Source: Fistulifera solaris
Lineage: Eukaryota
Direction of reading: 5' to 3'
Assembly (NCBI GenBank): GCA_030295235.1
Contig: AP026164.1
Location: 2,232,001 to 2,296,000 of the forward strand
DNA: 64,000 nucleotides
This document shows, one piece after another, positions 1 through 64,000 of the stretch. A program made the translations under genes and the position numbers. Under the pieces are notes generated by a model. It was not told where the DNA came from and ran no database searches. It saw only the letters and a program-made list of their open reading frames with translations. How positions within the stretch are numbered: position 1 is the first letter of the stretch; every line of letters begins with the position of its first letter.

Positions 1-1761
1 CAAAGAAGCCATCGACGCGCAGCAACACCAACAGGAGCTTCCTCAATCCAACTCAGTGGTCACTTCATGTAGTGAATCGTCACTATCTCCAGGACATAAG
101 CAACGTCATGCCTTTAAGCTTCCGCCACCTCTACCGTCGCCCAATCATTTCAAAGCTCCCGCTCCGCCGGAACATCAACCAGCGCCGAAAGTGCCTCTAT
201 GTCACGATACAAAGGAGATGGAAGAACTTCGTCGTCACTGTCAAACATTAGAGCATCAATTGAAACAGACGGAAAGTCAAGTACAATCGCTGCGGAAACA
301 AATCAAAGAATCGTCCACGTCAAATCACGATGAGGCACTTTACATTCAATTTCAAGAAAAAGAAGCACGTTTATTGGAAGCAGCCGCAGAGGAACATCAA
401 CAACAGCTGAACCTATTACGTGGCGAGCTGGAAGGGAAACTAGGTGCTATTCAGCGACAGTTGAAAGGTGAGCAAGTGGAACATCAGGAAGAAAAGCAAA
501 AGCTCTATCGACAATTGGAGGATGCTCTTAGACGCGCCGAGACAGTAGAACGAGAATCGAAGCGCACGCAAGCTCGGCAAGAGATTGAATTGAGCAACAA
601 AGCCCGGGCCTTGGAGCATTCTTTGCGCATATCCGAAGATAAGTTGGCCCGATCCATGGCACTGTTGGACGAGAGAGAGGAAGAAATGGCTGCGCTCAAG
701 AAGAATCTCAAAACGTTACAATCGACAATGACAGAGCACAGAGAAGGCGCGGAAGAAGTGGAGGAAGAGATGGATGAATTACATGCAGAAAATGAATCAC
801 TACGACAGCACGTTGAGGTGTTAGAAGCGCAGTGTACTCAATTAAAAATGAAGGTGGAAGAGCTGCAGGCAGACACAGAAAAGTTGACTGCATTGAAGGT
901 AAGAATCCTTTTAGGCTACTTTGTTACCCATATTTCTCCACTCATCGCTAGTTTTTCTTCGAACAGCTCGAACTCCGAATGTTGCGAGAAGATAGAGACC
1001 GTGATCTTGCTAAGATACAGTCGGTTGCAGAGACAACATCTGCAACATCAGCCCAACTAGAATCGGAGAGAGCTGCTTTGATAGCTGAGGTTCATGATTT
1101 AAAGCGACAACTAACAGCCGCACGTGCAGACATTGATCTGGCGAGAGCAGATACGGAACGTGTCATAACAGCGAATGCGAATCTACAACATGCGTTGGAA
1201 GCCTTTCAGAGTGAAAGAGATGCTGAGCTCGCTCTATTAGAAGACCAGCGGCGAGATATGGAAGAGGCCATGGTGGCGGCACATGCAGCTGCACTTGAAG
1301 CGACTCACGAGGCTCACGAAGCAGACATTCGTCGAATAAGACTCGAAGCCAACGAAGAGGTTGCCAAAGTGAGAATGGAAGTAACGAAGTTGGAAGAAAA
1401 GAACGATTTATTGAGAGCTGACAACGTGCAGATGCGACGATCGTTAGATGAAGCTATACAGCGCTTGCAGTCTACTCAAGAGGATATAATCGACAGAGCA
1501 ATCATGAAAAACATTCTTCTAGACTGGTTATCGAAGCCAGCAGCTAAAGAGCGTCGTCAGGTGCTAGAAGTCATGGCAAATCTTCTTCACTTTACGACAG
1601 AAGAGAAGGAGAAAGTCCACCTGGTCGACGAGGGAGCTTTCGGCAAAATAGTACACTCTGTTGCTCAATTGCCGCCACCCAAAGCAGATGTGGAGCACTT
1701 AAAGGGAGAAAACGTTAGAGAGAAATGGGTCAACTTTCTTCTTTCTGAGATTGAAGATTAA
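1..1761 (+). CDS. Coiled-coil golgin with C-terminal GRIP-like domain (5' end outside window; intron 899-966)
   Basis: Long E/K/Q/L heptad coiled coil. A GTAAG...AACAG intron at 899-966 joins ORFs 56..1060 and 979..1761 in frame. The C-terminal IDRAIMKNILLDWL...QVLEVMANLLHFTTEEKEKV...KWVNFLLSE resembles GRIP/GRAB golgin ends. Confidence 0.7.
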
Positions 1762-1775
1762 GGTATCTTAGACGA

Positions 1776-4394
1776 TTACACACCCATCATTCCGATTTTC
1801 TTCATACTCTCGTCGACTCTCTTTTGAGTCATCTCAGCAGTAAACTTTTTGTAGTCATTGAAGTCACCACGGAATCTTGTGGCTTTGCCTTCGTGCACAA
1901 CCCAAAGCTCAGAGCACGTTTTCGAAACAAAATACTGATCGTGGCTGACTACTAGTACCCCTCCTTTAAAATCTTGAACCGCTTCGACCAGTGCGTCGAC
2001 TGCTCCCATATCAAGATGATTTGATCCTTCATCTATCACTAACACATGTGGTTTCTTGTACGCCAACGCTGCGAACGCCACCCGACTTTTTTGCCCTCCA
2101 CTTAACAGCATCATCGGTTTGAGTGCATCGTTTCCTTGTATTTGGAACTTGCCCAAGAAACTACGCATTTCTTGGTCTTCGGCATCAAACATATCCATTA
2201 GATTCTCAACTGCGGACAACTTGAGATTGAAATTATCAGAGCTGTGTTGAGTGAAATGACCAATTCGTAAACTTGGATTGATAGAAACAGAACCTTTGAC
2301 AGGCTTTAACTTGCCCATAATGAGGTTAAGCAAAGTAGTCTTTCCCTGACCGTTCGCACCCAAAATGACGATCCGAGAATCGGCAGCGACACCGAAATTC
2401 ACTTGCTGCAGTAAAAACTCGTTTTCTGGTTTTTTCCTTCCATCATTTCTTACAGGATTGTAGTCGAAAGAAACATCGTTGATTGCGATCCACGGAGGAC
2501 TGATGGGCACAGCATTGGGAATGGAGAATCGCCAGACCTGATCGGTTTCGACTAGTTCAGGAGCTTCCGCGTCCATCTTCTCCACCGCTTTGATTCGACT
2601 TTTGTACCATGGTGGCTCGTTTCGCGTTAGCTCGAAACTTATCAATAAACTCCATCATGTGCTCTCGTTTTGACTGGTACGCTTGGTACGCTCGCATTTT
2701 GTTGCGTGTATTCTCATCTCTCTGTTTGACATAATCATCGAAGCCGCCACGATAGTAGGTCAATTTCTTGTGCTTTAGCTCCATAATATCAGTGCACACC
2801 GAATTCAAGAATCCACGATCTGAAAGCGTCGGAGAAAGCAATTGCGTTTAGCAAATCAAAACACTTCTTTTTCTGTTCTAAGAATGACGAGAAGACGTAC
2901 CGTGGGATACGACAATGAGAGTATGTTTGTAATCCACCAAGTAACTTTCCAACCACAACACTGCTTCCAAATCAAGGTGGTCTGTGGCAAGTAGAAGAAA
3001 GAGTTGAGGATGAACTTATTGGATAGGCCCGTGACCACAATAATCATGATAAGTATACTCACTAGTAGGTTCATCGAGCATCAAGAGATCAGGAGCGATA
3101 AAGAGGGCTGCCGCCAATGCCACCCGCATTTTCCAGCCGCCCGACAATGAAGAAATGGGAGCCGTCTGCATCTGATGTGTGAATTGCAAACCAGATAAAA
3201 TCATCGAGGCTCTTGCCTCTGCCGAATCCGAACTCAGCACTTGCAGCCTAGCATAAATTTGATCCAACTTTTTAAATCTCCGGAAAGTTCTTTCATCTCA
3301 ATACTCTGCTCTGTGAGCTTCTTTCTACGATCTTGCAGTGACAGGCCTCCCTCGTCACCAGCCTGTTCCAGTTTAGCCAGTAATTCTTTCTCTTGCTGCA
3401 TTAGTTCATTTCGTTCAATATCGCTGTCCAACACGGCACGAATCACCGTCAAATCGGTCGCCAGATGCGATGGAACTTCCTGTCGTACATGCAATACACG
3501 TAAATGCTTGGGAAAGCCTTCCACACCGTCTTCACGCGCAATCGCTCTCAATAATGTGGACTTTACGAAGCAAAAGCAACAATCATAGGTGTAAGGGATT
3601 TTACAAATTACAGCACGATAACTGCTCGCCAGCAAGTAGCGACAGACCAACATACCTTCCCCGCGCCATTTTCCCCAATCAAACCGTAACGGCGTTGGTA
3701 AGAGAATTTGAGTTCACCCGCTTCCAAAAGAACGGTTCCATTGTCGAGAGATATCGTAACATTCCGAACTTGCACATCTCGTGCCTTGTCCGTTGCCGCA
3801 TTTCCCGACACTTTGCGGTAATTCATACGCACCAATCCACCGGATGCTCCATCCACATCTTCATCTTGGTTGCTCGACAAAAGTTTTTCGAGCCTGTTCG
3901 GCTTCCGCCTTGCGCACTTTACGCTTGTCTTTGGCCGAAGCCTTGTCTTTATGCGCATCAATGAGATCATTCGCCATGGCTTTCACACCGCCTTCGGTTC
4001 CCCACAAGAACCGATTCGCGTCATTCTCGTATTCAGTAGCGTTCGTCAAATCGGAGGACATCGAGACAATACCCTGTTTTAATTTTTGTGCTACCGGTTT
4101 CGCCGAGGCCTCGGACACGTTGGACAAGTGTTTCGAAAGTAGATCCGTTACCAGCGACTGTGCTTTGCTTTGCAGATGTTCTGGACATTGCACGGATTCG
4201 AGAAATGGATTCAGTACTTCTTCAAGTACTTCGTCTCGTACCACATCGAGATCTTTTCCTTCATCTTCAGCGACTTTGCTCGAGAGCATTCCGGAGATAT
4301 AGGCGACGAGATCTTCATCCAGTCCTTCCACATGTTCGTCTCCTTCCAAGAACAGCGCCGAGAAGGCTTGCGAGAGTTCCTCCTCGATGTGCAT
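1776..4394 (-). CDS. ABCF3: ABC-F family ATPase (ABCF3/GCN20-like), multi-exon, with apparent indel frameshifts
   Basis: Two ABC cassettes: [13 protein letters not shown] / [12 protein letters not shown] / LMLDEPT and [13 protein letters not shown] / [12 protein letters not shown]. Linker [13 protein letters not shown] present, no TM segments. Introns near 3570-3655, 2980-3065 and 2820-2900. Confidence 0.9.
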
Positions 4395-5811
4395 TTTATG
4401 TATGTTGCTTTCTCGTCACGCCTTTGTTTCTTCGCCAACAAAATGAATGGAATACAACTATGTCCATGTGCTTAGTGTCAAAACAGAACCGATTGCGCGG
4501 CGGACGCCTGTAAGGCGGGAAAATGTAATATGGAGTTAAGGATAATAGAAAGGTGAGTCGCGTCGCGAGTCGCGAGTCCTCGGGAGGATTTCGGTAACCT
4601 TTTTGGCAATGAGAAAGGCTGTTTACAAAAACCATTTTTATCTATTAGAACCAATCCTTTAAAAGGCTTGTAGCTAATACACATAATTGTTGTTACTTTT
4701 CACGGAGGAAGCGACCGATCTCAAGCACAAAAATCGTGACAGCCTCATGACTGAAATCCAGTCGTGGTGGCATTCCGCCTACATTTGGGCTTATAGTAAA
4801 CGTACAAGGCACAATTCAGGAAGCTCTGAGATGAATGAGACAAAAGCCATCGTTTACAAGCTCATGCATCTAGACTTTTGAGACCGCGCATTGTGCTTCT
4901 CTATTGGGAAACTGTTTTCGATCGCACTGCAGTCCGGTGGGAACCTAATTGGAGGATGCACGCGGTGACCAGATAATTGATGAGTCATTCATGGGTAATT
5001 GTCCATTGGTCTAGTCTCCAAAGATTATGCTAAATATAGAAAACTAGAACTAGCCCCCTTATAACTTTAACCTTAAAACATTAAAGAATTAAGTCATGAA
5101 AGTACTAAAGGGCATGTGTGACTTACGACTGTGATTGAACATTGAAGAACCCATTTTTTGACAGTACTTTCCAGTAGGACTATGGAGTACGGCACCTCGT
5201 AAGACCTCTTGTTGAAAACAAAAACTAATCACGGATCACTGATTAAACCTTGTATAACGCAATCTGTATCAGACATCGGAATCAGAACACGAGGTCAGGA
5301 TCTTCTGCGCATGTGTATGAATAGCTTTAAGTATCAAGAATGACGTTGTGTTTGCGTTTTTACATTCTCGTAGTGTCCGAAGCCAGTTCAACTATGTCTT
5401 CTAAGTTCTACCTTGTTGATCTCACTTATCTACAACATTCTTCATATGTTTGTTAAAGTCCTTGGTTGGGACTTATTTAAGTTTGTTCTTGGGTGCTGCT
5501 CGCTGGCTCTCGCAACTCCCAATAGTCAACAGTGGGTTAAAAATGATGACCACGACGAGCATCATTTTTGGGCACTCAAACGCTCGGGTGCTCTCTTGAT
5601 TTATCACGGGGCTTTTACTTAATTCCCAATCGGCAATTGTTCGCTTTGCTACAGAAACTATCCAAAATTACGCACCCACTGACCAATTCCGCCACAAATG
5701 AATGAGGACCAAAACAAGACATCAAATAATCGATCGGCAGATCGCCTCCCCGAGTCTACAAGCGGCAGCAACAACAAGCTCACAACTCAATCAAACAACT
5801 CAAGCAAAATA

Positions 5812-7021
5812 ATGGTCGCTTCACGCAAAGTACAAGCCACCGATGGTGCCCAATGGTTTCCGTTGACCAAGATGGAGGATGCCATTTACGGAAATCATCG
5901 TCCTGCTGGATTGGAATCTCGTTTCGAGACGACTCAGCTCAGTGCCACACTGCAATACCTGCAGCGGCGCGCCACGGAAATTGCCAAGGCCAATTCGTGG
6001 GTTCACGGAAGACTCCGTCTTCAACCCAAGGATCGAAAGCTCGCTGTGTGGGTTCCCGACACAGCAGAAGTCTTTCTCCAAGTGATTCAAGTCGATAGTT
6101 TGGACGATATTACCCGCATTGCGTCGGAAGCCAATTGCGGCACAGGGAAACAATGCTTGGAACACCAATTGCCGATTGTCAAGCTACGGGTATTCCTTTC
6201 TCACCGCGCTCCGTCTCAGTTGTTATTGACCTTGTCGGTTTGTCATCAAGTGAGTGACGCTACGGCCCTGTACGCGCTCTGGGGGATGCTGGACCCTTAT
6301 GCGACCGTGGAAGCCCTCGACATGAAGCGTCAATCGCGTGACTTTTGGTTGACCAGTGCCAGTGGATTACCCTCACAGGCCAAATTTGTGTACAGTCTCT
6401 TGTGCACCGATTCCAGTCCGCTCCGTAAAAAACGCAAAATCGATCAGCGGAAACTCACACCTCTCTTTCACACCATTCGGCGCGATTGGATTCAAGAACA
6501 AAAACTCGCCCATAAAAAAGACCAAGGACGCTCCATTTGTTTCTACGCAAGATGTATTTACCTCGTGGTATATGAGAACGTTTCAACCAGCGTGTGGATC
6601 GCTGGTGGTCAATCTTCGTCATCGCCACAATAAAGCGTTGACCAACAAACACGTGGGTAACTATCTCGACTTGTTGGTGATGAACCCGGCCGATTACGCG
6701 AGTCCGAGCCAAATTCGCAAAATTGTGGCCTCCTCGGGAGCCGCCTCGACATGGAACATGCCCGGTCCGGGATCGTTGCAGGGTACCGTCTCTTGCTGGC
6801 ATTCTTTGTATAAGGATGTGCAACTTCCACACAGTGAACGGTTGACCCATCTGCCGTTGCGCGGTGGTATGTTTTGTCTTTCGTCGGCTCCGAACAGTCG
6901 TATGGCCGTAACTCTATTCCGTACGTCTTCTACCGATGTTGCAATTATGGGATTTGCTCCGCAAATGAAAGATATTGAGATTGATAATATGGAGCCCCTA
7001 GGCCAGGAGTTGGTGAGATGA
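5812..7021 (+). CDS. CoA-dependent acyltransferase/condensation-fold-like protein (HXXXD motif); frameshift near 6520
   Basis: LSVCHQVSDAT fits HXXXD. Removing one A from the A-run near 6515 joins ORF 5698..6633 to ORF 6356..7021 (FVSTQDVFTSW...VVNLRHR...HVGNY). The start could also be 5698. Confidence 0.5.
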
Positions 7022-7140
7022 GACAAGCATGAAATTTTCTTTACTTCTCTGTCAAAACAATCATCCAGATGTAACATTAAGTTTTTCCTTTGCAGCGTAC
7101 GTAGATTGTTATTTGTCATTAGCGTTGCTTTTCAATCTTG

Positions 7141-7459
7141 TCATATGCTCTCCTCATTCTCGTGGATATTCGATCGCGACGTTTCTTCTTCCCTCGACGC
7201 TGCATCCTTCCAAAGACGTGCTATTTCGTGCACCGCTTGCGCCTGGTCGTTCAATTGCTCCATTTGAGCATTGGCTTGTGTCATTTTCTCGAGGACTTGT
7301 GTGAGTTGCACCGACAAGCTGGAAAAGAGAAAGGATGGATGGTGAAATACAAACAAAGATGAAAGGACAACTAATGACTGTTGGGGCTCACCTTTCCAAG
7401 AGAACCGCGCGTTCCTTTTCAAAAGCATCAGTTGTTGTGTCGGTGCTGTTATCCGTCAT
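7141..7459 (-). CDS. DAD1: DASH/Dam1 complex subunit Dad1-like (2 exons: 7459-7392, 7318-7141)
   Basis: A canonical GTGAG...TTTTCCAG intron at 7391-7319 gives MTDNSTDTTTDAFEKERAVLLESLSVQLTQVLEKMTQANAQMEQLNDQAQAVHEIARLWKDAA..., which matches the Dad1 pattern FE.ER..L...I......VL......N...E........V..LW. Confidence 0.65.
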
Positions 7460-7605
7460 AGTTGTAGGGATTGTAAAACACAAGTATTCATTCGTAATTA
7501 TTTATCATCATCTGTCGACGAAGGAATAAACCGAGGCGATGAACAGAAGCCAAAACGCAAGCGCTACCACGTAAAGCCGGATGTTGTGATTCGAGGAATT
7601 GACAC

Positions 7606-7720
7606 CAAGCCGACCTAAGGTCAGACTCAGTATTATGTACTATAGCTTAAAGTGTGCCGGCAGTATTGTGTACTATAGCTTAAAGTGTGTGGGCGGGCGG
7701 GGGACCCCCAGGTCGGCTTG
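7606..7720. repeat. 11-bp inverted repeat enclosing a 29-bp tandem duplication
   Basis: CAAGCCGACCT (7606-7616) pairs with AGGTCGGCTTG (7710-7720). CAGTATTRTGTACTATAGCTTAAAGTGTG occurs at 7628-7656 and 7661-7689. Confidence 0.8.
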
Positions 7721-8950
7721 AAGAAGCGATTTTGAACCCCGAAGTATGGAAATGTCAACGTTTCTCGAAGCCCATCATAACCACCAAGTCCCCATTCTCG
7801 ATCCAACGTTGCAATTTGGCGTGCTATTATAACTGCCTGATGTACTGTTCCGACGGCCTCGGCAAAAGCCATACATGCACTCGAAGGAGTCAAAGAGATG
7901 GAGAAAAAGTTTTCATGGAAAAAGTCAACTGGCTCTTTTCTTCACAATAAACACGGATGGAGAAGTGGCTTACGCACCCTGTATTTGACTGGACGTCGAC
8001 TTGTGCATACGCCCTGTGAAACGATCTGTCGAAAGACTTATGACCACGTCATGAGCCAGGGACGAGAACTAACTCGCGTAGGGAAAGGATGCCAGGGTAG
8101 TACGGTACTTGGGAGGAAGTTACAAAGAAGAGAATGTCAGAGGAAGACTATTTGAGTTTACTTCAGATGCAGTGGATATCAACAAGGCGTACATAATGGC
8201 ATCCAGGAGACACCCTGACGGAAAAGGGTTTACCAAGAGGATTGCCAGGTCGAAATGGTCCGAATTTGTCGATCCTGAATTTCATCATTCCAACATGATG
8301 CGGCTTCTCTATTGCATTGCCACTGTCATGGAAAGTCTATACGACGGCTATTGTCTACTACGTTGTGGTTTAACAGTGTTTCGTCAAGGGAAAAGAGCAC
8401 AGTGCCTATCATCAACCATTACCGAACGATTACAATCGCTGCGACGATGAGTTTCTATGTGCCGAAAAATTTACCTCGTGGTGCTCCTATGCTTACAGTT
8501 GACAAAGAGGGCACTTCACAAGGTCACGTGACTTGGAGCCGGATGATATTTCTACAGAGAACGTCGACAGAATAGCGCTCACTAGCTCAAAAAAGTATGA
8601 TAACCAGGCACAGAAGAGGATGCGGAAATGAAGAAAGGTTATAACCACTATTCAAACAATTCTCATCGATCGTCATCGGTCGCGCTCTTCGTCGTAATGT
8701 TTATCCGATACTCTTCCAACGCCCAACTTCGTCTGTTGATGTATTTATTCTCGTGCTTCGTACCTTGGATAAGCGAACGACTAATATATAAAAGCAATCT
8801 AATGCTTATTATTCTTGGTGACGATGATGTGGAATGAATGATTTACTTCGAATTTCTTCGAGAGAAGGCGACTGTTCCCTGCATTCGAGTCGGCAACAGC
8901 GATACGCATTAAATAAATTTAGCTAAGCCGTTCAGGAACATCGTATTCTA

Positions 8951-10090
8951 TCATTGCAGATTCTCCAAACGGATCACTTTATCTCGAAGCGTCTGAGGCC
9001 ACCCTAGTTGCTCTTCTAGAAAACTCTCCTTACGGAATCTCGAACAAGTCATGTCCATCGCGGCAATGCTATCATCTATGCTGTACAAGAGACCTTTTGC
9101 AGTAGCGGGATCCGTTCCTATACTCTCTTTTTGCAAGCGAGCTATCGCATCCGCCTGCATTTGATCCAATCGAAGACAAGCATCACCCAGATATTGCTCC
9201 GCTTCGACTCGATTCCCATCTTCCCACAACAGAGACGCCAGCGCCATGCGTCCTTCCCCTTCTTTGGCGATCACGCGCTGCAATAACGCGACGTCGCGGG
9301 CTTCCACACCGGTTGTTTTGGGAATGATGTCTTTGAGAACTTGTTCCGCTTTTTCGTTTTGATTCGACGCCGCCAGATCGATTCCGTAATCGATTTGCGA
9401 TATCAGAAAGTGCGGCCGGTCACCAATCTGCTCAAATGCATCCGCTGATAGAGCATGAACGGTCGCGGCTCCGGTCCAGTCTCCTTTCATTCGTAAACTG
9501 GTGCCCCATTCCCATGCAGCGTAAGGATTCTTTAAAATACCGTCTTGTACAAGTTCTGCATCAGTGGCTTCGGATCGTTCCGTGCTGAACAATTTGAGCG
9601 CTTGTTCATAGTCGGTAGCCGCCAATTCACCCTTCTTCAGACTTTTGAGAGCGCGCGCTCGTCCCAAAATGGATCGCGGCAATTCGATCGGATCCGCTTG
9701 TTCGTTTCCTTCTAATAATTGGATGGCTTGTGTATAATCCGCCACAGCTTTCTCGGCCTCCTCCCGCTGTGTATAACAATCCCCCCGCACACGATACAGA
9801 CCGGCCAACTCATCGGCCGGTTGTGCTTGCCACCGTTGAATGGCTTGGGTCAACAATTGTTCCGATAAATCTAAATTTTGGGTATTGTAAAAGGCGGCAA
9901 AGGCTTGTTTCAAGACATCAATGTCATCCGCGGATGGTGCAGTATTACTGTCAGCAAGCCATGTGAATATACCTTTTTGGAGAGGAGAGACGTTGGCAGT
10001 ATATTGTTGTGTGGAGGAAATGGTAAAGTCATGATGCTGTTGTATCGGCGGAGTCACCAATGTGGCGATCCAGTACGAGAGGAATTTCAT
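8951..10090 (-). CDS. Tetratricopeptide-repeat (TPR) protein
   Basis: TPR-like helices AGLYRVRGDCYTQREEAEKAVADYTQAIQL and SILGRARALKSLKKGELAATDYEQALKL. First ATG at 10090; true start uncertain. Confidence 0.75.
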   Translation of the reverse strand: MKFLSYWIATLVTPPIQQHHDFTISSTQQYTANVSPLQKGIFTWLADSNTAPSADDIDVLKQAFAAFYNTQNLDLSEQLLTQAIQRWQAQPADELAGLYRVRGDCYTQREEAEKAVADYTQAIQLLEGNEQADPIELPRSILGRARALKSLKKGELAATDYEQALKLFSTERSEATDAELVQDGILKNPYAAWEWGTSLRMKGDWTGAATVHALSADAFEQIGDRPHFLISQIDYGIDLAASNQNEKAEQVLKDIIPKTTGVEARDVALLQRVIAKEGEGRMALASLLWEDGNRVEAEQYLGDACLRLDQMQADAIARLQKESIGTDPATAKGLLYSIDDSIAAMDMTCSRFRKESFLEEQLGWPQTLRDKVIRLENLQ

Positions 10091-12270
10091 TTGAATTTCG
10101 AAAAGTAGAGCTGCTAAGTTGGGTAGGCGCTGGTCAAGTTGCAAGGTCTTTAGTTAAAAATCAATCAAAGTTCAATGGGGAAGAAAGGAATGTATCACCG
10201 TATCACCATGGTCGTTCGCACACGGCTCTCGCGAAAAAATAAACGAAATAAATGCGGAATGACGTATGAAAGAATGAGCTTCTTGATCCGGTACTCAAAA
10301 TGTTTACTCGTCAAACGAGTGTTGTGACGCTTTTCCAAAGTTTTCTATAAATAAACCCTGCTACGTTAAACTACATTTACAGATTGTTTTCGGCTTGCGC
10401 TCAGCGCCCATCGACCCTTTTTCACGCACAACAAATTTTGCGCACCTCTTTTTTTGGCAATCAAACAAAAAGACGATCTATTTCTTTCCAGTCGACGAAC
10501 CAACACCTGCTGATTTCGGAATGGGTGATGAAAGGATCTTTTGGTGCTTTTGGTCTTTCGCGGGAAGGAAACCCGCTCACCGATTATTCTCCTTTTATAC
10601 CTCATTGGGGCAAAGCAGTTCCTGCCGGATATAAGGTTTCAAAATAGAGTCATCCTGCCTCGTTTTCGTCAGTGACTTTGGATGTCACTAGTGCAGATCT
10701 GTCGCAAAGAGCTGAGCGCAGCATTAAGGTGGCTGTCTTTTTGGCCTATCGTCAAAGATTAGCCAACCTGGAATGCTTTTCGACTGCAGACGTTGTGGAT
10801 GGCGATTCAGCATACTACGGAAGTTCAGGACGAAGCAGCTCCTCTTGAATCGTACTTTGGTACGGGATGATTAGTGGTATCTAGTTCAGTTGGCTGGTTC
10901 CATATCCTAGATCGATCGACGCATGAACTTCTTGGAGCAATGTCATTCAAACATCGTCTGAAGCTTATCGATGCCTCGCGTCAGAAGTGTTCGGAATCGG
11001 AGCAAGATCTCGTCGGGGGATTTTTTAGCTGCGCATCATTTGTTCCCTGCTTTCGATCAGAAGATGCTTCCAGTATGGGAGGGAGCACTTTGCTCGTCGG
11101 CGAAATCGATAAACGGAAGCTGGGTTGCGAATCCAAATACTTTCAACTTCTCGGACTACTCAGATTAGGAAATTACTAACAGTTGGCGAAACCGTGGAAG
11201 CGGCCAAAATAACGGCCTTTATCCCGTTTCCTGATGTAGCGAAAAGGTTGAGCGAGGACCGCGAACAAGCCCTCGATCGCTTGCCGATTCGAACTGTCTG
11301 CTTGCTATACAAGACATGGCGGAGCCGCTCTTCTGGCGGTAGAAATCCTTACCAAACTATTAACGAACAATTCCATGTTCGACGATGTTGTCGATATTTC
11401 AGACGACCATTATGGAGAATCGTGCTAGACGTTGACTCCACTTGATTTCTGCGTACATGCTGTTTGCGATATTTCTACAAGTAGTGCGGAAGAAACGGGG
11501 TTCTGTTCATGTGTGCAGTTCGCCTAGCTCGCTATTGGGCGACTGAGTACGTGGATGATAGGATTCTTTTTTTTGGCTTTTTTTTTGTGTCGAGAAAAGC
11601 TTGATGCATCCGCTCTGGGCAATTATATTAGCGAGGAAGGCGTCGGAGATGCTGAAAATGAGTTATAAAAAACCGTGCTGTACTTATTTGTCCGGGCGGT
11701 ATTTTTCGTTGGTTTGAATGTTGATCACGCTTAAGTAGCTATGCGTGCAATTTCTGGCACTGAAACAACTCTAATTTTGCGTTCACAGTCTGAGGCGATT
11801 ACTGACTGCATCAGGCTTTCGATTGCCTTTAGAAGCGCAAAGAATCGATAGACCTCTTCGAACATTTCCAAAGTCCTTTAACGAAGACAAAGCTGGCGAT
11901 ATTTGATGCTGCCCATTTGAATCGGAGGACGCTGTGTTTGTTCTTTCCTTTTCCATCATTATGTTGAATACTGATCTTCACAGGTACGGCGCTGGAATCA
12001 AAGAAATACAACGAAAATGACCAAGATCGACTAGTTCCCACCATCCAATCATGATCGTCATGTTATGTTCGAAGTTCACAATCCAGATAGTTGTTGACAA
12101 ATCATGTGCTCCGACTACAACGAGAAGAAATCATGTGTGTTTTAGATTAAAGAGGCAGTTCGAAGGGAAGTCGAAGCGATGTCGAGAATAAAGGCAAATC
12201 GTCTCACATTCCGTTCGCAAGCATGATGATAACCATTCTGCTGCGTCTCCTTAGGCTATAATAATAATAG

Positions 12271-15200
12271 TCAGTAAATACAATAGAGATCGGACAATTC
12301 TTTCCACGCTTGACTGGAGTTGCCATGATTCGCAGGAATCCGTAGCGCAAGAATGTGCGTGGGTCTATACTTGCAGTAATTGTTACGTATCCATTCCATA
12401 ACATCTTTGTCGGGGCAGTAGAATACTTTGATGTATGTATCTACGTACGACATCCCTTTATAAGTACTTGAGGCTCTTGGACGGGTTTAACAAAAGAGAC
12501 CTTTTATCAAGTCTTTCTTTGACTGCCTGTGGCGTGACCCCTGAAGAAAAGGACGCCAAGTCAAGAGTCATGAGTGCTCTCCCTTCCGTAGAGCAAAAGG
12601 AAATGCGCGAGAAACCTTCCAGCATTGTCGAGTATGCAGCGGTCATTAATCCTGACCAAACAAAGGCCAAAGCTTTGTCTGGAAGCTTACCGGAAGTTGT
12701 CAAAAATCCCCAGAATAAAGCGCATCTCTCGCACATGGATTCAACATAATCATTCGGATCTTCGTTCAGCTTGCTCTCTTCCCAAGCAGCCTCGTTGCAT
12801 ATCATATTCGTTACTATATCAGATCCATTCATAGCACGCTGACACGCGATTTGAGTAGAAACGCGAACCAGCGAAGGCGTTACGCTTGACAATGTTTTCG
12901 AATACTTTTGGAGAGATTCCATAAACGATAGATACTGACTTCCGACTGGACATCCACTCAAGAACGCCTTGGCGATATCGTAGAAAGCATCAGTGATGGA
13001 TGCAACGGCGTACAAACTTAGGGCACCCGCGACTCTCTTTTCCAAAAAACGGCATGCTTCGCAGACTTCTTCATCAAGTGGCCGTTCTTCACCAGAGTGT
13101 CGCATCCAAGCGTCTACTTTATCTAAGTTTACTGCGTCCTTGAGACTTGCTTGTGCCCTTGTAACGAAATCGCGTAGAGAGTTGATCTCAGCAGTATCGC
13201 TTAAAAGCGGTTCACATATTTCCGCATCCAATGTGTCGGACACCATTCGCATATACGCCGAATTTCTCGAGGGACGGCGGCTTTTACGAAATGCATCCAA
13301 TAAGTTGTTTCCGATGGATGCCCCCGAATAGTTATTCTTCTGGTGATTATCATTGTTTTCGACTTGAAACGGATTGGAAGTAATTATACCCAATAGGTGC
13401 TTTTCATTTTGAGCTGATCCAGCACACAGGCGAAGTATTGTGGTGGTGTAGAGATCACATAGATTTGCAACAACTACCGAAACGTCTTCAGCGACCAAAG
13501 GAAAACACTTAATCACAGTAAGTAAACGCGCGAGCCACTCTAAGAAATCATTAGTGACGTAATCGGGAGCAATGCGAGAAGTGGCCCCACGATCGTCAAT
13601 CTCGTCTTGAAAACGCATGCGAAATAGACACTCTGAGTGAATCTCAATGCCGGGAACGATGGTATCGTTTTCAACAAAAATATCGTCGAGCCGGTCAAAA
13701 GGTCGATTGCCGTTGATGTTCAAACCCTCTTCTTCCACTACGGAAAAATCTAGATCGTGTAGAAGAGGCAAGAAGCTGAAGCGATTCTCGTAAGGCCGAA
13801 AGCGAGATAAAAGCGCTTCGGCCACGAACGGTCCACTATGAAGGTTTGAGGCATCCGAGGCTTTTTTGGCAGATGAAGCGTCGAGAGCTTGTAAAATCCA
13901 GCATTCATTCGCAAGCTTACGACCCGATGCATTCATGACCTCCACATGTAATGATTTTAAATGCCGTCGAAAGACATCGCTAAGTCTATCGACAATCATG
14001 TTCCCCCTTTCCTGCAAGCGACACTATATCATCGGAAGCTTCAGCTGACTCTAAGAAAGTTCGCTTCTGAGAAATGAAGCGATCTACAAGTGCGTAAATA
14101 ATGCATAATTTTTTGACGTCTTGAAGCCAAAGTGTCTCATCAACATCGTGTTTGCTGTAGTGAAACAGTGATTGCCCGCCTCGAGAGGCCAAATATCCAT
14201 CCAGACATTGAACAATCGCAGCTTCACAGTTATTCCAAACATGTTCTTTTATCCTTTGCACTTGGTTAGAGAAGGAGACCATCGTCAGATCAGTATTAAC
14301 ATCACAAAACAAATTCCCATTCCTAGAACCCAGCGAAGCATGCCACCCCGTCAACTTTAAGGAGGAAACTAAGATTGATCTTAGTAACACGCAAAGCTTG
14401 CGCATGACGCCAGGAAGGTAGTTAACGAAACTCCCTTCAAAGTCAAACCGTATAGTGGTGAGATTTCGAATAACATATCGTAATTTATGTTGGTCACCCC
14501 AGTCAAGATCAATTTCATCAGCCAACTGATCCAAATCTTTTGAATAGTCGGAACGAACGATTTCATATGCTGGATCCGCCAGCGCAACAGCGAGTGATCG
14601 CTCCGTTTCGTAGCAAAATGATTTGTTGATTTGCTCTGACCACCAAGTCACCAAGGTTATTCCATCCGGTAGGTCCGCAGCGAACCTTTTGTTGACATCA
14701 AGGCACACATCAAATAGACGCTTGTGACTGACACTGTCGAACTCGGACCTTCGACAAAGACAAACAATAGTCGATTGACAAAGGGTTGACAGTCTCGACC
14801 ATATACGCTCACCAATTTTATCAAGGCGAGACCTCGTCAAGTCTAGGGCTCGCACATTTGCCAAACATTCGTTTGTTAAAGTCTTGCGTAGAGTATCAAT
14901 TTCGCCAGTAATTCTCTCGTAGTCTGACAGCCCGTTTTCGTGTTGAAATGACAAGGTATCAACGGTATTGTATAGATCATTGACAGATTGGTCAGCACGT
15001 GCTATATCCTGTAGTAAATTGTCAAGTTTCCGGTAGTTCTCTCGTCCATCAAAAGCTTTCAAAACAATTATTGATCCAGCCAAACCGGTGGCTTCTACCT
15101 CCTCGCCTGTCGCAGTCTTCAACGCATCGCAGCAACGATCCATGTACATCTCCGTGAGACGAATATTTCGATCCAAATCGTAAATCAATCGATTTGCGTG

Positions 15201-16443
15201 AAGCAGTTCGGACTGAAGCGGCTGAACATGTCGCAGAGAAACCTTCTGCATTTCTTTCAGGGCAGCATCCAAGTTCGATAACAATGTCGTCATGTAGGCA
15301 TCCCAAACTTCAATATCACTGTTCTCCGTAATCCCCTCGGACTTGCTGTACAACGCCATCAAATTATGCCACGGAAGTGATCCGAGAAGCTTGACGCCGT
15401 CGTCGAAATCTGGATTGGAGAAGTAGTACTCCGGCAGATTGAATTTCTCCTGTAACCGCTGTATACAACGATCTTGATCTTCGGCCGTCCATATAACACT
15501 TTCATCATCATCCTCATGCTGCTTCAATCCGAGTACTTCATTGTTTTCTTCGAAAAACTTTTGTTGCCGGCGACGCAGGAATCGTCCCTCGAATGTGCTG
15601 TAATCCTGCCAGGGTAATTTCAACGAGATTGGTCGATCTTCGACTCCACGTGCTGCAAGCGGCAACGATGCTGGAACGGGCGATGGCAAATCGATAAACA
15701 AAGGCAGAAGATCCGGTTGGTCAGTCGATTTGTCTTCATCGCACTCTTCGAAACTTTCAACATACATTTTTGGATGGCTCACTGTTTCCCGGGTTCTTTC
15801 GTTCAGCAGCGAGTTACTTTTTTCTCCAATGCGCCGCCACAACTTGCTCGGACCGTTCCAACAAATCGGGGGTCAAGGGACTATGGCAATGCGGAAATTC
15901 CGGTAGTACTGGATGCTGTTGCAACAAAGACTCCGCCCGGTCGACCAACTCAGCCGTATCATCTGCCGCCGACTGAAATTCCCCAAACTCCGAATCACTC
16001 CGTTCCGACTCTTCGTCGTCACTGGATGATTCTTCAAATTCGAAACTACTTTGCAAACCCTCTTCCCATTTTGCCACGTAACGTTCCAGTTCGCGTATTC
16101 GACGATCTCCTCCATTTTTGAGCTCGATCAACCATTCGTTCGATTCGGAAACATGGGAAGCAGCCGGCGATTCATCCAGCATCCAATCAAATTCGTGGGT
16201 CGGAATATAGGAAGTGGTTGCATTCGTTTGTGAATTGTTATTGTTTTGCAATCGCGTCCACAACGTCGGCTTTAATTCCGTCGAATACAACGAACGCATC
16301 GCTTGATCTATGTTTTGGGCCGCTGAATCGAGTAAAACATTATCATTCGATTCTTCCAATGGTCGTGACAAGGAAGAGAACGAAGAGCGCACGGCCAACG
16401 ACAAACGTCGTGCGGTACGCCACGGCGACGTTTCATCGCGCAT
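12271..16443 (-). CDS. VPS50: VPS50/syndetin (EARP complex) homolog, split by indels near 15820, 14005 and 12457
   Basis: C-terminal MLEGFSRISFCSTEGRALMTLDL and YVDTYIKVFYCPDKDVMEWIRNNY match the syndetin C-terminal domain. Four consecutive long minus-strand ORFs abut or overlap. Confidence 0.75.
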
Positions 16444-16930
16444 ATTGTTGTGTTTCTTCTCGGAGGAACAAGAAATAGTTGTAAAAGCTGTAATAACAAT
16501 GAAAATGAGGCAAAGCAAATTGTTGCTTTTAGTCCTTTGCTACTTGTACAACCGCAACGACGAGCATTCGTTCTTTCTTGCGCAGTCTCCATTCTCCGCC
16601 ATTTTATGCGGGCTTGCTCGCGACAACGGAAATTATTATAGTACAAATCATATACTCAGTAGTACTTTTACGTAGTACTATGAACTAAAATGTTTTTTAA
16701 GGCTTCGTGACTTAGTTCTTTCAGTCTCGAAACGCTCGACCCCATTCATCAACTTTACGGTTAGAGGTTAGAGTACTGTCCCCCTTTCGGCTTCGGAAAT
16801 AGAATGTGGGCATTGAGACTCTAGAAAAAGGACACAACTCTGGATACCTTGACTTATTTGTTTGGTGCCTTGTTTAACTCGGTAAAATTCATTGTTCTAG
16901 TATTTAATTATTTGTTTCGCCAAAGATGAT

Positions 16931-18518
16931 TTACTTCACATACTCCCAGTTGTTCACCATTATCTTGGACACACATTGCAAAGCGTGACGCTGCAATTCC
17001 GCATTCTCGTGTTCAATCAGTGTCATGACCAGATCTTTAGCTCCCAATCGCTTCACAATGGCTCGCCCGTTGGGATAGTGACGAACAAATTCACCAATGT
17101 CAAAACACGCAATGGCGGCGACTTCTTCATCGCGATTGCTCAACAAAGCAATCAGCACTTTGAGTAAACGAAAATCACCATCACTTCCTTCCATCATCCG
17201 GGCGTTCTCTTTGAAAAAGGCTTCCGTGTGACACGAGCCCCATTGCAAGTGACCCGATTCCACTTCATTCTTGTACACTTCCCAACGGCTCATTTCTTTG
17301 TAATTCTCATGCAGCAATTTGTGCAACAACTGAATGTCTTCCGCCAGGTCCGGATCGGTGAATTGTCGATCACGCAAATGATCCACCGCCTTGATGAGAC
17401 CGCACGCAATCATTTCTGAAAGAAAGAATTTCCCATCCATCTTGGGTGCTCCATTGGCCGGTGCGGGCTCATTCTCATCAACCGTACAGAGTGCCAAATT
17501 GCGGAGGGACGCCAAGGCGACACGAACGACCTTTTCGCGCGGTGCCACCGCGATCAAATCGACCAACGCCGATACCGCCAAACTATCCTTGGCGAAATCG
17601 TGTCGAATAGCCGACGAATGATTGAGTTCGTAGGTCAAAATCCACATACAAAAGGCAATTTCGTAAAGTTGCTGCACCGACGCCATTTTCTTCTTGTCGA
17701 GCGGTGATTTGTTCCCAATGCGCAATTGACGAGCCATGTATTTGATGCCCCCCGACTTGCAAAGAGGACCCGGGTCTCGTGGGCATCCACGAGCACTTTC
17801 AACGCCGGCGAACAACTTCCCACCAACGGACCGGTCGCATTTTTGAGTTGCGAAATGACCCACGCCGTAATGGCTTCCAATGGTTCTACAGCTGAAGCGT
17901 ATTGAATCGGTCGGGCTTTGCCATCGACACTGCGATGACGTTGACTCGGACACGCGGTGACCAACATTTGCGCGAGACACAGTGCGGCGACTTTTTGCGC
18001 AAAGGCGTCTCCTTTACCCGGCTTGTCGAGTATGCGCAAAAGCGCTTTCCACTGTTCGACGAGGATACCATCTTTGCCGACATAAAAGACGGTCGCAATG
18101 GAAACACCTTTCACTCCGACTTTGAGTGTTTGTAAAATATCCAATAACTTGGTCAACGCATAATGACACACGACACCCAATGGATCGACTGCCAAGGTCT
18201 CTAAAGCTTCTTGTTCCGTAACACCCGCCGGAGACAATTTCGAGACTTCTCCCATTCCGGCACCAGCGGCCGACGACTCGGCGACGAGTTTGAGCAAGAC
18301 ACGCGCGTACATACTCGCATCACGGGAATCCGACAAGGTATAATCCATCGGATTGGTTTCGGCCATGCGCAACAAGGCCGTTTCCTGTGCTGTGAGTTGA
18401 AGTGTCCCCAACGAGTCCCATTGAATGTGAGCGAACGCGGGGGCGACGGGGATTTGAGCGTCGCAAAGGCGGCCGATGCGACGGCTTCGCTGGGAATCGT
18501 GGTATCGGTCATTTCCAT
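16931..18518 (-). CDS. ATP6V1H: V-type H+-ATPase subunit H (frameshifts near 18415 and 17770)
   Basis: QQLYEIAFCMWILTY, REKVVRVALASLRNL, EVESGHLQWGSCHTEAFFKENA, IACFDIGEFVRHYPNGR, ALQCVSKIMVNNWEY. Confidence 0.95.
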
Positions 18519-19023
18519 CGTTCAGTGTAAAGAAGAAAAGGAATCGATTTTCAATATAGCAACGAAATGAAAACGAATGAATGAATCATCAATTTTAAGA
18601 AGATGGGCAGCAGAGAGCACATACAAGTACTTCTGGTTTTTTCGCTTGCACTGTTTGCGAGCTGCGAAATTGGCGAACCAGGAGCGACTGCCAACAGTAG
18701 TCATCAACACAGTAAGAGTACAACGGATGAATGCAGGTTTCCTGTATAATGATGATAACGTATAATTAACGTCTTTGCAGAAAAAAGCCATCCACATGCA
18801 ATCATTACCGGATCGACATGTTCGGAGTGGACAGTATACGATCCAACAGTAAGCTTTGCATATTCTATTATTGTAGAACACGAAGCTGGTCATTGAAAGT
18901 CACCACCGGAGTGTTATAAATACTTCGCACACAATTTTTTTAACCAGGTACCAGGTATTGCCTTGATTGGATTTCCAATAAGATCGCCGACTTCCTTGGT
19001 AACAAAAGATAAATAGCAGCACC

Positions 19024-20286
19024 ATGAAAAACAGACTGTTGCTTCTTGCTCTGTTAGCAGCCTCCACAAAGGGTCAAGTCGTGCCATTTTCGTGCGGCGT
19101 GGGACACGCGACATCGGAACAATTGCAGGAATTGTCGGCACTCACGGCAGATGGTTCCTCCATCATAGCGAGTAACAGCAACGAAGTCATTACCGTTCCG
19201 GTGTGTAGTTACATATTCAATGGTCGTCACAATGATGACGAAATTACCGACCAAATGTTACAAGATCAATTGGACTATCTCAATCAAGGCTTTACGGCCG
19301 CCAGTTGTTGCGATGTTTCCGATTCATGGTGCAATCCGGTCGATTGTTCCGTCGAAACCAACATTCAATTTGCGTGGGCTGTCGTGACGCCGAAAGGCAC
19401 TCTGGCAGAAGGACATACGACACCCAACATACAAGACGAAGGCGCTTGTTCGTTTCGGTTGTTTCGACCCTTGTGGATCCGAACCAATTCTGTGAATGGT
19501 TTTTTCATGAAACGACTGCTCCGGAAAGGCGGACCGAATGTTTTGAATATTTATTGGTCCAATCCGTTGGGTTCCATCGCGTATGCCACGTTTCCTACCT
19601 CCAGTAAGCGCAAACACGACGGCGTCGTGATCAATCCGGCCGCCGTCACGGGAGGCGATTTGCCCGGCTACGGTCGCGGCTCCACGTTAATTCATGAAGT
19701 GGGACATTGGTTGGGTTTGTTGCATACTTTTCAAGGCAGTTGTGAATCATCGGATGGTATCGATGATACGCCTATGGAATATGCACCGTTCCGTGGCTGT
19801 GGGGAATTGCCCGGTTATCCGTTGGACCGCGACTCGTGTCCCAACAATCCCGGCACCGACCCCGTTCATAACTTTATGGATTACTCCGGAGACCTGTGTT
19901 GGTACAAATTTACTGCCGGACAAATGGCAGTGATGCGAGCATCGTGGTTCAAATACCGCGCCATTAATACCATAGTCTTACAAGAGGGGCAACCCTCCGA
20001 GGCCATCACGTTGGTCGCACGGGGACGTCAATTGTATTCGTTGATTACCAGCAACGCCATTCGGTGCACCGCCAGCGCGACCGAAGGCGATATCGGACTC
20101 TATCTGCAATGGCGTCACGAACCGCGTTACATTGCCTTTCCTTTCATCAATAGTTGCTCGACGCATGGTCTTCCCGACCAATCGTGTACGGTGCGACGTC
20201 CTCGACAACAAGAAGTCTTGTACATTGGTGTCAAATCGTCCTTTGTGCCCGTCACAGACTTGACCGTGACGTGTGTGGCGGTATAG
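19024..20286 (+). CDS. Secreted M43 (pappalysin/ulilysin-like) zinc metalloprotease with a C-terminal PPC-like beta domain
   Basis: Signal peptide, prodomain Cys (FSCG), TLIHEVGHWLGLLHTF (HEXXHXXGXXH) and Met-turn HNFMDYS. Single intact exon. Confidence 0.9.
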   Translation: MKNRLLLLALLAASTKGQVVPFSCGVGHATSEQLQELSALTADGSSIIASNSNEVITVPVCSYIFNGRHNDDEITDQMLQDQLDYLNQGFTAASCCDVSDSWCNPVDCSVETNIQFAWAVVTPKGTLAEGHTTPNIQDEGACSFRLFRPLWIRTNSVNGFFMKRLLRKGGPNVLNIYWSNPLGSIAYATFPTSSKRKHDGVVINPAAVTGGDLPGYGRGSTLIHEVGHWLGLLHTFQGSCESSDGIDDTPMEYAPFRGCGELPGYPLDRDSCPNNPGTDPVHNFMDYSGDLCWYKFTAGQMAVMRASWFKYRAINTIVLQEGQPSEAITLVARGRQLYSLITSNAIRCTASATEGDIGLYLQWRHEPRYIAFPFINSCSTHGLPDQSCTVRRPRQQEVLYIGVKSSFVPVTDLTVTCVAV

Positions 20287-20610
20287 TTAGGGGAAAAAAC
20301 TAATCTATCTAAAAGAGAAACAATACGCCAGGTAAAGAAGATTCGAAATTATTTAGATGAAGCATGTTGAGTGAGGCTTACGGGGATGGTAATATTTATA
20401 AAAACTATTATCATCGTAAAAGTAAAATGACGTCACCAGTCACGAGCTGGAAAGAGCCGTTGAATGTAATACGTAGTAAGTAATTACAAGTGTGCAAAGC
20501 CGGCGGAGAGGCGCAAAATTGTTGTTGTTGTTGTTACTACCAAAAGTCTCTTTCTTTGAATCAAAGAGACGAGACTTTTTAGCAACGCACCTGAAAAGCG
20601 GTGACAAACG

Positions 20611-22776
20611 ATGACCAGTGAAGACGCGTCTCCAAACCTGAATAGCGAGCTGCCAGATGAAGCGTCACCCACAACCGATTTCGAATTATCCAAACGGCAA
20701 AATGCCGACAAAGACGACAATGACAATCTTCCCGATAAGGACGGGGTAGAAAATCTACTCGTAGAAACATTAGAAGAAGCACCGGAACAACTACCAATGG
20801 AAAACGAAATTGTAAAGGCGAAGGAAGGTGATTTGCCTCGGGAGGAGGAGGAGGATGAAAATGGTTTGACGGATATTGAAATAGCAACACCAGAAGACGG
20901 TGTAAAGGGTAACGAGACAAGCGACGAAGAACGAGAAGACGTAACAACCAACAAACAAAGTCGGTCAGAAATTGTTTCCGAGGACGTTGAGCAAGCGGAA
21001 ACATCACCACCTGTTGTGAATACGACGAATTTGGAGACAGTCGAAACGAACACACCGTTGAGTCTCGAAGAATGTTTGTACGGTGTTTGTACGACCACCA
21101 CTCCCGACGACGACAATGACTCGCTGGTCAATGACGATTGGGTCCATATTCGAGAACCAGGATTGTGGAAGACAACACCACATACGATCGATTTGACTCT
21201 TTTGCGCAAAATTGCCTCGCAAGTGGGGATCCCCGAAGAAGGAAGTCATCGAGCAGTAGCTTGGCGTGTTCTGTTGGGGTATCTACCCGTCGACAACCGG
21301 GAATGGGAAACGACCCTGACTGAACGACGTCAGGAATACAAGACATTTGTCAAAGAGTGGTTCACCAATTCGTACGATTGTTTTCACGGGGATGAGTTGC
21401 GATGGAAACATCGTATGCCTCACAATAACTCTCGTCGTCCATCCGATGCAGATCGAGAAGAAGGAGAAGCAAGTACTCAACAACAATCCGAGTCAGGCAT
21501 CGTTGTTGAGGAAGATAACAACAAGCTTCACAGTCCTGTACGAGAACGGCTTAAAAAGGCAGGCTTGGATGCGGGCGTATTGGACTCGATTCTCAAAAAC
21601 TTCAATGCATTACAAATTTCCAAAGTCAGCGATGCCGCCACGGAACATGGAAACGTGTCGTCGGAAAACGACGAAGACTTTGTCGGCGGTGTCAAGCTAC
21701 TAGATCAAATCCGCAAAGACGTCGATCGCACCTTCCCTGACTTGAAATTTTTCTTGGATCCGGAAAGAAATTTTGGGAAGAGACGATATGCCGCATTAGA
21801 ACGAATTTTGTTCACGTGGAGCAAATTCAACAAAGGAGTCAACTATGTGCAGGGCATGAATGAAATTGTTGGTACCATCTATTATGTCCTGGCCAATGAC
21901 TGGAACGAAGAATGGGCACAAGAAGCCGAAGCGGACACGTTCTGGTTGTTTGGAATTCTGTTGGGAGATATGCATGATGTATTCATTTCTCATTTGGATA
22001 CTTCCGAGACGGGCATCTATTCTCGAATCAAAATGATGGAAACTCTTCTACGTCGACATGATGCGGAAATCATCGAACATTTCGATGACGTAGGTATCGA
22101 GAGCTCCTTTTTCGCCATACGATGGTGGACTACATTGCTTTCGCGTGAATTCTTGCTGCCCGATACCATTCGGCTATGGGATAGCATGTTTGCGTCGACC
22201 CACAAAGATAACTTTCTTTGCTATGTTTGCGTGACGATGGTAATTATGATCCGCGAACAACTACTGAAAGGAGATTTTTCAGTTTGTTTGAGAACGCTGC
22301 AATGCTATCCGTCCATAAGAATGGATAAGTTACTGACGGCGTCTCGCACTCTTTGGTTGTACGAGCGGCAAATTACGGTTGCTTGTCATAGAGGGGGGCA
22401 TCGGACTACAGCAAGCACTAGAGGCTGTGAAGCCCCGGATGCTATCATTATGGCTTTTGGCTTTCGAGGTGGTATCCTCCCGGGGTCCCAATGGGAAAGT
22501 ACAAGTCCTTCTAGAGTTGAAGCTATGCAAAAAGCTCGCGAAGCAGCTGCTGCTTCCGTTCGGGGAGCCGGTAGTGCTGTGAAAGGCTGGTTGGGACGAG
22601 CAACCAAACTCGCTAGCAATTTAGGAGACCAAGTCAAGCTTACGAGAACGGTGTCAGCCGAAAGTACGCATTCCAGCGATATTGTCTTAGATTCTTTCTC
22701 CGCTGACGAGGAAGACGATATCTATATGCAGGCAATCCAAAGTGCCGAATCGGGAAAATACTCTTACACAAAATAG
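20611..22776 (+). CDS. TBC-domain Rab GTPase-activating protein (TBC1D13-like)
   Basis: RAVAWRVLLGYLP, QIRKDVDRT (R finger), YVQGMNEI (Q finger), FFAIRWWTTLLSREFLLPDTIRLWDSMF. Confidence 0.92.
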   Translation: MTSEDASPNLNSELPDEASPTTDFELSKRQNADKDDNDNLPDKDGVENLLVETLEEAPEQLPMENEIVKAKEGDLPREEEEDENGLTDIEIATPEDGVKGNETSDEEREDVTTNKQSRSEIVSEDVEQAETSPPVVNTTNLETVETNTPLSLEECLYGVCTTTTPDDDNDSLVNDDWVHIREPGLWKTTPHTIDLTLLRKIASQVGIPEEGSHRAVAWRVLLGYLPVDNREWETTLTERRQEYKTFVKEWFTNSYDCFHGDELRWKHRMPHNNSRRPSDADREEGEASTQQQSESGIVVEEDNNKLHSPVRERLKKAGLDAGVLDSILKNFNALQISKVSDAATEHGNVSSENDEDFVGGVKLLDQIRKDVDRTFPDLKFFLDPERNFGKRRYAALERILFTWSKFNKGVNYVQGMNEIVGTIYYVLANDWNEEWAQEAEADTFWLFGILLGDMHDVFISHLDTSETGIYSRIKMMETLLRRHDAEIIEHFDDVGIESSFFAIRWWTTLLSREFLLPDTIRLWDSMFASTHKDNFLCYVCVTMVIMIREQLLKGDFSVCLRTLQCYPSIRMDKLLTASRTLWLYERQITVACHRGGHRTTASTRGCEAPDAIIMAFGFRGGILPGSQWESTSPSRVEAMQKAREAAAASVRGAGSAVKGWLGRATKLASNLGDQVKLTRTVSAESTHSSDIVLDSFSADEEDDIYMQAIQSAESGKYSYTK

Positions 22777-22802
22777 AAAATATAGTCGTGCAAGTATATC
22801 CG

Positions 22803-24237
22803 TTATACTCGTTCAGGTACGCTCTTTTGGGAATCTCCACAGTGAAGACTCCCGGGTTTCCTCGCATTCGTATCGGTTCGTTCAGCCATTGTGCTTCTAC
22901 TATTTCGGTGCAAAATTTTCCAATCCCACTAGCGGGAGCTAGTACTCTATTTTGCAAATTTTTCGAGTTGAGTTCATTTTCGTTCGCCATCCACGTTTTC
23001 CCTATCGTTACCACGCCTATCACACAGCCTCGATCATATTTTGGGCGAAGGCTACTCGCTTTTGAATTTCGTTGTTGGAGATGCCTTTTTCTTTCAAAAT
23101 GGTCTTGTAGGACTCCAGGTCATGCCAATCTTTCCGTCCACAGTGCAGAAGAAGGCGAGTTCCTGGTTTAATATCTTGGAACATTGGATTGTTGCGGCTT
23201 TCGACTGTCTTGATCCCGTTCAATAAGAGAGCAGCAAACGGCTGTGACATTGTGAAACACGGCATGGCCACCATCTCGTCTTTCGGCGCCGTCGAAGATG
23301 CTCCTCTCAGTAAAGTAGCCGAGGGGCGGCCTTGTTCATCAGTGTTCGCTTCGAAATCAACCTTGTCTCCCGTCTGCAGTTTCATACCGGAAGGAACTTT
23401 CGATTCATGCACAAAATATTCGGCACCCGTCGTTTCATCCACCACAAATCCAAAACGTTTGGTTGGTGAATAAAACTTGACTCTTCCGGAGCATTTCGTT
23501 CCAACTTGTTTCATGGGCTCTGCAATTTGCAAGTTGTTTGCGTCCAGAATATATCCCATCCAATGCTGATCATCGTGACCGGCTTTCAACTCGCTGAATT
23601 TGTGCAATGCTTTCACAAAGTGTTCGGTCGTCAGACCTCTTGGTGTGTGACAGGACATCACTCCCAACTGGGACGTTTCTCCCAAATTCATGCGAGCATC
23701 ATCGTCAAAGAAGAGCATCGAAGAATACGGGACACCCGATGCCGCACGAATAGCGGTCGAATGTTGTTTCTTACTGCCGGTTCGAATTTCAATGTACCGA
23801 AAGAAGGATCGTAACGGTGATGTACCAATGGTAAACTCGTTCAACAACTGTTCCGCCCAAGCACCTTTGCTAGTGCGACTCGCAATCGCCAATTCCACTT
23901 GGTACAACGGATGACTTGGTTCAATATCGTTGAGAAACTGAAGCACTTCTCTGCTGGCCGGAAATAAACGAATGTCTCGATTCACAACCGGTGCGGTGCG
24001 TTGTCGAATTTGGTACAGCTCAGGCGTCCACAGTGTATTGTCGAGATCAAAGATGATGACTTTCGGGACCGCTTGGAGGGATGTCAAGCTTTCAAGCGTT
24101 GTCAGAATTGTACTGGGTGTTGAGGAATGCAATCGAGTCAAACTTGGTTGTCGGAAACGATTCGTCATAGTGAAACACAGTGATTGATTGGGAAACGCGA
24201 GAAATGCCAACAACAAAAAAGCATGATAAATGGACAT
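22803..24237 (-). CDS. Fusion protein: plastid-type presequence + MDP-1-like HAD phosphatase + cold-shock domain + ASCH (EOLA1-like) domain; frameshift near 23060, exact 3' end uncertain
   Basis: HAD IIIC: IIFDLDNTLW...IASRT...LFFDD. CSD: GRVKFYSPTKRFGFV...YFVHES. ASCH: FTMSQPFAALLLNGIKTVESR...LLLHCG, and after adding one A, KYDRGCVIGVVTIG...WLNEPIRMRGNPGVFTVEIP. Confidence 0.85.
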
Positions 24238-26483
24238 GACTGTGTCTTTCGCCGGAAAACGATGCAGGAATCTGTGATCGATCACTTGAGGAGATTGCAG
24301 CACTCAATTGTTTCCGATCAGAAGCTATTCCTTTCAAGCTGATTAGCATATATCAAAAAGAAAGTGGAACATCGGATTGAAACGAAAAGTGATGGTGATG
24401 GACGCCGAGCGACGGACTTTCTTGAAGATGAGGGATAGGGATAGAAGTGTTGGTAGGAGTGAGTCGTGAATCGTGAATCGTGAATCGTGGACCATTATTG
24501 TCAATTAGTGACTGCGACAACAAACAATAAAAATAGGAAATTAGGGAATGAAATTAAGGAGGATAGTTAGCCGTTCATTCATTACTGTAAGCCGTAAGCC
24601 AAAAAACATCTCTTGCTACCCTAAGTACCAGTAATACCATAATCATATTTTTATTTACCAGTTGTATCATTTTTTTGCTTTTGTTACCGCTTTTTGCGTA
24701 ATTCGTTGTTCGACACGCGACCATAGCAAATTGTGCAAGTCGGCAATCAACGAAGTTCTGTGCTTTGAATGTTTTTTTTAATAAAAAAGATACGGCTTGG
24801 ATAGGGTCGTTTATTATTTCCAAATTAAATGTACGGAGTAGTCTATACATGAAAAAAATTCTTACAAGATTGAAATCATTCGTGAGCTGTAACAATCATT
24901 CCACCAAACAGGGGGCCAAACAGGCAATTTACAAGTACAAGGTACTCCAAGAATCACAAGCTGGGAAGCTTAGCCATTCCATGCGCCAGCGCATGCATCG
25001 ATGTACAGCTCTTCTCGTTCGAGCGGCAAAACCGGTAAAAAGACTGGCCAACAAGAATTCATTTGAACAAACAAATCATTTTAAGCAAATGGAAGAAAAC
25101 CATAGAAGCCGTCAAACTTTAAAAACTAAACAACGAAGCAATCGATTGAGTGACAAGCGAGTGATCAAAGATTGATCGGATCAAACAAAAGACCACCGGT
25201 CGAACGACTGGCTTAACAACAATCAACAGATCAGAAAAACCGTGAACTGAACTGAACATGTACCAATCGGCTCGCGTCGGAATCCTATTTGCTTGGCAAC
25301 TTTTCATGCAACTAAGCAAAGAGGGAAGTACTTGAACACAAGTAAGGCAACGAACAAGGATGATGAACACCGACAAAGATGATCGGTGCGTCAATTAAAG
25401 TGAAATATCTGCGAAAGCAGCGAATCAAAGTTGTCCGCGGCACACTAAACGAAACATAGAACCAATGTGAATGAATAGGCTCTCCTTGTGGGCATTGTGT
25501 GTGAGTGGAGTGGTGTGAGCATAGTGGGGAAAGAGCCATTTTTGACATGAACGTCTTGCATCAACGGAGAACGGTTGGATTCGATCGGAAGCCTGCTTGC
25601 TCCAAACGAACATCGTAAACGGTCGACGTAAGGTAGTGACCGGGTGGAAGGATGGACCAACCGGTAATGGATGATGACGTAGAGGAGGAGGAGCGTCAAC
25701 AACGGTCAACGACGGATAATCATCGGAATACTTTGTAGTTTGTTGGTACACTTATTTGACGTACTACAAAATTATTCATATTCGAAAAACATATTTTGTA
25801 GCTTTTAAAATTCTGAATCTATCTATATTATCTTTTTCGTTCGAAGTTTTCATGAAAGATAAAAATGAGCATGAAAATGGGAAATTTGTACGTAGAATTA
25901 TACAGTAAAAATTTTTGTGGACTCTCTGGTACATTTTTTACGAGGTGTACATGGTGTAATGACGGACGAACACCAGCTGTACAGGTACATACCTTGAACT
26001 ATGTTTTCCGAAACGATTTAATATTTAATCCTTGAAGCGTGAAGCGTGAAGTACTAAACAGTAGGGAAGTTTCTCGCTGGCAGCTGTTAGCTGTTACTTT
26101 TCATTCAAGGTAAAGTATTGATACGGGCAGAAAAAATTGATACGGGCAGATGGTTCGCATTTATCGCGGGAACTATACCAACAGAAAACACAACCGAGCG
26201 AACTGTACAGTAGAGTCTCGAATGTCGAACGTCGAAAGTCAGCCGAAAGAAAAATATTCCAATTCTCTCGATAAATACGGAGTAATCTTTAATCTTCGCA
26301 ATTTAAGGGCCTTACCAGGTACCAATACCGATCGACCCAATCGACATTCGATTCAATCGAGCTCGATAAGATTGGAGTAGAATATAGAATTACTTCGCAA
26401 ATCGTAGACTACGATACCTGGTACTTGCAAACTTTCTCGAGTCTCACCGTCGCATTTAATCTTTGACGCATTCCGCCTCAAAC

Positions 26484-27152
26484 ATGAGTCCCTACTACTG
26501 CAGCGCTCTTTTATGCCGCGGACGAGCTTCCATTCCTTGTGAACATTGTAGCTATGTCAAGTATTGCTCGGACCACTGCCGACGTCGTGACTGCGAACAA
26601 CTCCATGGAAAGCTTTGTCCCCACTATCAAAGAATCGGATCAGGAAATGGCGATGATCCGAGAGGTGTACTCATGTTTGTTGAGATGCTGTATGGCAGAG
26701 CTAGTTGGTATCGTGCGTTCGAGACGGATGAGAACGTGTGCCTCTTTGCCAAAGGTTGCTTCGAAACGGGGAGTGTGATACGGCATGTTCAAACGGGACG
26801 ACTCCTGACGATGGACATTCTATTGCAAGAAATGACTGCCGAAGAACGCCGTTTGACAATGATGAGCGTTGCGTGCTGGCGAATCGCACAGATGCACCCG
26901 AATGAGAACAAGATAAAAATTATGCTTTCCAAAACGCCCTTGATATGCCATCGATGCCAAAGACACCATGGTGATACGTTCGGTATGGTTCCAGATCGCA
27001 ACTTTGGTGGTTTCTTGTACTTGTGTATTGACTGCGAGCGACAGAATGACCTAGTTGTCGATTTGTTTCAAGTTCCCTGGAGAGAGGAATCGACTATCAG
27101 TCGAGAGCGTTTTCCGGCTTGGCTACAAGAATCTCTCCCCAGCAGTTTATAG
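26484..27152 (+). CDS. MYND-type zinc-finger protein
   Basis: N-terminal CSALLC...PCEHCSYVKYCSDHCRRRD...LHGKLC, plus further CHRC and CIDC pairs. Confidence 0.75.
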   Translation: MSPYYCSALLCRGRASIPCEHCSYVKYCSDHCRRRDCEQLHGKLCPHYQRIGSGNGDDPRGVLMFVEMLYGRASWYRAFETDENVCLFAKGCFETGSVIRHVQTGRLLTMDILLQEMTAEERRLTMMSVACWRIAQMHPNENKIKIMLSKTPLICHRCQRHHGDTFGMVPDRNFGGFLYLCIDCERQNDLVVDLFQVPWREESTISRERFPAWLQESLPSSL

Positions 27153-27358
27153 TTAAGGCCCCAGTAACAATCGTAGAAGTCGCACCTCCGTGCTATTTGT
27201 TTCAAACAGTGCTAGGGGTTATCGTTTTCTTTCGACATGAAGCTGCTTACTTAGTTATTATGTTTTTGACAAAATATAGTCAAACAGCACTTGCGCTAGA
27301 GAAATGAACATGATAACAAGTAAGTAACTTCTCGTTTATAACAGTTAACGCCCTGATA

Positions 27359-28218
27359 TTAACGTGGACGTGGTGAAAAGTACAGAATCGGAGCCGACGC
27401 ACTAGCGTGCAAGGCCTGTGGTCGATGACTCGCATTTTCCGGCGGATCGGAACCTACGGCAGGGGGCGACGAATGTCGACGCGGGGGTGTCATGCTGTGA
27501 GAAACAGAAACATCGTCCAGTGCACCACCGAAGGCGCTTTGGCTCATGAGGGTTCGGGCAACAGGATTTTCGCAGGCGGAGCGCACGCTGACATGCCCAT
27601 CGGATTGATAGCTCTCCAGCAACTGCAAAACATGATCTTCAAGGGTGGATGAAGTTGTATTCAAACTGCATTCACTGGAAACCGACATGGATGAGTTGAT
27701 TGCATCATCGGAGCCATCGCATTCTTCCATGACACCATGCGCTGGTCGAAATTCATTTAGTGGTACGCCAAATTCGTAGCTAGGAGACTCCCAGGGTTGA
27801 TGTAGGTGCACCCCTCCATCCAAATCAGTGTCTATTCCCACGGCCGAAAAACGTTTAAGATCACTTCCTGGTGTCGACCGACGCGTAGCTTGTAATTTCT
27901 TCATCGTTTTGTTCTTGAGAACTTTCGATGCTCGGGAATCTGTTGGACTTTGGCCGGATTGAGCGGATCCTATCGCTTGTCGAGGTGTGACTTTCGAGGA
28001 AGAAAAACATAAAGAAGGCACAAATGTAGTGCTGTCACTTTTTGACCCTGCCATCATATTCTCTTTTTCTTTGGCGACATGTTGCAACCTAGTATCGGAA
28101 TAGCGAGGTTAGAACGAGTTTCAAAGTGTCAACAAGTCGGAACAGCCCCATCCAGCACTTACCTTTTTCCAGAGTGGGGTTCTAATCGATTGGGATGCTG
28201 GTGAACATTTTCTGCCAT
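27359..28218 (-). CDS. Ser/Pro-rich hypothetical protein (exons 28218-28163, 28088-27359)
   Basis: ATG at 28218. A GTAAGT...CTAG intron at 28162-28089 joins in frame to the 242-codon ORF. No recognised domain. Confidence 0.55.
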
Positions 28219-29299
28219 TTTTTGTGGAAGTTGTCGTCGTTAAAATCCTTTGTGTTGGGGGATTTTGTGTATGAGAAATGCAGCTTGTTTGTGGTCAGAA
28301 ATGTTTGCCCCTCACGATTGAGAATGAACAACTCAGAATACAAAGATACCGTTGCAAGATTGATGAATGCGTTCCAAGATCATTCAAATCGCTCGATTTA
28401 GAAAGCAAACAGGTCTGTTGACGTTGGCAGTTGTATTGGAATAAATGTAATTGCGATGGATCAAATGCTCAACGTCAAAGGGTAGAGTCTGTTGCTGTAG
28501 CAGCTCTGTTCGATCCGACTCGACCTTGATTTGATTTATATACAACGGCTTTAAAATATAGACTCTAGTAGCCCCAATCGGTTGCCATTACCATGGCTTC
28601 GATATATTTTGACATCAAATAAACAGTTGTCGAGAATTCTTTCCGATACATGGTACATCAGATCTTGGTAAACGCATTTCAATTGTTATCATATCTAGGA
28701 AACATGTTCTCTGAGGCAGTGAACAAAAAACTTTAAGTGAAAACCGTATTATTCATGCTCCCATTTTGTAAAGATCATGGCTACAGGTTATGTATACAGT
28801 ACTTTTGAACCGTTGTACATGAAGTACCAGTAAATCACAAGCTGCCGTACGTGATTTTTCTCCAGTCACAACGAACTCTATGATGACCTACTGTCCGTGA
28901 CTGACACTGGACTGGATGTTCTTACCGGCTTACTAAAACGGAGGAGGGAGAAACGACAGCATCTCGCATCAACATGGTAATAGCACATCGTTGCAAGTGA
29001 ATTATTTGAAGAATCAGAAGAGGTATGTGAATTTTCTTTGATAGAGACGAACGAAAAAAGTAGACGCCATAGAATATCGATAGACAAACACATATGCAGG
29101 CCACCGAAACAACAAACTGCACAAAAAGCCGATTGGAGGTGCATCTTTTCGGGATGTCCCAAGACAATTGGCAACCTTATTGCTTTATCGCTTCTTCATC
29201 AAATGAACCTCTGCATTTCTATTTGTGGCCGGTTTATGAATGCGTGAATTTCCGTCTCACACTATTCCTTTTTGTCAATTATTTACTTACAGCTGAACG

Positions 29300-29617
29300 A
29301 TGACTGTCAAGCGACGCAACCACGGACGCAATAAACACGGACGAGGACATGTTAAGCGTGTCCGCTGTGTGTCTACCGGAAAGGCTATTCCGAAAGACAA
29401 GGCAATCAAGCGATTCATTGTTCGTAACATTGTTGACGCTTCATCTTTGAGAGACATTAAAGATGCTTCAGCATACCAGGAATACCAGTTGCCCAAGCTG
29501 TATTTGAAAATGTATTACTGCGTCGAAGCTGCTGTGCACCAGCGTATTGTGCGTGGTCGATCGCGGGAGCAGCGTCGTGTCCGAACTCCTCCTCCTCGCT
29601 TTGGTGCTCGTAAATAA
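29300..29617 (+). CDS. RPS26: 40S ribosomal protein S26 (eS26)
   Basis: [18 protein letters not shown]...[17 protein letters not shown]...[12 protein letters not shown]...[10 protein letters not shown]. Probable 5'UTR intron acceptor (TTACAG) at 29292. Confidence 0.98.
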
Positions 29618-30350
29618 ATTAAAGAAGAAACAATAAAAAATCTTCTCCATCATTGATCGGACTAGACATTCATGTTTTTCGTCCATTGTAGCTCTATTTT
29701 ATTAGATTCAATTATCAATTGGACATACTTAGTATAGTTACGGAAGCGATCTTACCTGGGGAATACCAGCATCTTTTGCAACGTGGGGCAAACCGGGATG
29801 TTGATTAGTCCGTAATGCGATCACTCTATTATCAGCCCTATTCGTCGTAACTGTCGACAACTGTGAACTTCTCTCCAAAATAGAATCTTGTGCCGATAAG
29901 CAAATGAATCTAGTTGTTAGTCTAGCTGATTTACACCAAAAAGGGAACGTCGCGCTGCATTTTAAAAAGTCCACGCGCTTCTCACGTGGCCGCCGTACCA
30001 ACTGATCGTTTTACATTTTATTCCTCAGTGAAAGGCACGACTTGACTGACGACTCCCGATCACAATCGGAAAAGAACTTTCGATTGGCATCGAAAAAAGA
30101 AAAACTCCTCGTCGTTTATCGTCGCATACTTTGTAAGCAAGAAGATAAAGTAGAGGAGGAGTCGAATCGAAACAGAACCAGATTCATTGAGATGAATAGA
30201 ATTCCGCGAGACCATGCCACGGGGACGAGTGACTCAATTTCGCTTCGCTTGAAAAATTTATGTAGTATTCACAAATTATTACACAAAAACACCGAGATAA
30301 TCTAGAAAGTCACAAACACATCCAAGACATCTTTTATTGAACGAGATACA

Positions 30351-31021
30351 ATGAAATTTAACGCTATCTTATTCGGTACTACCTTGTTCGCCACAAGCAA
30401 CGCTGCTTCCGCCTTTGTCCTGAATTTTAAAAGAGCAACCTTCGTCACTGCGCTGAGTCCGTTACAGTCTCAAACTTCCCCGACTTCCGAGGCCAGTGAG
30501 AATGCAGTCCAAGCCGCGTTAGCAGCATCCAAGAAATATGGCCCAAGCTCCGCCGAGGCACGTGTCGCTTGGGACGTTGTAGAAGAACTGAGTGCGGCCC
30601 GATCGCACGCGAATGAAGATATCGAAGTTCGAACAGTCAAGTCCGCAGAACTCCGTGGCTACCTGGAAGAGTTCTCTGCTTCGGAAGAAATGAAAATGAA
30701 ACTAGCGAGAATGAAGGCATTGGCAGAAGAGATCCAAGCCATCAAAATGACCAGTCCTTCCTCGAGTCAAGACAAGTCCCCATCGTCCCCGCGGTGCAAG
30801 ATGCACTCAAAAAAGCCAAAGAAGCGCGTGCGAAACACGGCGATCATTCTCCCGAGGCGAAACTAGCTTGGGAAGCCTTGGAAGAAATAGCCTCTAAGGA
30901 GAGTCACAAGAAAGATTTCGAAGAAGCCATCAACTACGATGAGGAATGCTACGTGGACTCGGCCATGGAAGTATGCAAGGCAATGGAAGAACTGAAGATG
31001 AAGCTCAGTCGGTCGTTGTAA
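30351..31021 (+). CDS. CP12: Plastid-targeted CP12-like protein with two AWD/E-VEE motifs (frameshift near 30790)
   Basis: Signal peptide ending NAASA-F. EARVAWDVVEELSAARSH and EAKLAWEALEEIAS motifs, with C-terminal EECYVDSAMEVC. Confidence 0.8.
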
Positions 31022-31098
31022 ATATCCAGAGCATGAATGTTAACAGACATAGCATCATTATTATCAAATGAAAAAATAGTAGATTGCCTTTTCGAAAA

Positions 31099-31893
31099 TT
31101 ACAAAGCATCGAGTCGAGCTTTTAAATCCGGCAAGACCTCATCCAAAACTTCTTCCTCTTCTGCTTGTAATTTCTTTGCGGGAGCATTCAGACCCACCAT
31201 TTGCTGATCCAATTCCACGCCCAATTCCGCCAACACTTGATTTGTCAGCTGATCCGCCTCTTCTTCCATACCCTCCGAATCAAAGGCATCCATCAAAACA
31301 TCGTCCATCATTTCCTCCTTCACCTGTATACGTTCGTTCTCACGCTGGAATTCTGCCATAATTTTCGTTGTTTTCTTAATATCCATCTGCTTATTGGCCA
31401 CTTTCATGGATTCGGTAATGGATCCCATGGCGGTCACCGCCGCAATCTGACTGGCCGCCACCGTCGCATGCATTCCCATGGCTCCCACTTGCGCTTTGGC
31501 CGTATGCAATTTGTTGCGTTGTTGTCGCACTTGAACCATCTGTTTGGCTAATGCTTTGAGTGTAGGATCATTGGCGCTGCTGGCAGTCTTGGCGCGTTGT
31601 TTGAGTTCTACCGTAATGGTCTTTTCTTGTCGGTCGAGTTCACGAATTTCGCGGTCGAGGTCGCGCTGATTCGACTGTTGTAGATGTATATGGGAGCGAA
31701 GAAAATGAGATCAAGAAAACGACATTTCATTCCAAATAGTGTTGAAAAATTATGCAACGAAAGGAATTCAAAAAGATCATTAAAAAACCGGATCAAACAG
31801 AATTCGGCGTGGACCTACCCGGACTTCTCGTCGCGTCTCGCGTTTTGCGTTCTTCGCAGCTTCTTTTGGCGTTTCTTTTTTAAACCAGTTCAT
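31099..31893 (-). CDS. CHMP2: ESCRT-III subunit CHMP2/Vps2 (exons 31893-31819, 31674-31099)
   Basis: A GTAGGT...AACAG intron joins MNWFKKETPKEAAK...EVR to SNQRDLDREIRELDRQEK. Also LAKQMVQVRQQ, KIMAEFQRENE, EMMDDVL, NQVLAELGVEL and the MIM-like end DLKARLDAL. Confidence 0.92.
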
Positions 31894-32314
31894 TTGTAGA
31901 AGTTTTAAAATAGTGCGAGAAGAAAGGATGAAACGAGCACCTTGGTGATTGAAAGAAGTTCCTTATTAGTTGTCCCTCAAGTCTTGTGCGTTCGTTGTTT
32001 TGTGCAGAGGGTTTGAGTCTTGGCTCTGTTTTCGTTTCAGCCGAACTGCTGTTTCAAACGGTAGTCGAAAACTACATTTCAAGAGACTGTAATGTCTCTT
32101 AAAGATACTGGATTGTACCGTGAAACGTCACACTACGAAATACGATCCCCCGTAACATAGCTGTCATACAAAAATACTAGGGAGATCAAAGATGACTGAA
32201 CTGCACAAAATTAGTAAACTTACAGAGAAATAGTCTTAAAAATTCAAACCGCACGAAACCAAAAGGGTTCCTCAAAATAAATAGAAGCCCACGTTGAGCC
32301 TTCCCTAATCAAAA

Positions 32315-33230
32315 TCAGCCGCGAGGAATCACAGTAATTTGCTGGTCCGTCATGACGGATTCCAGCGTCTGCACTCGCTCCTTCAAGGACGCATTTATAT
32401 CTTCCATTTCCCGGAGTCGATTGTGAACGAGTAATACACTCATTGGTTTCCGCGTAGAATCCATAACGGATCGTGCCAATTCATTGAGATCATCATCCTC
32501 GTACTGCTGACCCGTTTCTCGATTTACGACATAGAAAACATCTTCAATCTCGTTCTCGTTCACACTCTTCGCATGCAATTCGACCAAACTACATCCTCTA
32601 GAAGCCAGTGCCGTTGTCATGCTGGCTAGAACCCCGTCCACATTCGGTCCTCGGACCGTTAAAGCCGTGATATCCTCGCGCACCGCGTTCGATGCTTCAA
32701 TCGTGAAAGAGAATTCGTGTTCACTCGTCAGTTCCTGCAGCTTTAACGTCGTACTGCGTTCGGTATCAATAAAGAGCAAATTCAACAACCCCAAGCAACA
32801 TCCCAACATGATTCCGGCCAAATTTCCCGTAAATTTTACTCGTTTCACGTACTTGAGTTGTCGCTGTGCCACCGTCAGCGTATTGGGGGGTAAACCGGCG
32901 GCGTGTGCCAGGGACTCGACCGTTCCTCCGCACATGACACCGGCGGCATCGGAACAAACTTGTCCAAACGCGGCCGCGGTGAGTGTCGATAGACCCAATG
33001 TCACGCCAATCGTACAATCAATCATGTGCCCCGCTTGCAACATAACCGTCTGATCCATGAATCCAAAGCCTACCATGGGAACAGCGGCTCGTAAAAAAGA
33101 CGGCGCGGAGCTGTTCTGGTGTAGGTTCGGGGATGGTTTCTTCTACGAACGTTCCCGAAAGTGTGGATTTGTGCGACCGACGTCGTCCTATAATTTGTCG
33201 ACGAGAGATCATAAGGCCAGTTCGTAGCAT
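32315..33230 (-). CDS. TMEM65: TMEM65-family membrane protein with C-terminal ACT-like domain and coiled coil (frameshift in T-run near 33095)
   Basis: Arg-rich N-terminus MLRTGLMISRRQIIGRRRS. TMEM65 core PTPEQLRAVF..AAVPMVGFGFMDQTVMLQAG..ID..IG..LGLSTLTAAAFGQVCSD. ACT-like LTVRGPNVDGVLASMTTALASRGCSLV...EDVFYV. Confidence 0.8.
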
Positions 33231-33433
33231 TTTATCTTCTTGTAAATATTGATGAACTGTGTCCTTCGTTCGGTCAAGGAAATGATATCTTTTGCATCGT
33301 TGAGGATTGGTACCTGGTACTTGTACCATATCGACAACTCGATGATTTTCTTTGTGTCTTCTTCGCACCCATTGGTGGGAAGTTTGCAACTGCAACCGAG
33401 AATTCGTGACCAGACTGAAAGAAATGAAGTATG

Positions 33434-33885
33434 TCTCACGTATCGACGGACAGAAACAGAAATTCTGTCAACCAAGTCGCTACGTTTCGCAACAACAGAA
33501 GAGGAAGTATCTGGTAGAGCTAAGACGATAAACAGTCAAAGTTTTCCAAACAACAATATTATGAAGCCTTTACAAATCCGACAAATGAACAAGGTGGAAT
33601 CTCACTGGGTGATGGTTCCGCCGAGAATGTCACTGCCATCGGACTAGGTCTTGTTTTATCTTGAAATTCTGAGCTCACGTATGTGGCTCTAACATTCTTG
33701 TATCGCGTTGCTTGCAAACCTTTCACGCCTTCACGATCAACCCAAATCGTGCAAAGACCCTTGGGCCTCGCCCAAGAGGTTACACTCCTGATGCTTCCGA
33801 TTTGGGGATCGGAATTCGCATTAGGTCGTGCGGCCATATTGGCTGAGTCCCTAGTAGTCTGCCCGCTATCCGCATTTCCGTGACA
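33434..33885 (-). repeat. 3' LTR (452 bp)
   Basis: Direct repeat of 40080-40530. By eye it differs only by one extra T near 33680. Preceded on the minus strand by PPT GAGAGGGAG (33894-33886). Confidence 0.96.
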
Positions 33886-36800
33886 CTCCCTCTCAGACGA
33901 AGAGGGACCACTTTCAACCCAACCCATTAACTTGTCTCGAAGATAGGTAAATGTTTCCCTAGGCAATCCTTTCGTCATGATATCCGCAAGCTGTTCTTTA
34001 GTGTCAATCTTGTTGATTTTCAATTCACCACTTTGAACATGTTGTCGGAAGAAATGATACTTCGTGCCGTAGTGCTTCGAGCGAGGGGTCATCCGCGGAA
34101 TCGTAGCAAGAGTGAGCGCTCCATTGTTGTCTTCAAATACATCCGAATGGGCAATGCTCTCGACTTGGTCTTCTCCAGTAATAGCCTTAGCAACAGCAGT
34201 AACAAGTCTTCGCATCGGCAAAACATCGCGCATGGCGGTACTCAATGCGACATATTCACTCTCCATTGTACTTAGAGAGCTTTCAGACTGTAGCTTCGAT
34301 ACCCAAAGTAGGGGGCAATTGCCGAGCGTCAAACTATAACCAGTACGCGACTTCACACTTATCGGATCTTCAGGATCTTCAGCACCCCACAATCCGGCAA
34401 AGTCGGCATCAACAAAACAATCAATTTTCAACTCTTTCGTCGGACGCATCACCAAACCACGATCTGCCGTTCCTTTTAAATAGCGGACGATTCTCTTGAT
34501 CGCTTTAGCATGACTTTGTCTTGGCGAATGAGTGAAACGAGCGCACTGATGGACGGCAAATGCAATATCCGGTCGAGAGTTTGACGACAAGTAGAGCAAC
34601 ATTCCAACAACCGAAGCATAATTCCAAGATTCGGCAAATGCAGCACCAGCCAAATCTTTTCCCAATGGCTTGTTTTCAGCAGGCGTGTCGCAAGAATTAC
34701 AATCAGCCATGTCGGTGGCTTCGATGACGCGTTTAATGAGACCTTTCTGGGTCAACTCGATAGTATCTCCACGACGGGTAAACTGAATTCCCAAGAACGC
34801 GGGAAACATCTTTCGACTCCACAGTTAAAGTTAAAACCTTGTCAATAGTGTCAATCATGTCATCCATGCACTTTTCATCGAGACTGAACCAAAGGCAATC
34901 ATCGACATAAGTCAAACAAATAATTTTCTGCACGAACAGGCAAGCATCGATGTCGACCAACTGTTTGAAACCATGCTTCTCCAAAGTGTCCTTCAATAAG
35001 TTGAAGAATCGGAGAGGACTGTCGGACTTGCCGTGAAAGCGTCTTTTGGAGCATCAAAACAGTATCTTCGCCATCGTCGTGAAATCCTTGAGGCATCTCG
35101 ATGTAGCACTCTTCAGTAGGTGGCAAAGGAGCTTGAGCGAACGCATTGACATAATCAACTTGGCGGGTATGCATTCCGTGGACGATGGACATAATTAACA
35201 GCAACCGAACTGTGGACCACTGTACGACAGGAGAGTAGGACTCAAGTAGTCTACTCCTTTTATCTCCATGTCGCCACGAACGCCAAAATCTCGCCCTTGT
35301 ACTTGGTGGGTGTCCCATCCGGTGAACGTTTAAGCCGAAGCAGCCCAAGTGGATTTTATCACGCTTATTCGCGGGTACTGAAGCTCGCGGAATTTTCTTC
35401 CACGTCCCCATCATCTCCAACATTCGAATTTCTTTCACCATCGCCTCTTGCCATTCTCGATATTCGGCAGACGACATTGCTTGATGATACATTGGATAGT
35501 CGGGATCGGAACCTTTCTTTGGCTTCTTTGCACGCTGCATAGCGCGAAAGCAACAGGGTCGCGCAAATCAAACTCGCCGATCTCCGAATCCCAACAAGCA
35601 ACAAGGCCGGAATGAATCGACGCAATAAAGGAGAAAGTTTAGCGAGGAATCGGCGCAAGAACAACCGAAGCAACGTTTGTAATGAATTCGTTGAATCTCT
35701 TTGGAGCACGTCTCGCGAGTGGATCGGCGAGGTTCGGCAGGAACAGCTGGTGTCTTCTTCCGCGGCGAACTTGATGGAGGCTTGGCATCCACAGCAACCT
35801 TTGGAGCAGGAATCGGCTCAACCGGCTTTGAAATAGGCTCAGATAATTTAACAGGAGTAGTAACTGTCTTTTGTTCTGGCTCCCTCTGCAATGTAGGCTC
35901 GTTTGAACTCTTTTCAGTTGTAGGCTCGGCATCGGTTCGTAATCGCTGGTGCACTTTGTCGAAATCAACTGGAGGGCTAGCAGTGTCTTGGACGCTTCGA
36001 ATTTTGCGAGATCGCTCTTGAATTCGAACATGCAACTCATCTTGACTCAACCATTCATCATCCAAGTCGATCGGATCATCCTCATCGAAAAATACCTGAA
36101 AGCGAGATGATGCGAAGATGTCGGCCCAAGTCTCCGGATCGACAGAATCATCCTCATTAACGACATTCGAAACAGTGGCAAACCAATCATCAACAACAAC
36201 ATGGAACTGCGCGGAAATCCGGTTTGTTTCTAGGTTCAGAACGACAGGAACATTCGATGCATGCCGCTTTGACAAACCCAAGAAAACGCCCGGCGTCTCG
36301 AGCGAGGTTCAAATTTCGAATCTTGTGCCCATCTTGCAACTGAGGGTTCAAAATATAAGCGGGTGATCCCCATACATGCATATCAGCAAACACTTTCCGA
36401 TCGGTCGTTGTTCTGAAGATCATATCAGCCGGAGATGAATTATTTTCGCCGGGTCCGTAGTTGAAATTTTGAACGACATAATCGATCGCCTGAGGCCACA
36501 AATCCGAAGAAATCGCTTTCGGCCAACGCAGTTTAGCATGTAGCATCGTGGTGCGTGCGAGAGATATAATACTTCCGATCGCGCTCAGCAACAGCATTTT
36601 GGTGGTGAGCACCAGGTCCACTGAGAGTCATCGACTGGTAGTTCGTATCAATTTGCTTTGCGAACTCCTGCGCCCGTAAACGTGCCATTGTCAGTATGAT
36701 ATTGGACCACCGTGATGCCGTGATTAGCCATTGCACTTTCGAACTCCAACTTGGCGCGCAAAGCCTCGCCAGCAGTAAAATTCAAAACGTGAACGACATA

Positions 36801-39800
36801 CGAAGCCACTTGCATGATCGACAAAAATAACACCGCCTTTGAACTTCTCATCATCCTTGGTACCACCGAAACCAGAGTAGAGACGACCTCTCGTTGAAAC
36901 AGAGAAGTGATCCATTGAAACCTTCTGGCCCGGAATTAAAATATCCTTCGAGAGAACTTTGGATTGGCGATCGACGGTCAATTTCGCTCCAGTCGACTTG
37001 CGCTTTCCTTTTCCATACATACAAGCAGCGACTTGGGAATATCACAACGCCGCCGCTTTGACTTCAGCAGAATTTCCGAGAGCGCCGGTTTTGAGCAAGG
37101 CTTGAATATTTTTCATGCTTCGGTGAACAAATCGGAAATGTAAGCGAAGAAGAAATTTCTGTGCTTCACTCAAGTTTTGATTCTCAGCCAGCGGTCACAC
37201 AGTTTCGAATCTTTGCAGCATTGAGAGCAACAGATTGTTTTCGGAACATCTCCAGAGTAGGCAAGTTGTTTTCCGGAGAGTAAACAATATCAAGAAAGTG
37301 GCCGTCCAACAGATCGACATGAATGAGGCTCGAGTCGCCTGAAAAACGCGGTTCGTCGTTTCGTTGCGCCTTCACCAATTGACAGTAGGACTGTGGGCTG
37401 AAGAGTCGGATATTGGCATCGGGCACATGTAATCCAGGGACCCGAAAAGTAAAGCCCTTGCCGTTGGACAGAGTAACAGTCCACTCAAGAGTGCCCGTGC
37501 CGGCAATCGAAGAACCTGCAGCAAAGCCAGACAAAACTTTATCGCCAGTAGTCGGAGTGTAGGACGTGAAGTCAGCACGGTCGAAAGTAACAGCAACTGT
37601 GGCTCCAGTATCCCAAATAACCGGAAACAGATCCGCCATGGTAGGCTTTCCAGCGACATGCACTTGATGCAAAGCAGGGAGGGCATAAATAGACGGGGGC
37701 AGCTTCGCGTACGGTGCAAAGTAGGCTTTAGAGTTGTCTACACTATTATCTCCCTCTCGAAGCAACATCGTCTCACTTTCACTAGCAGCTCCCTCTGGAA
37801 AGAAATGCCCAGTGGGATAGCAAAACAGAAGAGAGTCGTCCAGTAGGTTCCAAGGCTTAGGATGCCCGTTCGGCGGACACGATAAATCTAAAGACTCGGT
37901 ACACAAATGGCCATTGCTGTCAATCATATCCGGAAGCTCCAAGGCCCAACGAGGAATCGCTTCGAAGTCTTCGACGACGTTTGCTCCTCTCGCAGTTTCG
38001 ACAAAACGATTTTGCTTGCGACGGCCGAAAAACACCATCCTCACCATGCTGACAAGACGAATCTTTTGAAGATGAAGAAGGATCAGGAGGTCGGCGCAAA
38101 CGTCGGCTGCGATCACTTGGATGAAACTGGTAGCGGCCATGCCAGGCGGGCACCAAGTTAACTCCATAAACAACACCGGGGGCGCCGAGCGTAAGCGTCA
38201 CTCGCCACATGCTCGTCATGATCGGGAAGAAAGAACCATGAAACGACACGGGAGAGAGATGAGACGCTCGGGCAAAGGGCGTGAATCGCGGCCGAAGACC
38301 AAGAGAGCGACGATGAGCGGCACTTTGGGCACGCAACCACTTCGAGATGGTCGCAGCAACACGGAAATGACGCCACCAAGAAAAGCACTCCACAATCAAC
38401 CAGCAAAGAATAAAATGCTTCGGCCGAAAGCTCCAACGATAAACGACCGATAAATATGGACAAAAGGCTCAGGAAGGGACCTCGATCGAAGGTTCACCTT
38501 CCCTGCCGATTTCCTATTCGAATCGCTGTCGGAACCCCAACAGAACTGCAAGGGTGCCGTCCAAGCTTGAGCAACATTAGCGGCAGGAGCGGCGGGCTTG
38601 GCATCAGCGGGCTTCTCTTCTTTGCTCTTGTGCTCGTCGGTTCCATGAGTCTGGTTCCAACGCTTGCACTTGGCTAGCAATAATAGAAAGTCTTGCCGTA
38701 CTTGGTCATGGTGGTGGGCTCGCCGTCCTTCGAGCGCGCAGTCCAACGAGTTTCGGTCGAACCACCGCTTTTCTTTTCGCCATCACCACCGCTAGCCTTC
38801 GGAGCAGCCTTGTCTTTGTTCGCCTTCTTGTCTTTGGTCTTCGAGGGAGGCAGTTTTAGTGCCGTTCGACTCGAATTTCGACTTGAGGGTCTTGAACTCG
38901 GCTTTGAGACTCTTGATAGCCGCAGTATTAGCACTAACATCAGTAGCAACTCCTTTAGCCGGTCCCCAATCGTCCTTCAGGGTGCTGTAGAAATCTTTAG
39001 CTTCATGGAGAATGCGGCGATAGTTTGTATAACCGCTCATCCTTTCAGCAACTTCCTTCGACTTTCCGGCAGAGAGACGCACAAAGTCGGAGAGAGATGC
39101 CAACTTCGTGTGCCAGTGAACACGAACGCCGACCGAACATTTGCACAGCTGCTGCTGCAAAATAATCAAGTGGTCGCTGAGGGAGCTGGTCATTAGCTTC
39201 CAACTCCTGCAAAGTCTCCATCTGCGCATTCGCCCCAAGCAGCAACATTCTCACCGGGAGTTTCAACCAACGTGCCGTGAACTCCTCTCCGAGCTCTGAG
39301 ACACGGCCGAAATGCGTTGGGAAGAACTTCTTCGGTGATTTTCATCCAAACCAAAGGGCCAAAGCGGCATGGCCGGAACTCAAGGAAGTACGAATCGTGC
39401 GCTGGAAGGAGCGCTCCAACGAGTTGAGCAGAAAAGCAGCCGAATCGCTTAGCGAGTTGATCATGTACTGATCAAAGACACCGGACTTGATCATGTCTTC
39501 GAGATGCTTCGCGACTTCGTCGAAAGTGAACTTGCCATGGTACACGAAGAGATCGATGACACGACTGAGATCAGCAGGATCATTCATGTAGAACGGCGTA
39601 TCGAGACCATGCGTAATACAATGGTTGAACGCTTCATCCGCGAGCTCAACAAGGCGGTAGTCATTCGCAGTAGGACTGAACTTGGGGTCGAGACCGGCGA
39701 TGCGATCCTTAAAACTTTTCTCAGCGCGATAAGGATTCGGATCTCGGAAGCAGTAGGGCGTCGCAGGCACAAGGTTAACACTGCGAGTAAAGTTTGCATC

Positions 39801-39980
39801 CGGAGGACCACCAATAGCTGGGATAGAACCTTGAACAAGGCCGAACTTTGGCGCGAGAACGGGCTCGGAAAAAGTGGCCTGAACATCCTTTTCGACTTTT
39901 GCGCTTGGTGAAACTGCGAGGCGAGTACCGGCGGTCACCGGAGGAGGTTTCCTGTCATCAGTTTCGCTATCGGAAGACAT
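33559..39980 (-). CDS. Copia gag-pol polyprotein, fragmented by many indels
   Basis: Gag with a C..C..W..H....H knuckle near 38660. Protease VIWDTGAT near 37610. Integrase QKVSMDHF, YHTDNG, HQNAVAER, LWPQAIDY. RT YSPVVQWSTVR, QVDYVNAF, LTYVDDCL. RNase H CFVDADFAG, FEDNNGA, QLADIMTKGL. Confidence 0.93.
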
Positions 39981-40065
39981 ATCGCGAATAACGAAAGACG
40001 ACAAAAGGGAGTAAGTAGGGCACGTGTATCAAACAACTGCAAAGACTGTACCAGATAGTGTGAAT

Positions 40066-40079
40066 CTGGGCTCGTAACC
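40066..40079 (-). other. Primer-binding site GGTTACGAGCCCAG (initiator tRNA-Met half-molecule type)
   Basis: Directly abuts the 5' LTR, lacks the TGG of a 3'-CCA primer, and resembles the Drosophila copia PBS GGTTATGGGCCCAG. Confidence 0.7.
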
Positions 40080-40530
40080 TCTCACGTATCGACGGACAGA
40101 AACAGAAATTCTGTCAACCAAGTCGCTACGTTTCGCAACAACAGAAGAGGAAGTATCTGGTAGAGCTAAGACGATAAACAGTCAAAGTTTTCCAAACAAC
40201 AATATTATGAAGCCTTTACAAATCCGACAAATGAACAAGGTGGAATCTCACTGGGTGATGGTTCCGCCGAGAATGTCACTGCCATCGGACTAGGTCTTGT
40301 TTTATCTTGAAATTCTGAGCTCACGATGTGGCTCTAACATTCTTGTATCGCGTTGCTTGCAAACCTTTCACGCCTTCACGATCAACCCAAATCGTGCAAA
40401 GACCCTTGGGCCTCGCCCAAGAGGTTACACTCCTGATGCTTCCGATTTGGGGATCGGAATTCGCATTAGGTCGTGCGGCCATATTGGCTGAGTCCCTAGT
40501 AGTCTGCCCGCTATCCGCATTTCCGTGACA
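40080..40530 (-). repeat. 5' LTR (451 bp)
   Basis: On the minus strand it reads TGTCACGG...CGTGAGA, followed immediately by the PBS. Confidence 0.96.
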
Positions 40531-40833
40531 GTATGGGAAATTAAGTTCTTCCTATCAGAACGTTCAAGTCCAATATGGGCGGAATCCGGTCTAAGACTTT
40601 TTCTACTTAGCGATTTGGATCACCGCCTTAAATGTCAAAAGGTTACTAATTCTACAGATATGAATATTGCATTTCGCATACATTCCCCAGTCACCTCGAG
40701 AACGAGAAAATTCCTGTTCAGTCTTTTTAGTCACAATTTTCGCCTTCGTCGTCCATTTTTCAACAAACCATCGAGCATTTTGCTCGAAAAGCTCATCCAT
40801 TCATAACTCGAAGGAGCGTCAAAAGCCAGAAAG

Positions 40834-42027
40834 ATGATGAGTGCGATGAACCCTTCCGCCTCAAGGAGACTTTCTCTCAATGCCAAGAACGAGCAGCAGT
40901 ACGGTGGTCGAATCAACCAAATTTTCTTCATCACGTGCGTCGCGTCCTTCCTCTTGCAGCTCTTAGCTTCCGTCGCCTCCTGGAACAATGCCCGTTCTCT
41001 CGAGTCGACGATGATGTTAGGATTTGAAGGTGATAAGACGAGTGAACTGATTCGACAGCGCCGTGTGGAGGTTGCTCCCATCGTCTCACCGACGGAAACT
41101 CCCAAACACACGGGACGGTTACGTGTTTTATTTGGTATTCTCACCGCGGACTTTCCCAATGATGAAAGTTACCGAAAGCGTCATCGTATGCTTTTCAAGC
41201 TTTGGGACGATCCCCGTGTTTGTTCGTTACCGGACTTTAAGGCTCGTCCGCTGGAAACGCGCTACGAATGTCAACTCATTTATACCTTTGTCATGGCGGG
41301 AAATCCGGACGCACCACCGGTCTTGGTCAATAACGAGCGCCCTTTCGAAGTCGCCAAGCCCATTACTGGCAGATCGAAAGATTTGAACGAGCCTGATACG
41401 ATTTTGTTGAACATTCGGGAGAATATGAATGAAGGAAAGAGTCAAACCTGGATGAAATATGGTGCGGAAATCGCGGAAGAGTACGGTCTCGACTACGTCA
41501 CGAAATGCGATGCAGACTCGTTACTGCATTTGCACGACTTCTTTGAGTGGGCGTACAAGAACTTACCACCGGCTCCTTACAATACGAATGTGTATGCGGG
41601 AGCACTGCGCGACAAGGCCTACTGGCCGCGTCATGAGACCGAGCAAGAACGAATTCGTTTTGAATCGTACTTTGGGCAAAATTTTGAGGGTGTGCACTTG
41701 TACGTCGCTGGTCAGATCTACATTGTATCGACCGATTTGGCTCGTTTCATTGGAAAGGAAGCTTACACGAACAACTGTTCTTACTGCGAAGGGCACGAAG
41801 ACCATGACATTTCCGCCATGGCATTCCACAGTCCTGAGCCAATCAAACTCATGGTGATTGGACGAAATCATCGTTTCTGGGAGCACCCCGTCAAAGGAGA
41901 GCCACGGTGGAGACGAATGTGGCAGCGAGAAAATGCGAGAAAAGCTGGAGTGCCGTTTGAAGGTCGAACGTTCAATTCGAAGAGCTCGTTCCAAGATATC
42001 ATGGGTTACCCAGCCACGCAGCAATAA
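40834..42027 (+). CDS. Type II membrane glycosyltransferase, GT31/galactosyltransferase-like
   Basis: N-terminal TM segment. LNIRENMNEGKSQTW, DYVTKCDADS (DxD), YVAGQIYIVSTDLARFI, HEDHDIS. Confidence 0.75.
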   Translation: MMSAMNPSASRRLSLNAKNEQQYGGRINQIFFITCVASFLLQLLASVASWNNARSLESTMMLGFEGDKTSELIRQRRVEVAPIVSPTETPKHTGRLRVLFGILTADFPNDESYRKRHRMLFKLWDDPRVCSLPDFKARPLETRYECQLIYTFVMAGNPDAPPVLVNNERPFEVAKPITGRSKDLNEPDTILLNIRENMNEGKSQTWMKYGAEIAEEYGLDYVTKCDADSLLHLHDFFEWAYKNLPPAPYNTNVYAGALRDKAYWPRHETEQERIRFESYFGQNFEGVHLYVAGQIYIVSTDLARFIGKEAYTNNCSYCEGHEDHDISAMAFHSPEPIKLMVIGRNHRFWEHPVKGEPRWRRMWQRENARKAGVPFEGRTFNSKSSFQDIMGYPATQQ

Positions 42028-42180
42028 CCATGCGCGCGGTGGAAACAACGATGGAGTGGACAGGGTTGACTATCGTCATGAGGCAATGTCTATAAATCTT
42101 GTTTTTGAAAACTTTATGATTCGTCGCCGCATGATAAAAGCTCGAATAGATATGCTTTGAAAACAGTCAGTAGCTATAGG

Positions 42181-42842
42181 TTAGCGCTTGCGTTCTCCTT
42201 TGGTTGCCTTTTTCCGTCGTTCCTCTTTTAAACGTGCTTTCTCAAGCTTCGCTTGAGCTGTCTTTGCTGTTCTTCCTTTTTGTAGTTACACTTTGTTTCC
42301 TTAATTCATTCTGTTGTTCTTTCATGGCTAATTCGGCAACTTGCTTGTTCGTCAAGACGACTTCCTCCTCCTTGTCCTTCCCGTCCTCATCGTCATCTTC
42401 TTCATCGTAACCGTACCGGGCAACGAGAGCCTGTTTGGCGGCATCCTCCAGTGATGCCTTCTTTTTCTCTTGTTCTTTTCTAGTTTCAGTCGTTCCGCTT
42501 CTTGTGCCGCTTGTCGTTCTCGTTCCAGTTGTTCATGATAGAGTTGTTCCTCCCGTTCGTGTTGTTCTTTTTGTCGTTGTTGAAACCCTTTTGATGCTCG
42601 TCCCATTCCTTTTGCAAATCCGTTCGTAATACATTCCATACAGTCGTATCGTCGCAGTGTGTTTCAGAACTCGCTCGTAACAATTCTAAGACGGACTCCC
42701 ATTCGTCTTCATCCTCGGTTAACAACAAAGGAATGAGATATGTGCCGTAGGTTTCGTAATCCAACCCGAGTTGTTCCAGTCGTTGCGACAGGAAGGGTTC
42801 CATGGCTTGCCGTGCTTGTTCCTCCTCGTCCGGGTTGCTCAT
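42181..42842 (-). CDS. CCDC43: CCDC43-like coiled-coil protein (several indels)
   Basis: FLSQRLEQLGLDYETYGTYLI N-terminus, charged coiled coil, ALVARYGYDEED, and C-terminus KEERRKKATKGERKR* (stop 42183-42181). Confidence 0.7.
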
Positions 42843-43219
42843 TCTCAGAGCTTTTTATAAAGGGAAAAGGGTAAGTTGTTAATTATGATGGGCACCCTTG
42901 TTGCATTTGTTGCATGACATTGCAACTATGGAGAGTGACGAAGCACTCTTGACTGAAATCCACTCGTGATGATATCTGGTTTACACTTTAGAATTAGAGT
43001 GAGACGTCCCACACTCTTTCAGGGACTGTGTCTGTTGTACGGTCTGTCGGCTGTCCATTTTTGAATCGTCTGTCCGGTGACGGTCCGGATCCTGCACCAC
43101 CACCGTCCAAGCTTTTTTTCTGCCTCCTTTTTTTGACAACATTTTCGTTCCACAACATCCACCCCATCATTCGTTGACTTGCGATTCTTCTTCGTCTACT
43201 TCTTTCGACACAAGTAACC

Positions 43220-46200
43220 ATGAAACGCCCTCCACAACATGACAAGGAGGATACGGACAACAACAGTGACGACGGCGAACTGATGCTCGTCGAAGAAGAG
43301 AAAAATCGAACAAGTGCCCTTTTGGATACCTTTTATGGACTCTCCTCGATAGATCCACAAGAACGTGCCGAGGCCGCACAAGACATGATACAGCACTGTT
43401 TCTTGGGCCCACAGGCCAACACGAAAGATGCCGCGTATGCCCTGAAGCGGTTGTTGAATGCCTTGTGTTCGGGGCGCGCGGCGGCGCGGCAGGGCAACGC
43501 GTCGGCGTTAGTTGCCTTTCTCAAAGTGGCTCAAGAGACCAACACGTTGCAAGACATTCAAAAGGAAACAAAAGTGTCACAGAGCAAACAACAGGAGAAT
43601 CCAGTGGTTGATGCGATTGTCTCGGATCGCATCTTTGTACGCAATCAGTTGCTCGCAGCCACGACAGAACCAGGAGATGGTCGAAAGAAGAAGGGATCGG
43701 AGGAACGTGATTACGTGTTCGGACGTCTGTTTGGTATCTTGGCTATACAAAGAGTGGTATGTTGCTTCCCAGCAACAGCAGTGACGATATGGAGGAAGTT
43801 GTGACCGTGTCGAAACACTACATTTCCGATCTCATTCAGCTCTTTCAATTCAAGAAATGGATGAAAGAATCGGCAGCGCATGCTATTTGTATGCTCCTCA
43901 ACTCGTACTATTATGCGAGCGAAGAGATCTTATCAGACGCCAAGGCAATTGTGGATCGGTTGGTGAGAGAAAGTATTGTGCCAGAATTACTGTCGACGAC
44001 GTTGTCGGAGTTCTCGGCGGAACAATTAGCGGTAGCCATTCATATTCAATCGCACGTGCACTGTCATTCTCAAAAACTTCCAGCGCCTTTAGAAGAAGCT
44101 GTTTTTTCCGTGGAAACGATTCCTACGTTGGCTTTTGCCTTGAGTGAGACGAGTGCCGTGACACAGCCTCGAACGCATTTAGTATGGGATGTCATTTGGA
44201 CCTTTCTCACCGAGACTTCTAGGGAGGAGACAAGCACAAAAGGGTCTTCGAATGATGTTCGTCTACCACGTGACGTCACTCCGGTGGGTTCCGAAAGTGT
44301 GGAAGACGTGTTGATGGCATTAATTCAGTTTGTTGTGACGCAGAGGTTGCTCGGAATCATGCTGGATGACGAGGCAAAACAACACGGCGAATCTGTAGCA
44401 GGAAAGGCTACTCATGAACGACGTGCGTTAGCACTGTGTATTGTTCGAAATCTTTCGGGGGTGGAGTTCGTTTCTTCTTTGACAGGAAGAACAGTCCTTA
44501 ACATGACTCCATCCATCATGGAAAATGTAGCGCTAAATTCCAATCTGGTGCGTCGCCTTTTTATCGATGTGATTGGGGCTGGGACAGCAACAGGTAGAAA
44601 GGGGAAACAAGCGGAACATATTCTTAAACCTTTTGCTACACAAGTGTTGGAATTCATTGTTGCTCGGGCTCTCTCTGACCTAGGAAATGATAAGGTGGAT
44701 GTAGTAGGTTCAAACGAGATGTGCCTGTCTATATTACGTGGTATACTGCGTTGTGATGCGCATTTTGACTCGAGTACAAAGACAAGAACTATTTCGGCAA
44801 TTCTGGAAACAAAGACAAAGCAATTTGATGAGCAATTTTGGATTTCGTACATTCAATTTTTAGAACGTGAGGTCTTAGCCAATCACTCTGCGCACTTCGT
44901 TGATTTGATGTACCAAGCCGCCAAGACTTTGGATAAAAATACAGAGTCGGCAACGGCTGCCGACCTCAGCAAAGGTATACTCAATTTCTTTTTGGCATTG
45001 GCATTCTTCGATTGCAGCTCAGTCGAAACAGCGGCCGAGGAGTCCGTTCAAACATCAGGGAAAAGAAGAAAAATAAGAAGAAGAAATCGTCCAATCATGC
45101 GGAAATTTCCCCAATTCAGCAACTCGCAATGCGATTGAACACCAAACAACCCTACAACGTCCGTTCAGTTGCTTCAGCCCGGTTCTTTTCGTTGCTGTCA
45201 GAACTACAAATTCGAGCATCTCAATCACAAGGAACCAACAAAGATCAAGAAATTTTGACAATCCTCGCTTCGCCACGCACAGTGTGTTTGGAGCTCCAGC
45301 TAGTCGGTGCAAAACCTCTGGTCGCATGGGATGAATCAAGTGCGACAGAGAAGGAAGATTATTCACCACTAGAGATAGTGTCTTTAATATGTGACGGAGC
45401 CAAGAAACATTTAGACGTTGATCCATCAAGCACCAAAGCAAGATTTGGGTGCGGACTAGCTATTCTCGCCTCGGTACTCTATGTTCACCTCCTCTCGTGC
45501 GGCGAAGACGAGGTGTCCATGGGAGAGGACGATTTAGATGCCGATGACGACGAAGACAGGGAAGAAGTCTTATCATTTCTTTCCGATGTTCGGGAAGTCT
45601 ATGAAACCTTTTCCAGCGAAGGAACTGTTGACATTTCGTCCCTTGCTGGAATGTGCACAAACATTATCTCCTCTCCTCTCGGCGCTGGAGGCAGAAGCCG
45701 GGGTGCATCTCCCACACTGCTTCGAGAAGCGGTACGAATCGTTTGGACTAAGGTGCTTACTCACGCATCATCGATTGGTGGCAATGTGATCAGCACAGAA
45801 GCTGTGGATACGCTACTTGTTGGTATCGGTATTGATAGATCAGATGAGCACGCGCAGGAAGATGACGGGGACGAAGAATCGGGTGACAGCGAAGATGAAA
45901 ATGGCGTCTTTGTTGAAGCGACTGAAGTTGAAGACGACGAAGACAGCGAAAATAGTGACGATCTTCTCTCTAAACCTTCAAACGGCAATGACGACGACGA
46001 CTCGGAGAACGATGTTGAAGTAGACCCCTCAAAGCTGCAGTCCTTGCTGGAACAGGAGCTTGAAGACGACTCTGTGGGAGAAGAGTTGGAACACCATGAA
46101 GGCGCTGATGCTGCTTTGGCAAAGCTGATTCAGCTGAAACAAGAAGCTCGTAAAGCCGGCCTAAAAGCCAAAGAAAGACTCGAACTTTCCCGCCAAATTA

Positions 46201-47330
46201 AGTGCACGCTACTCCTTGAGACCCTGCTTTCCGGTAAACCAGATGGATGGGGTTGTCTTCTCACGACTGATGCCCTCCTTGATATTGCGTTTGCCTTGCT
46301 GCAGTATCACCGAAGGTTGGAAAAAGCTATCAAGAGCTCATCAGACAAGGGATCCGATATTTCTTTGTCAGAAAGAAAAGCCATGCTAGCGAGGATCACA
46401 TCGATTCTGAAAAACAAACTCTTTAAGTTCAAACTGTCCAGTATATCGTGGTCCAGCCCGGAAGCCGCTCAAGTTTATGCTGAGAATATGTCGGTTTCGC
46501 TGTTTCAGGAATTACGTCAGAGTCCGGACAAAGAGCACCAGCAATTATGCAGCAGTGCGATTGTTTTTCTGACCCGTTGTATTGATTCACTCGATGGACG
46601 ACTTGAGATTGCTAAACATTTTGCAGCAGTAGTTGATGAATGGGCCCACAGACGCACAGGGAAATTAGACGCGAGTTTCTTTGACCATCTCATCCACCAG
46701 AACCCATCGTATGCGCAAGTGTCCTTGACCCAGGAGCTAGCAAAAGCCGCAGCTACCGCACGATCAGCATTCTTAAAGTCGGAAGCATTCCGACTTCTTG
46801 GCTTACTACATAATCCCAAATTGTCGACGGGTCAGAAAGAGTTGGGAGAACTTGGCGACGCTCGTGTTGTTGCCGCTAATGATACCGTAATTGATGCTGT
46901 CATCAGTGCTTTCGAAGACCCTGAGATGAAGAAAGCCAAGCGCATTCGTGAAGTCATAAAAACCTTGGAGAAAATTCTGGTATTTCTTTCTGCCAAACCT
47001 TCAGCCTCCCATGAGAAACAATTAGATCAGCTCGTGGAACTTTTAAAGCAGTCACTGAAAAGTTCCGAAAGCAAGGGAATTCAATCTTCGTGTGAAAAAG
47101 TAATTAGCCTGATACACGAACTGAAAAGCAAACCTACCAGCAGCGAGAGTATGGAAGTAGAGAACGGTAATGAGGATGCAAAAGACGATAGCAACAATGA
47201 TCATATGCAGGTGGATGAAGCCAAGTCTGATGATGAAAGCGCGGATGAAAATGAAAGCTCTCATGGTGACGGCAAGAAGAAAAAGAAGAGCAAATCGAAG
47301 AAAAAGAAAGGAAAATCTAAGAAGAAATAA
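43220..47330 (+). CDS. Pol5/MYBBP1A-like nucleolar protein ('DNA polymerase phi'); frameshifts near 43755 and 45060
   Basis: YALKRLLNALCSGRAAARQG, GSEERDYVFGRLFGILA, acidic tract followed by DAALAKLIQLK, and a Lys-rich C-terminal tail. Confidence 0.8.
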
Positions 47331-47436
47331 TAACTTTATTGGCTTAGGTTTAAAATTGTACTCTGCATTGGTTTCGCTTTGACTAGTGAATGTTAGTAGC
47401 GAGTATAACGCGCTATTTTTTAATATTTCATGTTCT

Positions 47437-49305
47437 TCATGCACCCAACAAATCAACTCGGCGATTGAGAATAGAAATCGCATCCGCAAGTTCCATCGAA
47501 ATGAAACCCTTGGCTTGCAGCATGGCCACGGCTTCTTCTGCCAGTCGATCGTCTTGTACAAAGGGATCCATGGTCAATGGGGCTGGTATTCCAGCCAATA
47601 CGCAAAGTGCATTGCCCACGCCACTCAAATCCGAGTATTCCATACTCATCCACCGGGTCACGTCCAAAAGACGCTGTACGGTCAACGGAAGCTCTGTCAT
47701 CGTTGAAAAAATACCAAATACCGACTGAACCTGATGGGCGAACACTCGTGATCCAGATTCGGCCAATTCCAACGTCATCCCGTCGGCATTCAACGCAACT
47801 TGTAAAAATTGTTCCGCCAATAACGAAAGGACGGATTCTCGCATTCTTTGGAACGAGTACTCGGGCAAAGGACCGGCAGTTTCGTGAACAACGGTTTCTT
47901 GATAGAAACGCGTCAGAACTTGTCGAACTTCCATCAATTCCACACCATCATCGTCCTCCTCTTCATTGGATGCTACAAGAAACGAACATCGCACCAAGTA
48001 CGACGCCAATTTCGCCTCATTCAACAAAACCCGCTCCACCAGGGTCTTGGCGAACAAGTCTTCCACGATCGCATTCTCCAATCCTTGCAACGACACGGCA
48101 AATTGCCATAAATCATTCGTGACTTCATTTTCCGGCGGGTGTTGTTGCAAGAAATCCACAATCAGATGCGTTCCTTGAATCCATTCACTCCACGGAATAC
48201 AATCGGTGGGATGTAACTGCAGTGCTTTTTCTTGCCAAACATCCAACAGTTTTGTCCCAAACGGTGCCATGACGGATGAAACATACATACTGCGCAAGGA
48301 AACCAACGATGCTTTCTTTTGCATCGATCGGAATCGTGCACACACGAGTTCAGCACAAGTCGTCATAGAATGGCTAGTATTCTCTTCGCTGTCTTCCAAA
48401 GTCGCTAACGCGAGTTGTTGTTCATTTTGCAACCACCAATCCCACAATTCCACATCTCCCACCACAAAAACATCCACCAATCGACGCACCTTCGTGTCTG
48501 GCATCGTTTCATCAAACAGAAACAATTGTTCCACGTGTTTCATGAATATCTGTGGATGAACATTGTCGCGAAAGACATTGCGTTTTGTCAAGACGTATTG
48601 CAACAATTGCACGAGTTCTTCTAAAAAAAACAGAGCAGAATCTTGAGAAAGAATGGATTGGACCAAATCCCAAACACCGGAATCAAAAATGTGCGTTTGC
48701 ACATACGAGAACAACCATTCGGTGAGACGTTCCGTCCGGAAAGTAGTGGGACGTTCGGGATCGTAAGTAACAAAATGAAACAGCAAGCGTTGCACCCAGG
48801 GTCGCATCAATTCGTGCACCACAATACTACTAGTCTTGTCTTGGTAAATTCCCAAATGCCGCCGCAGTCGCGTTTCACTTGCTAACAATCGTTGTAACAT
48901 TCGACACACTTGTGTGAGTTGAGGAGACGCCTCGGGACATTGTTGGGGATAATCTTGCAAGAACGTTCGTAATTGTTTTTGATACAAGGATTGATAATAG
49001 TGTTGCCACGGCAGATATTCTTGTTCCGCCAGACGTTGTACAAACGAACGAGATGCTGTAGTAGACTGTGTCAATAACTGTTCCAGTGCTTCCATCGTGG
49101 TCTCCACAATCGAGGAGGAGGAGGAGGAGGAGGAGGAGGAGGAGTCATTGTCCTCGATAGTATTATTGTCTTTGTCGTCGGGCAACGGCTCCGGATGTCG
49201 ATGCGCGAGTTGGGTGACGGCATGCCACAAGGACAATTCTTCCACTTGTGATAACAACAATGCTTGTCGGGGCAACAAAGACCTTACTTCGTTGGGGTCG
49301 GGCAT
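47437..49305 (-). CDS. RINT1/Tip20-like ER tethering protein
   Basis: ELMRPWVQRLLFHF...TFRTERLTEWLFSYV resembles the RINT1/Tip20 RFxYHF...TN..DKPEW motif. All-helical composition. Confidence 0.65.
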   Translation of the reverse strand: MPDPNEVRSLLPRQALLLSQVEELSLWHAVTQLAHRHPEPLPDDKDNNTIEDNDSSSSSSSSSSSIVETTMEALEQLLTQSTTASRSFVQRLAEQEYLPWQHYYQSLYQKQLRTFLQDYPQQCPEASPQLTQVCRMLQRLLASETRLRRHLGIYQDKTSSIVVHELMRPWVQRLLFHFVTYDPERPTTFRTERLTEWLFSYVQTHIFDSGVWDLVQSILSQDSALFFLEELVQLLQYVLTKRNVFRDNVHPQIFMKHVEQLFLFDETMPDTKVRRLVDVFVVGDVELWDWWLQNEQQLALATLEDSEENTSHSMTTCAELVCARFRSMQKKASLVSLRSMYVSSVMAPFGTKLLDVWQEKALQLHPTDCIPWSEWIQGTHLIVDFLQQHPPENEVTNDLWQFAVSLQGLENAIVEDLFAKTLVERVLLNEAKLASYLVRCSFLVASNEEEDDDGVELMEVRQVLTRFYQETVVHETAGPLPEYSFQRMRESVLSLLAEQFLQVALNADGMTLELAESGSRVFAHQVQSVFGIFSTMTELPLTVQRLLDVTRWMSMEYSDLSGVGNALCVLAGIPAPLTMDPFVQDDRLAEEAVAMLQAKGFISMELADAISILNRRVDLLGA

Positions 49306-49570
49306 ATTCTTTGACAATAAAATAAAATAAAGGAAGGGGGATGTGAAAAGAAAGAAAGGCAATGCCATCCTTCGAACGTCTACGTGTTATCCGCGTAGCT
49401 CTCGTAGGAATTTTTTCGATGTCGAGACTACAGTTTTTGCTACAGTCATCTAGGGGTACCCGGATATGCGGCCGTTGACCATTAACAACAACAACATCAC
49501 ACGTCAAAAGTATTGCCTTTTTCAGCATATTATTCATCGTGGAATGCTATTCTTCTTCCTCTACTACTAA

Positions 49571-49790
49571 ATGACAACTACAAATACAACACCAGACTGG
49601 AATTTGGCCTATCAGCAATTGCAAGCGGCCCAAAAACGGGTCGAATTGATGCAAGAACAGGTGCAATTGGATCGTTTGTTGTTGCAACAAGACAAACGCA
49701 ATTTTCGGCGTCGTTGGAAGGCACGGAATGCCGCATTACGACACGAACGGGAGCGTGAGCAGGAACAGACCACTATTAACAATAACAATC

Positions 49791-49869
<79 letters not shown>

Positions 49870-50956
49870 GATAATACAAGAACTTGAACAACGCCTGCAA
49901 CAATACGAACAACAAATTCAAAAGCAGCAACAAACCGAACAAGAATTACAAGAACGAATTCTCAGTTACGAAATGCAATTACTCGAATTGGAGCGTCCAA
50001 CATCCAGAGACAAGCAGCAAGAAGAAGTGGATAGAATGAGTGAGACTTCGAATGCGCGGCATTTGTTGTTGCGGCAAGAACAAGAGTTGCAACAAAAGCA
50101 CGCTCAACAACTGCAACAACAACAACAACAAGAATTGACGACCTTGCATCAAGCGGAACGTGCCGCGTGGGACAACGAACGAACAGCATTGCAACAACAA
50201 ATACAAGAATTGCAGCAGCAGCAACAACAACAACAACAACAACACCACCACCAACAACAACAACAGAAAGAGCCACGCTTACAAAAGGAGCATGAAGAGG
50301 CACTCGCGGCAGCACCCTCGCCTCGTCCAACAGTATCCACCCTTCCTTCCTCTACAAATCTTTCTACCATTCCTTCTATTCCTTCTACCATTCCATCAAC
50401 TCCTCCATCGACTCCGAATAATAATAACAATAATACACAATGGGTCATGGAACACGCGTGGCACAGTGAAACGTACAAAGGCTTGTATACGGGGACGTGG
50501 GATGGTCAACAACCGCACGGAGGTGTTGGTACCCTCCGCGTCGATGATGGGACTGTCCTTTTTGGGAATTGGCAGCAAGGACAATTGCATCACCATGGTG
50601 TCATTGCGTCCATGGATGGAGATTTGTATTATGGTGCCTTTACCAAGGGTCGCAAACATGGATACGGCGTCTTGGTGTGGAGTGATGGACGGTTGTATAT
50701 GGGATTGTTTCGGGACGGACTCCGGGACTGTCCCGACGCGACCATGACGTGGCCGTACGGAGCGACGTATCGCGGAAGTTTTCGACACGACAAACGGAAT
50801 GGTCATGGTGTCTATGTATATGCCGATGGTCGGTGTTATACCGGTATGTATCAAGACGATCGGCCGCATGGACCCGGTACCTTGACCGACAAAAATGGAA
50901 ATGTCTTGTATCATGGACAATGGGAATGGGGGGAGTTTTTGCCTCATGCGAAATAA
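49571..50956 (+). CDS. PolyQ/coiled-coil protein with C-terminal MORN repeats
   Basis: Repeats YYGAFTKGRKHGYGVLVWSDGRLYMG and YRGSFRHDKRNGHGVYVYADGRCYTG. Confidence 0.88.
49790..49867 (+). repeat. Pure (CAA)26 microsatellite encoding polyglutamine
   Basis: Uninterrupted in-frame CAA run followed by CAG. Confidence 0.95.
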
Positions 50957-51116
50957 TGACGAAGAAAAGGGAGGAGAGCGAATGAGTATAAGCCTCGCTA
51001 GCCATGAGTCAAAAGTAGTATTTGAACGAACCAGTAGAAAGGAAGGCATAATAGTGATTCAATGCGCTAATCTTTAAAAAGATAATTTATCGTAGCAATA
51101 ACATGATGCGTTATTC

Positions 51117-51956
51117 TTATATTGTCTTGGGAGTATGTTTCCCGCGTTTTCGATGATTCGATGATGTTGTCGTATCCCATCCCCACTGATGACTCAAATA
51201 TTGCTGAAATTCCACCTTGCACCGTTGCACCATACTTGACATGTACCGTCGTGGCGCCACGTTCGTCTCGTACAAGGGCAAAGTATCCATATGATCCGGA
51301 ATGTGTTGATAGTGTTTTTGCTTGTTCCTCCGACAACCACCACCACCACGCAGATACCATTGACACGCCAAATAGGTCACCAAATACAGAGCCGCCGTTT
51401 GGTACGCCGTCGTTGCCGCCGGCAATCGTTCCAGTGGCAACATATGGACGGGTCGCGTCCGAACGCGATGGTGGGTATTGGTAATGTACGTATTTTGGAC
51501 CTGCAGGGCACCATGGATATAAAAGGGTTGGGTATCGAACAAGATCCCCAACCACAATAAGACACCGACGGCAATGAGAGAAAAGTACGCACACGTCTGT
51601 ACACAACCGCGTTTCGTAAACAAAGGTGGCGGTGGTAATTTGTGCCGTACGGGCACATCGTCGTCCTTCCATGATGACGATGATTGATGATAACTGGATC
51701 GGGCGTATTGGGCATCGGACAAATGATGGGCGGTGCGATGTAGTTTCCATTGTGGTGGCGGTAATTCAATGATTGTAGTTGTAGATGTCAGAGTAGTAGT
51801 AGTAGTAGTAGTAGTCGTCGTCGTCGATGATAGAGTCTCATACGGATGATCCAGTGGCCCTCGAGCACGTCGTTTGGAAATTCCCATGGGAGGCAATAAG
51901 GATGACATAGAAACGGGTAATGGTGATGATCGTCCCGGTTCGTTGCGTGGTCGCAT
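51117..51956 (-). CDS. Two-TM protein, possibly RNASEK / V-ATPase subunit f-like, with long low-complexity extensions
   Basis: CVQTCAYFSLIAVGVLLWLGILFDTQP and TAYQTAALYLVTYLACQW resemble the two RNASEK helices. Confidence 0.45.
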   Translation of the reverse strand: MRPRNEPGRSSPLPVSMSSLLPPMGISKRRARGPLDHPYETLSSTTTTTTTTTTTLTSTTTIIELPPPQWKLHRTAHHLSDAQYARSSYHQSSSSWKDDDVPVRHKLPPPPLFTKRGCVQTCAYFSLIAVGVLLWLGILFDTQPFYIHGALQVQNTYITNTHHRVRTRPVHMLPLERLPAATTAYQTAALYLVTYLACQWYLRGGGGCRRNKQKHYQHIPDHMDTLPLYETNVAPRRYMSSMVQRCKVEFQQYLSHQWGWDTTTSSNHRKRGKHTPKTI

Positions 51957-53189
51957 GGCGTGTGTGTCTATTTGCTGCGAATTACCCTTGCTCCTTCATT
52001 CAGTTTTCTAATGTGAGCAAGCACGCCCCAATGTAATATCTTTTTAACGAACTTGAAAAAGGAAAAAGAACGAATGACTTCACTCGTTTTTGCGGATTGT
52101 TTGTTTCTTTTCCTCAAAATTTTAACAGGAAAGGATCATTCCCACCTATTAACTGTCTAACTGTCTAATACTGAATGAATGCTCAATAAATGAATACTAA
52201 TGTAGGAATAACCAGAATAAAAAATCGAACAAACGGGCTTATCAGTATCATCCTCATGGTGTCATTCTCTCTCACTCTCATCGTGTCCTCGCATGACTGC
52301 CGCCGCCTTTTGTGTGAAAACGGGTGTGTGTTGGTTTTCTCGTCCGTCCGTCCGTCCGACTCACGCGAAACACGAATGAAATAAGATCGGTCATACGGCC
52401 AGACCAAGGGAACGGCACGGAACACGGAAGATCACGAACTTTTGAAAGAACGACTTCGCTTCAGAGGTAGGTAGGTCAAGTTATGATGTATCTATTTGAC
52501 GAACCAAAAGATGTTCAATGCCTCTACCTGGTATAGCACGTCGAGCAGCCACCCTGAATAATGTTGCCCTCCTTTCTCACTAGCATCTAAAGTGTAGTCG
52601 CAAATTAAACGTGACTGCAGTTCAGTCATGAGATCCAAACCATCGGTTTGGTTCAAACCGTCGCTCTCTTTGCCACAAAGTCAAATAAAGTAGTGAACTA
52701 AATGGAAAGATAAAAGCGATATATATTTGTTGATACTAGCTACTGTTTGGTTTTCGCTTTCCATTGTTTTCACCAATTATCGTTCCGAAGAGAGTGAAGC
52801 GTGGACTTGACCACGACTGGATTTCCGTCACGAGGTGATCAAAGAAGATGACCCGGAGGCCCTGACTTCAACGCATCGGCGGACGCAAAACGTTCAACGA
52901 GAAAGAAGCGTGTGTCAATCAATCAACTCTACTCTTTCAACCTCAACAACTATTTTCACAACAGCTTCTTTCTTTGCTACCTAAAATAGGTTGCTTCTTT
53001 CATCGACTTTGTTCAGCAACAAAGAGAAGACACGCGATCCATTCTAGCAAGGAAAGAGAAAAAAAACACAATCACGTGCTCTTTGGTTGAAAGCAAGCAA
53101 CAACCAAGGCCCCTCGTCAACCATCGACCATCGATAGACATTTCACTGACAATTACTCCTTCAAATCGACAAAAAAAATAATAATAATA

Positions 53190-54692
53190 ATGTGTCCTCG
53201 TCTTTCTCAACGTTTTCCTCAATTCGCGCTATTGTGGCTTCTTGTACTGCAAGGGACGTCCGCCTGGGTATCGAATACTGCTCAGAGGCATCACCATCTA
53301 CGACAACTACTACCTCTGTCGGTCAAAAAGACGCGAGTCCTTGATGACGCCATCACTTCTTCTTCTTCTTCGACAACGACAACGACAACCACCACGACCA
53401 CACAACCCAAAGCTACGATCCAAATTTTAATGTCCGATACCGGCGGTGGACACCGAGCTTCGGCGAACGCCTTGAGAGACGCGTGGAATACACTGTATCC
53501 GAACCAAATTGAATGTGACATTGTGGACATTTATACAGAATACGGACCGGTCTGGCCGTACAATGATTATGTGCGCATGTACAAACTCATGGCACAATAT
53601 CCTTGGACGTGGGATTTGTTTTTTCGCTTCGGTTCGACGCCCTTTGGTTTGTGGTTGAATGCGTTCCTTTTGGAAACCATTTGTTTTCAATCCTTTGTGA
53701 CGTGTTTGCAACAACCCGACTTTATTACGACAAAGAAACGTGCCGACATGGTCGTGTCCGTGCATCCACTGTGTCAAGACATTGCTTTGAAGATATTGGC
53801 GTATTTGGATACGAATGGCGCGACCCGGGATCCACAATACCGCACGACTCCCTTTTGTACCGTCGTGACCGATTTGGGTGGGGCGCATCCGACGTGGTTC
53901 CATCCCCAAGTTGATCAATGCTTTGTTCCGTCCGATGCGTTACGACAATTGGCATTGCAACGAAACTTACAGCCGTCACAAATTGTGCAACACGGATTGC
54001 CCATTCGACAAGGATTTTGGAATTCGCCATTGTCGAGTACGGAACAACCATCGAGTACCACGACGACTAGCAATACCAAAGCACCGCGGCACACCGCACT
54101 AGGATTGCATCCCGAATTACCCACTGTACTGTTGGTCGGCGGTGGTGATGGAATGGGTGGTTTGGTCGAAATGGCGTTATCGTTGCAACAGGAACTCCAA
54201 GATGCACAACTGGTGGTCATTTGTGGAAACAATCGGGCCGCACAAGAAACCTTGCAGCAGCACAGTGCTGCCAACAACATGGTCGTGCGAGGATTTGTGT
54301 CCAACATGGATGAATACATGCGTGCGGCCGATGTCTTGGTGACGAAAGCGGGACCCGGAACAATTGCGGAAGCTTGTATTTGTGGTTTGCCGTGTATGTT
54401 GTTTGCGTATTTACCGGGACAAGAAGAAGGGAATATTCCGTTTGTGGAACAAGGTGGTTTCGGTGCCTATTGCAGTGACCCGAAGGAAATTGCGACCACG
54501 GTCCGATCGTGGATTGCGGATCCCCAACAATTGGCGGTGATGCAAGAAAATGCTTTCAAGGCGGCTCGACCACAAGCGACTTTGGATATTGCACGCGATT
54601 TGGCGGAAATTGTATTTCGACACAATGAGAAGAAGGTGGATGGTGGAACAGGAAAAGGCGAAAGTAGTGGTGTCGTTGAAGCATCGTTGTAA
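53190..54692 (+). CDS. MGD: Monogalactosyldiacylglycerol synthase (GT28), plastid-targeted
   Basis: Signal peptide ending GTSA-W. ILMSDTGGGHRASA, VSVHPLCQ, TVVTDLGGAHPTWF, GLPIR, VGGGDGMG, TKAGPGTIAEA, LPGQEEGN. Confidence 0.95.
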   Translation: MCPRLSQRFPQFALLWLLVLQGTSAWVSNTAQRHHHLRQLLPLSVKKTRVLDDAITSSSSSTTTTTTTTTTQPKATIQILMSDTGGGHRASANALRDAWNTLYPNQIECDIVDIYTEYGPVWPYNDYVRMYKLMAQYPWTWDLFFRFGSTPFGLWLNAFLLETICFQSFVTCLQQPDFITTKKRADMVVSVHPLCQDIALKILAYLDTNGATRDPQYRTTPFCTVVTDLGGAHPTWFHPQVDQCFVPSDALRQLALQRNLQPSQIVQHGLPIRQGFWNSPLSSTEQPSSTTTTSNTKAPRHTALGLHPELPTVLLVGGGDGMGGLVEMALSLQQELQDAQLVVICGNNRAAQETLQQHSAANNMVVRGFVSNMDEYMRAADVLVTKAGPGTIAEACICGLPCMLFAYLPGQEEGNIPFVEQGGFGAYCSDPKEIATTVRSWIADPQQLAVMQENAFKAARPQATLDIARDLAEIVFRHNEKKVDGGTGKGESSGVVEASL

Positions 54693-55207
54693 TGCGATAG
54701 TAAAGGAGAAAACGAATAGACGTTGATCGTGTTGTTAAGGAAGGAAAAAACTGAATCTTTTGAAAAATATTCAAAAGACATTAGATTAGAAATTCATTCA
54801 ACAAGTTAAAATATTACGGAGTAGGAAAGCCCATCTTCGATCACAAATAACTAGAAGAGCGAGCTGCTTAGTAGTTTGGATTAATAATCGTTTCCATTAT
54901 GTTGGAATGCATGGAAATGATCATGTTCATTATCGATTATCGCCCATAGACGGGACTGACAATAAGTTGAATTGATAGTAGCTAATACCCTTTGTACAAA
55001 AGGCCGATACAGTGTCATTGTCAAGTATAATCTAGAGTAAGTACTGTGCATCTTTGTTCTGTTCCGCCGCATTTGTGTGACGTTTTGTTCCGACGACTTC
55101 CGATGCACGTCAAACGACAACAGACATTATTATTAGTATTTCTGTTCACATCACATGCCTGATTGTATAAGACTCTCTAGCAACAGCAACAAACAACAGA
55201 AGAAATA

Positions 55208-56526
55208 ATGGTCAAACACTACGAATGGGATCCACCGGATTTGTCGTTTGTACCGTACCGATTAGCGGCGCAAGCGATTGTCACACAATTGCAAACGGCC
55301 GGCCTGCCGATACCCCGAATTGGCATTATTTGCGGATCGGGTCTTTCGGGATTGTCACAAACCCTCCAAGCACCGACGTTGACGATTCCGTACGGTGATA
55401 TTCCGGGATTTCCTTCGCATTGTACTGTCGCAGGTCATACGGGAGAAGTTGTGTAAGTTACATGGAGAGCTGGATCGTTCGATCTTTCTTCGTTGCATGT
55501 GCATTCTTCGTTCGACCCAAAAAGACGATTCTTACTCACTTACTCACACGCTCGAATGAATATTTCGTTTCGTTTTTTTCTTTTTACAGATTCGGTTCAT
55601 TGTCTGGCGTACCCGCTATGTGTTTTCGAGGACGCTTCCATTCGTACGAGGGTCACGACATGAAGACGGTCGTCTTGCCCGTCCATGTCATGCGCTGTCT
55701 CAACGTCCAAATTTGTATTGTCACCAACGCGGCGGGAGCCTTGAATCCCTCGTACAGAGTTGGAGATGTTGTGTGCATCAGTGATCATTTGGCGTTGCCG
55801 CAATTGGCCGGAAAGAATCCACTCGTAGGACCGAATGATGATGAATTGGGACCACGATTCCCCGCCACGTCCAATGCGTATCCGGACGAGCTGCGAGAAG
55901 CGGCTCAAGCGGCGGCCGAAAAAATGGGGATTGATTTTCTGATTCCGCATGGCGTGTATTGTTTTGTATCTGGAGTACGTATACGATTTATCGTCAATTG
56001 TTTGTGTATCTTTGTGCGACAACGTTATACTCACCAACCTATCCTTCTAGCCCATGTACGAAAGCAAAGCCGAATGTCGTTTCTTGCGTTCGCTAGGTGG
56101 TGACGCTGTGGGTATGTCCACGATCCCCGAAGTCATTGCGTCACATCACTGTCAAATGAAAACTCTCGTATTGTCGCTCATGACCAACAAGGTCATTATG
56201 ACGGGCGATGAAGGGTCTCCCGTGGCGACACATGCGGAAGTCTTGGAAGCGGTACAACAGCGTTCGCAACAGATGCAGACGTTGGTGACAGAAATTGTGG
56301 CGCATCTGCGTGACCACGTGTTGCCGCACTCCGTGCCGTTGCCGAGTGTCACACTGAAAGTAAGTCGCGCCGCGCAACGGAATATGCCTTGTATCGGCAA
56401 GCGAGTTCCTTAACGGAAACGAATCGGCGTATTGCCACGAGCGACTGGCCGTGGTGGACAGGTGTTGCGGTGTTTTTCGCGGCTGGAGTGGGAGGTATGC
56501 TGTGGCACCATCGATCGTCGCGTTAA
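55208..56526 (+). CDS. PNP: Purine nucleoside phosphorylase (trimeric type); introns 55453-55589 and 55975-56050
   Basis: IGIICGSGL, TVAGH, GRFHSYEG, VTNAAGALN, GPMYES, DAVGMSTIPEV, HAEVL. The stop is either 56413 as assembled or 56526 if a base is missing near 56380. Confidence 0.95.
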
Positions 56527-57101
56527 AAAACGATAGAAGCTTGAAAAAAAAGAGAGTCGCGCATTGAATTTGGTGAATTGCAGGCAGTCTACAATAGAGC
56601 AATTGCTTTTAAAGACTATGACTGTAGTAAGCATTCGTAGAGATCATTTTTCAGCGACTGACTTATTTCCAACACGTCTCTAGAGAGAGAGCATTATTAT
56701 TTGGTCATGATTCATGATCAAATAAATCATTATCAAACCACAGGCAGGTAACAAGTGACGTAAGGAATAAGGTTACGAATTTTGAGGTACACACAATCAA
56801 TGATAGTCTAAAAATGGTTTCAGTCTACTAGCTGCAGATCGTCATGATCATTTAAGTAAAATCCGTAAAATTTGACAATGCAAAAATATCGGCGTCTCTC
56901 GAAAGATCGTGACAACGAGAAAGAAACCATTGCCAATCATTCAACAAAGGAAGGAAGCATAACATTAATTCCTTCTTTTGATTCTTCTTTTCATTTCCTC
57001 TCTCGAAAAATCAGCGATTACTTTAATCGCTGGATAACGATTTCCATTCATTTTAATCTTTTTACTACAAAATACAAAACGAAGCAAACAACGTTTCAAA
57101 G

Positions 57102-60100
57102 ATGTGGCAGCGATCTTCGGAGCATTCTTCGAGACGACGCATCGTCGTAATTGTATTACTGTGCAGTCTATTCCCCTCCGTTAACTCTTTTTCATATCAC
57201 AACCACAACAACCAGTTCCGCTATTTGCTACGAATAGTAGACAACCCGATCTTTCGAATGTCGATCCAGATCAAATTCGACGACGTCAATTGCTGGTGTC
57301 CCTCTTGACCAGCGCCAGTGTTAGTTTTACGGCTCAAACATCTTCGGCGACAGAAACTCCTGAAACCATTCTAGAAACAAACTCTCTACGCCAAGTCATT
57401 GTTCCTCCACTCGATGATAGTCACTACAAGACGTACACATTACCCAATGGATTGCGCGTCTTGTTGTGTTCCGATCCGACGTCCAACGAAGCGGCTGCGG
57501 CCATGGATGTCCATGTAGGCGCGTGTTCGGATCCGGTACAAGTTCCCGGATTGGCGCATTTCAATGAGGTACGCTGGTTTGCTTTTCTGCGTCTTGTTGG
57601 GCAAATAAGGTAATCTTTTACTCTCTCAACATCTACAACAGCACATGCTCTTTTTAGGGACCAAACCGTATCCACAAGAGGATTCTTTTGAATCGTTTCT
57701 GTCATCCAACGGAGGATCCTCAAATGCGTTCACCGATAGCTTAGATACGGTTTATTACTTTGATCTCAATGCGGATGGGGATGCCAAATTCGCGGAAGCC
57801 TTGCAACGTTTTGGATCCTTTTTCAGTGAGCCACTCTTTACCGAAGCAGGTATGCTTTAAAGTCGTTTGAGCATGTAATGTGTATAATCTCGTCTCACTC
57901 TTTTGTTGTACCATCTTTACTTGCTCTCCAATGCAGCGACGGGTCGAGAACTGAATGCCATTGAAAGTGAAAACGCCAAAAATTTGCAACAAGATTCATT
58001 TCGTGTGTTTCAACTGGCTAAAGCACGCGCCAATCCGGTTCATCCCTTTAGTAAATTCTTTACGGGAAACAAGGCCACGCTGTTGGACGGTACTCTCGCA
58101 CAAGGTATCAATCTACGCAACGAATTGATTCAGTTCTATCAAAAGTACTATTCGGCCAATCAAATGACCTTGGCGGTTGTGGGCCCTCAATCATTGGAGC
58201 AATTGCAAGACATGGTAGAGAAGGCATTTTCGAAAATACCCAACCGCGACGTGCCAGCGCCCGAAGAATCCTGGCGTGGCATTCCGCCGTTCCCCAACGA
58301 CAATACATTCAATTCGAGTCCCATTCCCGCCTTTCGGCATATTGTAGAAGTCGTTCCGGTCCAGGACATTCGTCAAGTGACCATTTCGTGGCCCAAACTC
58401 ATTGATTCACCGGAGGACTTGATGTTGGGCCGACTGGATAAACCCAACAATTACGTGGCACATTTACTCGGCCACGAAGGACCAGGGTCTTTGTTATCGT
58501 ACTTGAAACAAAAAGGATGGGCGAATTCCGTAGCTTCTGCCAACGAAGAAGAGTTGAACGACTTCGAATCATTTGATGTTGTCATCGGTTTGACGACACA
58601 AGGCTTGGAGCAAGTCGACAATGTCATTGGGGCTGTCTTTTCGTACATTCGGATGATGCGCGAGCAACCTATACCAAATTACATTTTTGAAGAGGTTCTC
58701 AAAATAGACGAAATCCAATGGCGATTTACGACGAAGAATGGAGGAGCCGGTTACGTGCAGTCGTTATCCACTGCTATGCAAAAGTATCCTCCTGAGCTCT
58801 ATGTAGCCGGTCCTAGACGACTTGCGCTCAGCGAATACAACGTGGATCCGCCTTTAACAGGTAATCCACGATCATCATTCTCATCTCGCGCACAGCTAGA
58901 GAATACTCGATCTCTTGTCAATGACTATTTGAAAAGCTTGACCGCGGACAATGCCATTATAACGGTTCTCAGCAAAGCATTCGAAGGCAAAACGGACTCG
59001 AAAGAAAAGTGGTACGGAACCGACTACCGCGTCCGTGAGATTCCATCCAAGACATTGGATGAATGGAGAAACCCCACACCTGCCAAAAAGCTAAAGCTGG
59101 CATATCCGAAGCCAAACGTATTCATACCGACGGAAGACGGTCTGAGTGTCCGGATACCTAGATCAAAAGCGGAAGATTCCAGAAGTCGATCTTTTGAAGA
59201 TCGAATGGTTCCCATCCCACCACCACGAGTGATTCGAGATGACGGACCTAATGGTCGATGGAAGGTGTACTTTCGGAAGACGATCGTTTTGGTAAACCAA
59301 AAGGCTATCTCATTTTCCAAGTCATGTCGAAGGAAGTGTTTTCTTCTCCCTTCAAGGCTGCATTGTCCAATTTATTTGAATTATGTGCAACAGATCGATT
59401 GACCGAATACGCTTATGATGGTAAGCACTTGCTGCGCTTTTCATTATTCCCTCGTAAATGAGATGATTTACTAACCCACCGCAACCAAAGCCTCACTAGC
59501 GGGACTGACCTATGATATTAAGGTACTGCCACGCGGTGTTCGCCTTACCTTCGGTGGCTACAACGAGAAGCTTGTCCAGTTTGCTGCGTATGTATCGCGA
59601 AAACTCAGCAAGAACGTGAGAGATTTCCTCCCGAAAAATGATCAGGAATTCGAAAGATACAAGGATCAGATCATGCGCATGCTCGTTTCGTTTGATGTAA
59701 AGCAGCCGTATGCCCACGCGGCGTATTATTCCACTCTCGCTCTACAACCCCTGCACTATCAATACGATACAAACGAATTGAGAGAAGCGACGCGCAGACT
59801 GACTCTACCAGATCTGGTAGAATACACCAATCTACTTTGGAAATCAGGTAAAGGGGAAGCTCTTATTCAAGGAAATTTAATTGAGCCAGAGGCGTTGAGA
59901 ATAGTTGATCAAATCACGAGCGTCCTTCCTTTTCAACCAATCTCCGAGGCCGACGTTCCACCGAGAATACGTTCATTGCCTCTTCCGACCTCGAAAGCAG
60001 GTTCTCTTCCACCACTTCTTTATGTATCAGAGCCCAATCCATCGGATGAAAATTCATGTTGCAATGTCTTGATACAGAACATGGACGCATCTGAAAGAGA

Positions 60101-60707
60101 TCATGTCCTCATTGAAATGCTCGGATCTATTGTTCGCGAACCTTTTTACAACGAACTCAGAACCAAAAAGCAGCTTGGCTATATTGTCAGCTCAGGTGTT
60201 CGAGGACTTGGTGACGCTCGATCACTGACGTTTATTGTGCAGTCTAGCGTAGCAACAGCTGACACGTTAACCGTGGAGATTCTGAATTTTCTTGATAAGG
60301 TCGAAGAAGACATTCTACAGAGAATTTCGAACGCCGATGTGGCTGTTTACGCAAAGAGCTTGATTGACCGCAAAACGGAACGCGACAAAGACTTGGCAGT
60401 TGAAGTGACTCGAAATTGGGGTGAAATAGCTAGTGGACGATTGCAGTTCGATCGACTACAGAAAGAAGCCATTGCTTTGCTTAGCATTGAAAAGGCAGAT
60501 CTTGTTGATTTCTGGAGAAAACTTTACGCCAGTGACACTCGCCGGATGCTCATAACTCAGGTTGTACCCAAGGATGGGACTGCTTCATCCAAAGCACCCC
60601 CTCGGTCCACAGGTTTCGGAACACCAAGTTTTTCGTCGGATGCGCTCATTTTGGGCATCGACGACATAGAACAGTTTCGACGAAATCAAGAGCAACTGGT
60701 TGTGTAA
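57102..60707 (+). CDS. M16A insulinase/pitrilysin-like metallopeptidase with plastid/thylakoid-type presequence; introns 57569-57641, 57850-57936, 59421-59490
   Basis: TLPNGLRVLL, spliced GLAHFNE|HMLFLGT (HXXEH), GGSSNAFT, RELNAIESE, HLLGHEGPGSLLSYLK, FYNELRTKKQLGYIV. Confidence 0.93.
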
Positions 60708-61347
60708 CTTATTCTATGTTTGTCGGTCAGTGGGCTTCAGTGCGGTCGATATGTCGGCGATGTTGCGTTGCGGGTTGCGGCTCGACTTTCAATAAGACGG
60801 CTTGATCGCGACCAACAAGATGGGTATACTGAGTACTTTTGCTTTTGGATGTTCCAAATAAAGTTCTTATAAAAACTCATTGGCTGGAAAATTGCCGTCC
60901 TTGGGGTTTGTTTCAAGGGAGCAATCAATCCGCGCCACGTATTCTCTCTTAATAGTAAAGGCTTACCACAATTTGACTCAACACGTTTGTGTTTACTTCG
61001 ACTGCCAATATCATCTAAAAAGACGAGAACATGGCAAAGGCCGCTTTTTTGGGCGACTTTTGCAGTATCTATGAACGGTGTCCGGTGTACACACTTATTT
61101 AATGTCACCAGAACCGGACGACACTGCTCAAGTAGTGTTACGACACTATTGACACTGACGAAAAAATACTCGTGAAAAGCGACAAGGCGTGTAAATAAAA
61201 GCATCTTTTGATTGATTGGTTCGAGGGTGATCATATCATTCCTTTCGTTCAACTCAACCTTGTAAAAGACCTTTTATCAAAAAAGCAGCAATTCCCTCAT
61301 AGAAGTATTTGATCTCGTGTAGATTTGAAGGAGCCACAAGCGTAAAA

Positions 61348-63196
61348 ATGACAACTTTATCGCAATTTGTCGCTCTGCATTTCGTGTACCGCCGTCTCTT
61401 GCTGGGATGCGGTTTCCTTCCGCTCTTGATATTGATAGCGCCTATCCTCCTTTGGGTGTATTTGGGAATATGGAATTTACTTTCAGGAGGGTATGCCGGC
61501 GTCACGCATCTTCTGTCTTTCGGAATCGCCGTAACAGCGTATCATGGCATTCATACGTTGTCAAAAACGGAAGAATCACGTCAAAGAGCATTGCAGATCA
61601 ATCGACAATACGTTCCTTTACTCATGATATGCTGTGCACTCTTGATTCATGTAACAGCATCGTCATTAGGTTTGCGGCCGTTTTCGGGGCCGTATGGTTC
61701 GGTTTTCTCCTTTCGACAGTCTCTTCGCATGTCATTCGTTTTGACTCTTTTGGGGATTGCCATTCTGGCTCGATTTATGGGTCCTCAATCGTTGGGTAAG
61801 TCCGAATTGAACGTGTGCTGCATAATGTGTCAACGCACATGCTAACATCTGGTTTCTTGTTCTAGTTCGCTGCTCCACTGTCCCGTTGGCGCCGAACCCC
61901 GTCTATGTGGCGTTGCGTGATATCTGGAAGGATCCTCTTTCAATTGTGCAGCCTGGCGATACACCCGGAAAACTCCTCACTCATTCTTTTGATCGCGCTC
62001 CACGTAACACTCGACGCTTTCAAACGCCGACTTTGGCTTCGGAATTGGTTCATGCGGCCCTAGCGATAGTGTTGGGCGTGGTGCTGGCGTTGGTGATGGA
62101 GTTGCCCACACCACATGGTCATCACGAGTTATTGGGTCCCGCCATTCAATGGTGGACATCCGTCTTTATCTATTCGCTGTCGCTTCTGTTACCGGTATTC
62201 AACTTGGACCACGAATTGGATCCTAGAAATGTATCCATGAATGTGAAGAGTTGTCTGAAACGCGCCTCAAAGAATACCTTTTTCGCCATTCTTTTCGCAG
62301 CGATCCCTTCTATCACCTTCTTTCACTCGACTGCTTCTGGGATTCAATGGACAGCTCGTGTCGGCATCCATAGCCTCCTTGTCAGTTTGTACATTGAGTT
62401 CTTGCAACAAATCATCAGCATGGCAGTGTTTTACCCTTGTTCGGATTGTCGATTGCTCGTCCACGAATTGTACGATGACGGAACCGAATTGCCCTACGTC
62501 AAAGTATTGCTGTGCGGTATTTTACGCGGTGACGAGGCGGTGAATCTGATACACAAAGTCACGGCCGAGCAAGACGAATACGACCGCATCCGCAAGTATG
62601 CCGGGTCTTTGGCGTCTTCGCAGCTCAAAATGGGTGCCACCGCCGCCGGGGTGGAAAAGGCCGAAGCGATGCTCGAAGAAGATGTTCTCCAGTTGGTTTT
62701 ACTGGAATCTGTTTATAGTACCCGAAAAGCTGTTGTACATTTATTGGAGACGCCGCATTCTCTCTACCTCTTCCGGGCACTTTGTGTGACAATATCCACG
62801 TTTGCAGAAATCTTGTTGCGATGCACTTCACTGCAATCGACAACGGAGCTGGTATTGCCACCTGGCTTTTTGTGTGCGATCGAATATGCCGTTGTGGGTA
62901 TCTCGCGTTGTATTCAACAAAGCTTTCCCGGTGGCTCCGATTGGACGCTGTCGCCTCTGGCAACGGTGTTACCGAGTGTTCTGGAAAGCACCTTTTCCTT
63001 GCGATTGGCGTTGCTCGACTTTGCCCAACGGCGTGGGGATGGACGTCCGGTCGGCCTACACAGTCCGGAACTTATGCATTTGGTACGAGTGTGTGATAAT
63101 GCTACTCGACAATGGGTAGAAGGCAAATCCGTCAAATTGTGGAATATGGCGACGGAAGAATGGGTCCGAGAAATCAAAACACGTCCTGCCACCTAA
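61348..63196 (+). CDS. Multi-pass membrane protein, possibly nucleoporin NDC1-like (intron 61796-61865)
   Basis: A GTAAG...TCTAG intron joins the two ORFs in frame. Several N-terminal TM helices are followed by a helical soluble domain (VLPSVLESTFSLRLAL). The NDC1 identity rests on architecture only. Confidence 0.45.
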
Positions 63197-63553
63197 TATT
63201 ATTTCATATTGTGGCAGTGGAGGCCATTTCGACAACCTCTACCACAAATAAACTATCACTGTTTCATACTTCTCGCTATATCGTGATAGACAAAGTATTT
63301 AGATTCTTTTGTATTCATTATTTAACAACATAAATACAGTGCATGTGTGGTTCATCGTGACGGACGCCAGAATGGGTTAATCACGAGTCGCACGGTCTGT
63401 GCTACATACGGACGATCTCTATTAACACGAAACTATCCGTCGTGTCCGCTCCTCTTTCTTTTCACATAATAATACTTCACCGAGTGTCTTTGCAGTCATA
63501 CTCTCTTTCAATTTCATTTCTCATTCTTTATTCTACTTTTGTAAATCGTCATC

Positions 63554-63935
63554 ATGCCGCCCCCGAAGAAGGTCAAAAGGTGATGACATTGCCGATCAAT
63601 GTCATCTTTTCGCATCTGCAGGTACGTGCAGGGATGCGAGCCATCCAATGGGCACCTTTCTCTCTTTCTGACACACTTTTTGTTATTTTTTCCAAAAAAA
63701 AAGAAAAAAGACGCGCGTACGAATATGGCTGTACGAAGATACACGCATGCAAATTGAAGGTCAAATAATTGGCTTTGACGAATACATGAACATGGTCCTC
63801 GACGATGCCGTCGAATTGGACGCTAAAAAGAATAATTCACGACAAGAAGTGGGACGTATTTTGTTGAAGGGTGATTCCATTACCATGTTGCAAGAAGCTC
63901 AACCCGTACGACCGGCTGCCGAAGAGGAAGGATAA
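63554..63935 (+). CDS. SNRPE: Small nuclear ribonucleoprotein Sm E (intron about 63622-63703)
   Basis: KVMTLPINVIFSHLQ | TRVRIWLYEDTRMQIEGQIIGFDEYMNMVLDDAVE...GRILLKGDSIT. Small indels in A-runs. Confidence 0.95.
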
Positions 63936-64000
63936 ATTTTTCTTGTCAGGTGATGAGGCAAATGAGAAGCGGAAATGGAATGTAGTATATCTCCAGAGGT

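Follow-up and report, generated by a model that had tools for sequence, protein, structure and literature searches.

Capless HAD phosphatases usually act on macromolecular substrates. Among them, MDP-1 is said to be a protein fructosamine-6-phosphatase with a role in protein deglycation, while the T4 and mammalian polynucleotide kinase-phosphatases contain a HAD 3′-phosphatase, likewise capless, that acts on nucleic-acid ends and is joined to nucleic-acid-processing modules. In the TIGRFAM classification, the polynucleotide kinase-phosphatases belong to HAD subfamily IIIA, which is separate from subfamily IIIC.

The ASCH protein EOLA1 has been reported to deacetylate free N4-acetylcytidine (ac4C) in nucleotide salvage (10.64898/2026.08.01.741249), and ASCH proteins including EOLA1 have been reported to lower ac4C in tRNA (10.64898/2026.02.27.708502), with structured tRNA as an EOLA1 substrate being disputed between these two preprints. 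An E in place of T in the GxKxxExR motif is described as typical of the "GKER" or TRIP4-like clade (10.64898/2026.02.27.708502; 10.64898/2026.08.01.741249), and the K and E as essential in EOLA1 and TthASCH (10.64898/2026.02.27.708502). The location of EOLA1 differs between preprints, being given either as cytosolic and ribosome-proximal or as the mitochondrial matrix (the latter in 10.64898/2026.01.12.699056). Relier et al. (August 2026; 10.64898/2026.08.01.741249, Discussion and Fig. S1a) also mention eukaryotic proteins in which ASCH is fused to an S1-like domain and a HAD phosphatase, and which very probably represent the same architecture as the protein described here.

This protein is encoded in a 64,000-nucleotide stretch of contig AP026164.1 of Fistulifera solaris (the window), where a first-pass annotation had proposed a plastid-targeted fusion of MDP-1 phosphatase, cold-shock (CSD) and ASCH domains, had known of no characterized protein with this architecture, and had rated the gene as a candidate new system. 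The last of these is an overstatement: the protein is a conserved multi-domain enzyme in which three known families are joined, and its architecture has been noted in print and is uncharacterized. Our literature search returned no characterized member of the fusion, as the annotation had supposed, and nothing on it beyond the sentence in 10.64898/2026.08.01.741249, which nevertheless means that the fusion itself was already on record; the ochrophyte plastid proteome supplements (PMC5462543), which may list the family, lay outside the search.

Results and Discussion

Domain Organization of the Protein

The coding sequence lies on the minus strand at 22803..24237 (1435 nt in the window, 1437 nt with two missing bases restored) and extends from the first ATG of the open reading frame at 24237 to a TAA stop at 22803-22805. 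These limits, the strand and the frame had been given correctly in the first-pass annotation, and the motifs it named (FDLDNTLW, SRT, FFDD and an SLC-F junction) are all present in the translation. The locus is a single gene with 100% identity to the annotated protein FisN_20Lh133, and the read-through product of 478 aa, together with the HMM and fold matches described below, bears out the proposal of one gene with three domains.

The first domain (aa 57-216; 23590..24069, minus strand) is an MDP-1-type capless HAD phosphatase, as identified by HMM, solved-structure and fold matches. The first frame scored well above the cut-offs of Pfam Acid_PPase (PF12689; 131.9 bits, E 2.7e-38, cut-off 27), MDP-1 (TIGR01685; 66.8 bits against 53.75) and HAD-SF-IIIC (TIGR01681; 50.4 bits against 35.75). 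Solved MDP-1 structures were matched by sequence (human MDP1, 2wm8, at E 5.7e-16 and another at 4e-14) and by Foldseek comparison of the model, the latter with TM scores of 0.81-0.86 to MDP-1 folds (1u7p_B: E 4.9e-11, TM(target) 0.86, rmsd 2.3). HAD motif I, FDLDNTLW, is located at 24028-24051 on the minus strand and is followed by the motifs ASRT, GSKKQH and FFDDD. In an alignment of 52 sequences, residues S97, R98, T99, K133, and D156 (FisN_20Lh133 numbering, as for all conserved positions below unless stated) do not vary, and conservation reaches at least 90% at D41, D43, T45, and D155. The presence and conservation of HAD catalytic motifs I-IV (DxDxT, S/T, K, DD) suggests that the phosphatase is catalytically competent.

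The second domain (aa 250-308; 23314..23490, minus strand) was identified by Pfam CSD (PF00313) at 38.4 bits (E 1.2e-9, cut-off 27), and the same model matched 51 of the 52 homologues. In the structural model the domain adopts the CSD fold, a five-stranded OB-fold barrel (Foldseek TM(target) of 0.83 to 5jx4_B and 0.82 to 1mjc). It contains the sequences KRFGFVV and YFVHES, which we take to be RNP1-like and RNP2-like, respectively, with their aromatic residues forming RNA-binding motifs. G240, F241, and F252 are invariant among the 52 sequences, and conservation of H254 is 90% or more.

The third domain (aa 324-475 of 478; 22815..23268, minus strand) is securely assigned as an EOLA1-type ASCH domain on the basis of profile, sequence, and fold, and has two 1-nt gaps within its coding region. 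The first-pass annotation had named HMM scans as a check on all three domains, and the Acid_PPase/MDP-1 and CSD models bore it out. The Pfam ASCH model (PF04266), however, gave 15.0-15.3 bits over profile positions 2-39 only, below its cut-off of 21.2, and it is homology to EOLA1 that stands in for it. This model is insensitive to the EOLA1-type clade: it matched at E≤0.1 in 20 of the 52 homologues, the best E being 0.0021. Pfam and NCBIfam scans of the second reading frame alone (P0002) had no match, while our own ASCH profile matched it at positions 68-154. A 10-sequence profile matched along the entire length of the solved EOLA1/CXorf40A chains, with E values from 1.6e-29 to 1.1e-25 (in the best alignment, 3-155 of 161 profile positions against 4-156 of 160 EOLA1 residues), compared to only E 0.008 for the TRIP4 ASCH with the same profile. 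Used alone, FisN_20Lh133 matched EOLA1 at E 2.2e-23 with ~30% identity (residues 301-452 against 5-156 of 160). The ASCH model is a PUA-like β-barrel, with Foldseek matches to 6kir (TM(target) 0.87, rmsd 1.9 Å) and 5y7d (TM 0.85). It is because the full-length EOLA1 homology and the fold match are accompanied by a retained GxKxxExR motif that we consider the assignment secure despite the Pfam result. The catalytic octapeptide, read from the sequence, is GIKTVESR (23194..23217, minus strand; K343, E346, and R348 of the full product), and K320, E323, and R325 show no variation in any of the 52 sequences. The domain, which retains the catalytic K/E/R, is predicted to be an N4-acetylcytidine amidohydrolase.

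The AlphaFold2 model had a mean pLDDT of 92.1, and its pTM of 0.62 is such that the arrangement of the domains relative to one another is not reliable.

Distribution and Arrangements of the Fusion

The fusion is found in relatives and in transcripts. It is conserved in named diatoms, bolidophytes, and pelagophytes, in one haptophyte, in Chromera, and in one prasinophyte, and whole-fusion open reading frames marked "type:complete" are present in MMETSP transcriptomes (P0037, P0041, and P0090). Using our own HMMs of the three domains, 123 of the 269 proteins gathered have the order HAD-CSD-ASCH (plus one with a split HAD match) and 16 are HAD-ASCH. Another 15 of the 269 have the reversed order ASCH-HAD, which was found in Cladocopium and Alexandrium, both dinoflagellates; P0178 and members of its single 90% cluster make up 11 of the 15. 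In a quick, midpoint-rooted tree of the ASCH domain, whose deep forks are weak (74, drawn open), six ASCH-HAD rows share one side of a branch with a support of 94, and some HAD-ASCH rows nest among the HAD-CSD-ASCH rows with others sitting elsewhere. Left out before the tree was built were P0001 and P0002, 12 sequences belonging to two 90% clusters, any row in which ASCH matched more than once, and rows covering fewer than 136 profile positions.

Proposed Function

On balance, we think it somewhat probable that the protein is an enzyme that works in the plastid during RNA turnover, removing phosphate and acyl groups from modified cytidine nucleotides or from accessible RNA. The mature protein would comprise three modules, a Mg-dependent capless HAD phosphatase of the MDP-1 family, an OB-fold CSD, and an EOLA1-type ASCH amidohydrolase, and would take as its substrates what RNA turnover in the plastid leaves behind. 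The CSD would tether the enzyme to single-stranded RNA or its fragments, the phosphatase would take off a terminal or nucleotide phosphate, and the exposed modified cytidine would lose its N4-acetyl (or a similar N4-acyl) group in the ASCH pocket. In this way, ordinary cytidine could be recovered from blocked or modified cytidine nucleotides for salvage or further degradation. We infer the coupling of phosphatase and deacetylase from the occurrence of the fusion in three forms, HAD-CSD-ASCH, HAD-ASCH, and the reversed ASCH-HAD. Of the three functions that the first-pass annotation had put forward (RNA end-healing, damage repair, or modified-nucleotide processing), the last is now the best founded, in view of the EOLA1 homology, the intact K/E/R, and the reported ac4C deacetylation. 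Against an ac4C reading in plastid RNA, a review of chloroplast tRNA modification gives C34 of elongator tRNA-Met as unmodified and has no mention of ac4C other than as "detected in rice chloroplast lysate" (PMC8877259).

The recurrence of the fusion in these three forms also invites a wider, "Rosetta stone" reading, in which MDP-1 and the EOLA1-type ASCH carry out successive steps of a single conserved pathway for clearing N4-acylated cytidine nucleotides or RNA ends. Stand-alone MDP-1, including that of humans, has a physiological substrate that has long been disputed; on this view, the substrate would be a modified nucleotide or the terminus of an RNA and not glycated protein, and the algal version of the pathway would operate in the plastid. 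This is a tentative proposal that we consider rather doubtful; if it were true, plastid RNA would contain a pool of N4-acyl-cytidine, arising from enzymes or from damage, that has yet to be described.

A different use of the same activities would be at the level of RNA, with the protein acting as an eraser and end-healing enzyme on tRNA or rRNA of the plastid, whether intact or nicked, in regulation or repair and not in salvage. The CSD would bind the RNA, the ASCH domain would remove ac4C in situ, and the capless HAD would clear the RNA end of a 3′ or 5′ phosphate. Capless HADs tend toward macromolecules, and a capless MDP-1 with this preference would fit RNA ends better than free nucleotides; the retention of the CSD in 51 of 52 homologues points the same way. 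The tRNA ac4C level is also reported to have been lowered by all 19 of the 19 ASCH proteins tested, EOLA1 included (10.64898/2026.02.27.708502). However, the CSD-less forms HAD-ASCH and ASCH-HAD exist, so tethering to RNA is dispensable in some lineages, and the review cited above gives no established plastid ac4C sites (PMC8877259). We regard both the eraser function and this division of labor among the domains as unlikely.

A largely non-catalytic role, as an organellar translation or RNA-chaperone factor that binds plastid rRNA or EF-Tu and in which the phosphatase is accessory or regulatory, is suggested by the report of EOLA1 as a mitochondrial matrix protein that mitochondrial translation requires, via 12S rRNA and TUFM (10.64898/2026.01.12.699056); the F. 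solaris protein, for its part, is probably destined for the plastid, likewise an organelle of bacterial type, and has a CSD. Against this, there is little or no variation in the catalytic residues of either enzyme over the 52 sequences, and their retention in the phosphatase and the ASCH domain argues for retained catalysis, making such a role improbable.

If the reading of the protein as a plastid enzyme of modified-cytidine turnover holds, it would provide the first function for a protein that is conserved in diatoms, bolidophytes, pelagophytes, haptophytes, chromerids, and dinoflagellates, groups that account for a large part of marine photosynthesis. It would imply that modified cytidines are handled inside plastids, where ac4C has scarcely been sought, and would offer an independent, testable clue to animal MDP-1 that ties it to the newly described ac4C salvage step of EOLA1.

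N-Terminal Presequence

The N-terminus (aa 1-21; 24175..24237, minus strand) is a signal-peptide-like segment, MSIYHAFLLLAFLAFPNQSLC, with a hydrophobic core whose 11-aa hydropathy maximum is 2.49. The choice of start is consistent with that of relatives, as the first ATG of the open reading frame aligns with the starts of P0005 and P0008. The segment ends in an ASAFAP-type junction with F at +1 (...QSLC/FTMTNRFRQPSLTRLHSSTPST..., that is, MSIYHAFLLLAFLAFPNQSLC/FT) and is followed by a transit-peptide-like stretch, FTMTNRFRQPSLTRLHSSTPSTILTTLESLTSLQA (aa 22-56; 24070..24174, minus strand), read directly from the sequence. By hand count, 14 of the 38 residues at aa 22-59 are S or T, four are R or K, and one is E, making the region S/T-rich and net-positive with few acidic residues. 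An aromatic residue at +1 is a known marker of diatom plastid proteins under the ASAFAP rule (PMC4329603). Because of the F at +1 and the S/T-rich, net-positive stretch behind it, the presequence has the appearance of a diatom bipartite plastid signal, in line with the signal peptide and transit-like segment of the first-pass annotation, and we infer that the protein probably enters the plastid by means of a signal peptide and an F-initiated transit peptide.

By a crude heuristic, a signal-peptide-like hydrophobic core was identified in 31 of 53 N-termini; directly after the core, 26 of these 31 have a small residue and then F, W, or Y, and the other five have L, I, or M at +1 in place of an aromatic residue. 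The same heuristic identified no signal peptide in 21 of the 53, perhaps because their gene models are truncated, like that of FisN_20Lh133. The diatom motif is not clearly visible in the Prymnesium and Chromera N-termini.

These exceptions, with targeting read from the sequence and a crude heuristic, leave some room for the same enzyme being non-stromal, with the presequence delivering it to the ER, to the periplastidial compartment, or outside. Such a destination seems quite improbable to us given the F at +1 and net-positive S/T-rich stretch of the F. solaris protein and the aromatic +1 residue in 26 of the 31 relatives with a signal peptide, in keeping with the published rule (PMC4329603).

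Integrity of the Gene

As written, the window sequence has a stop at 23020-23022, with the remaining part of the ASCH domain in another frame. The first-pass annotation had attributed this to a 1-nt indel near 23060; there is a break at that position, but also a second one at 22825-22828, and both are errors of the assembly. The first is in a run of T on the plus strand (A on the coding strand) at 23060..23063, which has four bases in the window and five in the reads (A5 on the coding strand). An additional T behind 23059 was present at full depth in all four sequencing runs, X1-X4 (14.9/14.9, 11.9/11.9, 12.8/12.8, and 5.4/5.4). The second, also a plus-strand T run (coding-strand A run; 22825..22828), again has T4 in the window and T5 in the reads, with a T added behind 22824 in X1 (22.5/22.5) and X3 (12.8/12.8); X2 and X4 are without cover here. 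This second error alters the last seven codons, and the corrected C-terminus, ...EIPKKSVPERV*, is common to FisN_20Lh133 and the relatives P0004 and P0007. When both sites were read through with an N, giving two X residues, the resulting 478 aa consisted of a 23-aa N-terminus followed by exactly FisN_20Lh133, which has K at both X positions, including that of the first error.

The breaks are absent from the contigs of these public runs, from the annotated protein, and from the aligned homologues; the homologues are continuous over both sites, and the sequence beyond the breaks is kept in relatives (52-sequence alignment). The gene, which is nuclear, is therefore intact, and both frame breaks are homopolymer undercalls (T4 for T5) of the assembly and are not biological. 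No intron was found, the contigs of X1-X4 being without joints over the gene. The four runs were treated as DNA, because X1 contigs reach 24 kb and one extends well upstream of the ATG, and expression in F. solaris is not claimed from them. GT..AG candidates for a short intron near the break are 27 and 39 nt long (hand count), both multiples of three, and therefore cannot restore the frame. A frameshifted pseudogene, or two products in the form of a phosphatase-CSD protein ending at 23020 and a leftover ASCH fragment, is what the uncorrected stop and the change of frame would suggest but is hardly credible given the extra base at full depth in the run contigs (four runs at the 23060 site, X1 and X3 at the 22825 site), the unbroken FisN_20Lh133, and the conservation of the post-break sequence among relatives. 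As this assembly undercalls homopolymers, its frame breaks need to be checked before any pseudogene is called.

Comparison with Known Systems

The MDP-1 proteins of animals (1u7o/1u7p from mouse, 2wm8 from human) resemble the first domain in that it passes both HMM cut-offs and has the same fold and HAD motifs I-IV. They are stand-alone proteins of ~165 aa, however, whereas the F. solaris phosphatase is fused to nucleic-acid modules, which suggests a nucleotide or RNA substrate for it. For a phosphatase acting on RNA ends, polynucleotide kinase-phosphatase is a working analogy, although it is of another HAD subfamily and has a kinase domain, while the F. solaris protein matches HAD-SF-IIIC and is without one.

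The first-pass annotation had drawn its ASCH analogy with YqfB, the N4-acetylcytidine amidohydrolase of Escherichia coli, and this was right in spirit, as the two have in common the ASCH fold, the K...R catalytic frame, and, as reported for YqfB, the conversion of ac4C to C. YqfB is nevertheless a stand-alone bacterial protein of the "GKTR" clade, in which T/S replaces E, and had no direct sequence match in our PDB searches at E≤10, whereas the F. solaris domain belongs to the EOLA1/TRIP4 (GKER) clade. The nearest record of the whole architecture, that of Relier et al. (10.64898/2026.08.01.741249), consists of one sentence that is silent on the MDP-1 subfamily, plastid targeting, the taxa, and the reversed order of dinoflagellates, and the words "stramenopile," "CSD," and "cold-shock" are absent from the main text of that preprint. 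The closest known relative of the third domain is EOLA1/CXorf40A of human and mouse (5y7d, 6kir, 9kyi), with which it has full-length homology and the GxKxxExR motif in common; EOLA1 is a stand-alone protein of ~158 aa, whereas in F. solaris the domain forms the C-terminus of a 478-aa protein that also has a phosphatase, a CSD, and a plastid-type presequence.

Gene structure and assembly errors

The phosphatase, cold-shock and ASCH fusion is encoded by a single gene on the minus strand (window 22803..24237) that, as written in the window, is split across three minus-strand frames. The first (P0001, 405 residues) opens with an ATG at 24237 and ends at a stop at 23020, the second contains ...KASSLRPKYDRGCVIGVVTIGKTW..., and the third holds the final few codons only. 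The top database match, the annotated F. solaris protein FisN_20Lh133 (P0003, 455 residues, 100% identity), is continuous across both frame breaks, which lie at 23060-23063 and 22825-22828, each a run of four Ts on the plus strand (four As on the coding strand). We aligned onto this region the contigs of four public sequencing runs (X1-X4), all from one study and not fully independent, since one or another assembly of this organism may have been built from them. An extra T was found behind 23059 in all four runs and behind 22824 in X1 and X3, in each case at all covering depth; X2 and X4 had no cover at the latter position. With an N placed at both breaks, the 478-residue read-through consisted of 23 N-terminal residues followed by P0003 exactly, the sole mismatches being two X positions that are lysine in P0003. 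The runs contradict the window and agree with both the P0003 annotation and the aligned homologues. Because the run contigs add a T at full depth and the read-through matches P0003, both breaks are homopolymer undercalls in this assembly, not biology. The first-pass annotation had described one 1-nt indel near 23060; a break is indeed present there, and it is one of two.

Domain identification and conserved residues

Residues 57-216 of the product match Pfam Acid_PPase (2.7e-38) as well as the NCBIfam MDP-1 and HAD-IIIC families, all above curated cut-offs, and the cold-shock domain (CSD), spanning residues 250-308, likewise exceeds its Pfam cut-off. The C-terminal 150 residues scored below the Pfam ASCH threshold (15 bits vs. 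21.2), and among the homologues 20 of 52 matched this family at E ≤ 0.1, the best at 0.0021. The low score is due to the Pfam model, not the protein: a profile of ten C-terminal domains matched solved EOLA1/CXorf40A proteins over the whole length (E-values of 1.6e-29 to 1.1e-25); the TRIP4 ASCH domain reached only 0.008 with the same profile. With the single F. solaris sequence, the E-values were 2.2e-23 for EOLA1, 5.7e-16 for human MDP1 and 2e-6 for cold-shock proteins. In an AlphaFold2 model built with 52 homologues (mean pLDDT 92.1), the three predicted domains superpose on EOLA1, MDP-1 and bacterial cold-shock proteins with TM values of 0.87, 0.86 and 0.83, respectively; the pTM of 0.62 is too low for their relative placement to be trusted.

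Residue conservation was assessed in a 52-sequence alignment (P0003 numbering). The HAD motifs are retained, with S97, R98, T99, K133 and D156 invariant and D41, D43, T45 and D155 at least 90% conserved, as are the cold-shock aromatic residues (G240, F241 and F252 invariant). Also retained is the ASCH octapeptide GxKxxExR, in which K320, E323 and R325 are invariant. This octapeptide and its role are defined in two 2026 preprints (10.64898/2026.08.01.741249; 10.64898/2026.02.27.708502), the first of which places K21, E24 and R26 in the N4-acetylcytidine (ac4C) pocket of EOLA1, while the second describes the lysine and glutamate as essential in TthASCH, EOLA1 and TRIP4.

Plastid-type presequence

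The product begins MSIYHAFLLLAFLAFPNQSLC, followed by FTMTNRFRQPSLTRLHSSTPST..., and its translation reads as a hydrophobic core, a small residue, a phenylalanine and then a Ser/Thr-rich, net-positive stretch. This matches the arrangement described for diatom plastid presequences (PMC4329603). By a crude hydropathy-plus-motif script, 31 of 53 N-termini carried a signal-peptide-like core, the residue after the small one being F, W or Y in 26 of these and L, I or M in five; 21 had no such core and one had no HAD motif I. P0003 is counted with the coreless 21 solely on account of its gene model, which begins at an internal methionine.

Distribution and domain arrangements

A word-index search identified 125 relatives comparable in length, with Acid_PPase plus CSD annotated on nearly all of them. 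An ASCH-domain profile search of 1.84 billion representatives returned 633 proteins with E-values up to 0.001, of which 186 were at or below 1e-10 and 72 at or below 1e-30. Arrangements were counted in all 269 gathered proteins with our own HMMs of the three domains, with which Pfam agreed on the 60 proteins scanned. HAD-CSD-ASCH was the order in 123 (a further protein has a split HAD match), HAD-ASCH in 16, ASCH-HAD in 15 (11 of which belong to one 90% cluster, that of P0178) and CSD-ASCH in 14; ASCH stood alone in 80, many plainly fragments. The whole fusion is covered by ORFs in MMETSP transcript assemblies that are marked complete, and is therefore not an artefact of gene prediction.

Named members are a small share of the matches, and their list does not imply absence from other taxa. 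They include the diatoms Fistulifera, Mayamaea, Epithemia, Amphora, Attheya, Entomoneis, Striatella, Stephanocyclus and Pseudo-nitzschia (and a CCRYP-prefixed gene model that we take from its prefix to be the diatom Cyclotella cryptica), the bolidophyte Triparma, the haptophyte Prymnesium, the chromerid Chromera, the pelagophytes Aureoumbra and Pelagophyceae CCMP2097 (both HAD-ASCH), and the dinoflagellates Cladocopium and Alexandrium, which have the reversed ASCH-HAD order. The reversed proteins of Cladocopium goreaui and Alexandrium monilatum (P0178, P0180, P0181, P0192, P0210 and P0255) have an MDP-1-type HAD without a CSD, with FDLDG in place of FDLDN as motif I. In a quick ASCH tree (176 domains), all six ASCH-HAD rows fall to the same side of a branch supported at 94; the tree does not settle the deep branching order. 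Outside red-plastid lineages the one named member is the green prasinophyte Cymbomonas tetramitiformis (P0077/P0270), whose branch in the ASCH tree is very long (1.56) and whose presence may reflect transfer, contamination or an ancient origin. Four further proteins (P0244, P0248, P0249 and P0234; 283-448 residues) form a tight group with an EOLA1-like ASCH domain that lies mid-protein or close to the N-terminus (at 9-171 in P0234), outside of which no Pfam match was found at 1e-4.

Genomic surroundings

The neighboring genes are unrelated eukaryotic genes. A RabGAP-TBC gene (20611..22776, plus strand) is convergent with the fusion gene, and with just 26 nt separating the stop codons, their transcripts must either overlap or meet at the 3′ ends. 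Further along is a gene for an M43 peptidase, and a V-ATPase subunit H gene (16931..18366, minus strand) is apparently split between the overlapping ORFs 16931..17737 and 17635..18366. Of these, the downstream one matches V-ATPase_H_C and, starting only at profile position 206, V-ATPase_H_N, and the upstream one has no Pfam match at 1e-3; the split may be a further homopolymer frame error of the assembly, or an intron. Over window 22500..23230 a second version was seen in the same runs, with ~5 to 7 differences per 110-130 bases (e.g., 7/133). This would be compatible with homeology, the F. solaris genome being allodiploid, and P0004 and P0007, proteins with 89% and 86% identity respectively, may be such homeologous copies, or close relatives. 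Upstream of the fusion gene, the bin 24001..26000 contains no long ORF and, at 0.408, is the poorest in G+C of all 2-kb bins of the window; nearly all others are at 0.44-0.53, with one other low bin at 0.417.

Proposed function

Here the ASCH domain shares one polypeptide with a phosphatase, and in most cases a single-strand-binding module lies between the two. The simplest reading is of one enzyme acting on plastid RNA breakdown products, in which the cold-shock domain would hold RNA, the phosphatase would take off a phosphate and the ASCH pocket would deacylate the exposed cytidine. That the phosphatase-deacetylase pair recurs in three arrangements argues that both activities serve one pathway. 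The phosphatase may remove its phosphate from the 5′ or 3′ position of a nucleotide, or from an RNA end. We favor RNA ends or short fragments as the phosphatase substrate, because the MDP-1 fold is classed as capless. This preference also follows from the prediction of "RNA termini and degradation products" in the preprint itself (10.64898/2026.08.01.741249).

According to the same preprint, EOLA1 deacetylates free ac4C, so that cytidine from degraded RNA re-enters salvage, and is reportedly inactive on ac4C paired in RNA stems; another group describes ASCH proteins, including EOLA1, as lowering tRNA ac4C (10.64898/2026.02.27.708502). The substrate is the chief weakness of the proposed mechanism, as ac4C is not established in plastid RNA: a review lists C34 of chloroplast tRNA-Met as unmodified and cites ac4C only from rice chloroplast lysate (PMC8877259). 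Another N4-acyl or a damage-derived cytidine is a possible substrate.

Relation to known proteins

No characterised member of the fusion was found in the literature searched, nor, there or in the text of the August 2026 preprint (10.64898/2026.08.01.741249), any account of the plastid presequence, MDP-1 identity, algal distribution or reversed dinoflagellate form. A bolder reading would be that the fusion reveals a general role of MDP-1. All three domain families are already known, and a single sentence in that preprint notes their fusion.
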